A DNA stretch of 31,020 nucleotides from Escherichia coli (lineage in GTDB: Bacteria; Pseudomonadota; Gammaproteobacteria; Enterobacterales; Enterobacteriaceae), in assembly GCF_003334315.1 (NCBI RefSeq), contig NZ_QOWR01000054.1. The stretch is one strand, 5' to 3'. The position numbers were made by a program, and so were the translations under genes. This document shows, one piece after another, positions 1 to 31,020 of this stretch (positions within the stretch are counted from its first letter, which is position 1; each line of letters starts with the position of its first letter). The notes beneath the pieces were generated by a model. The model had not been told where the DNA came from. It was given only the letters and a program-made list of their open reading frames with translations, and searched no databases.

Positions 1-218
1 TTTTTCGTCTTGCGACGTTAAGAATCCGTATCTTCGAGTGCCCACACAGATTGTCTGATAAATTGTTAAAGAGCAGTTGCGACGCGGCTTTCAGCTCACT
101 GTCGCGAGGTGGCGTATATTACGCTTTCCTCTTTCAGAGTCAACCCTGAATTTCAGGATTTTTCTCTTCAACCGAACCGGCTGTTTGTGTGAAGTGATTC
201 ACATCCGCCGTGTCGATG
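1..218 (-). promoter_or_regulatory. rrnE: rRNA operon leader (rrnE-type), 5' portion of the leader transcript with antitermination boxA/boxC; 16S rRNA gene itself lies beyond the window start
   Basis: Reverse complement of 1-100 reads ...TGCTCTTTAACAATTTATCAGACAATCTGTGTGGGCACTCGAAGATACGGATTCTTAACGTCGCAAGACGAAAAA, which I recognise as the conserved rrn leader; boxA (TGCTCTTTAACAA) is the reverse complement of about 63-75. Position upstream of divergent purH fits rrnE. Confidence 0.8.
108..143 (-). promoter_or_regulatory. rrnE: rrn P2 promoter
   Basis: On the minus strand: -35 TTGACT (rc of 138-143), 16-nt spacer, -10 TAATAT (rc of 116-121), followed by a GC-rich discriminator (ACGCCACC) typical of stringently controlled rRNA promoters. 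Confidence 0.7.
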
Positions 219-275
219 GAGGCGCATTATAGGGAGTTCTCCGCAGGCCGCAATAGAAAAATTGCAGAAAAATAA
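218..275 (-). promoter_or_regulatory. rrnE: rrn P1 promoter with AT-rich UP element
   Basis: On the minus strand: -35 TTGCGG (rc of 248-253), 16-nt spacer, -10 TATAAT (rc of 226-231), GCGCC discriminator, and an A/T-rich tract (254-275) immediately upstream in the UP-element position. Confidence 0.6.
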
Positions 276-424
276 CTGACTGCTGCATTCCCCAGCAAAA
301 CCCCGCTTTATACCTTTTTACGCACAGAGTTATCCACAATCATCAATGTAATTTCTGTATTTTTCCCACGGTAACCACTGTCAAAATTGTGATCACCATT
401 GAAAGAGAAAAATTCGCGAGCGTT

Positions 425-440
425 GCGCAAACGTTTTCGT
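425..440. promoter_or_regulatory. PurR operator (pur box) in the purHD promoter region
   Basis: GCGCAAACGTTTTCGT matches the pur-box consensus (ACGCAAACGTTTNCNT) at 15 of 16 positions; it sits about 110 bp upstream of the purH start and is followed by a TACAAT -10-like hexamer (441-446). Confidence 0.6.
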
Positions 441-547
441 TACAATGCGGGCGAAAAATAAGGATGCCCCGTTAGGGGCGTTAGCTGAGTTTTTCGCGAA
501 AAATTCAGCTAACGCTCTCTGTAATAGTCAAATCCAGGGGATTTACC

Positions 548-2137
548 ATGCAACAACGTCGTCCAGTCCGCCGCGCTCTGCTCAGTGTTTCTGACAAAGC
601 CGGTATCGTCGAATTCGCCCAGGCACTTTCCGCACGCGGTGTGGAGCTGCTGTCTACAGGGGGCACTGCCCGTCTGTTAGCAGAAAAAGGTCTGCCGGTA
701 ACCGAAGTTTCCGATTACACCGGTTTCCCGGAGATGATGGATGGACGCGTGAAGACCCTGCATCCGAAAGTACATGGTGGCATTCTGGGCCGTCGCGGCC
801 AGGACGATGCCATTATGGAAGAACATCAGATCCAGCCTATCGATATGGTGGTTGTTAACCTGTATCCGTTCGCCCAGACCGTGGCCCGTGAAGGTTGCTC
901 GCTGGAAGATGCGGTTGAGAACATCGATATCGGCGGCCCAACGATGGTGCGCTCCGCCGCCAAGAACCATAAAGATGTCGCAATCGTGGTGAAGAGCAGC
1001 GACTATGACGCCATTATTAAAGAGATGGATGACAACGAAGGATCGCTGACGCTTGCAACCCGTTTCGACCTCGCCATCAAAGCCTTCGAACACACTGCCG
1101 CCTACGACAGCATGATTGCCAACTACTTCGGCAGCATGGTTCCGGCTTACCACGGTGAAAGCAAAGAAGCCGCCGGTCGCTTCCCACGCACGCTGAACCT
1201 GAACTTCATTAAGAAGCTGGATATGCGTTACGGCGAGAACAGCCACCAGCAGGCTGCCTTCTATATAGAAGAGAATGTGAAAGAAGCCTCCGTTGCTACC
1301 GCAACCCAGGTTCAGGGTAAAGCCCTCTCTTATAACAACATCGCCGATACCGATGCGGCGCTGGAGTGCGTGAAAGAGTTCGCCGAGCCGGCATGTGTGA
1401 TTGTGAAGCACGCCAACCCTTGCGGCGTGGCTATCGGCAATTCCATTCTTGATGCTTACGATCGCGCGTACAAAACCGACCCAACCTCCGCATTCGGCGG
1501 CATCATTGCCTTTAACCGCGAGCTGGATGCGGAAACCGCACAGGCCATCATTTCTCGTCAGTTTGTCGAAGTGATTATTGCGCCGTCCGCCAGCGAAGAA
1601 GCCCTGAAAATCACCGCCGCCAAACAGAACGTACGCGTTCTGACCTGCGGTCAGTGGGGCGAGCGTGTTCCGGGCCTCGATTTCAAACGCGTGAACGGCG
1701 GTCTGCTGGTTCAGGATCGTGACCTGGGGATGGTCGGTGCGGAAGAACTGCGCGTGGTGACCAAACGTCAGCCGAGCGAACAGGAACTGCGTGATGCGCT
1801 GTTCTGCTGGAAGGTGGCGAAGTTTGTGAAATCCAACGCTATCGTCTATGCCAAAAACAATATGACTATCGGCATTGGCGCGGGCCAGATGAGCCGCGTG
1901 TACTCCGCAAAAATCGCCGGTATTAAAGCGGCCGATGAAGGCCTGGAAGTGAAAGGTTCCTCGATGGCTTCTGACGCGTTCTTCCCGTTCCGCGACGGTA
2001 TTGATGCCGCCGCCGCTGCGGGCGTGACCTGCGTAATCCAGCCTGGCGGTTCTATCCGTGATGACGAAGTGATTGCCGCCGCCGACGAGCACGGTATTGC
2101 GATGCTCTTCACCGACATGCGCCACTTCCGCCATTAA
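548..2137 (+). CDS. purH: Bifunctional AICAR transformylase / IMP cyclohydrolase
   Basis: 529-aa [26 protein letters not shown]..., recognised as PurH over its full length; immediately followed by purD, the known purHD operon arrangement. Confidence 0.97.
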
Positions 2138-2148
2138 TGGAGCAATAG

Positions 2149-3438
2149 ATGAAAGTATTAGTGATTGGTAACGGCGGGCGCGAGCACGCGCTGGCCTGGA
2201 AAGCGGCGCAGTCGCCGCTGGTTGAAACTGTTTTTGTTGCTCCGGGTAATGCAGGCACTGCGCTGGAACCCGCGCTACAGAACGTCGCTATCGGCGTAAC
2301 CGATATCCCGGCGCTGTTGGATTTCGCACAAAACGAAAAGATTGATCTGACCATCGTCGGCCCGGAAGCGCCGCTGGTGAAAGGCGTGGTCGATACCTTC
2401 CGCGCCGCCGGGCTGAAAATCTTCGGCCCAACCGCAGGTGCGGCCCAACTGGAAGGCTCAAAAGCGTTTACCAAAGATTTCCTGGCCCGCCATAAGATCC
2501 CTACGGCGGAATACCAGAACTTCACCGAGGTAGAACCTGCGCTGGCGTATCTGCGTGAGAAAGGCGCGCCAATCGTCATTAAAGCGGACGGTCTGGCTGC
2601 CGGGAAAGGCGTTATCGTGGCGATGACGCTGGAAGAAGCGGAAGCGGCTGTTCACGATATGCTGGCGGGCAACGCTTTTGGCGACGCGGGTCATCGCATC
2701 GTTATCGAAGAGTTCCTCGATGGCGAAGAAGCGAGCTTTATCGTGATGGTGGACGGAGAGCATGTGCTGCCGATGGCTACCAGCCAGGATCACAAACGCG
2801 TAGGCGATAAAGATACCGGACCAAACACCGGCGGGATGGGCGCTTACTCCCCCGCGCCGGTAGTAACCGATGAAGTTCATCAGCGCACCATGGAACGTAT
2901 CATCTGGCCAACCGTGAAAGGCATGGCGGCGGAAGGCAACACCTACACCGGTTTTCTCTACGCGGGCCTGATGATCGACAAACAGGGCAATCCGAAGGTT
3001 ATCGAATTTAACTGCCGCTTTGGCGATCCGGAAACCCAGCCGATTATGCTGCGCATGAAGTCCGATCTGGTTGAGCTCTGCCTGGCAGCCTGTGAAGGGA
3101 AGCTGGACGAGAAAACATCCGAGTGGGATGAACGCGCTTCTCTCGGCGTGGTGATGGCTGCGGGTGGATATCCGGGCGATTACCGCACCGGTGATGTGAT
3201 CCACGGCCTGCCGCTGGAAGAAGTGGAAGACGGCAAAGTGTTCCATGCAGGCACAAAACTGGCGGATGACGAGCAGGTAGTGACCAGCGGCGGGCGCGTA
3301 CTGTGCGTCACCGCGCTGGGTCATACCGTGGCAGAAGCGCAGAAACGCACTTATGCCTTAATGACCGATATTCACTGGGACGACTGCTTCTGCCGGAAAG
3401 ATATCGGCTGGCGCGCCATCGAACGCGAGCAGAACTAA
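2149..3438 (+). CDS. purD: Phosphoribosylamine-glycine ligase (GAR synthetase)
   Basis: 429-aa ORF MKVLVIGNGGREHALAWKAAQSPL... with ATP-grasp motifs; 11 bp downstream of the purH stop. Confidence 0.97.
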   Translation: MKVLVIGNGGREHALAWKAAQSPLVETVFVAPGNAGTALEPALQNVAIGVTDIPALLDFAQNEKIDLTIVGPEAPLVKGVVDTFRAAGLKIFGPTAGAAQLEGSKAFTKDFLARHKIPTAEYQNFTEVEPALAYLREKGAPIVIKADGLAAGKGVIVAMTLEEAEAAVHDMLAGNAFGDAGHRIVIEEFLDGEEASFIVMVDGEHVLPMATSQDHKRVGDKDTGPNTGGMGAYSPAPVVTDEVHQRTMERIIWPTVKGMAAEGNTYTGFLYAGLMIDKQGNPKVIEFNCRFGDPETQPIMLRMKSDLVELCLAACEGKLDEKTSEWDERASLGVVMAAGGYPGDYRTGDVIHGLPLEEVEDGKVFHAGTKLADDEQVVTSGGRVLCVTALGHTVAEAQKRTYALMTDIHWDDCFCRKDIGWRAIEREQN

Positions 3439-4760
3439 CGCGACAGTTTTGCCAATAGCGTTTTGCGCGTGATCCCTAACTGACGGGCGGCTTCGGTTTT
3501 GTTGCCGCCCGTTTTCTCCAGCGCCGCCAGAATCACCTCTTTTTCCACTTCCACCAACGGCTGAATATCCTGACTTTGTCCCAGCGGGATCGGCGTACTG
3601 GCAATCGCCAGCGGCAGCTCGCGTTCGGAAATATATTCCCCGGTCAGCAGCACCACTGCCCGTTCCACCGCGTTTTCCAGCTCACGAATATTTCCCGGCC
3701 AGTCGTAATGAATCAACAGATCCATCGCCTGGGGCGTAAAACCTTTTACCGCCTTGCGATTACGCTCGGCAAAGCGCTGCAGAAAATGGCCAGCCAGCAG
3801 AGGGATATCTTCCCGCCGTTGCCGCAGCGATGGTACTTCAATCGCCACCACATTCAGGCGATAGTAGAGATCCTGGCGAAAACGCCCGGCATTCACCTCT
3901 GCGGCAAGATCGCGATGGGTCGCCGCAATCAGCCGGACATCAACCGAGATAGTCTGGTTGCTACCGACACGCTGAACTTCGCGCTCCTGAATCGCACGCA
4001 GCAGACGCACCTGCATCATCGGCGAGATATCGCCAATTTCATCGAGAAACAGCGTGCCGCCGTCCGCCTCAACAAAGCGCCCTTCCCGGCGTTTATCGGC
4101 TCCAGTAAACGCCCCTTTTTCGTGACCGAACAATTCAGATTCCAGCAAGGATTCGTTGAGTGCCGCACAGTTGAGCGTTACCAGCGGTTTTTCGCTACGT
4201 GCGCTACTGGCGTGAATCGCCCTGGCGACCAGCTCTTTACCGGTGCCGGAATCGCCGTGGATCAGCACCGTGGCTTCCGATGGCGCGACGAGGGCGATTT
4301 CACTGAGCAGGTGTTGCATCGCCGGGCTTTTACCGACCATACCGAACTGGCTGGCAGTCACCGCAGGTGTTTCAGCATCAATACTGTGCGTATGCGCGAG
4401 CGCCTTTTCCAGCGTCGCCTGTAGGTTATCGAAATCCAGCGGCTTGATGAGATAATCCAGCGCCCCGGTTTTCAGTGCCTCTACCGCCGTCTCGACGCTG
4501 GAGTATGCGGTCATAATCAGTACCGGAATCGCCGGATTTAACGCTTTGATCTCTTTTAGCGTGGCAATGCCGTCCATCTCCGCCATTCGCACATCGCAAA
4601 GCACAAGATCAAAAACTCGCTCCCGCACCTGCTCCAGCGCCTGTCGCCCGCTGTTCGCCAGCGCGACGTTATAGCCCCAGCCGCGCAGTAAAGCCTGCAA
4701 AATAGTGCAGTGGCTAATGTCATCATCCACCACCAGAATATCGATATTATCGTGCGTCAT
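3435..4760 (-). CDS. zraR: Sigma-54-dependent response regulator (bacterial enhancer-binding protein)
   Basis: 441-aa ORF with an N-terminal receiver domain (DILVVDDD...), AAA+ sigma-54 activation domain (GDSGTGKE Walker A, GAFTGA loop) and C-terminal helix-turn-helix; stop overlaps the convergent purD stop. Confidence 0.95.
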
Positions 4761-6133
4761 CCTTGTGGGTCCTTACGCGTAATATTGACCGGAAGACAGA
4801 GGGTGAACGTTGCGCCTTTTCCCTCCTGGCTTGCGACCTGAATTGTACCACCGTGTTGTTCAACAATATTATGCACGACCGCCAGCCCCAATCCGGTGCC
4901 TTCGGCTTTGGTGGTGAAGTACGGAGTGAAGATGGCTTCAAGCTGACCTGCCGCAATTCCCTTACCGCTGTCGGTAACGCTGATTTTCACGCCCGCGCCG
5001 CTTTCGCTGGCCGTCACGCTAATCACACCATGCTGACCAATCGCCTGAATAGCATTGAGATAGAGATTCAACAGGACCTGAGTCAGCCTGTCTGGGTCGG
5101 CCTGAATTACCGGTAATGTGTCGTTGGTGGTAAAGCGTAACTGGATCTCCCGGCTGTTTGCATCCTGGCTTACCAGCTGTAATGAGTGGTTAATCAGCGT
5201 GTTGAGATCCACCGCCTGCAAAGCCAGATGCGTTGGCTTAACCAGTTCCAGCAACTCGCTTACCACACGGTTTAAACGGTCGGCTTCTTTCGCCATCACC
5301 TGCGCCAATTGATGCGCTTCTCCCCCTGCTGGCGCGCGTTCGGCAAAGTATTTCGCCAGCCCTTTAATTGAGGAAAGTGGATTACGGATTTCGTGGGCAA
5401 CGCCTGCTGCAAGATGCCCCAGTGCCACCAGCTTCTCTTTGCGCTTCATTTCATCCTGCAACAGCTGGCGCGAGCGCAGATAGCGGCGATACCAGAAGAA
5501 TGACAACACGCTTGCCAGCAAGACCGTCGCCAGGGCGAAGAGGATAATCAGGGTGTTTCTCTGCTCACGATCTTCGGCACTCACAATATTACTGGCGTCG
5601 AAAGCGATGAAAATTGCTTGTGGTGTCGCGGCATACTGCTGCATATGGCGCATCCGGTGCATTCCAGCAGCAAACATCGGTTGAAACTGGCGATAAATTT
5701 CCAGAACAGGCTCGCCGTCTGCGCTATCGATCCGCCGCCACGCTTCTTCATCTCCCGGATGTAACTGCTGCATTTCCTGCGGGGAATAAAGCTGTTTTCC
5801 CACCATGCCGGAGTTGCTATGCATCACGATTGTTCCTTGTTCATCCGTGACCGCAAACCAACGTACTCCAGGCTGCCCGGCCATTTCTTCCAGTAAGGCC
5901 TGCTGCTGCGCATGATGCATGCGCATCCCCATGCCGACGCGCGAGCCGGATTCAAGAGCGCGAATAAGTACACTGCCTTTTTCCAGCAGCGTTTGTCTGG
6001 CGGCGGCAGTCTCGCGCCCATAATCGCGAATCACCGTCACCGCAAACAGCCCCACCAGCCCAACAATGACCACGGGGAGGATCGCGCTTAACCATTTAGC
6101 TAAGGAGTCTTTAGAACGTTGCATAAAACGCAT
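4757..6133 (-). CDS. zraS: Sensor histidine kinase of the ZraSR two-component system
   Basis: 458-aa ORF with an N-terminal transmembrane segment, H-box (HEIRNPL) and ATP-binding G-boxes; its stop overlaps the zraR start (ATGA junction). Confidence 0.93.
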   Translation of the reverse strand: MRFMQRSKDSLAKWLSAILPVVIVGLVGLFAVTVIRDYGRETAAARQTLLEKGSVLIRALESGSRVGMGMRMHHAQQQALLEEMAGQPGVRWFAVTDEQGTIVMHSNSGMVGKQLYSPQEMQQLHPGDEEAWRRIDSADGEPVLEIYRQFQPMFAAGMHRMRHMQQYAATPQAIFIAFDASNIVSAEDREQRNTLIILFALATVLLASVLSFFWYRRYLRSRQLLQDEMKRKEKLVALGHLAAGVAHEIRNPLSSIKGLAKYFAERAPAGGEAHQLAQVMAKEADRLNRVVSELLELVKPTHLALQAVDLNTLINHSLQLVSQDANSREIQLRFTTNDTLPVIQADPDRLTQVLLNLYLNAIQAIGQHGVISVTASESGAGVKISVTDSGKGIAAGQLEAIFTPYFTTKAEGTGLGLAVVHNIVEQHGGTIQVASQEGKGATFTLCLPVNITRKDPQG

Positions 6134-6164
6134 CTTCTTCTTTGCCTGCTCATCCCTTTCTGAC

Positions 6165-6180
6165 AGCAGAAATCATGCCA
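6165..6180 (-). promoter_or_regulatory. zraS: Sigma-54 (-24/-12) promoter for zraSR
   Basis: Minus-strand sequence TGGCATGATTTCTGCT (rc of 6165-6180) has GG and GC at the consensus spacing of TGGCAC-N5-TTGCA, about 30 bp upstream of the zraS start. Confidence 0.6.
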
Positions 6181-6231
6181 TCTTTTATCAGCGCTTACCC
6201 TGCGCTGTAACACAAAGGCTTAAGTTTCAAT

Positions 6232-6277
6232 GAGTAAAAATGACTCGCTACCCGCAGCAGGCGAGTCATTTTTACTC
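6232..6277. promoter_or_regulatory. Perfect 17-bp inverted repeat (GAGTAAAAATGACTCGC-N12-GCGAGTCATTTTTACTC), candidate ZraR enhancer site
   Basis: Exact reverse-complement arms read directly from the sequence, centred about 70-90 bp upstream of both divergent sigma-54 promoters, the position expected for an enhancer-binding protein site. Confidence 0.65.
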
Positions 6278-6319
6278 GTTTATCATGCCAGATTACCCGT
6301 CATATCAGCGTTTCATCGT

Positions 6320-6336
6320 TGGCACGGAAGATGCAA
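6320..6336 (+). promoter_or_regulatory. zraP: Sigma-54 (-24/-12) promoter for zraP
   Basis: TGGCACGGAAGATGCAA matches TGGCAC-N5-TTGCA with correct GG/GC spacing; about 35 bp upstream of the zraP ATG, which has a GGAGG ribosome-binding site. Confidence 0.7.
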
Positions 6337-6370
6337 TACCCGAAGTAAGACAACCATCGGAGGATTAACC

Positions 6371-6853
6371 ATGAAACGGAACACGAAAATTGCCCTGGTA
6401 ATGATGGCGCTTTCAGCAATGGCGATGGGCTCGACATCTGCATTTGCTCACGGCGGACACGGTATGTGGCAGCAAAATGCCGCGCCTTTGACCAGCGAAC
6501 AACAGACAGCGTGGCAGAAAATCCATAATGACTTTTACGCTCAAAGCAGCGCACTGCAACAGCAACTGGTGACGAAGCGTTATGAATACAATGCCCTGTT
6601 AGCCGCGAACCCACCGGATAGCAGCAAAATTAACGCGGTCGCCAAAGAGATGGAGAATTTGCGTCAGTCGTTAGATGAGTTACGGGTGAAACGAGATATT
6701 GCGATGGCTGAAGCGGGTATTCCGCGCGGTACACCGGAATGGGTTACGGCGGCTGCGGTGGTGGCGGTCATATGGGTATGGGCCACTGGTAAATCAGAAC
6801 GTTTTCTCGTTGGGTTGCCAGCGACAGAAATCAGAGTTTGCCACCAACAGTAA
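6371..6853 (+). CDS. zraP: Periplasmic zinc-stress protein ZraP (signal peptide plus LTxxQ-type region); C-terminus as read here looks frameshifted
   Basis: Start ATG at 6371 (MKRNTKIALVMMALSAMAMGSTSAFA signal peptide) with a GGAGG RBS. The in-frame reading runs to 6853 with a hydrophobic tail overlapping yjaH, whereas a Gly/His-rich tail MGYGGCGGGGHMGMGHW-stop is encoded in the next frame and ends at 6792. Confidence 0.6.
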   Translation: MKRNTKIALVMMALSAMAMGSTSAFAHGGHGMWQQNAAPLTSEQQTAWQKIHNDFYAQSSALQQQLVTKRYEYNALLAANPPDSSKINAVAKEMENLRQSLDELRVKRDIAMAEAGIPRGTPEWVTAAAVVAVIWVWATGKSERFLVGLPATEIRVCHQQ

Positions 6854-7495
6854 TTGCGAACCTTCGGGCGCTTCCAGCCATGCCACGCTGACATCAACAG
6901 AAGAGCGGCTCTGGCGGCGCTCGATATGCGCTATCGCCTGCGAATCTAAATCAGGTTTAATGGTTTGCCCTTCGCAGGTGGTCACGGTCTGTTCCATCGC
7001 ATGCCAGCGCCCCTGGCGCAGCACGACTCTCCCCTGACGTAAGGCATCGCTAATCTGGCGGATCTGATCAGCACGATAACGGTATAAATCGATTTGGTCG
7101 TTAGAAAGCTGCTGCTTTTCCCCATCGGATTCACGTTGCATAAAGCTCAGATCACCGCGATCGTCAAAACGCGCGCGAATATTCACCGGCGGTTTGCTGT
7201 AAACATTGATATTGATGAGCGTGAGGTTATCGCCCTGCCAGCGATACTCTCGCGTCGTGGTATCGCCACTGCGCCACGGGCTAAACACGGCAAGCAGATG
7301 CACATTATCGCCGCTGTCTTTTCGCCAGATGCGTACCGCGCCCTGGTCTTCAGCAAATCCACTGGCGGTAAAGGGAGGAAGTGAAGAGTTGTGGCTACAG
7401 GCAGTGAGAAACAGCGCACCTGCCAGCATCAATGATCGACGCCAGAAAGACAAAAGGGGTGAAACCACCCCTTCGTTAAAACTGTTCACTGCCAC
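6794..7495 (-). CDS. yjaH: DUF1481-family putative lipoprotein
   Basis: 233-aa ORF with a lipobox-like LTAC motif near the N-terminus; sits immediately downstream of hupA as in E. coli. The exact start is uncertain (true start may be a few codons inside). Confidence 0.85.
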   Translation of the reverse strand: MAVNSFNEGVVSPLLSFWRRSLMLAGALFLTACSHNSSLPPFTASGFAEDQGAVRIWRKDSGDNVHLLAVFSPWRSGDTTTREYRWQGDNLTLININVYSKPPVNIRARFDDRGDLSFMQRESDGEKQQLSNDQIDLYRYRADQIRQISDALRQGRVVLRQGRWHAMEQTVTTCEGQTIKPDLDSQAIAHIERRQSRSSVDVSVAWLEAPEGSQLLLVANSDFCRWQPNEKTF

Positions 7496-7501
7496 GCAAT
7501 C

Positions 7502-7774
7502 TTACTTAACTGCGTCTTTCAGTGCCTTGCCAGAAACAAATGCCGGTACGTTAGCTGCGGCAATTTTGATTTCTTTACCGGTCTGCGGGTTGCGGCCAGT
7601 ACGCTCAGCGCGGTGGTTCACTTTGAAGGTACCGAAACCAACCAGTTGTACAGCATCGCCTTCTTTCAGAGACTCAGTAATTGCAGCCAGAGTGGACTCC
7701 AGAGCAGCTTTAGCCTGGGTTTTGGACAGTTCTGCTTTCTCTGCAATTACATCAATCAGTTGAGTCTTGTTCAT
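7502..7774 (-). CDS. hupA: DNA-binding protein HU-alpha
   Basis: 90-aa [93 protein letters not shown], recognised as HU-alpha. Confidence 0.97.
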
Positions 7775-7960
7775 AAGTTATCCTTACAATGTGTTTATCG
7801 CTTGCTAAGCATCGAGTGCGACGGAAATGCCAGAATAGCACTCTCCTGCATACACGCACCGATAGCCACTTTTTTTCGCCCCCCAAATGTAGACCAGACG
7901 GGGGGCGAAAGGGAAGACTCCAGGTACGACAAATCAGGCGTTAAATCACGTTTTCTGGTC

Positions 7961-8551
7961 TTATTGCTGAAAAATTATACCAATATTGCTCTCACCCGCC
8001 TCACGCAGGTCTGCCCTAAGGCCTTTTATCAGCTCGATATCGCGTTCTTCGCACTCAGCTAAAAGTCGGAATATTTCCCACTGAATGTCCCATTCTTGCT
8101 CTACAGCTGGGTTTTCTTTAAGCTCTTCATCGCTCATTTCGCGACCAGCCTGAGTCATTTCCAGCATCGCAACGGTCGTGATGGAGGTCTTACTCACTTC
8201 CACCGCGTGTTCGAGCGTTTCACCACTCAAACGCGAATGGACCAGTTCACTTAACGCCACGCATGCATCGATTGCCGGATAAACGCCGTACAGATCGAAA
8301 TCGTCGGCTGAAGGAATCGCTTCTTCAAATTTCTCCAGTTGGCTGTCGAAATTTACTTTTGCGTCTTTAACGGTCAGCGTTTCCCAGATGAGATCGAGAA
8401 TGCGACGGTAAATTTGCCCATCACCAAAACCGGTTTGCTGGCAGAACATGGCGTAATTGGGGTACATGCGTTCGCATAAGCAAGCCATGAAAGTGACATG
8501 CTGCCAGCTTTCCAGGCGCTCCAGACGCAGATGAATTGGGTTTTGTAACAT
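7961..8551 (-). CDS. yjaG: DUF416-family protein YjaG
   Basis: 196-aa ORF MLQNPIHLRLERLESWQHVTFMACLCERMYPNY..., recognised as YjaG; position between nfi and hupA matches the known order. Confidence 0.9.
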   Translation of the reverse strand: MLQNPIHLRLERLESWQHVTFMACLCERMYPNYAMFCQQTGFGDGQIYRRILDLIWETLTVKDAKVNFDSQLEKFEEAIPSADDFDLYGVYPAIDACVALSELVHSRLSGETLEHAVEVSKTSITTVAMLEMTQAGREMSDEELKENPAVEQEWDIQWEIFRLLAECEERDIELIKGLRADLREAGESNIGIIFQQ

Positions 8552-8593
8552 GTTGAGTTCTCAAATACGGAAATTATCCGCAGTTTACCTGAA

Positions 8594-9265
8594 TTAGGGC
8601 TGATTTGCTGTATAGCGCACGAACGCCGGACGTTCCGAGGCCACCGCGTCCGCCCAGCGCGTTGGCTCCGGCAGACGATAGCCTTTCATGCAGCGTTGTA
8701 CCCACGCCAGCGCGCTGTCCACGCTGACCCGATGGCCGGTAGCGATAAACAACGGGTTACAGCGCGCTTTGCTGCGCCAGACCCAGGCCAGCTGCTCGCC
8801 TTTATCCATCAGTGGGGCCAGCGCGCCCGGTTCGCTGGAGAGCGGTTCGAATTTACCGCAGAGCCGTTTTTTCGCCACGCCAATGGTCGGCACATCCACC
8901 AATAAGCCAAAATGGCTGGCGACGCCAAGACGGCGAGGATGCGAGATCCCATGACCATCGACAAACACTAAATCCGGCTTTTGCGACAGCATCTCCCACG
9001 CTGCCAGCAGCGCAGGATATTCGCGGAAGGAAAGAAAACCTGGAATGTAAGGCATGGTGGTGGCGATGCGGGCAACTTTATACTCCACCAGCTCAAGCGA
9101 GGGATATTTCAGCAGCACCATCGCCGCTCGCGTCACTTCTCCGCCCTGCTCAAACCCGACATCGGCTCCGGCGATCAGATCCGGTGGATCTTTATCGAGT
9201 CGATCCTCGCGGATCACAGAAGAAGCCAGTTCGATTTGTTGAGCGCGTAATGACGCGAGATCCAT
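8594..9265 (-). CDS. nfi: Endonuclease V (deoxyinosine 3' endonuclease)
   Basis: ORF-track frame 8594..9271; the likely true start is the ATG at 9263-9265 ([10 protein letters not shown]...) preceded by an AAGGAG RBS that overlaps the hemE stop. The track's longer start is a GTG two codons upstream. Confidence 0.9.
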
Positions 9266-9274
9266 AATCACTCC

Positions 9275-10339
9275 TTAGCGGTGATATTGTTCAGACAGTC
9301 GATGCACTGCCTCCACGAACACGCCAGCATGTTCTGGCGGCACATCCTGATGAATGCCGTGACCAAGGTTAAAGACATGACCTTCGCCGTGACCGAAACC
9401 TGCAAGTATAGTCGCTACTTCTTCTTCAATGCGGGCAGGCGGCGCGTACAGCATCGACGGATCCATATTACCCTGCAACGCGACTTTATTGCCCACACGG
9501 CGGCGCGCATCGGCGATATCCGTTGTCCAGTCGAGGCCCAACGCATCGCAACCGGTTTCTGCCATCGCTTCCAGCCACTGTCCGCCGCCTTTGGTAAACA
9601 GCGTGACCGGTACGCGGCGACCGTCGTTTTCACGCAGTAAACCATCAACAATTTTATGCATGTAATAGAGCGAGAACTGTTGATAATCGCGCCCGGTAAG
9701 CACACCGCCCCAGGTGTCGAAAATCATCACTGCCTGAGCACCGGCTTTAATCTGCGCATTCAGATACAAAGTGACGCTTTTCGCCAGTTTATCGAGTAGA
9801 GCGTGCAGCGCCTGCGGATCGGCATACATCATTTTTTTGATCACGGTGAAGGCTTTGCTGCTGCCGCCTTCCACCATGTAGGTTGCCAGCGTCCACGGGC
9901 TGCCGGAAAAACCAATCAGCGGCACTTCGCCTTTCAGTTCGCGACGAATGGTACGCACCGCGTTCATCACGTAACCCAGCTCATCTTCCGGGTCCGGAAT
10001 TGGCAGTTTATCGACGTCGGCTTTGCAGGTGACTGCCGAGGTAAAACGCGGACCTTCTCCGGCTTCAAAATAGAGCCCTAACCCCATCGCGTCCGGCACG
10101 GTGAGGATATCGGAAAAGAGGATCGCCGCATCCAGCGGGTAGCGACGCAGCGGTTGCAAAGTCACTTCGCACGCCAGCTCGGCGTTTTTGCACAGCGACA
10201 TAAAATCGCCCGCCTGGGCGCGCGTGGCTTTATATTCCGGTAGATAGCGACCCGCCTGGCGCATCATCCATACTGGAGTGACATCAACGGGCTGGCGCAG
10301 CAGCGCCCGCAGATAACGATCGTTTTTAAGTTCGGTCAT
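9275..10339 (-). CDS. hemE: Uroporphyrinogen decarboxylase
   Basis: 354-aa [39 protein letters not shown]..., the canonical URO-D N-terminal motif. Confidence 0.97.
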
Positions 10340-10378
10340 TTTGGCTGTTCCTTAGTGCGTCAGGCGGTCAGTGTATCA

Positions 10379-11152
10379 TCACTCATACTCTGCCCGACAC
10401 ATCGCCACAGTATCTTCTATCAGACGGCGCGCTACGGTGCCGGGCGGCGGGAGTAACGGCAAATCGTCATAGCGATACCAGTTCGCCTCAAGCAATTCTT
10501 TCGGGTCGATCACGATGTCGCCGCTGTCATATTCCGCCATAAACGCGGTCATTAAAGACTGAGGAAACGGCCACGGCTGGGAAGTCACATAACGCAAGTT
10601 TTTAACTTTAATTCCGCTCTCTTCCATCACTTCCCGCGCGACCGCCTGCTCGAGGGTTTCGCCCACTTCGACGAATCCGGCAAGTACCGTATGGACACCG
10701 TTACGATGGCGGGTATGCTGGGCGAGGAGGATCGAATCATCGCGACGGATGGCAACAATAATGCAGGGGGCGATTTGCGGGTAGTAACGCTCACGGCAAT
10801 GGCTGCACAGCATCGCCCATTCGGTTTTGCTCGGATACATTTCATGCCCGCAGTAACCACAGTATTTATGCGATCGGTAAAACTCCGCCAGTTGTACGCC
10901 TCGTCCGGCCAGTTGAAACAGCCCAACATCGAGATCAATGACCTGACGTACCGACCCCATATCGTGACGCCGCTGCTGTTGTACTAACCAAACAGGTTCC
11001 CCCTGCCATTCGCCGATTTGTAGTGCGCGCTGACCCACAAGATCGAAATTTGCCGCTTCGCCATATGGCAATTCTCCCTTCGGCAACCATAATTTTTGTT
11101 CATGGCTGACGACCCACCAGCCGTGATCTAATTTTTCAATTATACGATCCAT
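10379..11152 (-). CDS. nudC: NADH pyrophosphatase (Nudix hydrolase)
   Basis: 257-aa ORF with a zinc-ribbon (CGYCGH...CSHC) and Nudix box ([22 protein letters not shown]). Confidence 0.95.
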
Positions 11153-11246
11153 AGATCTTGCACTACCTTTGCATCACTGGCATGTTTAACATGGTTTTTA
11201 CATTTCTCACTGAGCAGTTTTTGAATACAAACTTGCGGAGTCAATC

Positions 11247-11723
11247 ATGCTTAACCAGCTCGATAACCTGACGGAGCGCGTCAGAGGAAGTAACAAACTG
11301 GTTGATCGCTGGCTACATGTACGTAAGCATCTGCTCGTGGCTTACTACAATCTGGTTGGCATTAAGCCTGGCAAAGAATCGTACATGAGGCTAAACGAAA
11401 AAGCCCTTGATGATTTTTGTCAGAGCCTGGTCGATTACTTGTCTGCCGGACATTTCAGTATTTATGAGCGCATTCTTCATAAGCTGGAAGGCAACGGGCA
11501 ACTCGCGCGCGCCGCGAAGATTTGGCCGCAACTCGAAGCCAATACTCAACAGATTATGGATTACTACGATTCCAGTCTGGAAACCGCCATCGATCATGAT
11601 AATTACCTTGAGTTTCAACAGGTTTTATCTGACATCGGCGAGGCGCTGGAAGCGCGCTTTGTGCTGGAAGATAAGCTGATTCTGCTGGTGCTTGACGCCG
11701 CCCGCGTCAAACATCCTGCTTGA
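11247..11723 (+). CDS. rsd: Regulator of sigma D (anti-sigma-70 factor Rsd)
   Basis: 158-aa ORF MLNQLDNLTERVRGSNKLVDRWLHVRKHLLVAYYNLVG..., recognised as Rsd; divergent from nudC. Confidence 0.95.
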   Translation: MLNQLDNLTERVRGSNKLVDRWLHVRKHLLVAYYNLVGIKPGKESYMRLNEKALDDFCQSLVDYLSAGHFSIYERILHKLEGNGQLARAAKIWPQLEANTQQIMDYYDSSLETAIDHDNYLEFQQVLSDIGEALEARFVLEDKLILLVLDAARVKHPA

Positions 11724-11780
11724 GTTCTGCGCTGTTAACGCGTAATTTACATTCAACGCCCCGTTTGTGGGGGCTAATTT

Positions 11781-11865
11781 CTTGTCGGAGTGCCTTAACT
11801 GGCTGAGACCGTTTATTCGGGATCCGCGGAACCTGATCAGGCTAATACCTGCGAAGGGAACAAGA
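11781..11865 (+). promoter_or_regulatory. TPP riboswitch (thi-box) aptamer in the thiC leader
   Basis: Contains the conserved TPP-aptamer elements GGAGTGCC...CTGAGA...ACCTGATCAGGCTAATACCTGCGAAGGGAA with a closing P1 helix (CTTGTC...GAACAAG); about 90 nt of expression platform follows before the thiC ATG. Confidence 0.85.
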
Positions 11866-11953
11866 GTTAATCTGCTATCGCATCGCCTTTGCGGCGATCG
11901 TCTCTTGCTTCATCCGTCGTCTGACAAGCCACGTCCTTAACTTTTTGGAATGA

Positions 11954-13851
<1,898 letters not shown>

Positions 13852-13852
<1 letters not shown>

Positions 13853-14487
13853 TGTATCAGCCTGATTTTCCTCCTGTACCTTTTCGTTCAGGACTGTACC
13901 CGGTGGTGGACAGCGTACAGTGGATCGAACGTCTGTTGGATGCAGGCGTACGTACTCTCCAGCTACGCATCAAAGATCGGCGCGATGAAGAGGTGGAAGC
14001 CGATGTCGTGGCGGCAATTGCGCTGGGCCGCCGCTATAACGCGCGATTGTTTATCAACGATTACTGGCGGCTGGCGATCAAGCATCAGGCGTATGGCGTC
14101 CATTTGGGGCAGGAAGATTTGCAAGCCACCGATCTCAATGCCATCCGCGCGGCAGGCCTGCGGCTGGGCGTTTCGACACATGACGATATGGAAATCGACG
14201 TCGCGCTGGCAGCACGCCCCTCTTATATCGCGCTGGGACATGTGTTCCCGACGCAAACCAAACAGATGCCTTCTGCACCGCAGGGGCTGGAACAGCTGGC
14301 ACGGCATGTTGAGCGACTGGCGGATTATCCCACCGTGGCGATTGGCGGTATCAGTCTGGCACGCGCGCCTGCGGTGATAGCAACGGGTGTCGGCAGTATC
14401 GCCGTCGTCAGCGCCATTACTCAAGCCGCAGACTGGCGTTTGGCAACGGCACAGTTGCTGGAAATTGCAGGAGTTGGCGATGAATGA
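13852..14487 (+). CDS. thiE: Thiamine-phosphate synthase
   Basis: ORF-track frame 13849..14487 starts at a GTG; the ATG at 13852 ([11 protein letters not shown]..., 211 aa) overlaps the thiC stop as TGATG, typical translational coupling. Confidence 0.93.
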
Positions 14488-15235
14488 CCGTGACTTTATG
14501 CGTTATAGCCGCCAAATCCTGCTCGACGATATCGCTCTGGACGGGCAGCAAAAACTGCTCGACAGCCAGGTGCTGATTATCGGTCTGGGCGGGCTGGGTA
14601 CACCTGCTGCGCTGTACCTGGCGGGCGCTGGCGTCGGGACGCTGGTACTGGCAGATGACGACGATGTGCATTTAAGCAATCTGCAACGACAAATCCTCTT
14701 TACCACTGAAGATATCGATCGCCCGAAATCGCAGGTCAGCCAACAGCGACTGACACAGTTGAATCCCGACATTCAACTGACAGCATTACAACAACGGTTA
14801 ACGGGTGAGGCGTTAAAAGATGCGGTTGCACGGGCCGATGTGGTGCTCGACTGTACCGACAATATGGCGACTCGCCAGGAGATTAATGCCGCCTGCGTGG
14901 CACTCAACACGCCGCTTATCACCGCCAGCGCGGTCGGATTTGGCGGTCAGTTGATGGTACTGACGCCGCCCTGGGAGCAGGGGTGTTACCGCTGCCTGTG
15001 GCCAGATAACCAGGAGCCAGAACGCAACTGCCGCACGGCGGGCGTGGTTGGCCCGGTGGTCGGGGTTATGGGCACTTTGCAGGCACTGGAAGCCATTAAG
15101 TTATTAAGCGGTATAGAGACACCTGCGGGAGAACTCCGACTGTTCGACGGTAAATCGAGCCAGTGGCGCAGCCTGGCGTTGCGCCGCGCCAGTGGTTGCC
15201 CGGTATGCGGAGGAAGCAATGCAGATCCTGTTTAA
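14480..15235 (+). CDS. thiF: ThiS adenylyltransferase (E1-like, MoeB/ThiF family)
   Basis: The same frame is open from 14387, but the recognised protein starts [15 protein letters not shown] at the ATG at 14480, which overlaps the thiE stop (ATGAATGA); GLGGLG nucleotide-binding motif and C-terminal CxxC present. Confidence 0.93.
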
Positions 15236-15419
15236 CGATCAAGCGATGCAGTGCGCCGCCGGGCAAACTGTTCACGAACTACTGGAGCAACTCGACCAAC
15301 GACAAGCGGGCGCGGCTCTGGCGATTAATCAGCAAATCGTCCCGCGTGAGCAGTGGGCGCAACATATCGTGCAGGATGGCGACCAGATCCTGCTTTTTCA
15401 GGTTATTGCAGGGGGTTGA
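15219..15419 (+). CDS. thiS: Sulfur-carrier protein ThiS
   Basis: 66-aa [28 protein letters not shown]...LLFQVIAGG ending in the Gly-Gly needed for thiocarboxylation; GGAGGAAG RBS 5 nt upstream; overlaps the thiF 3' end. Confidence 0.93.
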
Positions 15420-15420
15420 A

Positions 15421-16191
15421 ATGTTACGTATTGCGGACAAAACGTTTGATTCACATCTGTTTACCGGCACAGGGAAATTCGCTTCTTCACAACTGATGGT
15501 GGAGGCGATCCGCGCTTCCGGCAGCCAGCTGGTGACACTGGCGATGAAACGTGTCGACTTGCGCCAGCACAACGACGCTATCCTCGAACCGCTTATCGCG
15601 GCGGGTGTGACCCTGCTGCCAAATACATCCGGGGCGAAAACAGCGGAAGAAGCCATTTTCGCCGCCCATCTGGCTCGTGAAGCGTTAGGCACAAACTGGT
15701 TAAAATTAGAGATTCACCCTGACGCCCGCTGGCTGTTGCCCGATCCCATCGAAACCCTGAAAGCCGCCGAAACGCTGGTACAACAGGGATTTGTCGTGCT
15801 GCCTTACTGCGGGGCCGATCCGGTATTGTGTAAACGTCTGGAAGAAGTCGGCTGTGCAGCGGTGATGCCGCTCGGCGCGCCGATTGGCTCGAATCAGGGA
15901 CTGGAAACCCGCGCCATGCTGGAGATTATTATCCAGCAGGCCACAGTGCCGGTGGTTGTCGATGCTGGCATCGGCGTTCCCAGCCATGCCGCGCAGGCGC
16001 TGGAAATGGGGGCCGACGCGGTGTTAGTGAATACGGCGATTGCCGTCGCGGACGATCCCGTCAACATGGCGAAGGCATTTCGTCTGGCGGTAGAAGCAGG
16101 CCTACTGGCACGTCAGTCCGGACCGGGCAGCCGCAGTTATTTTGCTCATGCCACCAGCCCGCTGACCGGATTTCTGGAGGCATCGGCATGA
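15421..16191 (+). CDS. thiG: Thiazole synthase
   Basis: 256-aa protein [20 protein letters not shown]... starting 1 nt after the thiS stop; the ORF-track frame extends further upstream but the ATG at 15421 matches the recognised ThiG start. Confidence 0.95.
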
Positions 16192-17321
16192 AAACCTTCA
16201 GCGATCGCTGGCGACAACTGGACTGGGACGACATCCGCCTGCGTATCAACGGCAAAACGGCTGCTGACGTAGAGCGGGCGCTAAATGCCTCGCAACTCAC
16301 CCGCGACGACATGATGGCGCTGTTATCGCCTGCCGCCAGTGGCTATCTGGAACAACTGGCCCAACGGGCGCAGCGTCTGACCCGTCAGCGATTTGGCAAC
16401 ACAGTTAGTTTCTACGTCCCGCTTTATCTTTCCAATCTTTGCGCTAACGACTGCACGTACTGTGGATTTTCCATGAGTAATCGCATCAAGCGCAAAACGC
16501 TGGATGAAGCGGATATTGCCAGGGAAAGTGCCGCTATACGGGAGATGGGCTTTGAACATCTGCTGTTAGTCACTGGTGAACATCAGGCGAAAGTGGGGAT
16601 GGATTACTTTCGTCGTCATCTCCCTGCCCTTCGTGAACAGTTCTCTTCACTACAGATGGAAGTGCAACCGCTGGCGGAGACGGAATACGCCGAGTTAAAG
16701 CAACTTGGTCTGGATGGCGTGATGGTTTATCAGGAGACATATCACGAGGCGACTTATGCCCGCCATCATCTGAAAGGCAAAAAACAGGACTTCTTCTGGC
16801 GGCTGGAAACGCCGGATCGGCTGGGGCGTGCGGGGATTGATAAGATAGGCCTCGGCGCGCTAATTGGCCTTTCCGACAACTGGCGCGTTGACAGCTATAT
16901 GGTTGCCGAACATTTGCTATGGCTGCAACAGCATTACTGGCAAAGCCGTTACTCTGTCTCCTTTCCGCGCCTGCGCCCGTGTACTGGCGGCATTGAGCCT
17001 GCGTCGATTATGGATGAACGCCAGTTAGTGCAAACCATCTGCGCCTTCCGACTGCTTGCACCGGAGATTGAACTGTCACTCTCCACGCGGGAATCACCGT
17101 GGTTTCGCGATCGCGTTATTCCGCTGGCGATCAATAACGTCAGCGCCTTCTCGAAAACGCAGCCAGGTGGCTATGCCGATAATCACCCCGAGTTGGAGCA
17201 GTTCTCACCGCACGACGATCGCAGACCGGAAGCGGTTGCTGCCGCGTTAACCGCTCAGGGTTTGCAGCCGGTATGGAAAGACTGGGACAGCTATCTGGGA
17301 CGCGCCTCGCAAAGACTATGA
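16188..17321 (+). CDS. thiH: 2-iminoacetate synthase (tyrosine lyase, radical SAM)
   Basis: 377-aa ORF with the radical-SAM CxxxCxxC motif ([10 protein letters not shown]); start overlaps the thiG stop. Confidence 0.95.
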
Positions 17322-17533
17322 GACGGAATGTAAGAACGTAAATTTATTCCGAGCCGCTACGGAAGATGAAAAACGCAAGGTTGTTGAAAGCGTTGTGTTT
17401 TTTTATGGTAGTGCCGTCAGCAGGAATGTTGTCCAGGGCGAAAAGCTTCTTCCTCGTTTCGCCCTGCCTTTCTTAAAAATTCCGTAATGCAAAGTCTGAA
17501 GCCATCGCCTGTTGAGCAATGAAAGAGATCTGA

Positions 17534-17562
17534 TTGTAAGAGAGTAAATACTCAACTATGAT
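17534..17562 (+). promoter_or_regulatory. Sigma-70-type promoter (TTGTAA, 17-bp spacer, TATGAT) for a small transcript
   Basis: -35 TTGTAA at 17534-17539, exactly 17 nt spacer, -10 TATGAT at 17557-17562; no protein-coding ORF follows before the terminator at about 17707-17739. Confidence 0.5.
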
Positions 17563-17568
17563 AGAGAC

Positions 17569-17739
17569 GAAAATAAGAACACATGTTCTCATCTTCCAGG
17601 ATGCAGCAGACTGAAGAAATTCAGACATCCCGCAACCTGCGATTATCGCAAGGTCAAGGCAAAGTCCGGTAATGGCGTTCTGAATACCAGAGATAATTCT
17701 CTGGCGAAACCCACCTTAGGTGGGTTTTGTTATTTTGAG
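17569..17739 (+). ncRNA. sroH: Candidate small RNA in the thiH-htrC intergenic region (position matches the E. coli sRNA SroH)
   Basis: A roughly 170-nt unit bounded by the promoter above and an intrinsic terminator; no ORF of meaningful size; a small RNA (SroH, about 160 nt) is described at this locus in E. coli. Ends are inferred, not mapped. Confidence 0.45.
17707..17739 (+). terminator. Rho-independent terminator (AAACCCACC-TTAG-GGTGGGTTT followed by a T-rich run)
   Basis: 9-bp perfect stem with a 4-nt loop followed by TGTTATTTT on the plus strand; it abuts the htrC stop on the opposite strand. Confidence 0.75.
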
Positions 17740-18269
17740 GGCTGAGGAAGCTGCTTATTTCTCAATAAGTTGTAGGCAATGGTGAAAAATTTCACTGATT
17801 TACCTTTCTGTTTTTCAGAAATGGGATAAGCGCTAGTTACATGCAAACGGAGTTTTTTCTTTTCCCTGAAAGCCCTGAACGCAACAAAGTAAAATGCCTT
17901 ATCTCCTCCGTCTAAGTCCACCTCAATCACGGCATAGCTACCATACCCGGCATGAATAACGTTGCTTTCTGGCAGCGCCAAAATAGTTCTTTTTAAGTGT
18001 GTGCGCGCTAAGTTATAACGGTGCTGGCAGAAGGGACGAGATTCTTTAGGCGCGTGGTACATTAACGATTGTTTTTCTTCGTTCGTCTGATGTTCATAAT
18101 CTTTTGTGAAGCAGTGAAGAGAGTAGGTAACCCAAAAGCGATACTCTAAAGGCTCTTTGCCCTCATGATGCTGAACGTAGACAGCCTGATGAGCATCAAG
18201 AAATGATAAATCACGAATATCACCATCCGGATGTCCAAAAGGTCGCCACTTTTCCACTTCCTGTTTCAT
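17730..18269 (-). CDS. htrC: Heat-shock protein HtrC (YjaZ)
   Basis: 179-aa ORF MKQEVEKWRPFGHPDGDIRDLSFLDAHQAVYVQHHEGKEPLEYRFWV..., recognised as HtrC/YjaZ, located downstream of rpoC. Confidence 0.9.
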   Translation of the reverse strand: MKQEVEKWRPFGHPDGDIRDLSFLDAHQAVYVQHHEGKEPLEYRFWVTYSLHCFTKDYEHQTNEEKQSLMYHAPKESRPFCQHRYNLARTHLKRTILALPESNVIHAGYGSYAVIEVDLDGGDKAFYFVAFRAFREKKKLRLHVTSAYPISEKQKGKSVKFFTIAYNLLRNKQLPQPSK

Positions 18270-18433
18270 TCTCGTTCCTTAAGAAAGTTACACAGGAATA
18301 GTATCGAATCCTTGCCGAGTTTGACTCAATTAGTTCAGTCAGTTTCAGGATATTAGTCATCTCTACATTGATTATGAGTATTCAGAAATTCCTTAAATAT
18401 TCTGACAAATGCTCTTTCCCTAAACTCCCCCCA

Positions 18434-18460
18434 TAAAAAAACCCGCCGAAGCGGGTTTTT
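18434..18460 (-). terminator. Rho-independent terminator of the rpoBC transcript
   Basis: On the minus strand AAAAACCCGC-TTCG-GCGGGTTTTTTT lies about 25 nt after the rpoC stop; GC-rich stem plus a run of 7 U. Confidence 0.85.
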
Positions 18461-18481
18461 ACGTTATTTGCGGATTAACGA

Positions 18482-21400
18482 TTACTCGTTATCAGAACCG
18501 CCCAGACCTGCGTTCAGCAGTTCTGCCAGGCTGGCAGATGCGTCTTCTGCAGTCACCTGCGGTGCAGCCGGAGCTTCACCCGCAGCACGGCGACGCATAC
18601 GATCCTGGTGGTACGCGTAACCGGTACCTGCCGGGATCAGACGACCCACGATAACGTTCTCTTTCAGGCCGCGCAGTTCGTCGCGTTTGCCCGCAACGGC
18701 TGCTTCGGTCAGCACGCGAGTGGTCTCCTGGAACGATGCCGCGGAGATGAAGGACTCGGTTGCCAGAGACGCTTTGGTGATACCCAGCAGATCGCGGGAG
18801 TAAGTTGCACCCACTTTGCCGTTCGCTTCCAGTTCGCGGTTTGCGATCTTGACGCGAGAGTATTCAACCTGTTCGCCTTCCAGGAAGTCGGAGCTACCCG
18901 CGTTAACGATGGTAGCTTTACGCAGCATCTGACGAACGATAACTTCGATGTGTTTATCGTTAATCTTAACGCCCTGCAGACGGTATACGTCCTGTACTTC
19001 GTTAACGATGTAACGAGTAACAGCATGAACACCACGCAGACGCAGAATGTCGTGCGGCGCTTCCGGACCGTCGGAAATTACGTCACCACGTTCTACACGT
19101 TCACCTTCGAACACGTTGAGCTGACGCCATTTCGGAATCATCTCTTCGTACGGATCGCTACCGTCTACCGGGGTGATAACCAGACGACGTTTACCTTTGG
19201 TTTCTTTACCGAAGGAAACGATACCGCTGATTTCAGCCAGGATTGCCGGCTCTTTCGGACGACGTGCTTCGAACAGGTCCGCAACGCGCGGCAGACCACC
19301 GGTGATGTCCTTGGTACCGCCGGATTCCTGCGGAATACGCGCCAGGGTGTCACCAGAGCTGATCTGTACGCCATCTTCCAGCTGAACAATCGCTTTACCC
19401 GGCAGGAAGTACTGCGCTGGCATATCGGTACCTGGGATCAGAACGTCGTTACCCTGAGCATCAACGATTTTCAGTGCCGGACGCAGATCTTTACCACCTG
19501 CGGTACGTTCTGCGGAATCCAGAACCACCAGCGAAGACAGACCGGTCAGTTCGTCGGTCTGACGCGTAATGGTCTGGCCGTCGATCATGTCAGTAAAGCG
19601 TACAAAACCGCTTACTTCGGTGATAACCGGCATGGTGTGCGGGTCCCAGTTTGCAACGGTTTCGCCGCCAGCAACCTGTTCGCCATCGCCTTTCGCCAGT
19701 ACCGCACCGTAAGGTACTTTGTAGCTTTCTTTAGTACGACCGAATTCGTCGATCAGTTTCAGTTCAGTATTACGGGAAGTGATAACCAGTTTACCGCTGG
19801 AGTTCACAACCGACTTCACGTTGCTGAGCTTGATGCTACCTTTGTTTTTCACTTGGATGCTGGATTCAGCAGCCGCACGAGATGCCGCACCACCGATGTG
19901 GAACGTACGCATGGTCAGCTGTGTACCCGGTTCACCGATGGACTGTGCCGCGATAACACCGATTGCTTCACCCTTGTTGATGATGTGGCCACGCGCCAGG
20001 TCACGACCGTAGCAGTGCGCACATACACCAAAGTCGGTGTCACAAGATACAACAGAACGTACTTTAACCGCGTCGACAGAGTTCTCTTCCAGCAGGTCAC
20101 ACCACTGTTCGTGCAGCAGCGTGTTGCGCGGAACGAGGATATCAGCAGTACCCGGCTTCAGAACGTCTTCAGCAGTTACACGACCCAGTACGCGATCGCG
20201 CAGCGGCTCTTTAACGTCACCACCCTCGATAACCGGAGTCATCATGATACCTTCATGGGTACCACAATCGTCTTCGGTAACCACCAGGTCCTGCGCCACG
20301 TCAACCAGACGACGAGTCAGGTAACCGGAGTTCGCAGTTTTCAGTGCGGTATCCGCCAGACCTTTACGAGCACCGTGGGTGGAGATGAAGTACTGGAGTA
20401 CGTTCAGACCTTCACGGAAGTTCGCGGTGATTGGCGTTTCGATGATGGAGCCATCCGGCTTCGCCATCAGACCACGCATACCAGCAAGCTGACGAATCTG
20501 TGCCGCAGAACCACGCGCACCGGAGTCGGCCATCATGTAGATGCTGTTGAAGGAAACCTGCTTCTCTTCCTGACCGTCACGGTTAATCACGGTTTCAGTT
20601 TGCAGGTTATCCATCATCGCTTTGGATACACGATCGTTCGCCGCAGCCCAGATATCGATAACTTTGTTGTAGCGTTCGCCCGCAGTTACCAGACCAGACT
20701 GGAACTGCTCCTGAATTTCAGCAACTTCTGCTTCTGCCTCGGAGATGATTTCGTGTTTCTTCTCCGGGATGACCATGTCATCGATACCAACAGATGCACC
20801 AGAACGCGCTGCATAGGCGAAGCCGGTGTACATGATCTGGTCCGCAAAAATAACGGTCGGTTTCAGACCGAGAATGCGGTAGCAGGTGTTCAGCATTTTG
20901 GAGATTGCTTTTTTACCCAGCGCCTGGTTGACGATGGAGTAAGGCAGACCTTTCGGTACAATCATCCACAGAATGGCACGGCCAACAGTCGTGTCTTTCA
21001 GGCTGGTTTTCGCTACTAATTCACCGTTAGCATCTTTTTCATACTCGGTGATACGCACTTTAACGCGCGCATGCAGAGAAGCCAGACCAGAGCGATACAG
21101 ACGTTCTGCTTCTTTCGGGCCAGTCAGCACCATGCCTTCGCCTTTGGCGTTAACACAGTCACGGGTCATGTAGTACAGACCCAGTACAACGTCCTGAGAC
21201 GGAACGATGATTGGTTCGCCGTTCGCCGGGGACAGGATGTTGTTGGTAGACATCATCAGCGCACGCGCTTCCAGCTGGGCTTCCAGCGTCAGCGGTACGT
21301 GAACAGCCATCTGGTCACCATCGAAGTCGGCGTTATATGCCGCACAAACCAGCGGGTGCAGCTGGATAGCTTTACCTTCGATCAGTACCGGTTCAAATGC

Positions 21401-22705
21401 CTGGATACCCAGACGGTGCAGAGTCGGTGCACGGTTCAGCAGTACCGGGTGTTCGCGGATAACTTCGTCCAGGATATCCCAAACGACAGCTTCTTCGCGC
21501 TCAACCATTTTCTTCGCAGCTTTAATGGTGGTAGCAAGACCACGCAGTTCCAGCTTGCCGTAGATGAACGGTTTGAACAGCTCCAGTGCCATTTTCTTCG
21601 GAAGACCGCACTGATGCAGACGCAGGTATGGACCTACGGTGATTACAGAACGACCGGAGTAGTCAACACGCTTACCGAGCAGGTTCTGACGGAAACGACC
21701 CTGTTTACCTTTGATCATGTCGGCCAAAGATTTCAGAGGACGCTTGTTAGAACCGGTGATCGCACGACCGCGACGACCGTTATCCAGCAGGGCGTCTACC
21801 GCTTCCTGCAGCATACGTTTTTCGTTACGTACGATGATGTCCGGCGCAGCCAGATCCAGCAGACGTTTCAGACGGTTGTTACGGTTAATGACGCGACGAT
21901 ACAGATCGTTCAGGTCAGAAGTCGCGAAACGACCACCATCCAGCGGAACCAGCGGACGCAGATCTGGCGGCAGTACCGGCAGAACGGTCAGGATCATCCA
22001 CTCTGGTTTGTTACCAGACTGAACGAACGCTTCCAGCAGTTTGATACGCTTGGTCAGCTTTTTACGCTTGGTTTCGGAGTTGGTTTCGTTCAGCTCTTCA
22101 CGCAGCTGTTCGCACTCTTGCTCCAGATCCATGCTCTTCAGCAGAGCCTGGATTGCTTCCGCCCCCATCTTCGCGTCGAATTCGTCACCGAACTCTTCCA
22201 GCGCGTCCAGATACTGCTCTTCAGTCAGGATCTGCTGACGTTCCAGGTTGGTCATACCGCCTTCGATAACCACATAGGATTCAAAGTACAGTACGCGTTC
22301 GATATCGCGCAGCGGCATATCGAGCAGCAGACCGATACGGGACGGCAGCGATTTCAGGAACCAGATGTGCGCAGTCGGGGAAGCCAGTTCGATGTGGCCC
22401 ATACGCTCACGGCGTACTTTAGTCTGGGTCACTTCAACGCCGCACTTCTCACAGATGACGCCACGGTGTTTCAGGCGCTTGTACTTACCGCACAGGCACT
22501 CGTAATCTTTTACCGGCCCAAAGATACGGGCGCAGAAAAGGCCGTCACGTTCTGGTTTGAACGTACGGTAGTTGATGGTTTCCGGCTTTTTAACTTCACC
22601 GAAAGACCATGAACGGATCATGTCTGGCGAAGCCAGAGCAATTTTGATCGCATCAAACTCTTCGGTTTTAGTCTGCGCTTTCAGAAACTTTAATAAATCT
22701 TTCAC
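18482..22705 (-). CDS. rpoC: DNA-directed RNA polymerase subunit beta'
   Basis: 1407-aa [67 protein letters not shown]... with the NADFDGD catalytic motif; the start codon is GTG (rc of 22703-22705). Confidence 0.99.
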
Positions 22706-22781
22706 GGATTTGCTCCCGTCGGAGTTAGCACAATCCGCTGCCGGGTTTTAACCCGACAGCAGTGACCTGTTTGAGCGAGAA

Positions 22782-25700
22782 TTACTCGTCTTCCAGTTCG
22801 ATGTTGATACCCAGCGAACGAATCTCTTTCAACAATACGTTGAAGGATTCTGGCATGCCCGGCTCCATCTGATGGTTGCCGTCCACGATGTTTTTATACA
22901 TCTTGGTACGACCGTTCACGTCATCAGACTTAACGGTGAGCATTTCCTGCAGGGTGTATGCTGCGCCGTATGCTTCCAGCGCCCACACTTCCATCTCCCC
23001 GAAACGCTGACCACCGAACTGTGCCTTACCACCCAGCGGCTGCTGAGTAACCAGGCTGTAAGAACCGGTGGAACGCGCGTGCATCTTGTCGTCGACCAGG
23101 TGGTTCAGTTTCAGCATGTACATGTAACCAACGGTTACCGGACGCTCGAACTGTTCACCAGTGCGACCATCGTACAGGCGGATCTGACCGGAAGTCGGCA
23201 GGTCGCCAAGTTTCAGCAGCTCTTTAATTTCTGCTTCTTTCGCACCGTCGAACACCGGCGTTGCGATTGGCATACCTTTGCGCAGGTTTTCAGCCAGACG
23301 CATAACTTCTTCATCGCTGAAGGTACTCAGGTCAACTTTCTGACGAACGTCAGCGCCCAGATCGTACGCACGCTGGATGAATTCGCGCAGTTTCGCGACT
23401 TCTTGCTGCTGTTTCAGCATGGCGTTGATCTTGTCGCCGATACCTTTCGCAGCCATACCCAGGTGGGTTTCGAGGATCTGACCGATGTTCATACGAGACG
23501 GTACGCCCAGCGGGTTCAGTACGATGTCTACCGGCGTACCGTTTTCATCGTAAGGCATATCTTCGATCGGGTTGATCTTAGAAATTACACCCTTGTTACC
23601 GTGACGACCTGCCATCTTGTCACCAGGCTGGATACGGCGTTTAACCGCCAGATATACCTTAACAATCTTCAGCACGCCCGGTGCCAGATCGTCGCCCTGG
23701 GTGATTTTGCGGCGTTTCGCTTCGAGTTTCTTCTCGAACTCGTGTTTCAGTTCGTCATACTGCTCAGCCAGCTGTTCCAGCTGATTTTGTTTCTCTTCGT
23801 CTGTCAGGCCCAGCTCCAGCCAGCGATCGCGCGGCAGTTTGTCGAGCTTCTCAGCTTCAACGCCACCGGCTACCAGCACAGCACGGATACGGCTGAACAG
23901 ACCCGCTTCGAGGATCTGCAGTTCTTCAGACAGGTCTTTCTTCGCCTGTTTGAGCTGCATTTCTTCGATTTCCAGCGCACGTTTGTCTTTTTCTACGCCA
24001 TCGCGAGTAAAGACCTGAACGTCGATAACCGTACCGGATACACCGTTTGGTACGCGCAGAGAAGAGTCTTTAACGTCAGAGGCTTTCTCACCGAAGATCG
24101 CACGCAGCAGTTTTTCTTCTGGGGTCAGCTGAGTTTCACCTTTCGGCGTTACCTTACCAACCAGAATGTCGCCACCGGTCACTTCCGCACCAATGTAAAC
24201 GATACCGGATTCATCCAGTTTGGAGAGCGCAGCTTCACCCACGTTCGGGATGTCAGCGGTGATCTCTTCCGGACCCAGCTTGGTGTCACGGGACACACAC
24301 GCCAGTTCCTGAATGTGGATGGTGGTGAAACGGTCTTCCTGAACAACACGCTCGGATACGAGGATGGAGTCTTCGAAGTTGTAACCATTCCACGGCATGA
24401 ACGCTACGCGCATGTTCTGACCAAGCGCCAGTTCACCGAGGTCGGTGGACGGACCGTCTGCCAGCACGTCGCCACGTTCAACCGGTTCACCCAGAGACAC
24501 ACACGGCATCTGGTTGATACAGGTGTTCTGGTTAGAACGGGTGTATTTGGTCAGGTTGTAGATGTCGATACCTGCTTCACCCGGATACATCTCGTCTTCG
24601 TTAACTTTGATAACGATACGGGAAGCATCCACGTACTGAACGACACCACCACGTTTAGCTACCGCAGTTACACCGGAGTCAACGGCAACAGCACGTTCCA
24701 TACCAGTACCAACCAGCGGCTTATCAGCGCGCAGAGTCGGAACGGCCTGACGTTGCATGTTCGCACCCATCAATGCACGGTTGGCGTCATCGTGTTCCAG
24801 GAACGGGATCAGGGACGCACCGACGGATACCACCTGCTGGGTGGATACGTCCATGTAGTCAACCTGGTCGCGGCTGAACAAGCTGGATTCGCCTTTGCTA
24901 CGGCAAGTTACCAGGTCTTCTACGAAGTGGCCTTCTTCATCCAAGTTGGAGTTCGCCTGGGCGATAACGTAGTTGCCTTCTTCGATAGCAGACAGGTAGT
25001 GAATTTCGTCAGTTACAACACCGTCGGTCACTTTACGATACGGAGTCTCAAGGAAGCCGTATTCGTTAGTCTGTGCGTACACGGACAGAGAGTTGATCAG
25101 ACCGATGTTCGGACCTTCAGGGGTTTCGATTGGACATACGCGACCGTAGTGAGTCGGGTGTACGTCTCGAACTTCGAAGCCTGCACGTTCACGGGTCAGA
25201 CCGCCTGGGCCGAGTGCGGAGATACGACGTTTGTGCGTAATCTCAGACAGCGGGTTGTTCTGGTCCATAAACTGAGACAGCTGGCTGGAACCGAAGAACT
25301 CTTTCACTGCTGCGGAAATCGGCTTGGCGTTGATCATATCCTGTGGCATCAGGGTATCCAGATCGCCCAGAGACAGACGCTCTTTCACCGCACGCTCTAC
25401 ACGTACCAGGCCAACGCGGAACTGGTTTTCCGCCATTTCGCCAACGGAACGGATACGACGGTTGCCGAGGTGGTCGATATCATCGACTTCGCCTTTACCG
25501 TTACGGATATCGATGAGCTTTTTCATAACATCAATGATGTCGTCTTTGCTCAGGATACCGGAACCTTCGATTTCTTCGCGCAGCAGAGAACGGTTGAACT
25601 TCATACGACCAACCGCAGACAAGTCATAACGGTCTTCGGAGAAGAACAGGTTCTCGAACAGGCTTTCAGCTGCTTCACGAGTCGGCGGCTCGCCAGGGCG

Positions 25701-26810
25701 CATCATGCGGTAGATTTCTACCAGTGCGCTCAGACGGTCGTTAGTTGGGTCGACACGTAAGGTTTCAGAGATATATGGGCCGTGATCCAGATCGTTGGTG
25801 AACAGCGTTTCGATACGCTTGTGACCAGACTGGCTCAGCTTAGCCAGCAGATCCAGGCTCAGCTCCATGTTCGCTGCGCAGATCAGCTCGCCGGTAGACT
25901 CATCAATATAGTCTTTAGCAACCACTTTACCTGCGATGTACTCAACCGGGACTTCGATCAGTTTGACGTCGTCTTTTTCCAGCTGGCGAATGTGGCGCGC
26001 AGTGATACGGCGGCCTTTTTCTACGTACACTTTACCGTTAGCTTCGATGTCAAAAGATGCGGTTTCACCACGCAGGCGTTCCGGCACCAGTTCCATCTGC
26101 AGCTTGTTATCACGGATTTCAAAGATAACTTTTTCAAAGAACAGGTCGAGGATCTGCTCTGTGGTGTAGTTCAGGGCGCGCAGAATGATGGTCGCAGGCA
26201 GTTTACGGCGACGGTCGATACGTACGAACAGGTTGTCCTTCGGATCGAATTCGAAGTCCAGCCAGGAACCACGGTAAGGGATGATACGCGCGTTATACAG
26301 CACTTTACCCGAAGAGTGGGTTTTACCTTTGTCGGAGTCAAAGAAGACGCCCGGACTACGGTGCAGCTGGGAAACGATAACACGCTCAGTACCGTTGATA
26401 ACAAAGGTACCGTTGTCTGTCATGAGCGGAATTTCGCCCATGTAGACTTCTTGTTCTTTAATGTCTTTTACGGTGCCTTCCGGCGCTTCGCGCTCATAGA
26501 TCACCAGACGCAGTTTAACGCGCAGCGGTGCGGAATAGGTCACGCCACGGATTTGACATTCCTGGACGTCAAACACCGGTTCGCCAAGGCGGTAGCTGAC
26601 GTATTGCAGCTCGGAATTACCGCTGTAGCTCTGAATCGGGAATACGGAACGGAAAGCAGCTTCCAGACCATACTGCCCTTCAGGATCTTGCTCGATAAAT
26701 TTCTGAAACGAGTCAAGCTGGATAGAAAGGAGATAAGGTACATCCAGAACTTGTGGACGTTTACCAAAATCCTTACGAATACGTTTTTTCTCGGTATAGG
26801 AGTAAACCAT
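22782..26810 (-). CDS. rpoB: DNA-directed RNA polymerase subunit beta
   Basis: The ORF track extends to 26843, but the recognised start [28 protein letters not shown] is the ATG at 26808-26810 with a GAGGAA RBS; 1342 aa; the rifampicin-resistance region reads as wild type. Confidence 0.99.
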
Positions 26811-27058
26811 AGGGTTCCTCAGCTCGCTGACAAGTCGACCCATCTGTCCATTGAGCGGACAGTTTGTGCAACACTATTTTGTTGACCGGAAAATGGAACA
26901 CTTTCCGCAATGCCTGTTGCTATCACGCTTAAACCATTTCATTGCGATTTACACAGAACGGACGTCCTGTCGCAGTATATTAAGTCGTCGATAGAAACAA
27001 GCATTGAAAGGCACAGCAGTAGTCAAACAGTGTGAAACGCTACTGGCGCCTTACAGCG

Positions 27059-27089
27059 CAAAAAGGCTGGTGACTAAAAAGTCACCAGC
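27059..27089 (-). terminator. rplL-rpoB intergenic attenuator (partial intrinsic terminator)
   Basis: On the minus strand GGCTGGTGACT-TTTT-AGTCACCAGCC followed by TTTTT lies about 40 nt after the rplL stop; a second hairpin (CAGCCTGA...TCAGGCTG) sits just upstream of it. A partial terminator is known at this position in the L10 operon. Confidence 0.7.
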
Positions 27090-27129
27090 CATCAGCCTGA
27101 TTTCTCAGGCTGCAACCGGAAGGGTTGGC

Positions 27130-27495
<366 letters not shown>

Positions 27496-27561
27496 TTAAA
27501 TTGTTCCTGAATATCAGAATAAGTTTATACGTAAGCGAATGCGTTAAAAAGATAACTGCGA

Positions 27562-28059
27562 TTAAGCAGCTTCTTTCGCATCGCGTACAGCAGCCAGAGT
27601 ACGAACCAGTTTGCCAGCCGAAGCTTCTTTCATGGTTGCCATCAGGCGTGCAATTGCTTCTTCGTAGGTCGGCAGAGTTGCCAGGCGGTCGATCTGAGAC
27701 GCCGGGATCAGCTCACCTTCAAAGGCAGCGGCTTTGACCTCAAATTTTGCATTCGCTTTCGCGAACTCTTTGAACAGACGAGCAGCAGCGCCCGGGTGTT
27801 CCATAGAGTATGCAATCAGGGTCGGACCAACAAACGCGTCTTTCAGGCACTCGAACGGAGTACCTTCAACAGCACGGCGCAGCAGGGTGTTACGAACAAC
27901 ACGCATGTATACGCCAGCTTCGCGACCTGCTTTACGCAGTTCAGTCATTTTATCTACAGTTACGCCACGGGAATCCGCAACTACTGCAGACAGCGCGCCT
28001 TTGGCTACTTCGCTGACTTCAGCAACAATCGCTTGTTTGTCTTGAAGATTTAAAGCCAT
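27562..28059 (-). CDS. rplJ: 50S ribosomal protein L10
   Basis: 165-aa [66 protein letters not shown]..., recognised as L10. Confidence 0.99.
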
Positions 28060-28471
28060 TAGCTTTGCTCCTGGATGTTTGCCAGAGAAAATCTCTGGAA
28101 CTCACTTCACTCCTCCAAACGGAGAGAGCGTCTTAATTACGGTGAGCAGAAACAAGCCAGAATATAAAAGAATAATCTTAGCGTTCTGTCACCGTCTACG
28201 CAGGGGATTAAGTTTCTTGCGAAACTCCTGCGGTCTTCGACGGAGGCCTGGATAGGCCAGGCTCCAACGAACAAATCTTTTCTATCCGTCGCTATTCAGC
28301 TTGTGACGGCGTTGGCTTCCTTCGTTCGCACCAGTCACATAGTTAGCTATGCTCCTGGCGACTCACTCAGTTGCCGCCTTGCCACAACCCGAATATCTCG
28401 GATATACGTCTGCATTAAGCATTATACGTGGGGGTAAGATTGTAGACAAAATCACCGCCCACGTAAAGGCA
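28060..28471 (-). promoter_or_regulatory. Long rplJL leader (L10 promoter and L10-(L12)4 autoregulatory target region)
   Basis: A 412-bp non-coding gap between rplA and rplJ with no plausible ORF on the sense strand; the rplJ leader is known to be long and structured and to bind L10-L12 for translational feedback. Exact sub-element boundaries were not determined. Confidence 0.6.
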
Positions 28472-29671
<1,200 letters not shown>

Positions 29672-29687
29672 TTACGGGCAAGGCCCA

Positions 29688-29726
29688 TAAAAACAAAAGG
29701 CGCGAAATTGTATTCCAATCTCGCGC
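29688..29726 (-). terminator. Intrinsic terminator/attenuator between nusG and rplK
   Basis: On the minus strand AAGGCGCGAGATTGGAATACAATTTCGCGCCTT followed by TTGTTTTT lies about 40 nt downstream of the nusG stop; the remaining roughly 80 nt before rplK is the L11 operon leader. Coordinates approximate. Confidence 0.6.
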
Positions 29727-29766
29727 CTTGTGCAACGATTAAATCGCCGCTTTTTTGATCGCTGGG

Positions 29767-30312
29767 TTAGGCTTTTTCAACCTGGCTGAAGTCCAGCTCT
29801 ACCGGGGTCGCACGACCGAAGATAGAAACAGACACTTTCAGACGAGATTTCTCGTAATCCACTTCTTCAACAACACCGTTGAAGTCAGCGAACGGACCAT
29901 CATTAACACGGACCATTTCACCCGGTTCAAACAGCGTTTTCGGACGCGGCTTATCACCAACCTGCTGCAGGCGGTTCATAATCGCATCGACTTCTTTATC
30001 GCTGATTGGCGCAGGACGATCGGAAGTACCGCCGATGAAGCCCATCACACGCGGTACGCTGCGCACCAGGTGCCAGCTCGCGTCGTTCATCACCATCTGA
30101 ACGAGGACGTAGCCAGGGAAGAATTTACGTTCGCTTTTGCGACGCTGACCGCCACGGATTTCAACCACTTCTTCGGTTGGTACCATGACTTCACCAAACA
30201 AATCTTCCATGTTGTGTAATTTGATATGCTCACGCAGCGACGTTGCTACGCGGCCTTCAAAACCGGAAAACGCCTGAACGACGTACCAGCGCTTTTTAGG
30301 AGCTTCAGACAT
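29767..30312 (-). CDS. nusG: Transcription termination/antitermination factor NusG
   Basis: 181-aa [72 protein letters not shown]..., recognised as NusG. Confidence 0.98.
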
Positions 30313-30313
30313 C

Positions 30314-30697
30314 TCAGAACCTCAGGCCAGTGATAAAGGATACCAGGCGAACCAGAATACCATCCAGTCCCCACAGGATCAGTGACATTACTGCGGTAAC
30401 CGCAGCCACAATCAGCGTGGTGTGCAATGTTTCCTGGCGAGTCGGCCAAATGACCTTACGGACTTCGGTACGCGCTTCACGGGCAAAAGCAACGGTAGCT
30501 TTACCTTTTGTCGTTAACAGCGCGACACCACCCGCTGCAGCAATCAGAATTACTACGGCCAGCGCACGCAGCGGCAGCATAATGTCGCGATAAAGATAGT
30601 TGCCGACAATCGCCACCAGGAGCAATGCCACCACAACGACCCACTTCATCGCTTCCAGGCCGCGCCCGCTTCCTTGAGCTTCGGTATTCGCACTCAT
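30314..30697 (-). CDS. secE: Protein translocase subunit SecE
   Basis: 127-aa ORF with three hydrophobic segments ([38 protein letters not shown]...); stop 1 nt before the nusG start. Confidence 0.97.
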
Positions 30698-30870
30698 AAA
30701 CCAACCTGTCAGAAGTTTTCTACAAACATTTTCACCCCGCGATCGCGAGGCAAACCAAATCGAAACGCGTATTAGCTTTTCGGATTATACGCCCTCAACA
30801 GAGCCTGTCTCAGCAATGATTATGACAAAGAAAATCACTGATGAGCCAGGTTCTGGTACGAAAGCGTGCA

Positions 30871-30896
30871 AAAAGGGCATCAAATGATGCCCTTTT
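30871..30896 (-). terminator. Rho-independent terminator downstream of tufB
   Basis: AAAA-GGGCAT-CAAATG-ATGCCC-TTTT, a hairpin flanked by A and T runs, about 30 nt after the tufB stop. Confidence 0.65.
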
Positions 30897-30926
30897 AGTG
30901 CGCATTGCGTCAAATGTTATCGGCAA

Positions 30927-31020
<94 letters not shown>

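Follow-up and report, generated by a model that had tools for sequence, protein, structure and literature searches.

Comparison of the purHD leader of Escherichia coli with those of related bacteria shows that the palindrome upstream of purH is an RNA structure, formed on the purH strand and kept by compensatory change. On the evidence of sequence comparisons, the element that it makes up with an adjoining GC hairpin is a single-copy, purH-specific conserved leader RNA, neither a repeat nor a mobile element, and the hairpin very probably tunes purH expression post-transcriptionally. The reading tentatively preferred here makes the lower stem and its 3' flank a post-transcriptional operator that is specifically recognised; nearly as likely is a passive role, as stabiliser or insulator of the leader.

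The DNA analysed, here called the window, is a 31,020-nt stretch of E. coli, in which positions 300-560 are single-copy in 5420 of 5426 complete genomes. Its first 290 positions carry the leader and promoters of rrnE on the minus strand, divergent from purHD. The plus-strand open reading frame at 548-2137 (529 aa), present in the list of open reading frames and annotated as purH in RefSeq, has a translation 99% identical to Escherichia PurH, and purD (2149-3438, plus strand) comes next. The pur box, the PurR operator of the purHD promoter, occupies 425-440 on the plus strand (GCGCAAACGTTTTCGT), outside the hairpin element, and is the sole match to the PurR consensus ACGCAAACGTTTGCGT in the window, with 2 mismatches in a search that allowed up to 3. 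It agrees with the published purH-purD PurR site, which is of the ACGAAACGTTTGCGC type (PMC3159470). The palindrome itself does not qualify as a pur box, which is a 16-bp inverted repeat whose half-sites adjoin: the arms of the palindrome are everted and separated, and they give no match to ACGCAAACGTTTGCGT. With 425-440 the only PurR match, a sequence-only reading of this DNA was right in holding that the PurR operator does not account for the palindrome.

Directly 3' of the pur box lies the -10 hexamer of the purHD promoter (TACAAT, 441-446, plus strand, read from the sequence). The pur box is conserved at all Enterobacterales loci compared, and TACAAT or TAAAAT follows it immediately in all related loci. 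From the position of the -10 hexamer we infer that transcription of purHD starts at about 453-454. Because the palindrome lies between the PurR operator and -10 box (425-446) and the purH ATG at 548, it would be transcribed as part of the purHD leader.

The leader would begin with an A-rich single-stranded 5' end (453-464, plus strand, GAAAAAUAAGGA), which contains the word AAGGAUG, is unpaired in folds and differs in sequence among genera. The GC hairpin, P1, follows at 466-479 on the plus strand (GCCCC-GUUA-GGGGC) and can be extended to U465·G480. The palindrome, P2, spans 478-515 on the same strand (GCGTTAGCTGAGTTTTTCGCGAAAAATTCAGCTAACGC, 38 nt) and forms a stem of 17-19 bp with its core at 480-513 and a CGCG apex. 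A repeat search gave its arms as 478-496 and 497-515, 19 nt each, 95% complementary and with a spacer of 0 nt; the sole pair that is not Watson-Crick is G489/T504, which becomes a G·U wobble in plus-strand RNA. The 3' end of P2 lies 32 nt from the purH ATG in E. coli. The anatomy given by the sequence-only reading is thereby borne out: a palindrome at 478-515 with one mismatched pair (19+19 nt, the 489/504 pair), a GCCCC-GTTA-GGGGC hairpin at 466-479 adjoining it (with an overlap at G478/C479), and an end about 30 nt before the ATG, for which 32 nt were counted.

P2 is the longest palindrome of the 31-kb window, with arms of 19 nt against at most 14 nt for its nearest rivals; 60 first-order shuffles of the window gave longest arms of 10-14 nt, none of them above 14. 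The runner-up palindromes look like terminators. As RNA, the region 450-560 folds with z = -4.17, none of 200 dinucleotide shuffles folding as well, and the leader hairpin has a stability of about -25 to -30 kcal/mol.

Since G478 and C479, the 3' end of P1 and the 5' end of P2, belong to both helices, P1 and P2 compete. An alternative, extended helix (P2ext, 475-518, plus strand, 20-22 bp) replaces P1 altogether, GGGG (475-478) pairing with CUCU (515-518). Constrained folds of the E. coli leader gave -29.7 kcal/mol for P1 with the P2 core against -28.9 kcal/mol for P2ext, and the two states lie within 2 kcal/mol of one another in 19 of 31 species; the partition function of the full E. coli leader favours P2ext. 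Both strands of the extension are invariant. On the 3' side P2 runs into a conserved flank (514-526, plus strand, GCUCUCUGUAAUA), in which GCUCU is nearly invariant among species and which holds a weak boxA-like word. The ribosome-binding region (530-547, plus strand) is conserved in Enterobacteriaceae, and its Shine-Dalgarno (SD) sequence, GGGGA at 537-541, sits inside a small local hairpin (AAAUCC/GGAUUU). In folds the RNA from the hairpin to the AUG, about 32 nt that carry the Shine-Dalgarno sequence and the AUG, is mostly unpaired.

Conservation was assessed at purH loci from 80 species representatives, by comparison of the 140 nt upstream of the start codon. The same architecture, a P1 GC hairpin abutting a long P2 stem with the conserved pur box and -10 hexamer upstream of both, was found at 33 further loci, making 34 sequences with that of the window. 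They belong to Enterobacteriaceae, Erwiniaceae (Pantoea, Erwinia, Mixta), Yersiniaceae (Serratia, Yersinia, Rahnella) and Brenneria. Among the loci compared, the element is absent from Vibrionaceae, Pasteurellaceae, Aeromonas, Photorhabdus, Xenorhabdus, Edwardsiella, Budvicia, Tatumella and Rosenbergiella. In Photorhabdus, Xenorhabdus, Edwardsiella and Mangrovibacter a long leader hairpin of different sequence lies 27-40 nt before the ATG, and in the first two of these its base (AUGUUAUUG/CAAUAACAU) again holds GUUA/UAAC.

Within the 34 species the conserved part is the lower P2, GCGUUAnCUGA ... UnAnnUAACGC, together with the 3' flanking UCU. The apex of P2 differs among them both in its bases and in its size (0 to about 60 extra nt), so that the whole element measures 38-102 nt. 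P1 is present in nearly all 34 species, always with its C-rich arm 5' and its G-rich arm 3' and with a loop of free sequence. The distance from the 3' end of P2 to the ATG is held at 32-39 nt in 32 of the 34. Of 5420 E. coli genomes, 5393 carry the leader at 99% identity or more, and only three of its sites vary within Escherichia: 462, which is single-stranded; 479, where a C-G pair becomes U·G; and 495, in the loop. All three are structure-neutral. The palindrome, which the sequence-only reading had proposed to check for conservation and compensatory change, is thus kept across three families of Enterobacterales, in most members of the Enterobacteriaceae, Erwiniaceae and Yersiniaceae, well beyond very close relatives.

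A covariance model built from 20 short forms of the element gave exactly one plus-strand match per locus, always in the purH leader, and no other match in the 31-kb window. When metagenome contigs were scanned with a short-form pattern, 39 of 40 matches lay upstream of purH, the downstream open reading frame being recognised as PurH by its N-terminal residues; 38 of these 39 were 32-39 nt before the ATG and the remaining one 64 nt, and the fortieth match does not pair. A looser pattern run on viral contigs gave 40 matches, all of them non-pairing chance hits without purH. Rfam, searched with window positions 1-1200 at E<=10, returned no relevant match, the ZTP (pfl) riboswitch included; the one hit, to mir-725, was a chance match that scored 23.8 bits where the gathering score is 76, and no Rfam family fell on the leader in 7 other loci. 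Membership of the REP, BIME or MITE classes found no support, with no dispersed copies and one locus per E. coli genome. Searches with blastn do return two places per E. coli genome for the queried stretch; the second we infer to be the palindrome matching itself on the opposite strand.

The case for an RNA helix comes from covariation. In the 34-species alignment, 9 of the 17 pairs of P2 have changed on both sides, in 40 cells, a level that 0 of 500 column shuffles reached, and sliding P2 by 1-3 columns as a control gave only 4-19 cells. The covariation holds too on 39 distinct short-form sequences that include metagenome variants. Pair 484-509 is GC in 20 species, CG in 10 and UA in 2, and pair 489-504, the mismatch of the sequence-only reading, is GU in 17, AU in 14 and GC in 3. 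Counted over the register, 34 cells hold G·U and 9 hold A·C; because G·U so far outnumbers A·C, the helix forms on the plus (purH) strand. Covariation in P1 is slight: most of its substitutions produce wobbles, and a change on both sides was seen once. The suggestion that the palindrome might be an RNA structure in the purH 5' untranslated region is supported by this covariation, by the plus-strand wobbles and by the structure-neutral variants of Escherichia.

Other positions of P2 hardly change. Pairs 482-511, 483-510 and 488-505 are invariant in the 34 species, pairs 481-512 and 486-507 are changed in one species only (kept in 33 of 34), and the flank TAACGCTCT is invariant or nearly so. At 485/508 and at 487/506, roughly half of the species keep a mismatch (C·C, C·U, G·G). 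Pair 484-509, which stands beside the invariant lower-stem pairs, flips freely.

Specific recognition is proposed because five lower-stem pairs and the GCUCU word stay fixed, even though the helix would survive compensatory substitutions, while the apex varies and the spacing to the ATG is held; in a helix selected for stability only, such pairs would not be expected to remain fixed while their neighbour 484-509 flips. In the proposed arrangement, about 12 unpaired A-rich nucleotides would be followed by P1 (466-479), P2 (478-515), some 32 nt of spacer and the AUG. The lower stem and the GCUCU flank would form a sequence-specific site for a trans-acting factor, probably a protein, which would set the initiation of purH translation, the lifetime of the mRNA or both, independently of PurR. 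The choice between P1 and P2ext may gate exposure of the GCUCU flank. A bound 30S subunit reaches about 35 nt upstream, and P2 would end just outside that reach. We regard such an operator as possible, well short of an even chance, and the invariance of some pairs could in part reflect limited divergence or an overlooked alternative pairing.

As to the partner, PurH is listed among RNA-bound proteins in a preprint on the E. coli RNA interactome (bioRxiv 10.64898/2026.07.23.740326), which makes PurH a weak lead for the protein that would bind the leader. A bolder version, in which the helix and GCUCU would act as a PurR-independent feedback operator, either through autogenous control by PurH or through a Nus-factor/boxA coupling to the divergent rRNA operon, is speculative and has a small chance of being correct.

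Several more specific mechanisms were tried and set aside. The first was an anti-SD switch, in which the CCCC of P1, freed by P2ext, would pair with the GGGG of the Shine-Dalgarno region. In E. coli the predicted probability that the Shine-Dalgarno sequence is unpaired is 0.34 in one folding and 0.34 in the other, and in 22 other species its accessibility differs between the foldings in no consistent direction (state versus state, 0.67 and 0.43 in Serratia oryzae, 0.49 and 0.63 in Enterobacter BIGb0383). A simple structural switch on translation is unsupported because predicted accessibility is equal in both foldings. A pairing of GGAUG/CGUU (462-473) with early coding CGUCC/AACG occurs in the E. 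coli minimum free energy fold, and its 5' partner is not conserved. The same failing removes a pyrC-like switching of start sites, in which P1 would pair instead with GGGC farther upstream (449-452; not conserved in other genera), and a mini-ORF from AUG464 to UAG475. A likeness to the acceptor or D-arm of tRNA-Ala (GGGGCGUUAGCUGAG compared with GGGGCUAUAGCUCAG, G477·U516 mimicking G3·U70) is treated as a coincidence, since it hinges on position 484, where different species have G, C, U or A. A minus-strand terminator flagged by a scan (the complement of P1 followed by AUCCUUAUUU) has a tail that is not conserved, and the wobbles point to the plus strand. Regulation by CsrA, a separate case from those set aside above, would call for at least two conserved GGA motifs, one of which overlaps the Shine-Dalgarno sequence. 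E. coli has such words in AAGGAUG (460-466) and in GGGGAU at the Shine-Dalgarno sequence; only about 14 of 32 species retain the upstream one.

The strongest competitor to a specifically recognised operator is a passive stem-loop in the 5' untranslated region that needs no trans-acting factor, blocking 5'-end-dependent access or scanning by RNase E, insulating the ribosome-binding region, or doing both. It draws on the great stability of the hairpin and its z score, on an apex that is free in sequence and length, and on the mostly unpaired RNA between hairpin and AUG. It draws also on the more distant Enterobacterales, which keep a hairpin of unrelated sequence 27-40 nt from the ATG; these hairpins speak no more for a specific binding site than for a role of structure alone. 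What a passive obstacle leaves unexplained is the fixity of five lower-stem pairs and GCUCU in 34 species beside a flipping 484-509, and the placement of the C-rich arm of P1 always on the 5' side. Classic 5' stabilisers, such as that of the ompA leader, have their hairpin at the very 5' end of the message. The purH element shares with them a very stable stem-loop upstream of an accessible ribosome-binding site and differs in starting about 13 nt from the inferred 5' end, with P1, and in the base-specific conservation of its lower stem. A stabiliser or insulator of this kind remains a possible reading, with a probability in the neighbourhood of one in four.

Cleavage by RNase III is a less promising route to post-transcriptional control. 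The enzyme would cut P2 or P2ext (475-518) and trim away the 5' part of the leader, altering the stability or translation of purHD mRNA. Both helices are continuous duplexes (17-19 bp and 20-22 bp) of about the length expected of a substrate, some 20 bp or more of mostly continuous intramolecular pairing, and they fall in the size range of known substrates of the enzyme (PMC6212723). The long forms of other genera are irregular helices of about 30 bp, like known leader substrates, and the likeness to processed leaders such as those of rnc and pnp lies in the continuous leader duplex of about 20 bp. Unlike those leaders, the purH leader has no cleavage site in the tables examined: the sole purH-rrsE intergenic site of Gordon et al. 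is at genome position 4207874, which corresponds to about window position 206, in the rrnE leader and outside the purH leader. RNase III moreover has little base specificity and would leave the invariant lower stem unexplained. We consider this route doubtful.

Action at the level of transcription is unlikely, and a little more so than processing by RNase III. Here P2 and a pyrimidine tail would form an intrinsic attenuator, or the hairpin and GCUCU would form a boxB-boxA site for Nus loading, as in suhB. For the latter, the flank in Pantoea and Erwinia is CGCUCUUA, which we take to be the same as the core of lambda boxA. Serratia, Rahnella and Mixta have GCUCUUUA, with 8 of 10 positions matching GYTCTTTAANA, and Brenneria has GUUCUUUAAUG, with 9 of 10; the order of hairpin then boxA also resembles the divergent rrnE leader. 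The consensus GYTCTTTAANA has critical positions at 4 and 6, which were mutated to inactivate the suhB boxA (PMC5725501). The E. coli flank, GCUCUCUGUAA, matches at 7 of 10 positions (514-524, C at position 6) or 8 of 10 (516-526, G at position 6); the window holds 57 matches with two mismatches where chance would give 39, and the published boxA list does not include purH. The element resembles the boxB-boxA leaders of rrn, lambda nut and suhB (PMC5725501) in having a stem-loop followed directly, a few tens of nucleotides before the start codon, by a GCUCU-type pyrimidine word that comes near a true boxA in Pantoea, Erwinia, Serratia and Brenneria. It differs in that 2-3 of the 10 positions of the E. 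coli word, position 6 included, depart from the consensus, and the conservation of GCUCU is explained equally by its pairing with GGGGC in P2ext.

For an attenuator, the Yersiniaceae have a U-rich tail (e.g. UCUUUUUAUU), and P1 competes for the closing pairs of P2 in the manner of an anti-terminator. However, an intrinsic terminator would have a GC-closed stem followed within 0-2 nt by a tract with at least 5 U in 8, and in the E. coli tail UCUCUGUA only 4 of 8 bases are U. A terminator scan of E. coli, Serratia oryzae and Yersinia called none on the plus strand at P2, and the E. coli 3'-end (Term-seq) tables have no purH entry. The purH leader is thus absent from both sets of E. coli tables examined, those of mapped 3' ends and those of RNase III sites.

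A role for the palindrome as DNA is very unlikely. The sequence-only reading had offered a binding site for a dimeric regulator; a related idea is a cruciform that responds to supercoiling from the divergent rrnE promoters. The E. coli palindrome does invite both, being nearly perfect over 38 bp with no spacer and an AT-rich centre, lying upstream of rrnE P1, a very strong promoter, at a distance of about 250 bp, and having arms that, read from the sequence, share 6-7 of 8 bases with everted PurR half-sites. A fixed operator for a DNA-binding dimer is nonetheless untenable because the separation of the arms varies, by 0 to about 60 extra bases between species, in an element of 38-102 nt. In many species the mismatches and large imperfect interiors would allow neither a fixed dimer nor the extrusion of a cruciform, the window holds no second match to the PurR consensus, and the wobble changes are strand-specific, a G·T in one strand being an A·C in the other. 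The dimeric-regulator suggestion is consequently set aside.

The least credible reading is a functionless relic, either a remnant of a mobile inverted repeat or a chance palindrome hitch-hiking with a conserved promoter, since the terminal inverted repeats and variable interior resemble a miniature transposable element only superficially, whereas the element is single-copy in each of 5420 E. coli genomes and keeps its place with respect to purH across 34 species and 39 of 40 metagenome matches, its viral-contig matches are chance hits, non-pairing and without purH, and the compensatory substitutions and structure-neutral polymorphism show purifying selection on the helix.

In many other bacteria purH is under the control of an RNA regulator, the ZTP (pfl) riboswitch. 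The E. coli element shares with it a location in the purH 5' untranslated region and a plausible need to sense purine or folate status. There is no likeness in sequence or structure: the E. coli element is a plain helix without the conserved junction or internal loop that would make a ligand pocket. Flannigan et al., in 1990, reportedly described two dyad symmetries at the 5' end of purHD mRNA that form mutually exclusive hairpins, and these presumably correspond to P1 and P2/P2ext. We know of no analysis of the function, conservation or covariation of the purHD leader dyads in that work or in that of Aiba & Mizobuchi (1989). The literature searched returned nothing on a purH leader structure, and the sequence of the element was not found printed in it. 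The palindrome itself is thus probably an old observation; its conservation, covariation, assignment to a strand, specificity for purH and phyletic range appear to be previously undescribed.

The regulon to which purHD belongs is among the best studied in bacteria, and its control is thought to lie essentially with the PurR repressor. A selected leader RNA that is absent from Rfam implies added post-transcriptional control at the step that consumes AICAR (ZMP) and formyl-folate, the same step that the ZTP riboswitch controls in many other bacteria. Should the element act as a stabiliser only, it would still be a clean natural case of a conserved obstacle in a 5' untranslated region. If a specific partner exists, the operator would explain residual PurR-independent regulation and offer a simple hairpin for study. 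The weight of the finding would rise considerably with demonstration of a specific partner, of a link to rRNA transcription or of a link to ZMP or folate; and if the feedback reading were true, a post-transcriptional layer would be added to a textbook regulon.

The conserved purH-leader element, a GC hairpin (P1) followed by a long palindromic stem (P2), differs between genera at the apex of P2. The loci of Serratia, Pantoea, Erwinia, Yersinia and Rahnella (L025:191-278, L028:191-278, L031:547-617, L033:281-335 and L035:284-366) have an apex that is longer by 20-60 nt and holds one inner hairpin or two, of the form CUCUUUAUAUAGAGAG, in which a UAUA loop joins a pyrimidine arm to the purine arm that follows it. 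These inner hairpins are kept in kind across the five genera and are absent from E. coli. The position of the element can also vary: in Siccibacter colletis (L020:543-593) it lies 144 nt 5' of the purH ATG, as against the usual 32-39 nt; an insertion of extra sequence has therefore lengthened the stretch from the hairpin to the ribosome-binding site. In Photorhabdus and Xenorhabdus the purH leader has a distinct hairpin, whose base is AUGUUAUUG/CAAUAACAU. In Photorhabdus caribbeanensis (L036:334-610), comparison with two further purH loci, L038 and L041, revealed an additional, structured insertion of about 120 nt at the apex of this hairpin, the base being unchanged.

Within the E. coli leader, a mini-ORF, AUG CCC CGU UAG, lies on the plus strand at 464-475, within P1 and immediately 3' of an AAGGA word; its AUG is not kept in the purH leaders compared from other genera. 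A repeat search also found the word G(C/A)GAAAAAT three times in direct orientation (405-413, 451-459 and 496-504); the copies are spaced by 46 and 45 nt and together reach from the purH promoter across the beginning of the leader to the palindrome's 3' arm.

Palindromes occur elsewhere in the window, the next longest after that of the purH leader being at 27063-27092, 29697-29729 and 30869-30898, with arms of 13-14 nt and spacers of 2-5 nt; two of the three have the A-run and T-run flanks typical of terminators. A pattern scan of viral contigs also returned hairpins from three related viral or prophage contigs (L139:157-194, L140:4041-4084 and L143:1687-1724), whose lower-stem words match those of the purH-leader element (GCGTTAYCTGA...TCAGRTAACGC). 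These are flanked by A-runs and T-runs, resembling bidirectional terminators, and none has purH nearby; they are probably unrelated to the element, a coincidental product of the search pattern.

A perfect DnaA-box word, TTATCCACA (330-338, plus strand), lies in the stretch that separates the rrnE upstream region from the purH promoter. The window holds no other copy; this one may be there by chance, because at least one copy arose in 15 of 100 shuffles. On the rrnE side of the spacer, consensus matching and an Rfam search placed a match to Ysr197 ('Yersinia sRNA 197') and a boxA in the rrnE leader (53-286 and 64-74, minus strand). The boxA, GCTCTTTAACA, is the sole perfect copy of the consensus in the window, and the Ysr197 match scores 119.8 bits, below the gathering score of 167. 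Since an Rfam search of other loci found that Ysr197 matches the corresponding position in Pantoea and Edwardsiella too, these sequence matches suggest that the Ysr197 family overlaps rrn leader sequence.

Follow-up and report, generated by a model that had tools for sequence, protein, structure and literature searches.

At glnAp2, NtrC has two strong sites, each a 17-bp dyad, with a separation of about three helical turns. In the bEBPs related to ZraR one dimer is placed on each dyad, and the active oligomer is built from three dimers in the case of NorR or from two dimers and protomers from solution in the case of NtrC, for whose oligomers two enhancers suffice (PMC2831303). For the zra system itself, the locus, both of its promoters and the spot bound by ZraR are already documented in E. 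coli K-12. ChIP-exo in MG1655 grown with zinc placed the strongest ZraR peak (peak_9, S/N 73) at 4201786-4201818, at a distance of 98 bp to zraP and 107 bp to zraS, and deletion of zraR in zinc lowered zraP by log2 12.7 (2^12.7-fold) and zraS by log2 3.2 (2^3.2-fold; PMC7657598 supplement). In genomic SELEX with purified ZraR, the zraS-zraP spacer was the single high-affinity target, accounting for 81 of 86 clones (PMC8249747). According to a passage in a review that cites a study from 2001, HydG (ZraR) binds the zraP-hydHG intergenic region when supplied with a phosphoryl donor, so that binding depends on phosphorylation (PMC5391612). A Salmonella review from 2016 still gives the consensus of the ZraR enhancer as 'NK' (not known; PMC4987338), and no paper quoting the half-site sequence was found in our literature search. 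The 2001 abstract of Leonhartsberger et al. reportedly describes the region bound by HydG as having 'two inverted repeats separated by a 14 bp spacer'. This agrees with two 17-bp dyads with exactly 14 bp between them (6248-6261 in our numbering).

Here, we analyzed an inverted repeat between zraS and zraP in a window of 31,020 nucleotides, i.e. the whole stretch of E. coli DNA under study, to which all coordinates refer unless another locus is given. With a probability of roughly 0.9, this repeat serves the ZraPSR system, which responds to zinc and envelope stress, as its upstream activating sequence (enhancer), composed of two dyad-symmetric 17-bp ZraR sites which would nucleate the hexamer and are shared by both promoters.

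The zra locus and its divergent sigma-54 promoters

The window is a piece of the E. coli chromosome with the gene order purD-zraR-zraS / zraP-yjaH-hupA, in which a spacer of 237 bp (6134-6370) separates the divergent genes zraS and zraP. From 6120 to 6356 the window matches K-12 MG1655 base for base, so that the published K-12 data support our reading of it. The region is the same element as the zraP-zraSR region bound by ZraR (HydG) in K-12 according to the RegulonDB ZraR motif and ChIP-exo (PMC7657598). Of 5426 complete E. coli genomes searched by Megablast, 5421 contain the 301 bases around the repeat, in every case as the zraS-zraP spacer.

The ORF of zraR (3435-4760, minus strand) encodes a protein of 441 aa, the sigma-54-dependent response regulator and enhancer-binding protein that binds the repeat. 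Its product scores 996 bits against the NCBIfam ZraR equivalog (cut-off 760), matches the PDB entry 1OJL (ZraR; E 4e-178), a solved hexameric relative, and contains the Pfam domains Response_reg, Sigma54_activat (1.3e-73), AAA_lid_14 and HTH_8 (5.6e-15). The GAFTGA motif is seen in the translation, and an AAA+ sigma-54 interaction domain with GAFTGA together with an HTH marks ZraR as a bEBP activator. The sensor histidine kinase ZraS (458 aa, 880 bits against its NCBIfam equivalog with a cut-off of 479) is encoded at 4757-6133 on the minus strand by the first gene of the zraSR operon, which has a minus-strand promoter. The gene for the periplasmic chaperone and feedback modulator ZraP lies at 6371-6792 on the plus strand, with the start taken from RefSeq on identical DNA and a ribosome-binding site, GGAGG, at 6360-6364. 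The identities of zraS and zraP are based on the RefSeq annotation of identical DNA and on NCBIfam equivalog scores, the intact ZraP protein exceeding the cut-off of its model.

In the window, zraP is frameshifted. Alignment with an otherwise identical E. coli strain carrying the intact allele places a 2-bp AC insertion at 6731-6732, by which the frame is shifted just before the Gly/His/Cys-rich C-terminal tail and the ORF runs on to 6853. This allele is present in at most 55 of the 5426 complete genomes, and RefSeq annotates it there as a 'frameshifted' pseudogene; its occurrence in natural isolates rules out an engineered or artefactual insertion. The enhancer and the promoters upstream are intact, and the locus illustrates that an intact control region need not mean an intact target gene.

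The initial annotation had described two opposed -24/-12 elements flanking the repeat. Both were located. On the minus strand, the zraSR promoter (TGGCATGATTTCTGCT) occupies 6165-6180, and on the plus strand, the zraP promoter (TGGCACGGAAGATGCA) occupies 6320-6335; both are identical to sites from sigma-54 ChIP-seq in K-12. There, the motifs OS39 (ATGGCATGATTTCTGCT, given to zraS, our minus-strand element) and OS38 (TTGGCACGGAAGATGCA, given to zraP, our plus-strand element) are counted as occupied intergenic promoters (PMC4591121). The spacing from GG to GC is exactly 10 nt in both promoters, which fit the consensus TGGCAC-N5-TTGCW, the zraP element having an A in place of Y before TGC. Across 32 Enterobacteriaceae the mean majority-base frequency amounts to 0.99 for the zraSR promoter and to 0.98 for that of zraP. 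The relaxed pattern TGGCAY-N6-TGCW has three matches in the 31-kb window as compared to 0.20 expected, a number reached by no shuffle. The third of these sigma-54-like matches, TGGCACCGGGCGTGCT at 23671-23686 on the minus strand, lies inside a minus-strand ORF of 1353 aa (22782-26843) and is absent from the main text of the K-12 sigma-54 ChIP-seq paper (PMC4591121).

Some ZraR-independent transcription of zraS exists: in LB, basal zraSR expression was unchanged upon deletion of zraR (log2 -0.02; PMC7657598 supplement). Between 6050 and 6450 no sigma-70-like promoter was detected. A block at 6197-6218, located to the left of ZraR site 1 on the side of the zraS promoter, has moderate conservation (mean 0.78). 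In most genera its sequence is AACCCTG...ACACAAAC, and it shows no likeness to a ZraR site, to the IHF consensus or to a sigma-70 promoter. We regard this block as a candidate source of the ZraR-independent basal zraS expression.

Anatomy and conservation of the repeat

The perfect 17-bp inverted repeat with a loop of 12 nt reported by the initial annotation is present in the window. The arm GAGTAAAAATGACTCGC spans 6232-6248, and GCGAGTCATTTTTACTC, which complements it in all positions (17/17), spans 6261-6277. It can be extended to arms of 20 nt (6229-6248 and 6261-6280) with one mismatch, corresponding to 95% complementarity. No longer perfect inverted repeat with a loop of up to 30 nt is found in the 31-kb window, where the runner-up has 12 nt, and the longest arm in 200 dinucleotide-preserving shuffles of the window was 13 nt. 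The axis at 6254.5 is 74.5 bp away from the TGGCA of zraS and 65.5 bp from that of zraP; the repeat had been placed midway between the promoters, which holds approximately.

For comparison across Enterobacteriaceae, as the initial annotation had suggested, zraP loci were taken from one genome per species, and the spacers of 32 species from six genera (Escherichia, Citrobacter, Salmonella, Kosakonia, Klebsiella and Phytobacter) were aligned, giving 64 arms. The enhancer occurs together with both promoters in all 32 loci, and the two promoters and two arms are the standout conserved blocks in the 32 species (0.90-0.99 versus 0.53-0.67 for the rest). The left arm, ZraR site 1 (6231-6247, plus strand), is TGAGTAAAAATGACTCG, a 17-bp quasi-palindrome fitting the arm consensus YGRGTAAAAATGACYCR, with a conservation of 0.90. 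The right arm, ZraR site 2 (6262-6278, minus strand; CGAGTCATTTTTACTCG on the plus strand), is the same 17-mer inverted, has a conservation of 0.97 and carries a 5+5 palindromic rim, the E. coli sequence being CGAGT-N7-ACTCG. The 14-bp spacer between the sites (6248-6261) is conserved in length and not in sequence (mean majority-base frequency 0.58), and the segment from the right arm to the zraP promoter reaches 0.53. The conservation supports the view that the arms are functional, sequence-specific sites.

In the consensus from the 64 arms, G.GTAAAAATGAC.C is invariant or nearly so. Each arm contains a dyad of its own, in which positions ±2, ±4, ±5 and ±7 are complementary in 63-64 of the 64 arms; this internal dyad amounts to only four invariant complementary pairs and has modest statistical support. 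Positions ±6 and ±8 are complementary in 44-45 of the arms. Covariation within the arms, GAGT/ACTC alternating with GGGT/ACCC, was considered and rejected: complementarity at ±6 is limited to 45 of the 64 arms, as would fit a degenerate R/Y position. The central 7 bp (AAAAATG) are invariant yet asymmetric and are not explained by a simple symmetric-dimer model. From centre to centre the arms are separated by 31 bp in 27 of the 32 species, by 32 bp in four and by 33 bp in one. As 31 bp correspond to about three helical turns, the sites would lie on the same face of the DNA.

The length of perfect pairing between the arms varies from 8 to 21 nt among the 32 species. Within Escherichia it is 15-18 nt, with only E. 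albertii falling to 9 nt. Most Citrobacter have 11 nt and C. youngae has 8 nt; Kosakonia arachidis reaches 19 nt and Salmonella arizonae 21 nt. The left and right arms agree at position +6 in 12 of 32 species, where 12.1 would be expected if they were independent, and at -6 in 18 of 32 (16.0 expected). Concerted evolution of the arms or selection for a hairpin was therefore rejected, since identity at the variable positions equals the expectation for independence. Given this variation in pairing and an arm identity at the level of independence, the 17/17 match in E. coli is incidental and results from two near-consensus copies. The initial annotation had called the match unusually perfect for a transcription-factor site; its perfection is not a selected feature.

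E. albertii (locus L005) has a substitution in the otherwise invariant core of the left arm (GTAAAAACGAC). Just upstream, it carries an additional perfect 10-bp inverted repeat, TGAAACACAA-N4-TTGTGTTTCA, which overlaps a conserved ACACAAA block (L005 2337-2360 and 2363-2408).

A bacterial enhancer is expected about 70-150 bp upstream of a -24/-12 promoter and conserved together with it, and the position of the repeat is in line with this. The arm centres are 50-81 bp from TGGCA on the zraP side and 59-90 bp on the zraS side. The distance from the axis to the zraS TGGCA is 72.5-75 bp in all species, and that to the zraP TGGCA is 64.5-65.5 bp in Escherichia and 75.5-77.5 bp in the other genera. 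Accordingly, the segment between the right site and the -24 element of zraP (6279-6319, compared with loci L008-L036 at about 2398-2448) is 11 bp shorter in Escherichia than in Citrobacter, Salmonella, Klebsiella, Kosakonia and Phytobacter. As 11 bp make one helical turn, the phase on the zraP side is preserved even though the sequence is not conserved. Judged from the sequences, these distances would fit short-range looping that depends on helical phase. No match to the IHF consensus WATCAANNNNTTR with up to one mismatch was found in the zraS-zraP spacer.

ZraR binding and the proposed mode of activation

Because of the sequence identity with K-12, peak_9 can be placed at 6241-6273 of the window, inside the repeat. 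It is a single 33-bp interval centred on the spacer and the inner halves of both arms, each of which is thus partly covered; at its resolution of about 30 bp, as opposed to single bases, one site and two sites are not separable. Taken together, the published K-12 data establish on identical sequence that sigma-54 is present at both promoters, that ZraR is bound to the repeat and that the transcripts depend on ZraR. ChIP-exo, genomic SELEX and zraR-knockout results therefore bear out the initial proposal that the repeat is the ZraR enhancer of both promoters. No further half-site match with up to three mismatches exists in the 31-kb window, so no third ZraR site was found.

A weaker second ZraR ChIP-exo peak of K-12 (peak_8, S/N 34; PMC7657598 supplement) maps to 6361-6386, covering the zraP ribosome-binding site and start codon, i.e. 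roughly positions +15 to +40 relative to the sigma-54 start. There is no match to the ZraR site within 6361-6386, and peak_8 may reflect ZraR that was cross-linked to the promoter complex in its looped state.

The initial annotation had envisaged a dimeric ZraR on the symmetric repeat. Binding of ZraR is confirmed by ChIP-exo, but two dimer sites probably fit better than one dimer, given that each arm forms a dyad of 17 bp and that 31 bp lie between the arm centres. If instead a single ZraR dimer spanned the whole repeat with one monomer on each 17-bp arm, the symmetry of the element would be the two-fold symmetry of the dimer. We consider this improbable. It would agree with the two-fold axis of the whole element, with the dimeric state of inactive ZraR-family proteins and with the one ChIP-exo peak centred near the axis. 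However, 31 bp correspond to about 105 Å, far above the half-site spacing of roughly one turn reported for related bEBPs with a Fis-type HTH, such as NorR (GT-N7-AC); moreover, every arm is a conserved dyad in itself, the 14 bp in between are unconserved, and related bEBPs put one dimer on each dyad. A role of the repeat as a nucleic-acid structure, be it a DNA cruciform or a transcribed hairpin, terminator or small RNA, is more improbable still. As single-stranded DNA the repeat does fold to a stem of 21 bp (-18.8 kcal/mol, z = -8), yet its location upstream of the transcription starts in both directions means that it is not expected in either mRNA. Neither a T-run nor a terminator-like site is found in 6050-6450, and no Rfam family exceeds the threshold, all matches being sub-threshold chance matches. 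Pairing is also not kept, with 8-11 perfect pairs in most Citrobacter and the chance level of identity at +6 given above, whereas the core bases are invariant whatever their pairing, which fits sequence-specific recognition.

Least probable of all is that the long ORF at 6230-6853 represents the true zraP and the repeat part of its 5' coding sequence. An ATG at 6230 shares the reading frame of zraP, and ZraP versions of 183-186 aa are found in databases, but the sigma-54 promoter at 6320-6335 lies downstream of this ATG, RefSeq starts zraP at 6371 behind the GGAGG, the alignment to the NCBIfam ZraP model begins at the first residue of the short protein, and the segment between right arm and promoter is unconserved and varies in length among genera. 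The extension 6230-6370 is thus an artefact, as had been noted initially on account of the repeat. In one O157:H7 genome, a 'hypothetical protein' has been annotated across the enhancer; this and the 183-186-aa 'ZraP' entries are annotation artefacts of the in-frame ATG at 6230.

With two ZraR sites forming one enhancer, as we prefer to read the repeat, activation could proceed as follows. Zinc, lead or envelope stress would be sensed by ZraS, leading to phosphorylation of ZraR. Each site would be bound by one ZraR dimer via the Fis-type HTH, and the two DNA-bound ZraR~P dimers would nucleate the AAA+ hexamer. The hexamer would then loop over about 65-75 bp to sigma-54 RNA polymerase in the closed complex at either the zraP or the zraSR promoter, which would be opened by ATP hydrolysis. 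As an outcome, the chaperone ZraP would be induced and zraSR positively autoregulated from one shared enhancer. The binding of two dimers instead of one, nucleation of the hexamer, dependence on helical phase and same-face looping without IHF are inferred.

Comparison with related enhancers

Relative to what is documented for K-12, our analysis adds an explicit 17-bp ZraR consensus (YGRGTAAAAATGACYCR), for which 64 arms of the six genera were used, the conserved site spacing of 31 bp with its phase, and the incidental nature of the 17/17 match. These results could be of use for zinc or lead biosensor parts based on the zraP promoter and for annotation of the ZraR regulon.

More speculatively, the repeat might be a purpose-built bidirectional enhancer, with mirror-image, asymmetric A-tract centres (AAAAATG) and one hexamer facing both promoters with equal geometry and without IHF, and a related arrangement might exist well beyond Enterobacteriaceae. 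Helical phase would then be under selection; it is kept by the indel of 11 bp that Escherichia shows towards zraP. We put this forward tentatively and consider it rather doubtful; neither the bidirectional enhancer nor the Desulfovibrio parallel described below was found in the literature consulted. In two Desulfovibrio-type loci (L035 and L034) a ZraS-like kinase and a ZraP-like gene, both below the NCBIfam cut-offs, are divergently arranged, with a sigma-54 promoter (TGGCACGCCGCTTGCT; L035 2292-2307, L034 2408-2423) and an upstream inverted repeat, GTAACTTTTTTAC-N20-GTAAAAAAGTTAC (L035 2169-2214, L034 2290-2327). This repeat shares the GTAAAAA/TTTTTAC motif and a 20-nt gap with the enterobacterial enhancer, but its orientation is opposite.

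As compared to K-12, the enhancer of the window shows no differences, while its target gene zraP carries the 2-bp frameshift here. Like ZraR, NtrC at glnAp2 is a response-regulator bEBP with a Fis-type HTH. However, its recognition sequence is unlike that of ZraR, and the ZraR enhancer serves two divergent promoters from a shorter distance (about 65-75 bp between axis and -24); its A-tract centres are invariant, strongly asymmetric and arranged as a global palindrome. The NorR enhancer between norR and norVW resembles that of ZraR in lying between divergent genes and in its inverted-repeat sites with the core GT-(N7)-AC, a pattern which the invariant ZraR core GTAAAAATGAC also fits. For NorR, one dimer per dyad builds the hexamer, and three sites and IHF are needed (PMC2831303), whereas the ZraR enhancer consists of two sites, and its spacer lacks an IHF consensus (up to one mismatch). 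Finally, only norVW is sigma-54 dependent in the NorR region, in contrast to the zra locus, where both promoters are.

Follow-up and report, generated by a model that had tools for sequence, protein, structure and literature searches.

Organization of the zraP locus

The window, by which we mean the whole stretch of 31,020 bases that was analyzed, is a segment of the E. coli chromosome containing purHD, zraRS, zraP, yjaH, hupA, the thi operon, rpoBC, the rplKAJL genes and the start of tuf. ZraP, the zinc resistance-associated protein or signaling pathway modulator, is grouped with the CpxP/Spy-like periplasmic chaperones. In the window its gene occupies the position it has in the family, divergent from zraSR and convergent with yjaH. 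For the coordinates of all features see Table 1.

Table 1. Features of the zraP locus and lineage-defining sites (positions refer to the window)
Feature	Position	Strand	Basis
zraR, intact; WP_000148551.1, the same protein as in strains with intact zraP	3435–4760	-	RefSeq annotation
zraS, intact in the window; A336T (G to A, gene nt 1006, window 5128)	4757–6133	-	Sequence comparison
zraP sigma-54 type promoter motif TGGCAC-N5-ATGCA, match TGGCACGGAAGATGCA	6320–6335	+	Regex match
Frameshifted zraP frame, 160 aa, stop TAA 6851–6853	6371–6853	+	Translation
Unaltered part of zraP, residues 1–121 (signal peptide, HGGHG motif, Metal_resist core)	6371–6733	+	Prefix common with the 139-aa allele
zraP lesion, 2-nt tandem duplication (AC to ACAC)	6731–6734	+	Alignment with intact alleles
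Replacement tail, out of frame, 39 aa, PEWVTAAAVVAVIWVWATGKSERFLVGLPATEIRVCHQQ	6734–6850	+	Translation
Orphaned original tail, MGYGGCGGGGHMGMGHW followed by the original zraP stop (6790–6792), +2 frame	6739–6792	+	Translation
yjaH (DUF1481), convergent, unaffected	6794–7489	-	Product WP_001300651.1
Lineage site 1, AC insertion in zraP			
Lineage site 2, G to A in zraS (A336T)	5128		
Lineage site 3, intergenic SNP, three bases upstream of the nudC start codon	11155		

The zraS-zraP intergenic region (6134–6370), which contains the match to the sigma-54 type promoter motif, is identical to that of a strain with an intact zraP allele. PMC4987338 describes zraP as dependent on sigma-54 and ZraR. 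A consensus scan of the interval between zraP and yjaH found neither an intrinsic terminator nor a terminator-like hairpin.

Read from the ATG at position 6371, zraP continues to position 6853 and encodes 160 amino acids ending in ...GIPRGTPEWVTAAAVVAVIWVWATGKSERFLVGLPATEIRVCHQQ, as the initial annotation had described. The last 60 nucleotides of this frame (6794–6853) overlap the 3' end of yjaH, in agreement with the overlap of about 60 bp given there. The adjacent frame that had been noticed from position 6739 onward does encode MGYGGCGGGGHMGMGHW, and exactly one nucleotide lies between its stop codon and that of yjaH (6794–6796, minus strand). The nucleotides from 6739 to 6792 are identical to those of intact alleles. 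The yjaH product is common to the genomes with the frameshift (referred to as carriers) and to strains with an intact zraP, so the overlap of the two frames matters for annotation only.

The zraP lesion and its protein product

Three in-frame length classes of intact E. coli zraP were found, namely alleles of 139 aa (the ZRAP_ECOL6 type, with ...GIPRGTGMGYGG...), of 141 aa (the type of K-12 and O157, UniProt ZRAP_ECOLI, with ...GAGMGMGYGG...) and of 143 aa (with ...GAGMGMGMGYGG...). This (Gly-Met)n length variation is located directly after GIPRG at the core/tail junction, the same place as the lesion in the window. The length alleles differ by steps of 6 nt and keep both the frame and the tail, whereas the window allele differs by 2 nt and has lost both. 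Further ZraP proteins of odd length (P0037, P0040, P0044, P0051 and others) are singletons from ENA/Logan with various lesions and represent different alleles.

An alignment with reference zraP genes, which the initial annotation had suggested, was run on E. coli alleles and placed the frameshifting indel within positions 6731–6738. The letters that had been reported for this octamer (ACACCGGA) are correct, and so is its choice as the site of the lesion. The size of the proposed change is not: instead of a single-nucleotide indel, which the alignment rules out, the window contains a 2-nt insertion of AC. The sequence GGT-AC-CGG of the 139-aa allele reads GGT-ACAC-CGG in the window, and this is the sole difference in 190 nt from the intact 139-aa allele of strain AMSCJX03. 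Across the lesion the carriers have GGTACACCGG; the single-AC counterpart is GGTACCGG. The duplication falls into codons 121–122 of zraP, in a non-homopolymer context. A walk against the nearest intact haplotypes put the extra AC at 6733–6734. Since AC is doubled at 6731–6734, either copy can be counted as the inserted one.

Residues 1–121 of the 160-aa product are identical to the 139-aa allele and are followed by 39 unrelated residues. The product therefore retains the signal peptide and, following it, the His-rich HGGHG motif. Pfam PF13801 (Metal_resist) matches residues 8–121, covering model positions 4–123 of 125 (E = 2.5e-23). With the NCBIfam equivalog model NF008584 the product scores 233.3 bits compared to 279.5 bits for the intact 139-aa allele; intact alleles score 274–279 bits and the curated cut-off is 200 bits, which the 160-aa product passes. 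It matches positions 1–125 of the 145 profile positions and leaves positions 126–145 unmatched. The window product thus resembles the ZraP family in its first 121 residues, its sigma-54 promoter region, its locus position and its above-cut-off equivalog score. It is unlike the family in the absence of the GMGYGGCGGGGHMGMGHW tail, in the 39 unrelated residues, in its length of 160 aa and in a frame that overlaps yjaH.

A Gly/Cys/His-rich tail had been expected for ZraP and is indeed seen in the intact E. coli alleles as well as in Salmonella (PDB-entry 3LAY), Citrobacter, Kosakonia and Enterobacter. The 18-residue native tail GMGYGGCGGGGHMGMGHW provides the sole Cys of ZraP and two of its His residues. 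Tails of the family end with GMG(H/N)W; the translated frame of the window contains no such tail, which is encoded in the +2 frame only. Residues M125, G126, G129, G133, G134, H135, G139 and W141 are nearly invariant in the orthologues from Escherichia, Citrobacter, Salmonella, Kosakonia and Enterobacter. As judged by this near-invariance across five genera, the ZraP tail is under selection. A comparison of the translations also bore out the earlier view that the Gly/Cys/His tail has been exchanged for a hydrophobic one.

AlphaFold (AF2) models of the intact and the frameshifted protein show the same confident helical hairpin, with helices at residues 42–78 and 84–114. The pLDDT of these helices exceeds 90 in the model of the intact protein and is for the most part around 90 in that of the frameshifted protein; in the native tail (residues 122–141) it is below 50. 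With confident helices on one side and a tail of such low pLDDT on the other, the lesion sits precisely at the boundary of the folded core and the flexible tail. In the replacement tail, AF2 placed a low-confidence helix at residues 124–139 (pLDDT 50–58).

This tail contains a hydrophobic 15-mer, WVTAAAVVAVIWVWA, with a Kyte-Doolittle mean of 2.07 compared to 1.94 for the core of the signal peptide. Its summed value on the Hessa scale is -0.18 kcal/mol and the hydrophobic run extends over 15–17 residues. The hydrophobicity of the new tail is an automatic by-product of GGC/GGT-rich DNA being read one base out of phase, because the Gly codons GGC and GGT turn into Ala, Val and Trp codons when read out of frame.

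Distribution of the allele and its linkage to ZraS A336T

A 111-nt probe across the lesion detected it in 55 of the 5,421 complete E. coli chromosomes with a match, which correspond to roughly 50 distinct strains (about 1%), as some carrier strains have been deposited twice. The identity was 100% in 54 chromosomes and 99.1% in cM2a, where the insertion is present too; a 2-nt gap would lower the identity to 98.2%. The exact 160-aa product was found on 573 contigs (NCBI, MGnify, JGI, Logan and ENA), and the index of the assembly collection lists it for 1,014 blocks. Carriers were obtained from chicken, duck, turkey, pig, dog, cattle, frog, fish, pangolin, migratory bird, human and sediment. The inspected carrier records come from China, Hong Kong, Japan, Viet Nam, France, Canada and Malawi.

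The initial annotation had offered two explanations for the shifted frame, a sequencing or assembly error and a genuine, strain-specific frameshift. In the first case the extra AC would be an assembly error and the strain would truly possess an intact 139-aa zraP. Errors do occur in the collection: the annotation of strain 162.2 marks the essential gene rpoC as 'frameshifted', homopolymer deletions are found at locus L017, and the window itself contains a private 1-nt deletion at position 17719 that is present in no RefSeq carrier. The zraP lesion, however, doubles a dinucleotide outside any homopolymer, and it is identical in 55 complete genomes that originate from many groups and platforms. 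It is also perfectly linked to an independent SNP 1.6 kb away, which is not expected of a random error. We therefore discarded assembly error on the strength of the population data, that is the 55 chromosomes, the 573 contigs with the exact product and the linkage to ZraS A336T, and regard it as scarcely credible. The second explanation is borne out in that the frameshift is genuine.

It is not strain-specific, however, but lineage-specific and completely linked to the A336T exchange in ZraS. A probe for the A336T site was 100% identical in exactly 55 records, which are the 55 carriers of the zraP frameshift. Among 5,426 genomes, none contained the frameshift without A336T or A336T without the frameshift. 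Because the two changes always co-occur, the carriers form one lineage with a single origin and clonal descent. Mutually they differ at about 0–6 positions in 24 kb.

The window is identical to strain HH194M over 31,020 bases except for one base in an intergenic loop, the deletion at position 17719. The genome from which it is derived is probably another member of the carrier lineage. Among haplotypes with an intact zraP, the nearest are those of HCP6S3_I2 (UK pig), 210221272 (US swine) and H1. In a comparison of 24.4 kb, these consistently differ from the window at the three lineage sites listed in Table 1, in addition to the private position 17719. Two of the three lineage-defining differences are located in zraS and zraP, which make up 7.4% of the 24.4 kb. 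The corresponding binomial P is about 0.016, calculated post hoc from three events, and is a weak hint at an enrichment of lineage changes in the zra genes. One carrier, 14EC001, has been typed in the literature, as an ST793, O115:H10 atypical EPEC with mcr-1 (PMC6206212). Two other carriers are ECZP248, which has an mcr-1 plasmid, and the multidrug-resistant HH194M.

The zraP gene is annotated by RefSeq/PGAP as a 'frameshifted' pseudogene in all eight carriers inspected. The RefSeq pseudogene corresponds to positions 6371–6792 of the window. The entries BWI86_RS00610 (13C1065T), MOO21_RS21080 (HH194M) and CR534_RS25575 (14EC001) represent the same allele with identical gene DNA. The initial annotation had named, as an outcome that would speak against a lesion, the annotation of the 160-aa frame as a protein in related strains. 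Some DDBJ records (BBP19202.1 and others) do list it in this way, whereas RefSeq/PGAP calls the gene frameshifted. The DDBJ entries reflect a gene caller without pseudogene logic. The allele as such is already annotated: it is an ordinary lineage-specific mutation of the pseudogene type, which RefSeq labels 'frameshifted' in dozens of genomes.

The original tail reading frame and its stop codon are still intact in the +2 frame, and the same spot shows in-frame (Gly-Met) hexanucleotide copy variation (139, 141 and 143 aa). Both observations could be taken to mean that ribosomes shift back into the tail frame by programmed recoding, or that the AC repeat switches the tail on and off by phase variation. 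Intact tail DNA, however, is also expected from a recent mutation. A scan for X XXY YYZ slippery heptamers found none anywhere in frame 0 of zraP, and approximately 99% of the E. coli genomes, like every other genus examined, use a single frame; programmed frameshifting was rejected on these grounds. Phase variation was rejected as well. Two AC units are far shorter than known contingency repeats, the state is fixed in the 55 carriers and in perfect linkage with a SNP, and neither a reverted nor a three-unit AC state was seen among the carriers. The probability that either process operates at this site is close to nil.

In most carriers both zraS and zraR are intact, so that decay of the Zra system is not uniform. 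Two carrier sublineages have lost zraS, one by an insertion of IS1A and one by a nonsense codon. IS1A is located at the same zraS site in F1053 (France) and in 162.2 (Canadian turkey). In 2017.04.03CC (Viet Nam) a C-to-T exchange creates the nonsense mutation Q344*, which RefSeq annotates as 'internal stop'. A split zraS in L017 was not counted, as it occurs alongside homopolymer deletions and is probably assembly noise. These later, independent knockouts, counted in carriers only, suggest that the lineage can dispense with the Zra system or that the system is decaying there. Together with the lineage changes, the zraS losses hint either that selection on the Zra system has relaxed or that suppressors of ZraS signaling have been selected after the loss of ZraP feedback.

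Consequences for ZraP function

The C-terminus of ZraP reportedly drives the assembly of dimers into an octamer, while the metal sites are said to lie near the N-terminus; both points are attributed to work by Petit-Hartlein et al. from 2015. Our literature searches on the role of the ZraP C-terminus found nothing specific, and searches for a zraP frameshift or pseudogene found no paper describing the allele. The length of zraP has been surveyed in 179 pig isolates (PMC6892955), and the carrier allele is not mentioned there. For the intact proteins, PMC10848872, PMC4987338 and PMC8264917 describe ZraP as a zinc-dependent periplasmic chaperone whose zinc-bound form represses zraPSR. Also according to PMC10848872, which cites earlier work, ZraPSR of K-12 aids envelope integrity and intrinsic tolerance of membrane-targeting drugs.

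Based on the alignments, the models and the population data we propose the following course of events. The AC duplication would have arisen once, on the background of the 139-aa allele, in one E. coli lineage that also carries ZraS A336T. It shifts the frame exactly at the end of the helical-hairpin core and leaves the promoter, the signal peptide, the HGGHG motif and the Metal_resist core unchanged, and the frame continues for 60 nt into the antisense strand of yjaH. The frameshifted gene is probably still transcribed from the sigma-54 promoter and its product probably exported. Lacking the conserved tail and bearing a hydrophobic extension, the 160-aa product is most likely a ZraP that is defective or unstable. 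Given the role reported above for the C-terminus in octamer assembly, it may fail to assemble normally or may be unstable. Impaired higher-order assembly would in turn impair the zinc-dependent chaperone and repressor functions, and the product could be prone to aggregation. Loss of ZraP function is inferred here from the loss of the conserved tail and from the secondary loss of zraS in some carriers. Partial function is possible, because the Pfam core is retained in full, as is the N-terminal metal motif. In summary, we consider it highly probable that the carriers inherited an AC duplication of single origin which removes the tail, most likely renders ZraP defective and makes the gene a pseudogene in effect.

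The same features could alternatively belong to a working ZraP variant that is kept by selection, in which the hydrophobic helix tethers the protein to the inner membrane or alters its partners and thereby changes ZraS signaling. In favor of such a variant, the signal peptide, the core domain, the HGGHG motif and the promoter are all intact, and the new tail has a 15-residue segment that exceeds the signal-peptide core in hydrophobicity, has a near-zero Hessa sum and is modeled as a helix. The lineage is also globally successful in many hosts, and the one further coding change in the vicinity lies in the partner protein, ZraS A336T being in complete linkage. A hydrophobic run of 15–17 residues, however, is short for a membrane span, the helix reaches a pLDDT of 50–58 only, and the tail arises automatically from Gly codons read out of frame. 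With about 0–6 differences in 24 kb the lineage is too young for its conservation to be informative, and the loss of zraS at least twice among the carriers is a better fit to dispensability. A selected variant of this type is therefore unlikely.

The changes in zraS can also be read as successive suppressors. In that case a ZraP with the exchanged tail would no longer repress ZraS, or would be a membrane-tethered or aggregation-prone periplasmic species, and the deregulated ZraSR envelope-stress response would select for attenuation of ZraS, first by A336T (near the ATP-binding N-box) and then by IS1A and Q344*. We regard this sequence of events as improbable. If true, it would represent a natural case of co-evolution between a sensor and its accessory protein after loss of a negative-feedback element.

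The importance of the finding is small beyond annotation quality and strain biology. The zraP disruption is a true lineage marker and not an error, and annotators should therefore keep the pseudogene rather than 'correct' it. Where a pipeline has no pseudogene logic, a spurious 160-aa 'ZraP' overlapping yjaH is deposited. The combination of ACAC in zraP and A336T in ZraS is a convenient typing marker for the lineage. Considering the role of ZraPSR in envelope integrity and drug tolerance in K-12, the carriers, which occur in poultry, swine and humans and are in part multidrug-resistant, offer natural zraP-defective backgrounds and with them a natural test of the role of the Gly/His tail.

Length variation and the convergent end of zraP

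The junction between the core and the tail of ZraP is a natural hotspot of length polymorphism (6725-6745 in the window and the homologous region of L002-L004, loci from other E. coli genomes). One to three copies of a hexanucleotide unit, GGAATG or GGCATG, each encoding Gly-Met, are found at this position and give rise to intact zraP alleles of 139, 141 and 143 amino acids. At the other end of the gene, an upstream in-frame ATG at 6230 in the ORF listing of the window opens a 207-residue reading frame, and a 186-residue protein deposited as ZraP from E. coli 53638 (P0034) carries an identical N-terminal extension. A longer ZraP starting at this ATG was rejected as an annotation artefact, because the extension (6230-6370) spans the sigma-54 promoter.

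The genes zraP and yjaH are convergent, with stop codons separated by 1 nt (6790-6796). A scan of 6100-7600 detected no terminator-like hairpin between or near their ends, so that the two transcripts presumably overlap. The sole hairpin of this type in the scanned region lies downstream of hupA at 7474-7453, on the minus strand.

Intergenic differences and record reliability

Coordinates of the features discussed here and in the following section are compiled in the table.

Features in the window and in loci of other E. coli genomes
Feature	Window position	Strand	Other loci	Context or source
ZraS A336T site	5128	minus		comparison with other complete genomes
zraS Q344*	corresponds to 5104		L024/L022 (2017.04.03CC)	
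IS1A insertion in zraS	~5372		L009 5372-6139 (F1053), also L010 (162.2)	
11155 SNP	11155			nudC-rsd intergenic, 3 nt upstream of nudC start codon (11152)
sroH	17569-17728			thiH-yjaZ intergenic, contains 17719 deletion
RF00630 match, "Pseudomonas sRNA P26"	27064-27125	minus		Rfam, rplL-rpoB intergenic

At the third site that defines the zraP frameshift lineage, the nearest haplotypes whose zraP is intact have C where the window has A; this site falls into the spacer between the ribosome-binding site and the start codon of nudC.

A 1-nt deletion in sroH is private to the window and affects the loop of a terminator hairpin, which reads AAACCCACC-TTA-GGTGGGTTT here and has the loop -TTAA- elsewhere. 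TTAA is present in HH194M, a frameshift carrier nearly identical to the window, as well as in the three nearest intact-zraP haplotypes. All other top matches show one uniform extra base relative to the window, in agreement with TTAA. The deletion may reflect either a true mutation confined to the window or faulty assembly of the sequence from which the window was taken. The RefSeq record of strain 162.2 labels rpoC, an essential gene, as "frameshifted" (L010 19261-23485), which is almost certainly an assembly error; this case shows that frameshifts from one record in this genome collection require corroboration.

Just downstream of rplL, the match to RF00630 scores 74.5 bits (gathering score 36). 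Rather than a separate sRNA gene, it probably marks the rplL-rpoB spacer (attenuator), which is conserved and structured.

ZraS in the frameshift lineage

The non-synonymous, lineage-specific substitution A336T in ZraS (zraS gene nt 1006) is located shortly before the N-box of the HATPase domain, in the context ...LRFT[A>T]NDTLPVIQADPDRLTQVLLNLYLNA... The complete genomes with A336T are exactly the 55 with the zraP frameshift, and the substitution is absent from all others.

Knockouts of zraS were noted among frameshift carriers. Two of these, F1053 and 162.2 (France and Canada), contain IS1A in zraS at one common insertion site. A third carrier, the Vietnamese human isolate 2017.04.03CC, has the nonsense mutation Q344* (CAG to TAG). 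Inside the zraP frameshift lineage, zraS has been knocked out secondarily and independently.

Follow-up and report, generated by a model that had tools for sequence, protein, structure and literature searches.

A perfect inverted repeat between yjaG and hupA of Escherichia coli coincides with the mapped hupA promoter

The hupA gene of Escherichia coli, which encodes HU-alpha, is reportedly transcribed from one growth-phase-regulated promoter, hupAp, according to the work of Kohno et al. from 1990 and of Claret and Rouviere-Yaniv from 1996, and the latter authors are also said to have found that CRP and Fis activate hupA. G+C-rich discriminators, as Travers reportedly set out in 1980, are found at stringent, supercoiling-sensitive promoters such as those of rrn, tRNA and fis. 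SMRT-Cappable-seq, a method that sequences full-length primary transcripts, has yielded a single hupA transcript on the forward strand at 4200175-4200605 that covers b4000 only, with 52 start-site reads for 4200175 in the M9 sheet and 45 in the second sheet (Yan et al. 2018, PMC6131387, Supplementary Data 1). The end of this transcript at 4200605 matches the hupA terminator. A 110-nt hupA-5' RNA has been reported as a ligand of ProQ (Stein et al. 2020), a size that fits the 106-nt leader described below. The last ca. 30 nt of the leader are the RaiZ/ProQ target in Salmonella and represent the only part of the leader with a published role. In Salmonella, hupA mRNA is found almost exclusively in exponential phase.

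The DNA analysed here, referred to as the window, is a 31,020-nucleotide stretch of an E. coli genome (contig NZ_QOWR01000054.1). The genes hemE, nfi, yjaG, hupA and yjaH follow one another on its minus strand, and 1.2 kb around the locus are 100% identical to many complete E. coli genomes. MG1655 positions were obtained as 4200281 + (7774 - window position); hupA occupies 4200281-4200553 in MG1655, and the MG1655 intergenic sequence is identical to that of the window. The features of the locus, in the direction of hupA transcription, are as follows.

7961-8551, minus strand: yjaG coding sequence (DUF416), stop codon 51 nt upstream of the repeat
7910-7915, minus strand: -35 hexamer TTCCCT, -35 to -30, 3/6 matches in E. 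coli, 18-bp spacer
7900-7910, minus strand: upstream arm TTTCGCCCCCC, -30 to -20, last base of the -35 hexamer and upstream part of the 18-bp spacer
7885-7899, minus strand: 15-nt "loop" GTCTGGTCTACATTT, -19 to -5, rest of the spacer and the -10 hexamer
7886-7891, minus strand: -10 hexamer TACATT, -11 to -6, 4/6 matches, with A at position 2 and T at position 6
7874-7884, minus strand: downstream arm GGGGGGCGAAA, -4 to +7, G-rich discriminator, start and first 7 nt of the mRNA
7880, minus strand: hupA transcription start site (G), MG1655 NC_000913.3 4200175, fifth G of the G6 run
7870-7876, minus strand: A7 run (T7 on the plus strand), +5 to +11 of the hupA mRNA, initial transcribed sequence
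7775-7880, minus strand: hupA 5' UTR, 106 nt
7502-7774, minus strand: hupA coding sequence (HU-alpha)
7453-7474, minus strand: intrinsic terminator of hupA, with a 9-bp stem, a 4-nt loop and a T-rich tail (terminator scan)

The terminator scan found no recognisable intrinsic terminator for yjaG. The hupA terminator is accompanied by a Term-seq 3' end at 4200605, corresponding to about window position 7450. The positions of this terminator (7453-7474) and of the yjaH ORF (7495-6794) are in conflict; either yjaH depends on read-through, or it has its own internal start, or its annotated start lies too far upstream.

A perfect 11-bp inverted repeat occupies the yjaG-hupA intergenic region. The plus strand at 7870-7910 reads TTTTTTT CGCCCCCC AAATGTAGACCAGAC GGGGGGCG AAA, and the repeat finder identified the two arms TTTCGCCCCCC and GGGGGGCGAAA at 7900-7910 and 7874-7884, separated by a 15-nt spacer. 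The initial annotation had described a GC-rich 8-bp hairpin with T7 and A3 flanks at this site; that hairpin is present and extends to a perfect 11 bp by the addition of three T-A pairs to the 8-bp G/C stem. As RNA, the repeat is predicted to fold with -24.4 kcal/mol in a minus-strand transcript (z = -3.6) and with -25.6 kcal/mol in a plus-strand transcript (z = -4.0), and none of 200 shuffled sequences was as stable in either case. The corresponding values for single-stranded DNA are -14.0 and -13.3 kcal/mol. Perfect repeats of such size are rare by chance: the window contains 5 distinct ones with a stem of at least 11 bp and a loop of 3-20 nt, compared with a mean of 0.2 per dinucleotide shuffle. 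A 50-nt segment carrying the repeat is identical in 5358 of 5388 E. coli genomes and occupies a median of 1 place per genome. It is thus a single-copy sequence, and a REP-, BIME- or ERIC-like repeated element was rejected on this count.

The mapped start of hupA lies inside the repeat. Converted to window coordinates, the capped 5' end at 4200175 falls on position 7880 in the downstream arm, and the -10 hexamer TACATT falls in the loop. TACATT ends 5 nt before the capped 5' end, which is at the short end of the usual range and within the 5-9 nt used here for a sigma-70 promoter, while TTCCCT, weak at 3/6 matches, is placed by an 18-bp spacer within the 16-18 bp allowed for a -35 hexamer. The discriminator reads TGGGG and is followed by G at +1; the first 7 nt of the mRNA are GGCGAAA, which run into A7, and the hupA mRNA begins GGCGAAAAAAAGUGG. 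A lacZ fusion carrying window positions 7950-7777 shows promoter activity (PMC6047807), and no mutational dissection of the hexamers was found in the literature. The placement of the start at 7880 comes from a single published dataset; no second start-site record for hupA was found in the supplements of Ettwiller 2016, Kim 2012 and the 5'TNET-seq and nanopore papers. Our consensus promoter scan did not call the hupA promoter in the window itself because the E. coli -35 hexamer matches only 3/6 positions.

Two further promoter-like motifs were considered as the hupA promoter and rejected since both lie downstream of the mapped start. The extended -10 motif TGCTATTCT at 7841-7833 is located in the only variable patch of the leader, where TATTCT is replaced by TTTTCT, TTTTTT or TTTCAG in most genera. 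The second motif is GATAAA at about 7799-7794. Among the possibilities raised by the initial annotation was a structural element in the hupA leader or promoter. The promoter part of this proposal stands, with the start at 7880 in one arm and the -10 hexamer in the loop. The leader part was rejected: with its start in the downstream arm, the transcript made from the hupA promoter includes just 7 nt of the repeat, all from that arm, and therefore cannot form the hairpin.

To compare the repeat among relatives, we carried out a YjaG search with one genome per species, which gave 80 Enterobacteriaceae loci. Of these, 77 yielded the yjaG-hupA spacer, which is 186 nt long in 72. Column identities were calculated over 71 distinct loci and pairing was assessed over 26 distinct arm variants, with Dickeya and Erwinia in addition. 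The third codon positions of yjaG have a column identity of 0.71 and served as a near-neutral baseline. From about -26 to the hupA ATG, column identity is about 0.98-1.00, the whole loop included; two columns of the loop (7885-7899) are at 0.99 and all others at 1.00. A hairpin loop is not expected to be the best-conserved part of such a structure, and this loop is best conserved because it holds the -10 box. The arms behave differently on their two sides. The outer four bases of the upstream arm show identities of 0.56, 1.00, 0.73 and 0.49, near the neutral rate except for one invariant T, and their GAAA partners are invariant. Three Gs of the G-run are at 0.96, 0.61 and 0.92 with C partners at 0.96-1.00; at 7881-7883, G-to-A, G-to-T and similar changes are found in many genera and the C-run carries no matching change. 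The A7 run (7870-7876) has identities of 0.93-1.00.

The promoter elements are retained throughout this comparison. TACATT is invariant in all relatives compared, the TTC of the -35 hexamer is invariant in the 71 distinct loci, and hexamers and spacing are kept in all relatives. In Kluyvera, Pluralibacter, Dickeya and Erwinia the -35 hexamer is TTCACA (5/6), and a scan of the Kluyvera intergenic region returned TTCACA-18-TACATT, the ortholog of the E. coli elements, as its only promoter-like match. Dickeya and Erwinia keep TTCACA, TACATT and the G-rich discriminator and lose further pairs of the repeat.

Pairing is not retained in the same way. Across the 26 distinct arm variants, none of the 11 pairs is altered on both sides, so that compensatory substitutions of the kind expected for a conserved structured RNA are absent; six pairs depart by unpaired cells only, and 78.0% of cells pair compared with 78.3% when partners are shuffled. 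The stability of the orthologous RNAs falls from -24.4 kcal/mol in E. coli to -8 to -14 kcal/mol in Kluyvera, Klebsiella/Raoultella, Salmonella, Cedecea and others. In a scan against Rfam 15 with E-values up to 10, the only match overlapping the repeat was mir-4716, a chance match with 16 bits compared with a gathering score of 76. A conserved RNA or DNA helix was rejected on the pair counts in the 26 distinct orthologs together with the per-column conservation. Comparison with other enterobacteria had been proposed alongside the initial annotation as a check on the hairpin, with a structural element or protein-binding site among the options; the comparison, with its lack of covariation and the independent drift of the arms, does not support either of these. 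Retention of the promoter elements together with loss of pairing indicates that selection acts on the promoter DNA sequence and not on pairing.

We conclude that the repeat is the hupA promoter, which was already known and mapped, and is neither a terminator nor a conserved RNA structure. Very probably, what reads as a palindrome is the core sigma-70 promoter of hupA, with the start in the downstream arm and the -10 hexamer in the loop. RNA polymerase would contact the -35 hexamer, the -10 hexamer and the arms as duplex DNA, with the holoenzyme using TTCCCT and TACATT at a spacing of 18 bp. The G-run may be conserved for polymerase contacts with the discriminator and start site and for open-complex kinetics, given the G+C-rich discriminator and the G at +2, and upstream activators could compensate for the weak -35 hexamer. 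A CRP-like half-site, CGTGA, is conserved at 7950-7946; no full CRP site was found upstream of hupA, where the 16-mer differs from the consensus at more than 3 positions. The complementarity between C-run and G-run is probably incidental. The full 11 bp are confined to Escherichia and a few lineages of Enterobacter, and 7-8 bp of C-run/G-run complementarity remain in most genera. The conserved GCCCCCC counts against the promoter interpretation, which offers no explanation for it, and this leaves a little room for some role of the complementarity.

A quite unlikely alternative is that the repeat acts as an RNA hairpin in transcripts reading through from yjaG. Such a hairpin could serve as a barrier to 3' exonucleases, form the processed end of Rho-terminated hemE-nfi-yjaG transcripts or otherwise shape the RNA that enters hupA. 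On the coding strand, the complete repeat follows the yjaG stop codon at a distance of 51 nt, its RNA stem is very stable (-24.4 kcal/mol, z = -3.6) and yjaG has no recognisable intrinsic terminator, all of which would suit this role. Published RNA 3' ends do not fit it. The Term-seq tables of Adams et al. (2021, PMC7815308), which cover three growth conditions, list no 42001xx 3' end on either strand and none between 4196790 and 4200251, leaving the stem and its surroundings without a mapped end. Nearby, 3' ends are listed only at 4200251/4200253 in the leader, at 4200389 inside hupA and at 4200605 at the hupA terminator. The absence of compensatory substitutions, a pairing frequency equal to the shuffled expectation and internal mismatches that weaken the stem in Klebsiella, Raoultella, Kluyvera, Salmonella and others speak against a read-through hairpin as well, and the loop as the best-conserved part points to promoter constraint at the DNA level.

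Comparably improbable is a DNA structure or palindromic operator that tunes hupA, either as a cruciform formed under negative supercoiling or through a dimeric regulator bound to both arms. The repeat lies exactly on the core promoter and is perfect over 11 bp with A/T-rich flanks, each DNA strand folding with -13 to -14 kcal/mol, and the C-run is conserved unusually well for a promoter spacer. Autogenous control of hupA, which would agree with such an element, was reportedly described by Kohno et al. in 1990. HU prefers cruciform and distorted DNA, from which structure-specific autoregulation could follow; structure-specific binding of cruciforms by HU is described in a preprint (bioRxiv 10.1101/2021.06.17.448862). 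Against a cruciform or operator, many genera carry C-A or other mid-stem mismatches and keep the promoter, and the outer half-sites drift on one side only. The 15-bp spacer also makes cruciform extrusion energetically costly. As a dimeric operator the repeat would be unusual, since arm centres 26 bp apart would put its half-sites on opposite sides of the helix. Less likely still is the specific case in which the complementarity is functional as a non-B structure, a cruciform or a displaced-strand hairpin, that forms under high negative supercoiling and is recognised by HU in its structure-specific binding mode. If true, the repeat would be an autoregulatory operator for HU-alpha that is defined by the shape of the DNA and not by its sequence, and its effect would be greatest in Escherichia with its perfect stem.

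The repeat is not an intrinsic terminator on either strand. Its stem is G/C-rich, its loop has 15 nt instead of about 3-8 nt, and no U-tract follows the stem, which is succeeded by AAAAAAAGUGG (AAAAAAA) in minus-strand RNA and by AAAGGGAAG (AAAGGG) in plus-strand RNA. The terminator scan did not call the repeat and found only the true hupA terminator at 7474-7453. The initial annotation had already noted that the T and A runs are on the wrong side and that the hairpin is not the yjaG terminator, and both statements hold: AAAAAAA follows the stem, a 3' U-tract is absent from both strands and Term-seq placed no 3' end there. It had also named a lack of transcript ends in 3'-end mapping as a refutation, and this is the outcome of the published Term-seq data, which have no ends at the hairpin in three conditions and so count against any terminator. 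A terminator for an unannotated antisense transcript, also suggested at that stage, has next to no probability in spite of a stable plus-strand stem (-25.6 kcal/mol), given a U-run that precedes the stem, the 15-nt loop, the negative scan, the lack of plus-strand Term-seq 3' ends in three conditions and SMRT-Cappable-seq data with no transcript ending here.

The 106-nt hupA leader is about 98-100% identical over the 71 distinct Enterobacteriaceae loci compared with 0.71 for yjaG third codon positions, with the clearest variable columns at 7833-7832 and 7824. Folding predictions for the 5' UTR gave nothing unusual (z = -1.3). A weak Term-seq 3' end on the hupA strand at window 7802-7804 (4200251/4200253), 28-30 nt upstream of the ATG, is recorded in two conditions; it lies in the leader and adjoins the region that pairs with RaiZ in Salmonella. 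This end could be a product of processing or attenuation. In Dickeya fangzhongdai (about 1917-2045 of the extracted locus, L083), the leader carries an insertion of ca. 125 nt at the variable patch and is otherwise conserved on both flanks. The insertion contains AGTAAGTGAATGGGGTGAGCG, which we take to resemble the ERIC2 primer sequence, so that the insertion presumably is an ERIC/IRU repeat.

Other sites in the window were recorded during the same analysis. A 15-bp perfect inverted repeat with a 12-nt spacer, GTAAAAATGACTCGC ... GCGAGTCATTTTTAC, is found at 6234-6275 in the divergent intergenic region between zraS and zraP; judged by its position, we assume that it is probably a binding site for the enhancer-binding protein ZraR. 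The purH leader contains a perfect inverted repeat with arms of at least 11 bp, GCGTTAGCTGA ... TCAGCTAACGC, at 475-518, some 30 nt before the start codon of purH. Its 16-nt centre is largely self-complementary, and the sequence is predicted to form a strong hairpin. The repeat is located just downstream of a PurR-box-like sequence, ACGCAAACGTTTTCGT, at about 426-441. Between purH and the rrnE operon, positions 188-203 match the CRP consensus perfectly (TGTGAAGTGATTCACA, 0 mismatches).

With the striking hairpin assigned to a mapped promoter, one candidate terminator or antisense element drops out; the biological weight of this is small. In practice, G/C-rich inverted repeats that precede a gene should be compared with start-site data before they are called RNA structures. 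What remains of some interest is that, across Enterobacteriaceae, both the spacer C-run and the full 106-nt leader of hupA are conserved almost completely.

Set against known systems, the repeat resembles cruciform-forming inverted repeats bound by HU in the perfect match of its two arms and in its location, the control region of a gene for an HU subunit. It differs from them in its long spacer of 15 bp and in a pairing that is not conserved in related genera. Like an intrinsic terminator, it has a perfect G/C-rich stem, lies downstream of a gene, yjaG, and is flanked by homopolymer runs; unlike one, it has no 3' U-run, a loop of 15 nt compared with 3-8 nt, no mapped 3' end and a structure that is not conserved. 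Closer similarity exists to promoters with G+C-rich discriminators: hupAp contains a G/C-only stretch between the -10 hexamer and +1, and hupA is expressed mainly in exponential phase. A literature search found no ppGpp/DksA or supercoiling control specific to hupAp. In contrast to rrn P1 discriminators, where the non-template strand typically carries C, that of hupAp carries G. By the sigma region 1.2 rule attributed to Haugen et al. (reportedly from 2006), a non-template G would favour stable and not short-lived open complexes. The match with hupAp of E. coli itself is complete, with the same start at 4200175, the same TACATT and TTCCCT hexamers, the 18-bp spacer, the 106-nt 5' UTR and a monocistronic transcript that ends at the hupA terminator. 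No difference from hupAp was observed, and the sole addition made here is that its spacer is complementary to the discriminator and start region.

Follow-up and report, generated by a model that had tools for sequence, protein, structure and literature searches.

The Escherichia coli small RNA gene sroH is half of a mobile two-gene cassette with yjaZ and encodes a conserved multi-helix RNA

The small RNA SroH of E. coli is not a core-genome regulator; its gene belongs, together with the convergently oriented gene yjaZ (htrC), to a two-gene cassette that is self-contained and horizontally mobile. We analyzed a 31,020-nucleotide stretch of E. coli DNA (contig NZ_QOWR01000054.1 of assembly GCF_003334315.1; hereafter the window, to which all coordinates refer) in which a promoter-to-terminator unit between thiH and htrC had been predicted to be SroH. 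The flagged unit is an already known and annotated gene and by itself is not new; it has been known since 2003, Vogel et al. reportedly being the original description. Its context with yjaZ appears undescribed: Rfam and the searchable literature describe SroH without a multi-helix fold or a link to yjaZ, and our search of that literature found no experiment connecting SroH to YjaZ. The explanation that best accommodates the data as a whole, and that we consider reasonably probable, is that sroH lies in a mobile cassette with yjaZ and specifies a structured RNA that would control YjaZ.

Positions 17569 to 17728 of the plus strand match the Rfam sroH model (RF00372) over its full length (model positions 1-161 of 161; 193.8 bits, E = 9e-49, gathering score 80), and the homologous place in strain MG1655 carries the annotated ncRNA sroH (b4691), so the identification as SroH was correct. 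The unit differs from the MG1655 sequence at a single place, the loop of its terminator, which is one A shorter than in MG1655 and in every complete genome searched. The sigma-70 promoter described in the original prediction lies on the plus strand exactly where it was placed (17534-17562), with the -35 hexamer TTGTAA at 17534-17539, a 17-nt spacer and the -10 hexamer TATGAT at 17557-17562, matching the consensus at 9 of 12 positions. A scan of 2.3 kb found four promoter-like sites against 1.8 expected, and the sroH promoter alone is thus not beyond chance; it is credible, though, because the Rfam model starts at 17569, 7 nt downstream of the -10 hexamer, which is also the 5' end given by EcoCyc. 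Upstream of sroH homologues in unrelated genomic contexts, 42 of 55 distinct regions contain a sigma-70-like promoter matching at least 9 of 12 positions; these promoters sit just 5' of the conserved RNA, and their sequences are not themselves conserved.

The 3' end of the unit is a strong intrinsic terminator, as had been claimed. It lies on the plus strand at 17707-17736 and consists of a 9-bp G+C-rich stem (17707-17715 paired with 17719-17727; AAACCCACC-UUA-GGUGGGUUU) followed by the tail UGUUAUUUU to 17736. At -18.7 kcal/mol the hairpin is the strongest local fold; the minimum-free-energy structure of the complete unit (z = -5.7; none of 200 shuffles was as stable) contains it, the Rfam consensus annotates no other helix, and six of eight stem pairs show compensatory changes in homologues. 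A consensus terminator scan did not list it. Transcription from the promoter would begin near 17569 and end at about 17728 to 17736, yielding a non-coding RNA of roughly 160 to 168 nt independent of thiH. A non-coding promoter-to-terminator unit on the thiH strand had been proposed, and this is what we find, with a length of about 165 nt (17569 to about 17736).

The unit lies in the 408-bp gap noted in the original prediction, between the end of thiH (17321) and the end of yjaZ (17730), downstream of thiH and on the same strand, such that the sroH signal could in principle derive from the thiCEFSGH transcript, as part of its 3' UTR or by read-through. Several observations stand against this. 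Between thiH and the sroH promoter are two terminator-like hairpins (17373-17410, with U7, and 17434-17466), and strains with thiH but without sroH retain the two. The sroH promoter sits within an indel and is absent, with the rest of the unit, from the 31% of E. coli genomes that lack sroH and have thiH intact. Homologues occur far from thi genes and have promoters of their own, and a primary SroH transcript, along with processed forms and poly(A)-dependent turnover, has been reported (PMC5389530). Together, therefore, the thiH terminators, the position of the promoter within the indel, the promoters of homologues and the primary transcript support the earlier suggestion of independent transcription, and a thiH 3'-UTR origin is effectively refuted. 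We regard the identity of the unit as sroH and its independent transcription as close to certain.

Comparison with strain GN05064 and counts across genomes indicated that sroH and yjaZ make up a single cassette (17486-18430, about 945 bp) that is present or absent as a unit. In cassette-free genomes, 24 nt (GAAGAATTGCCCTCTGAATAACAC) instead separate the terminators of thiH and rpoC, and in about 1,700 E. coli genomes an intergenic query was covered just to approximately position 17485. Among 5,426 complete E. coli genomes, sroH was found in 3,740 and yjaZ in 3,738, the two being present or absent together. The RNA gene is the better conserved of the pair: 3,733 E. coli records are at least 99% identical for sroH versus 2,943 for yjaZ. 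Beyond the cassette, weak Rfam matches near 18435-18540 (rsmX, Trp leader and istR), as well as matches there to our covariance model R1, were driven by the rpoC terminator and were discarded as spurious.

The genetic tie of SroH is thus to yjaZ and not to thiH, a connection that lay beyond the original prediction. Genes for YjaZ homologues with just 47-78% identity, on plasmids and in Aeromonas, cyanobacteria and viral contigs, have this RNA directly adjoining their stop codon. When we began from the protein, all 14 distinct loci encoding a YjaZ of at least 47% identity (from E. fergusonii, Raoultella, Enterobacteriaceae and Pantoea mobile elements, an Aeromonas chromosome, the cyanobacterium Waterburya and seven viral contigs) had the RNA in convergent orientation abutting the stop codon. 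When we began from the RNA, using an RNA-only pattern to scan metagenomes, 59 of 72 loci with enough flanking sequence had a convergent yjaZ at a stereotyped distance. The other 13 were RNA-only remnants, and no protein-only yjaZ locus was seen among the metagenome loci and E. coli genomes, an asymmetry observed in small samples and with a strict RNA search pattern. A 2,462-bp ColE1-type plasmid with its own ColRNAI replicon carries the sroH-yjaZ pair as its sole cargo. Among plasmids, 103 carried class I RNA and 438 an RNA of a related class II, versus 559 that encode YjaZ-like proteins; sequenced plasmids with the class II pair number at least 438 and come mainly from Klebsiella, and more distant members are found on Pseudomonas and Agrobacterium plasmids. 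The RF00372 gathering score of 80 bits excludes the RNAs of Aeromonas (74.3) and cyanobacteria (69.8). Genes for YjaZ-like proteins only 27-34% identical keep a convergent RNA of the same architecture with different junction sequences, suggesting joint diversification of RNA and protein. Only one locus (L114) was tandem, with a class I-like RNA upstream of a yjaZ-like gene on the same strand. Joint presence and absence, the two reciprocal searches, the pair-only plasmid, the plasmid counts and co-diversification all argue for an obligate genetic partnership between sroH and yjaZ, in which we have high confidence.

Covariance analysis of homologous regions, which had been proposed as a check on the prediction, gave a conserved fold. 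Across 49 variants, a seven-helix structure has 97.7% of cells paired (slid controls, 34-51%), with compensatory changes at 16 pairs. A sequence-only MAFFT alignment gave similar values (96.8% of cells paired versus 38-51% in slid controls, with 15 compensated pairs; none of 500 shuffles reached the observed values), and RNAalifold recovered P1, P1b, P5, P4 and the terminator from it de novo. The fold includes G-U pairs (for example, in 34 of 49 sequences in P5), which identify the plus strand as the functional one; all features that follow are on that strand. The RNA is predicted to fold into P1 and P1b, then a junction closed by P5 and containing P2 and P3, then P4 and the terminator, with invariant unpaired stretches between them. 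The single-sequence minimum-free-energy fold of E. coli SroH differs from this comparative structure (-49.4 versus -39.0 kcal/mol) and should not be used in its place.

Folding and upstream comparison place an enteric-type 5' leader at 17569-17597, which contains a short stem-loop (GAAC-ACAU-GUUC, 17577-17588). At this position the hairpins of enteric and plasmid copies are not homologous, and most other lineages are leaderless, starting at GGAUG. The conserved core (17598-17732; full-length match to R1, 113.3 bits) begins with P1 (17599-17630), in which GGAUG (17599-17603) pairs with CAUCC (17626-17630) to enclose the invariant loop CAGCAGA (17604-17610), covered by GCAGCAGAC (17603-17611), and the P1b hairpin (17611-17615/17620-17624), in which three of four pairs show compensatory changes. 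P1 itself is invariant in class I; distant copies preserve it through compensation, with CGAUG/CAUCG at L114 and GGGUG/CACCC at L115. The long-range helix P5 (17631-17677; CGC at 17631-17633 with GCG at 17675-17677) has a third pair that is C-G in 24 sequences, U-A in 24 and A-U in one. P2 (17635-17654; ACCUGCG/CGCA-A-GGU) has invariant ACC and GGU and a fourth pair that is A-U in 18, C-G in 11, U-A in 11 and U-G in four; it differs in length among copies, short versions having GNRA loops and L007 carrying some 110 nt of inserted sequence. In the MAFFT alignment RNAalifold instead paired ACC with the GGU of CCGGUAA, and we rejected this pairing in favor of P2 because every variant extends the P2 helix, and covariation links the nucleotide just 3' of ACC to the one just 5' of the proximal GGU. 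P3 (17658-17667; GG...CC) is the weakest helix, with 82% of cells paired and no compensatory change. It is followed by the near-invariant segment GGUAAUGGCGUUCUGAAUA (17668-17686), which is unpaired save for the 3' strand of P5 (17675-17677) and ends in UUCUGAAUA (17678-17686), and then by P4 (17687-17704; CCAGAG/CUCUGG), in which five of six pairs show compensatory changes. The variable parts of SroH are hairpins, and the sequences between helices include long invariant unpaired blocks.

The unit contains an AUG (in GGAUGCAG) and a UAA (in GGUAA) that are both invariant, which raises the question of whether it encodes a small protein, and the frequent occurrence of the cassette on plasmids that of whether the conserved sequence is a DNA-level recombination or replication site; we consider either very improbable. 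The only plus-strand ORF within the unit is 29 aa long (17583-17672), and the frame that begins at the invariant AUG (23 aa here) varies from 4 to 51 codons across 53 homologues because hairpin length differences are not multiples of three, and it lacks a spaced Shine-Dalgarno sequence. The small-protein reading was rejected since the frame is not conserved, which upholds the earlier statement that the unit has no credible ORF. The strand-specific G-U pairs, together with the promoter and terminator present in every lineage, favor function as RNA over function as duplex DNA, and the 2.4-kb plasmid has a replicon of its own.

yjaZ (17730-18269, minus strand) is convergent with sroH, and its stop codon (17730-17732) falls inside the U-tract of the sroH terminator. 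It encodes a 179-aa, soluble, basic protein (pI 9.3) with an alpha/beta fold that matches NCBIfam NF007263 at 430.1 bits (cut-off 324) and belongs to PF27200, a precomputed assignment found on all YjaZ homologues. yjaZ is a y-ome gene, and the function originally assigned to htrC has been retracted. Searches of our Pfam-A copy, PADLOC, PHROGs and PDB sequences and a Foldseek search against the PDB returned no match to YjaZ, and no ToxN- or Kid-like match was found. A motif common to SroH and the yjaZ leader (UUCUGAAUAC, about 18376-18387, minus strand) was considered as a YjaZ-binding site; it occurs in some E. coli only and in no other lineage, and we took it to be a chance match.

The function of SroH is not settled, as the original prediction had stated. 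Most likely, SroH is a dedicated RNA partner of YjaZ, possibly acting as its inhibitor in a toxin-antitoxin-like module. SroH would bind the basic protein through its invariant unpaired stretches and thereby control it, and antisense coupling may arise in addition from convergent transcription across the terminator that the two genes share. We put direct binding of SroH to YjaZ at only slightly better than even. In the leading version, abundant, short-lived SroH would restrain a harmful YjaZ, perhaps one that cleaves RNA, much as in type III toxin-antitoxin or abortive-infection pairs. The RNA-only remnants in the face of no protein-only loci, the patchy, mobile distribution, the sole-cargo plasmid and the better conservation of the RNA gene support such a reading, and the viability of a K-12 sroH deletion argues against a potent YjaZ toxin being held in check in that strain; on balance, an antitoxin-like role is a tentative proposal.

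Alternatively, SroH and YjaZ could act as a ribonucleoprotein, the RNA being needed as cofactor, scaffold or substrate for a YjaZ activity, such as defense or RNA processing, and not serving as an inhibitor. The evidence from co-occurrence and structure is equal for this model and for our preferred explanation, and the processed forms of SroH (PMC5389530) and the viable deletion are in keeping with it. The remnants that retain only the RNA fit an inhibitor better, if weakly so, and SroH has no variable, guide-like single-stranded segment; we consider this model rather unlikely, but the strongest of the alternatives. A purely cis-acting SroH, which would affect yjaZ by antisense or transcription interference without binding the protein, would account for the convergent, abutting layout of nearly all loci and the position of the yjaZ stop codon within the terminator, and the hairpin on the yjaZ strand is followed only by UUUCGCC, such that yjaZ transcripts may read into antisense sroH. 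Antisense action needs neither a conserved sequence nor a fold outside the overlap, however, and the best-conserved parts of SroH lie 60-130 nt upstream of the overlap, with compensated helices; moreover, at L114 the RNA is upstream of the yjaZ-like gene and on its strand. These data make an exclusively cis-acting mechanism the least probable of the three functional alternatives.

The remaining alternative, also unlikely and ranking between these two, is that SroH acts in trans as an ordinary Hfq-assisted, base-pairing sRNA on chromosomal mRNAs such as kbl or those of envelope-stress genes, with its linkage to yjaZ reflecting hitch-hiking on an islet. SroH has its own promoter and a terminator with a U-tail, accumulates in stationary phase (bioRxiv 10.64898/2025.12.22.696124), binds kbl mRNA in vitro in a gel shift (PMC6172242) and is enriched in Hfq PAR-CLIP (bioRxiv 10.1101/2020.06.29.178624), the last two being also compatible with an additional role; sensitivity to cell-envelope stress is the sole effect of the K-12 deletion reported in what PMC5389530 cites of that work. 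Yet the authors of the PAR-CLIP study call SroH no established Hfq target (bioRxiv 10.1101/2020.06.29.178624), and overexpression produced no biofilm or motility phenotype (PMC4606813). sroH is missing from nearly a third of E. coli genomes (31%), is plasmid-borne, and with yjaZ is the only cargo of a 2.4-kb plasmid. Invariant blocks of more than 20 nt and the seven-helix fold are kept from enterobacteria to cyanobacteria, over which distance host targets cannot stay conserved; because the unpaired conserved blocks are invariant on plasmids and in hosts as distant as cyanobacteria, they fit host-specific base-pairing targets poorly. Direct control of sroH by CRP has also been suggested (bioRxiv 10.64898/2025.12.22.696124); no CRP-like site with three or fewer mismatches is present in 17480-17565, and the suggestion is unsupported by the sequence.

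Several known systems resemble the SroH-YjaZ pair in part. Like type III toxin-antitoxin systems (ToxIN, CptIN and TenpIN), it places the gene for an abundant small RNA, with its own terminator, beside a protein gene; the two genes are inherited jointly, they are distributed patchily on plasmids and other mobile DNA, and the proposed logic, by analogy, would be an RNA that binds and neutralizes a protein. Type III systems are operons in the order RNA, terminator, toxin, whereas sroH and yjaZ are convergent with separate promoters at nearly all loci; moreover, sroH-yjaZ lacks tandem RNA repeats (none in 17480-18440) and its RNA instead adopts one complex fold, about 135 nt in size. The 3'-overlapping type I systems, such as bsrG/SR4 and txpA/RatA of B. 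subtilis, share the convergent layout, in which the 3' ends abut or overlap, and likewise express an RNA of 150-200 nt from a dedicated promoter, but their toxins are small hydrophobic (membrane) peptides, unlike the soluble, basic, 179-aa YjaZ, and the conserved parts of SroH are outside the overlap. RelE/ParE-superfamily and BECR-fold RNase toxins are a further possible point of comparison for YjaZ. One possibility, which we advance with caution, is that SroH-YjaZ is the first example of a widespread but so far undescribed class of mobile modules, each pairing an RNA with a protein; a single complex-folded RNA of about 135 nt, and not a repeat array, would serve as the specific antidote or cofactor of a RelE-like basic protein in an addiction or anti-phage system. 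The proposed class would comprise several co-diversified RNA and protein subclasses.

Comparative-genomics surveys have also described orphan structured-RNA motifs tied to one uncharacterized protein family, such as the DUF3800-associated motifs. SroH resembles these in having a covariation-supported fold, in its location on mobile DNA and in that strict adjacency to one protein family is the sole clue to function; unlike them, it is a transcript already detected by experiment and annotated in E. coli K-12, for which genetics and biochemistry are at hand. The orphan sRNA SroH and the y-ome gene yjaZ explain each other's presence, and two entries lacking a function thereby become one hypothesis that can be tested in K-12. 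The pair also draws attention to an unannotated RNA gene beside genes for "hypothetical proteins" on hundreds of clinical Klebsiella and Enterobacter plasmids, and, if it is an addiction or defense module, it would bear on the persistence of those plasmids. With regard to how far the protein family may extend, the 50 listed Foldseek matches to YjaZ in AFDB50 are all YjaZ-like or unannotated proteins, and AlphaFold-database matches, by fold alone, reach proteins of Deinococcus and Acidobacteria.

The 408-bp gap between thiH (16188-17321, plus strand) and yjaZ/htrC (17730-18269, minus strand), beyond which rpoC occupies 18482-22705 on the minus strand (all in the window), contains both signals proposed in the original prediction. 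A promoter scan returned the sigma-70 promoter, TTGTAA-17-TATGAT, at 17534-17562, and the terminator hairpin, AAACCCACC-UUA-GGUGGGUUU, lies at 17707-17727 (-18.7 kcal/mol), followed by UGUUAUUUU. The scan found four promoter-like sites in 2.3 kb, where 1.8 were expected, and the 9/12 match alone is not beyond chance; the hairpin is absent from the terminator-scan listing, and the minimum-free-energy fold of the unit, which it closes, has z = -5.7. The Rfam sroH model (RF00372) matched 17569-17728 over its entire length at 193.8 bits (gathering score 80), and the ncRNA gene sroH (b4691) of MG1655 is at the same place. Together with the promoter and hairpin, these matches confirm the flagged unit and indicate that its identification as SroH was right. 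The sroH gene itself is already known; among open-access papers and bioRxiv we found none describing its link to yjaZ/htrC, its multi-helix fold or its plasmid and cross-phylum distribution, and an earlier description elsewhere is possible.

The sole difference between the window and MG1655 sroH is one missing A in the terminator loop (17716-17718, UUA in the window and UUAA in MG1655). Among 5,426 complete E. coli genomes, the best sroH match to the window is no higher than 99.5%, while the adjoining yjaZ has 100% matches. Because no genome record exceeds 99.5%, the deletion, a single base in an AA run, is either private to the source or a sequencing error.

Two terminator-like hairpins separate thiH from the sroH promoter, one at 17373-17410 (-14.6 kcal/mol, U7 tail) and one at 17434-17466 (-15.0 kcal/mol, weak tail), which speaks against the thiH tail as the source of SroH and supports the expected independent transcription. 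Both lie outside the sroH-yjaZ cassette and are retained in strains with thiH but without sroH. The absence of a credible ORF, also predicted, was confirmed: the 29-aa ORF that the unit contains lacks conservation, and the frame from the invariant AUG ranges from 4 to 51 codons across 53 homologues, which speaks against a coding gene. A primary transcript and processed forms of SroH have been described, as have its 3' polyadenylation and accumulation in a pcnB mutant (PMC5389530), and it accumulates strongly as cells enter stationary phase (bioRxiv 10.64898/2025.12.22.696124). The sroH promoter has no CRP-like site. The only exact CRP-consensus match in the 31-kb window, a perfect palindrome (TGTGAAGTGATTCACA, 0 mismatches), is at 188-203, far upstream of the thi operon.

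A megablast search with the gap showed that all but its first ~164 nt is missing from ~1,700 of the 5,426 complete E. coli genomes. In cassette-free genomes such as GN05064, rpoC lies ~240 bp after thiH, and the sequence from 17486 to ~18430 is swapped for 24 nt. The sroH unit occurs in 3,740 of the complete genomes and yjaZ in 3,738; therefore, the two are present or absent as a pair, in agreement with a report that phylogroups B2 and D have lost sroH (PMC3318445). At a threshold of at least 99% identity, sroH is found in 3,733 records and yjaZ in only 2,943. At the empty site of GN05064 (17485/18431; L002 3166-3189), the 24-nt filler GAAGAATTGCCCTCTGAATAACAC includes TCTGAATAACAC, which is alike at 9/12 positions to the SroH invariant UCUGAAUACCAG; judging by this sequence, the filler may be the relic of an old deletion and not a never-occupied site. 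The thiH-rpoC gap of another cassette-free strain, 504838, contains an IS1 element (L003 3137-3834), which marks the gap as a recurrent rearrangement site.

The pairing extends well beyond E. coli. Homologues of YjaZ with 47-78% identity are encoded on plasmids of E. fergusonii, Raoultella and other Enterobacteriaceae, in a Pantoea conjugative element, in the cyanobacterium Waterburya, and on the chromosome of Aeromonas hydrophila, where the gene adjoins a tRNA gene. In every one, an Rfam sroH match (144 to 69.8 bits, the most distant copies scoring below the Rfam gathering score) lies on the opposite strand directly past the yjaZ stop codon, and the RNA was present in 7/7 loci on viral contigs encoding YjaZ of at least 47% identity. 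A metagenome scan using a pattern from the RNA only, GGATGCAGCAGAC-N6-30-GACATCCCG, yielded 94 loci, one of them false; a convergent YjaZ is encoded in 59 of the 72 loci having at least 750 nt downstream, with its stop codon usually 88-150 nt from the motif. One metagenome contig (L033) carries two cassettes ~7 kb apart (3677-3806 and 10891-10959). In four RNA-only loci (L018, at 8822-9356, L068, L088 and L059), a relB/dinJ-like antitoxin and RelE-family toxin pair occupies the yjaZ position, convergent to an intact SroH and ending 65 nt from the RNA 3' end, which may reflect coincidence or the replacement of one toxin by another. Two RNA-only loci of cyanobacterial type (L040, at 613-665, and L053) have a DNA cytosine-methyltransferase-like ORF (METQPKNLTVVDLFSGCGGLSLG...), which in L040 begins inside the SroH terminator U-tract on the same strand. 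Matches to E. coli sroH were found on 103 PLSDB plasmids (including 36 from Serratia, 18 Enterobacter, 16 Escherichia, 14 Klebsiella and 2 Thiothrix), and one of these, a 2,462-bp ColRNAI plasmid, has yjaZ as its only substantial gene, abutted by sroH. Several chromosome-sized PLSDB records holding E. coli-type sroH-yjaZ, CP061233.1 (1.0 Mb), NZ_CP134663.1 (4.9 Mb) and NZ_OL790696.1 (4.8 Mb), are probably mislabelled and do not belong in a tally of plasmid copies.

One architecture is common to 53 distinct SroH variants. A P1 element, (A/U)GGAUG-CAGCAGA-[P1b]-A-CAUCC, is followed by the P5 5' strand (CG-X-X2), P2 (ACC-[P2, variable length]-GGU), a short P3, the P5 3' strand (GGUAA-Y2-Y-CG), and then UUCUGAAUA, P4, CGAA and the terminator. 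When 22 variants were aligned with MAFFT on sequence only, 96.8% of cells were paired in the hand-drawn structure, compared with 38-51% when partners were slid by 1-3 columns, and compensatory changes occurred in 15 pairs; the observed values were reached by 0/500 shuffles. RNAalifold independently found P1, P1b, P5, P4 and the terminator. When 49 distinct variants were aligned to R1, a covariance model built from the 22-variant alignment, 97.7% of cells were paired, and compensation was seen in 16 pairs and 257 cells. In the long-range helix P5, the pair X:Y is C-G in 24 sequences, U-A in 24 and A-U in 1, and P1, invariant in class I (E. coli-type) RNAs, shows compensatory changes in more remote copies (CGAUG/CAUCG in L114, GGGUG/CACCC in L115). 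P3 is a weak helix with 82% of cells paired and without covariation, and the comparative structure is not seen in the single-sequence fold of the E. coli RNA. The frequent G-U pairs point to the plus strand as the functional one. A promoter is present in 42 of 55 distinct upstream regions, its sequence unconserved, and is placed such that the RNA would start at GGAUG or ~30 nt upstream, the latter with a variable 5' hairpin, as in E. coli. SroH of a Raoultella plasmid (L007 3538-3769) has a ~110-nt insertion within the P2 hairpin, which accounts for the split or partial Rfam and R1 matches there. Sub-threshold Rfam matches (rsmX, Trp leader, istR, Leu leader) and weak R1 matches at the rpoC terminator (18434-18555, minus strand) are spurious, driven by the hairpin alone.

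The partner protein, YjaZ (179 aa, pI 9.3), matches only profiles of its own family (NCBIfam NF007263, PF27200), with no match in the Pfam-A copy searched, PADLOC, PHROGs or the sequences of solved structures, and the function assigned to htrC has been retracted by EcoCyc (PMC11551758). Its AF2 model is confident (pLDDT 89, pTM 0.85), and Foldseek found nothing significant in the PDB (best, HigB2, E = 0.18). A set of His, Arg, Lys and Tyr residues (H52, K56, R78, R84, H106, R141, H143 and Y148) that are invariant or nearly so would suit a metal-independent RNase, a lead rather than a result.

Our data establish a transcription unit that is genetically coupled to yjaZ, has a conserved fold and belongs to a mobile cassette. 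We propose that SroH could bind YjaZ via its invariant unpaired blocks and, in what is the most likely version but a tentative one, may act as an abundant but unstable RNA that inhibits a harmful YjaZ, resembling type III toxin-antitoxin systems in being an RNA inhibitor of a neighbour-encoded protein. The cassette can be a plasmid's sole cargo, its distribution is patchy, remnants with the RNA alone occur (13/72) but none with the protein alone was seen, and constraint is stronger on the RNA than on the protein, all consistent with inhibition. However, a K-12 sroH deletion is viable, the fold evidence for YjaZ is weak, and, unlike in type III systems, the genes are convergent and no RNA repeats were found. 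Alternatively, SroH and YjaZ could form an RNP with the RNA as cofactor or substrate, or SroH could exert purely cis-antisense control of yjaZ. SroH could also be a conventional Hfq-type trans-acting sRNA, a reading supported by an SroH-kbl gel shift (PMC6172242) and by enrichment in Hfq PAR-CLIP, although the PAR-CLIP authors themselves say that SroH is not an established Hfq target.

Pointing to a wider superfamily, YjaZ-like proteins are encoded on 559 plasmids (tblastn), most of them ~29% identical and from Klebsiella, and the convergent RNA downstream of their genes matches R1 weakly (E from 6e-6 to 5e-3). This class II RNA, GGAUG-GUUACAGG-hairpin-G-CAUCC-CGCx-P2-P3-xGCG-ACCUGCC-P4-terminator, has the helix order of class I with different junction sequences; it occurs on 438 plasmids, and together these and the 103 plasmids with class I explain almost all of the 559. 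The equivalent place beside an Agrobacterium homologue is taken by a promoter-to-terminator unit that R1 does not match. Foldseek against AFDB50 found YjaZ-like folds in Deinococcus, Acidobacteria, Burkholderiales, Legionella and Vibrio. The Vibrio parahaemolyticus plasmid L114, the source of the CGAUG/CAUCG form of P1, carries a class I-like RNA (1250-1433, 46.7 bits) followed by a yjaZ C-terminus remnant on the opposite strand (LPQK-stop) and, at 1462-2013, a yjaZ-like gene of 35% identity that shares its strand with the RNA and adjoins an IS200/IS605 transposase.
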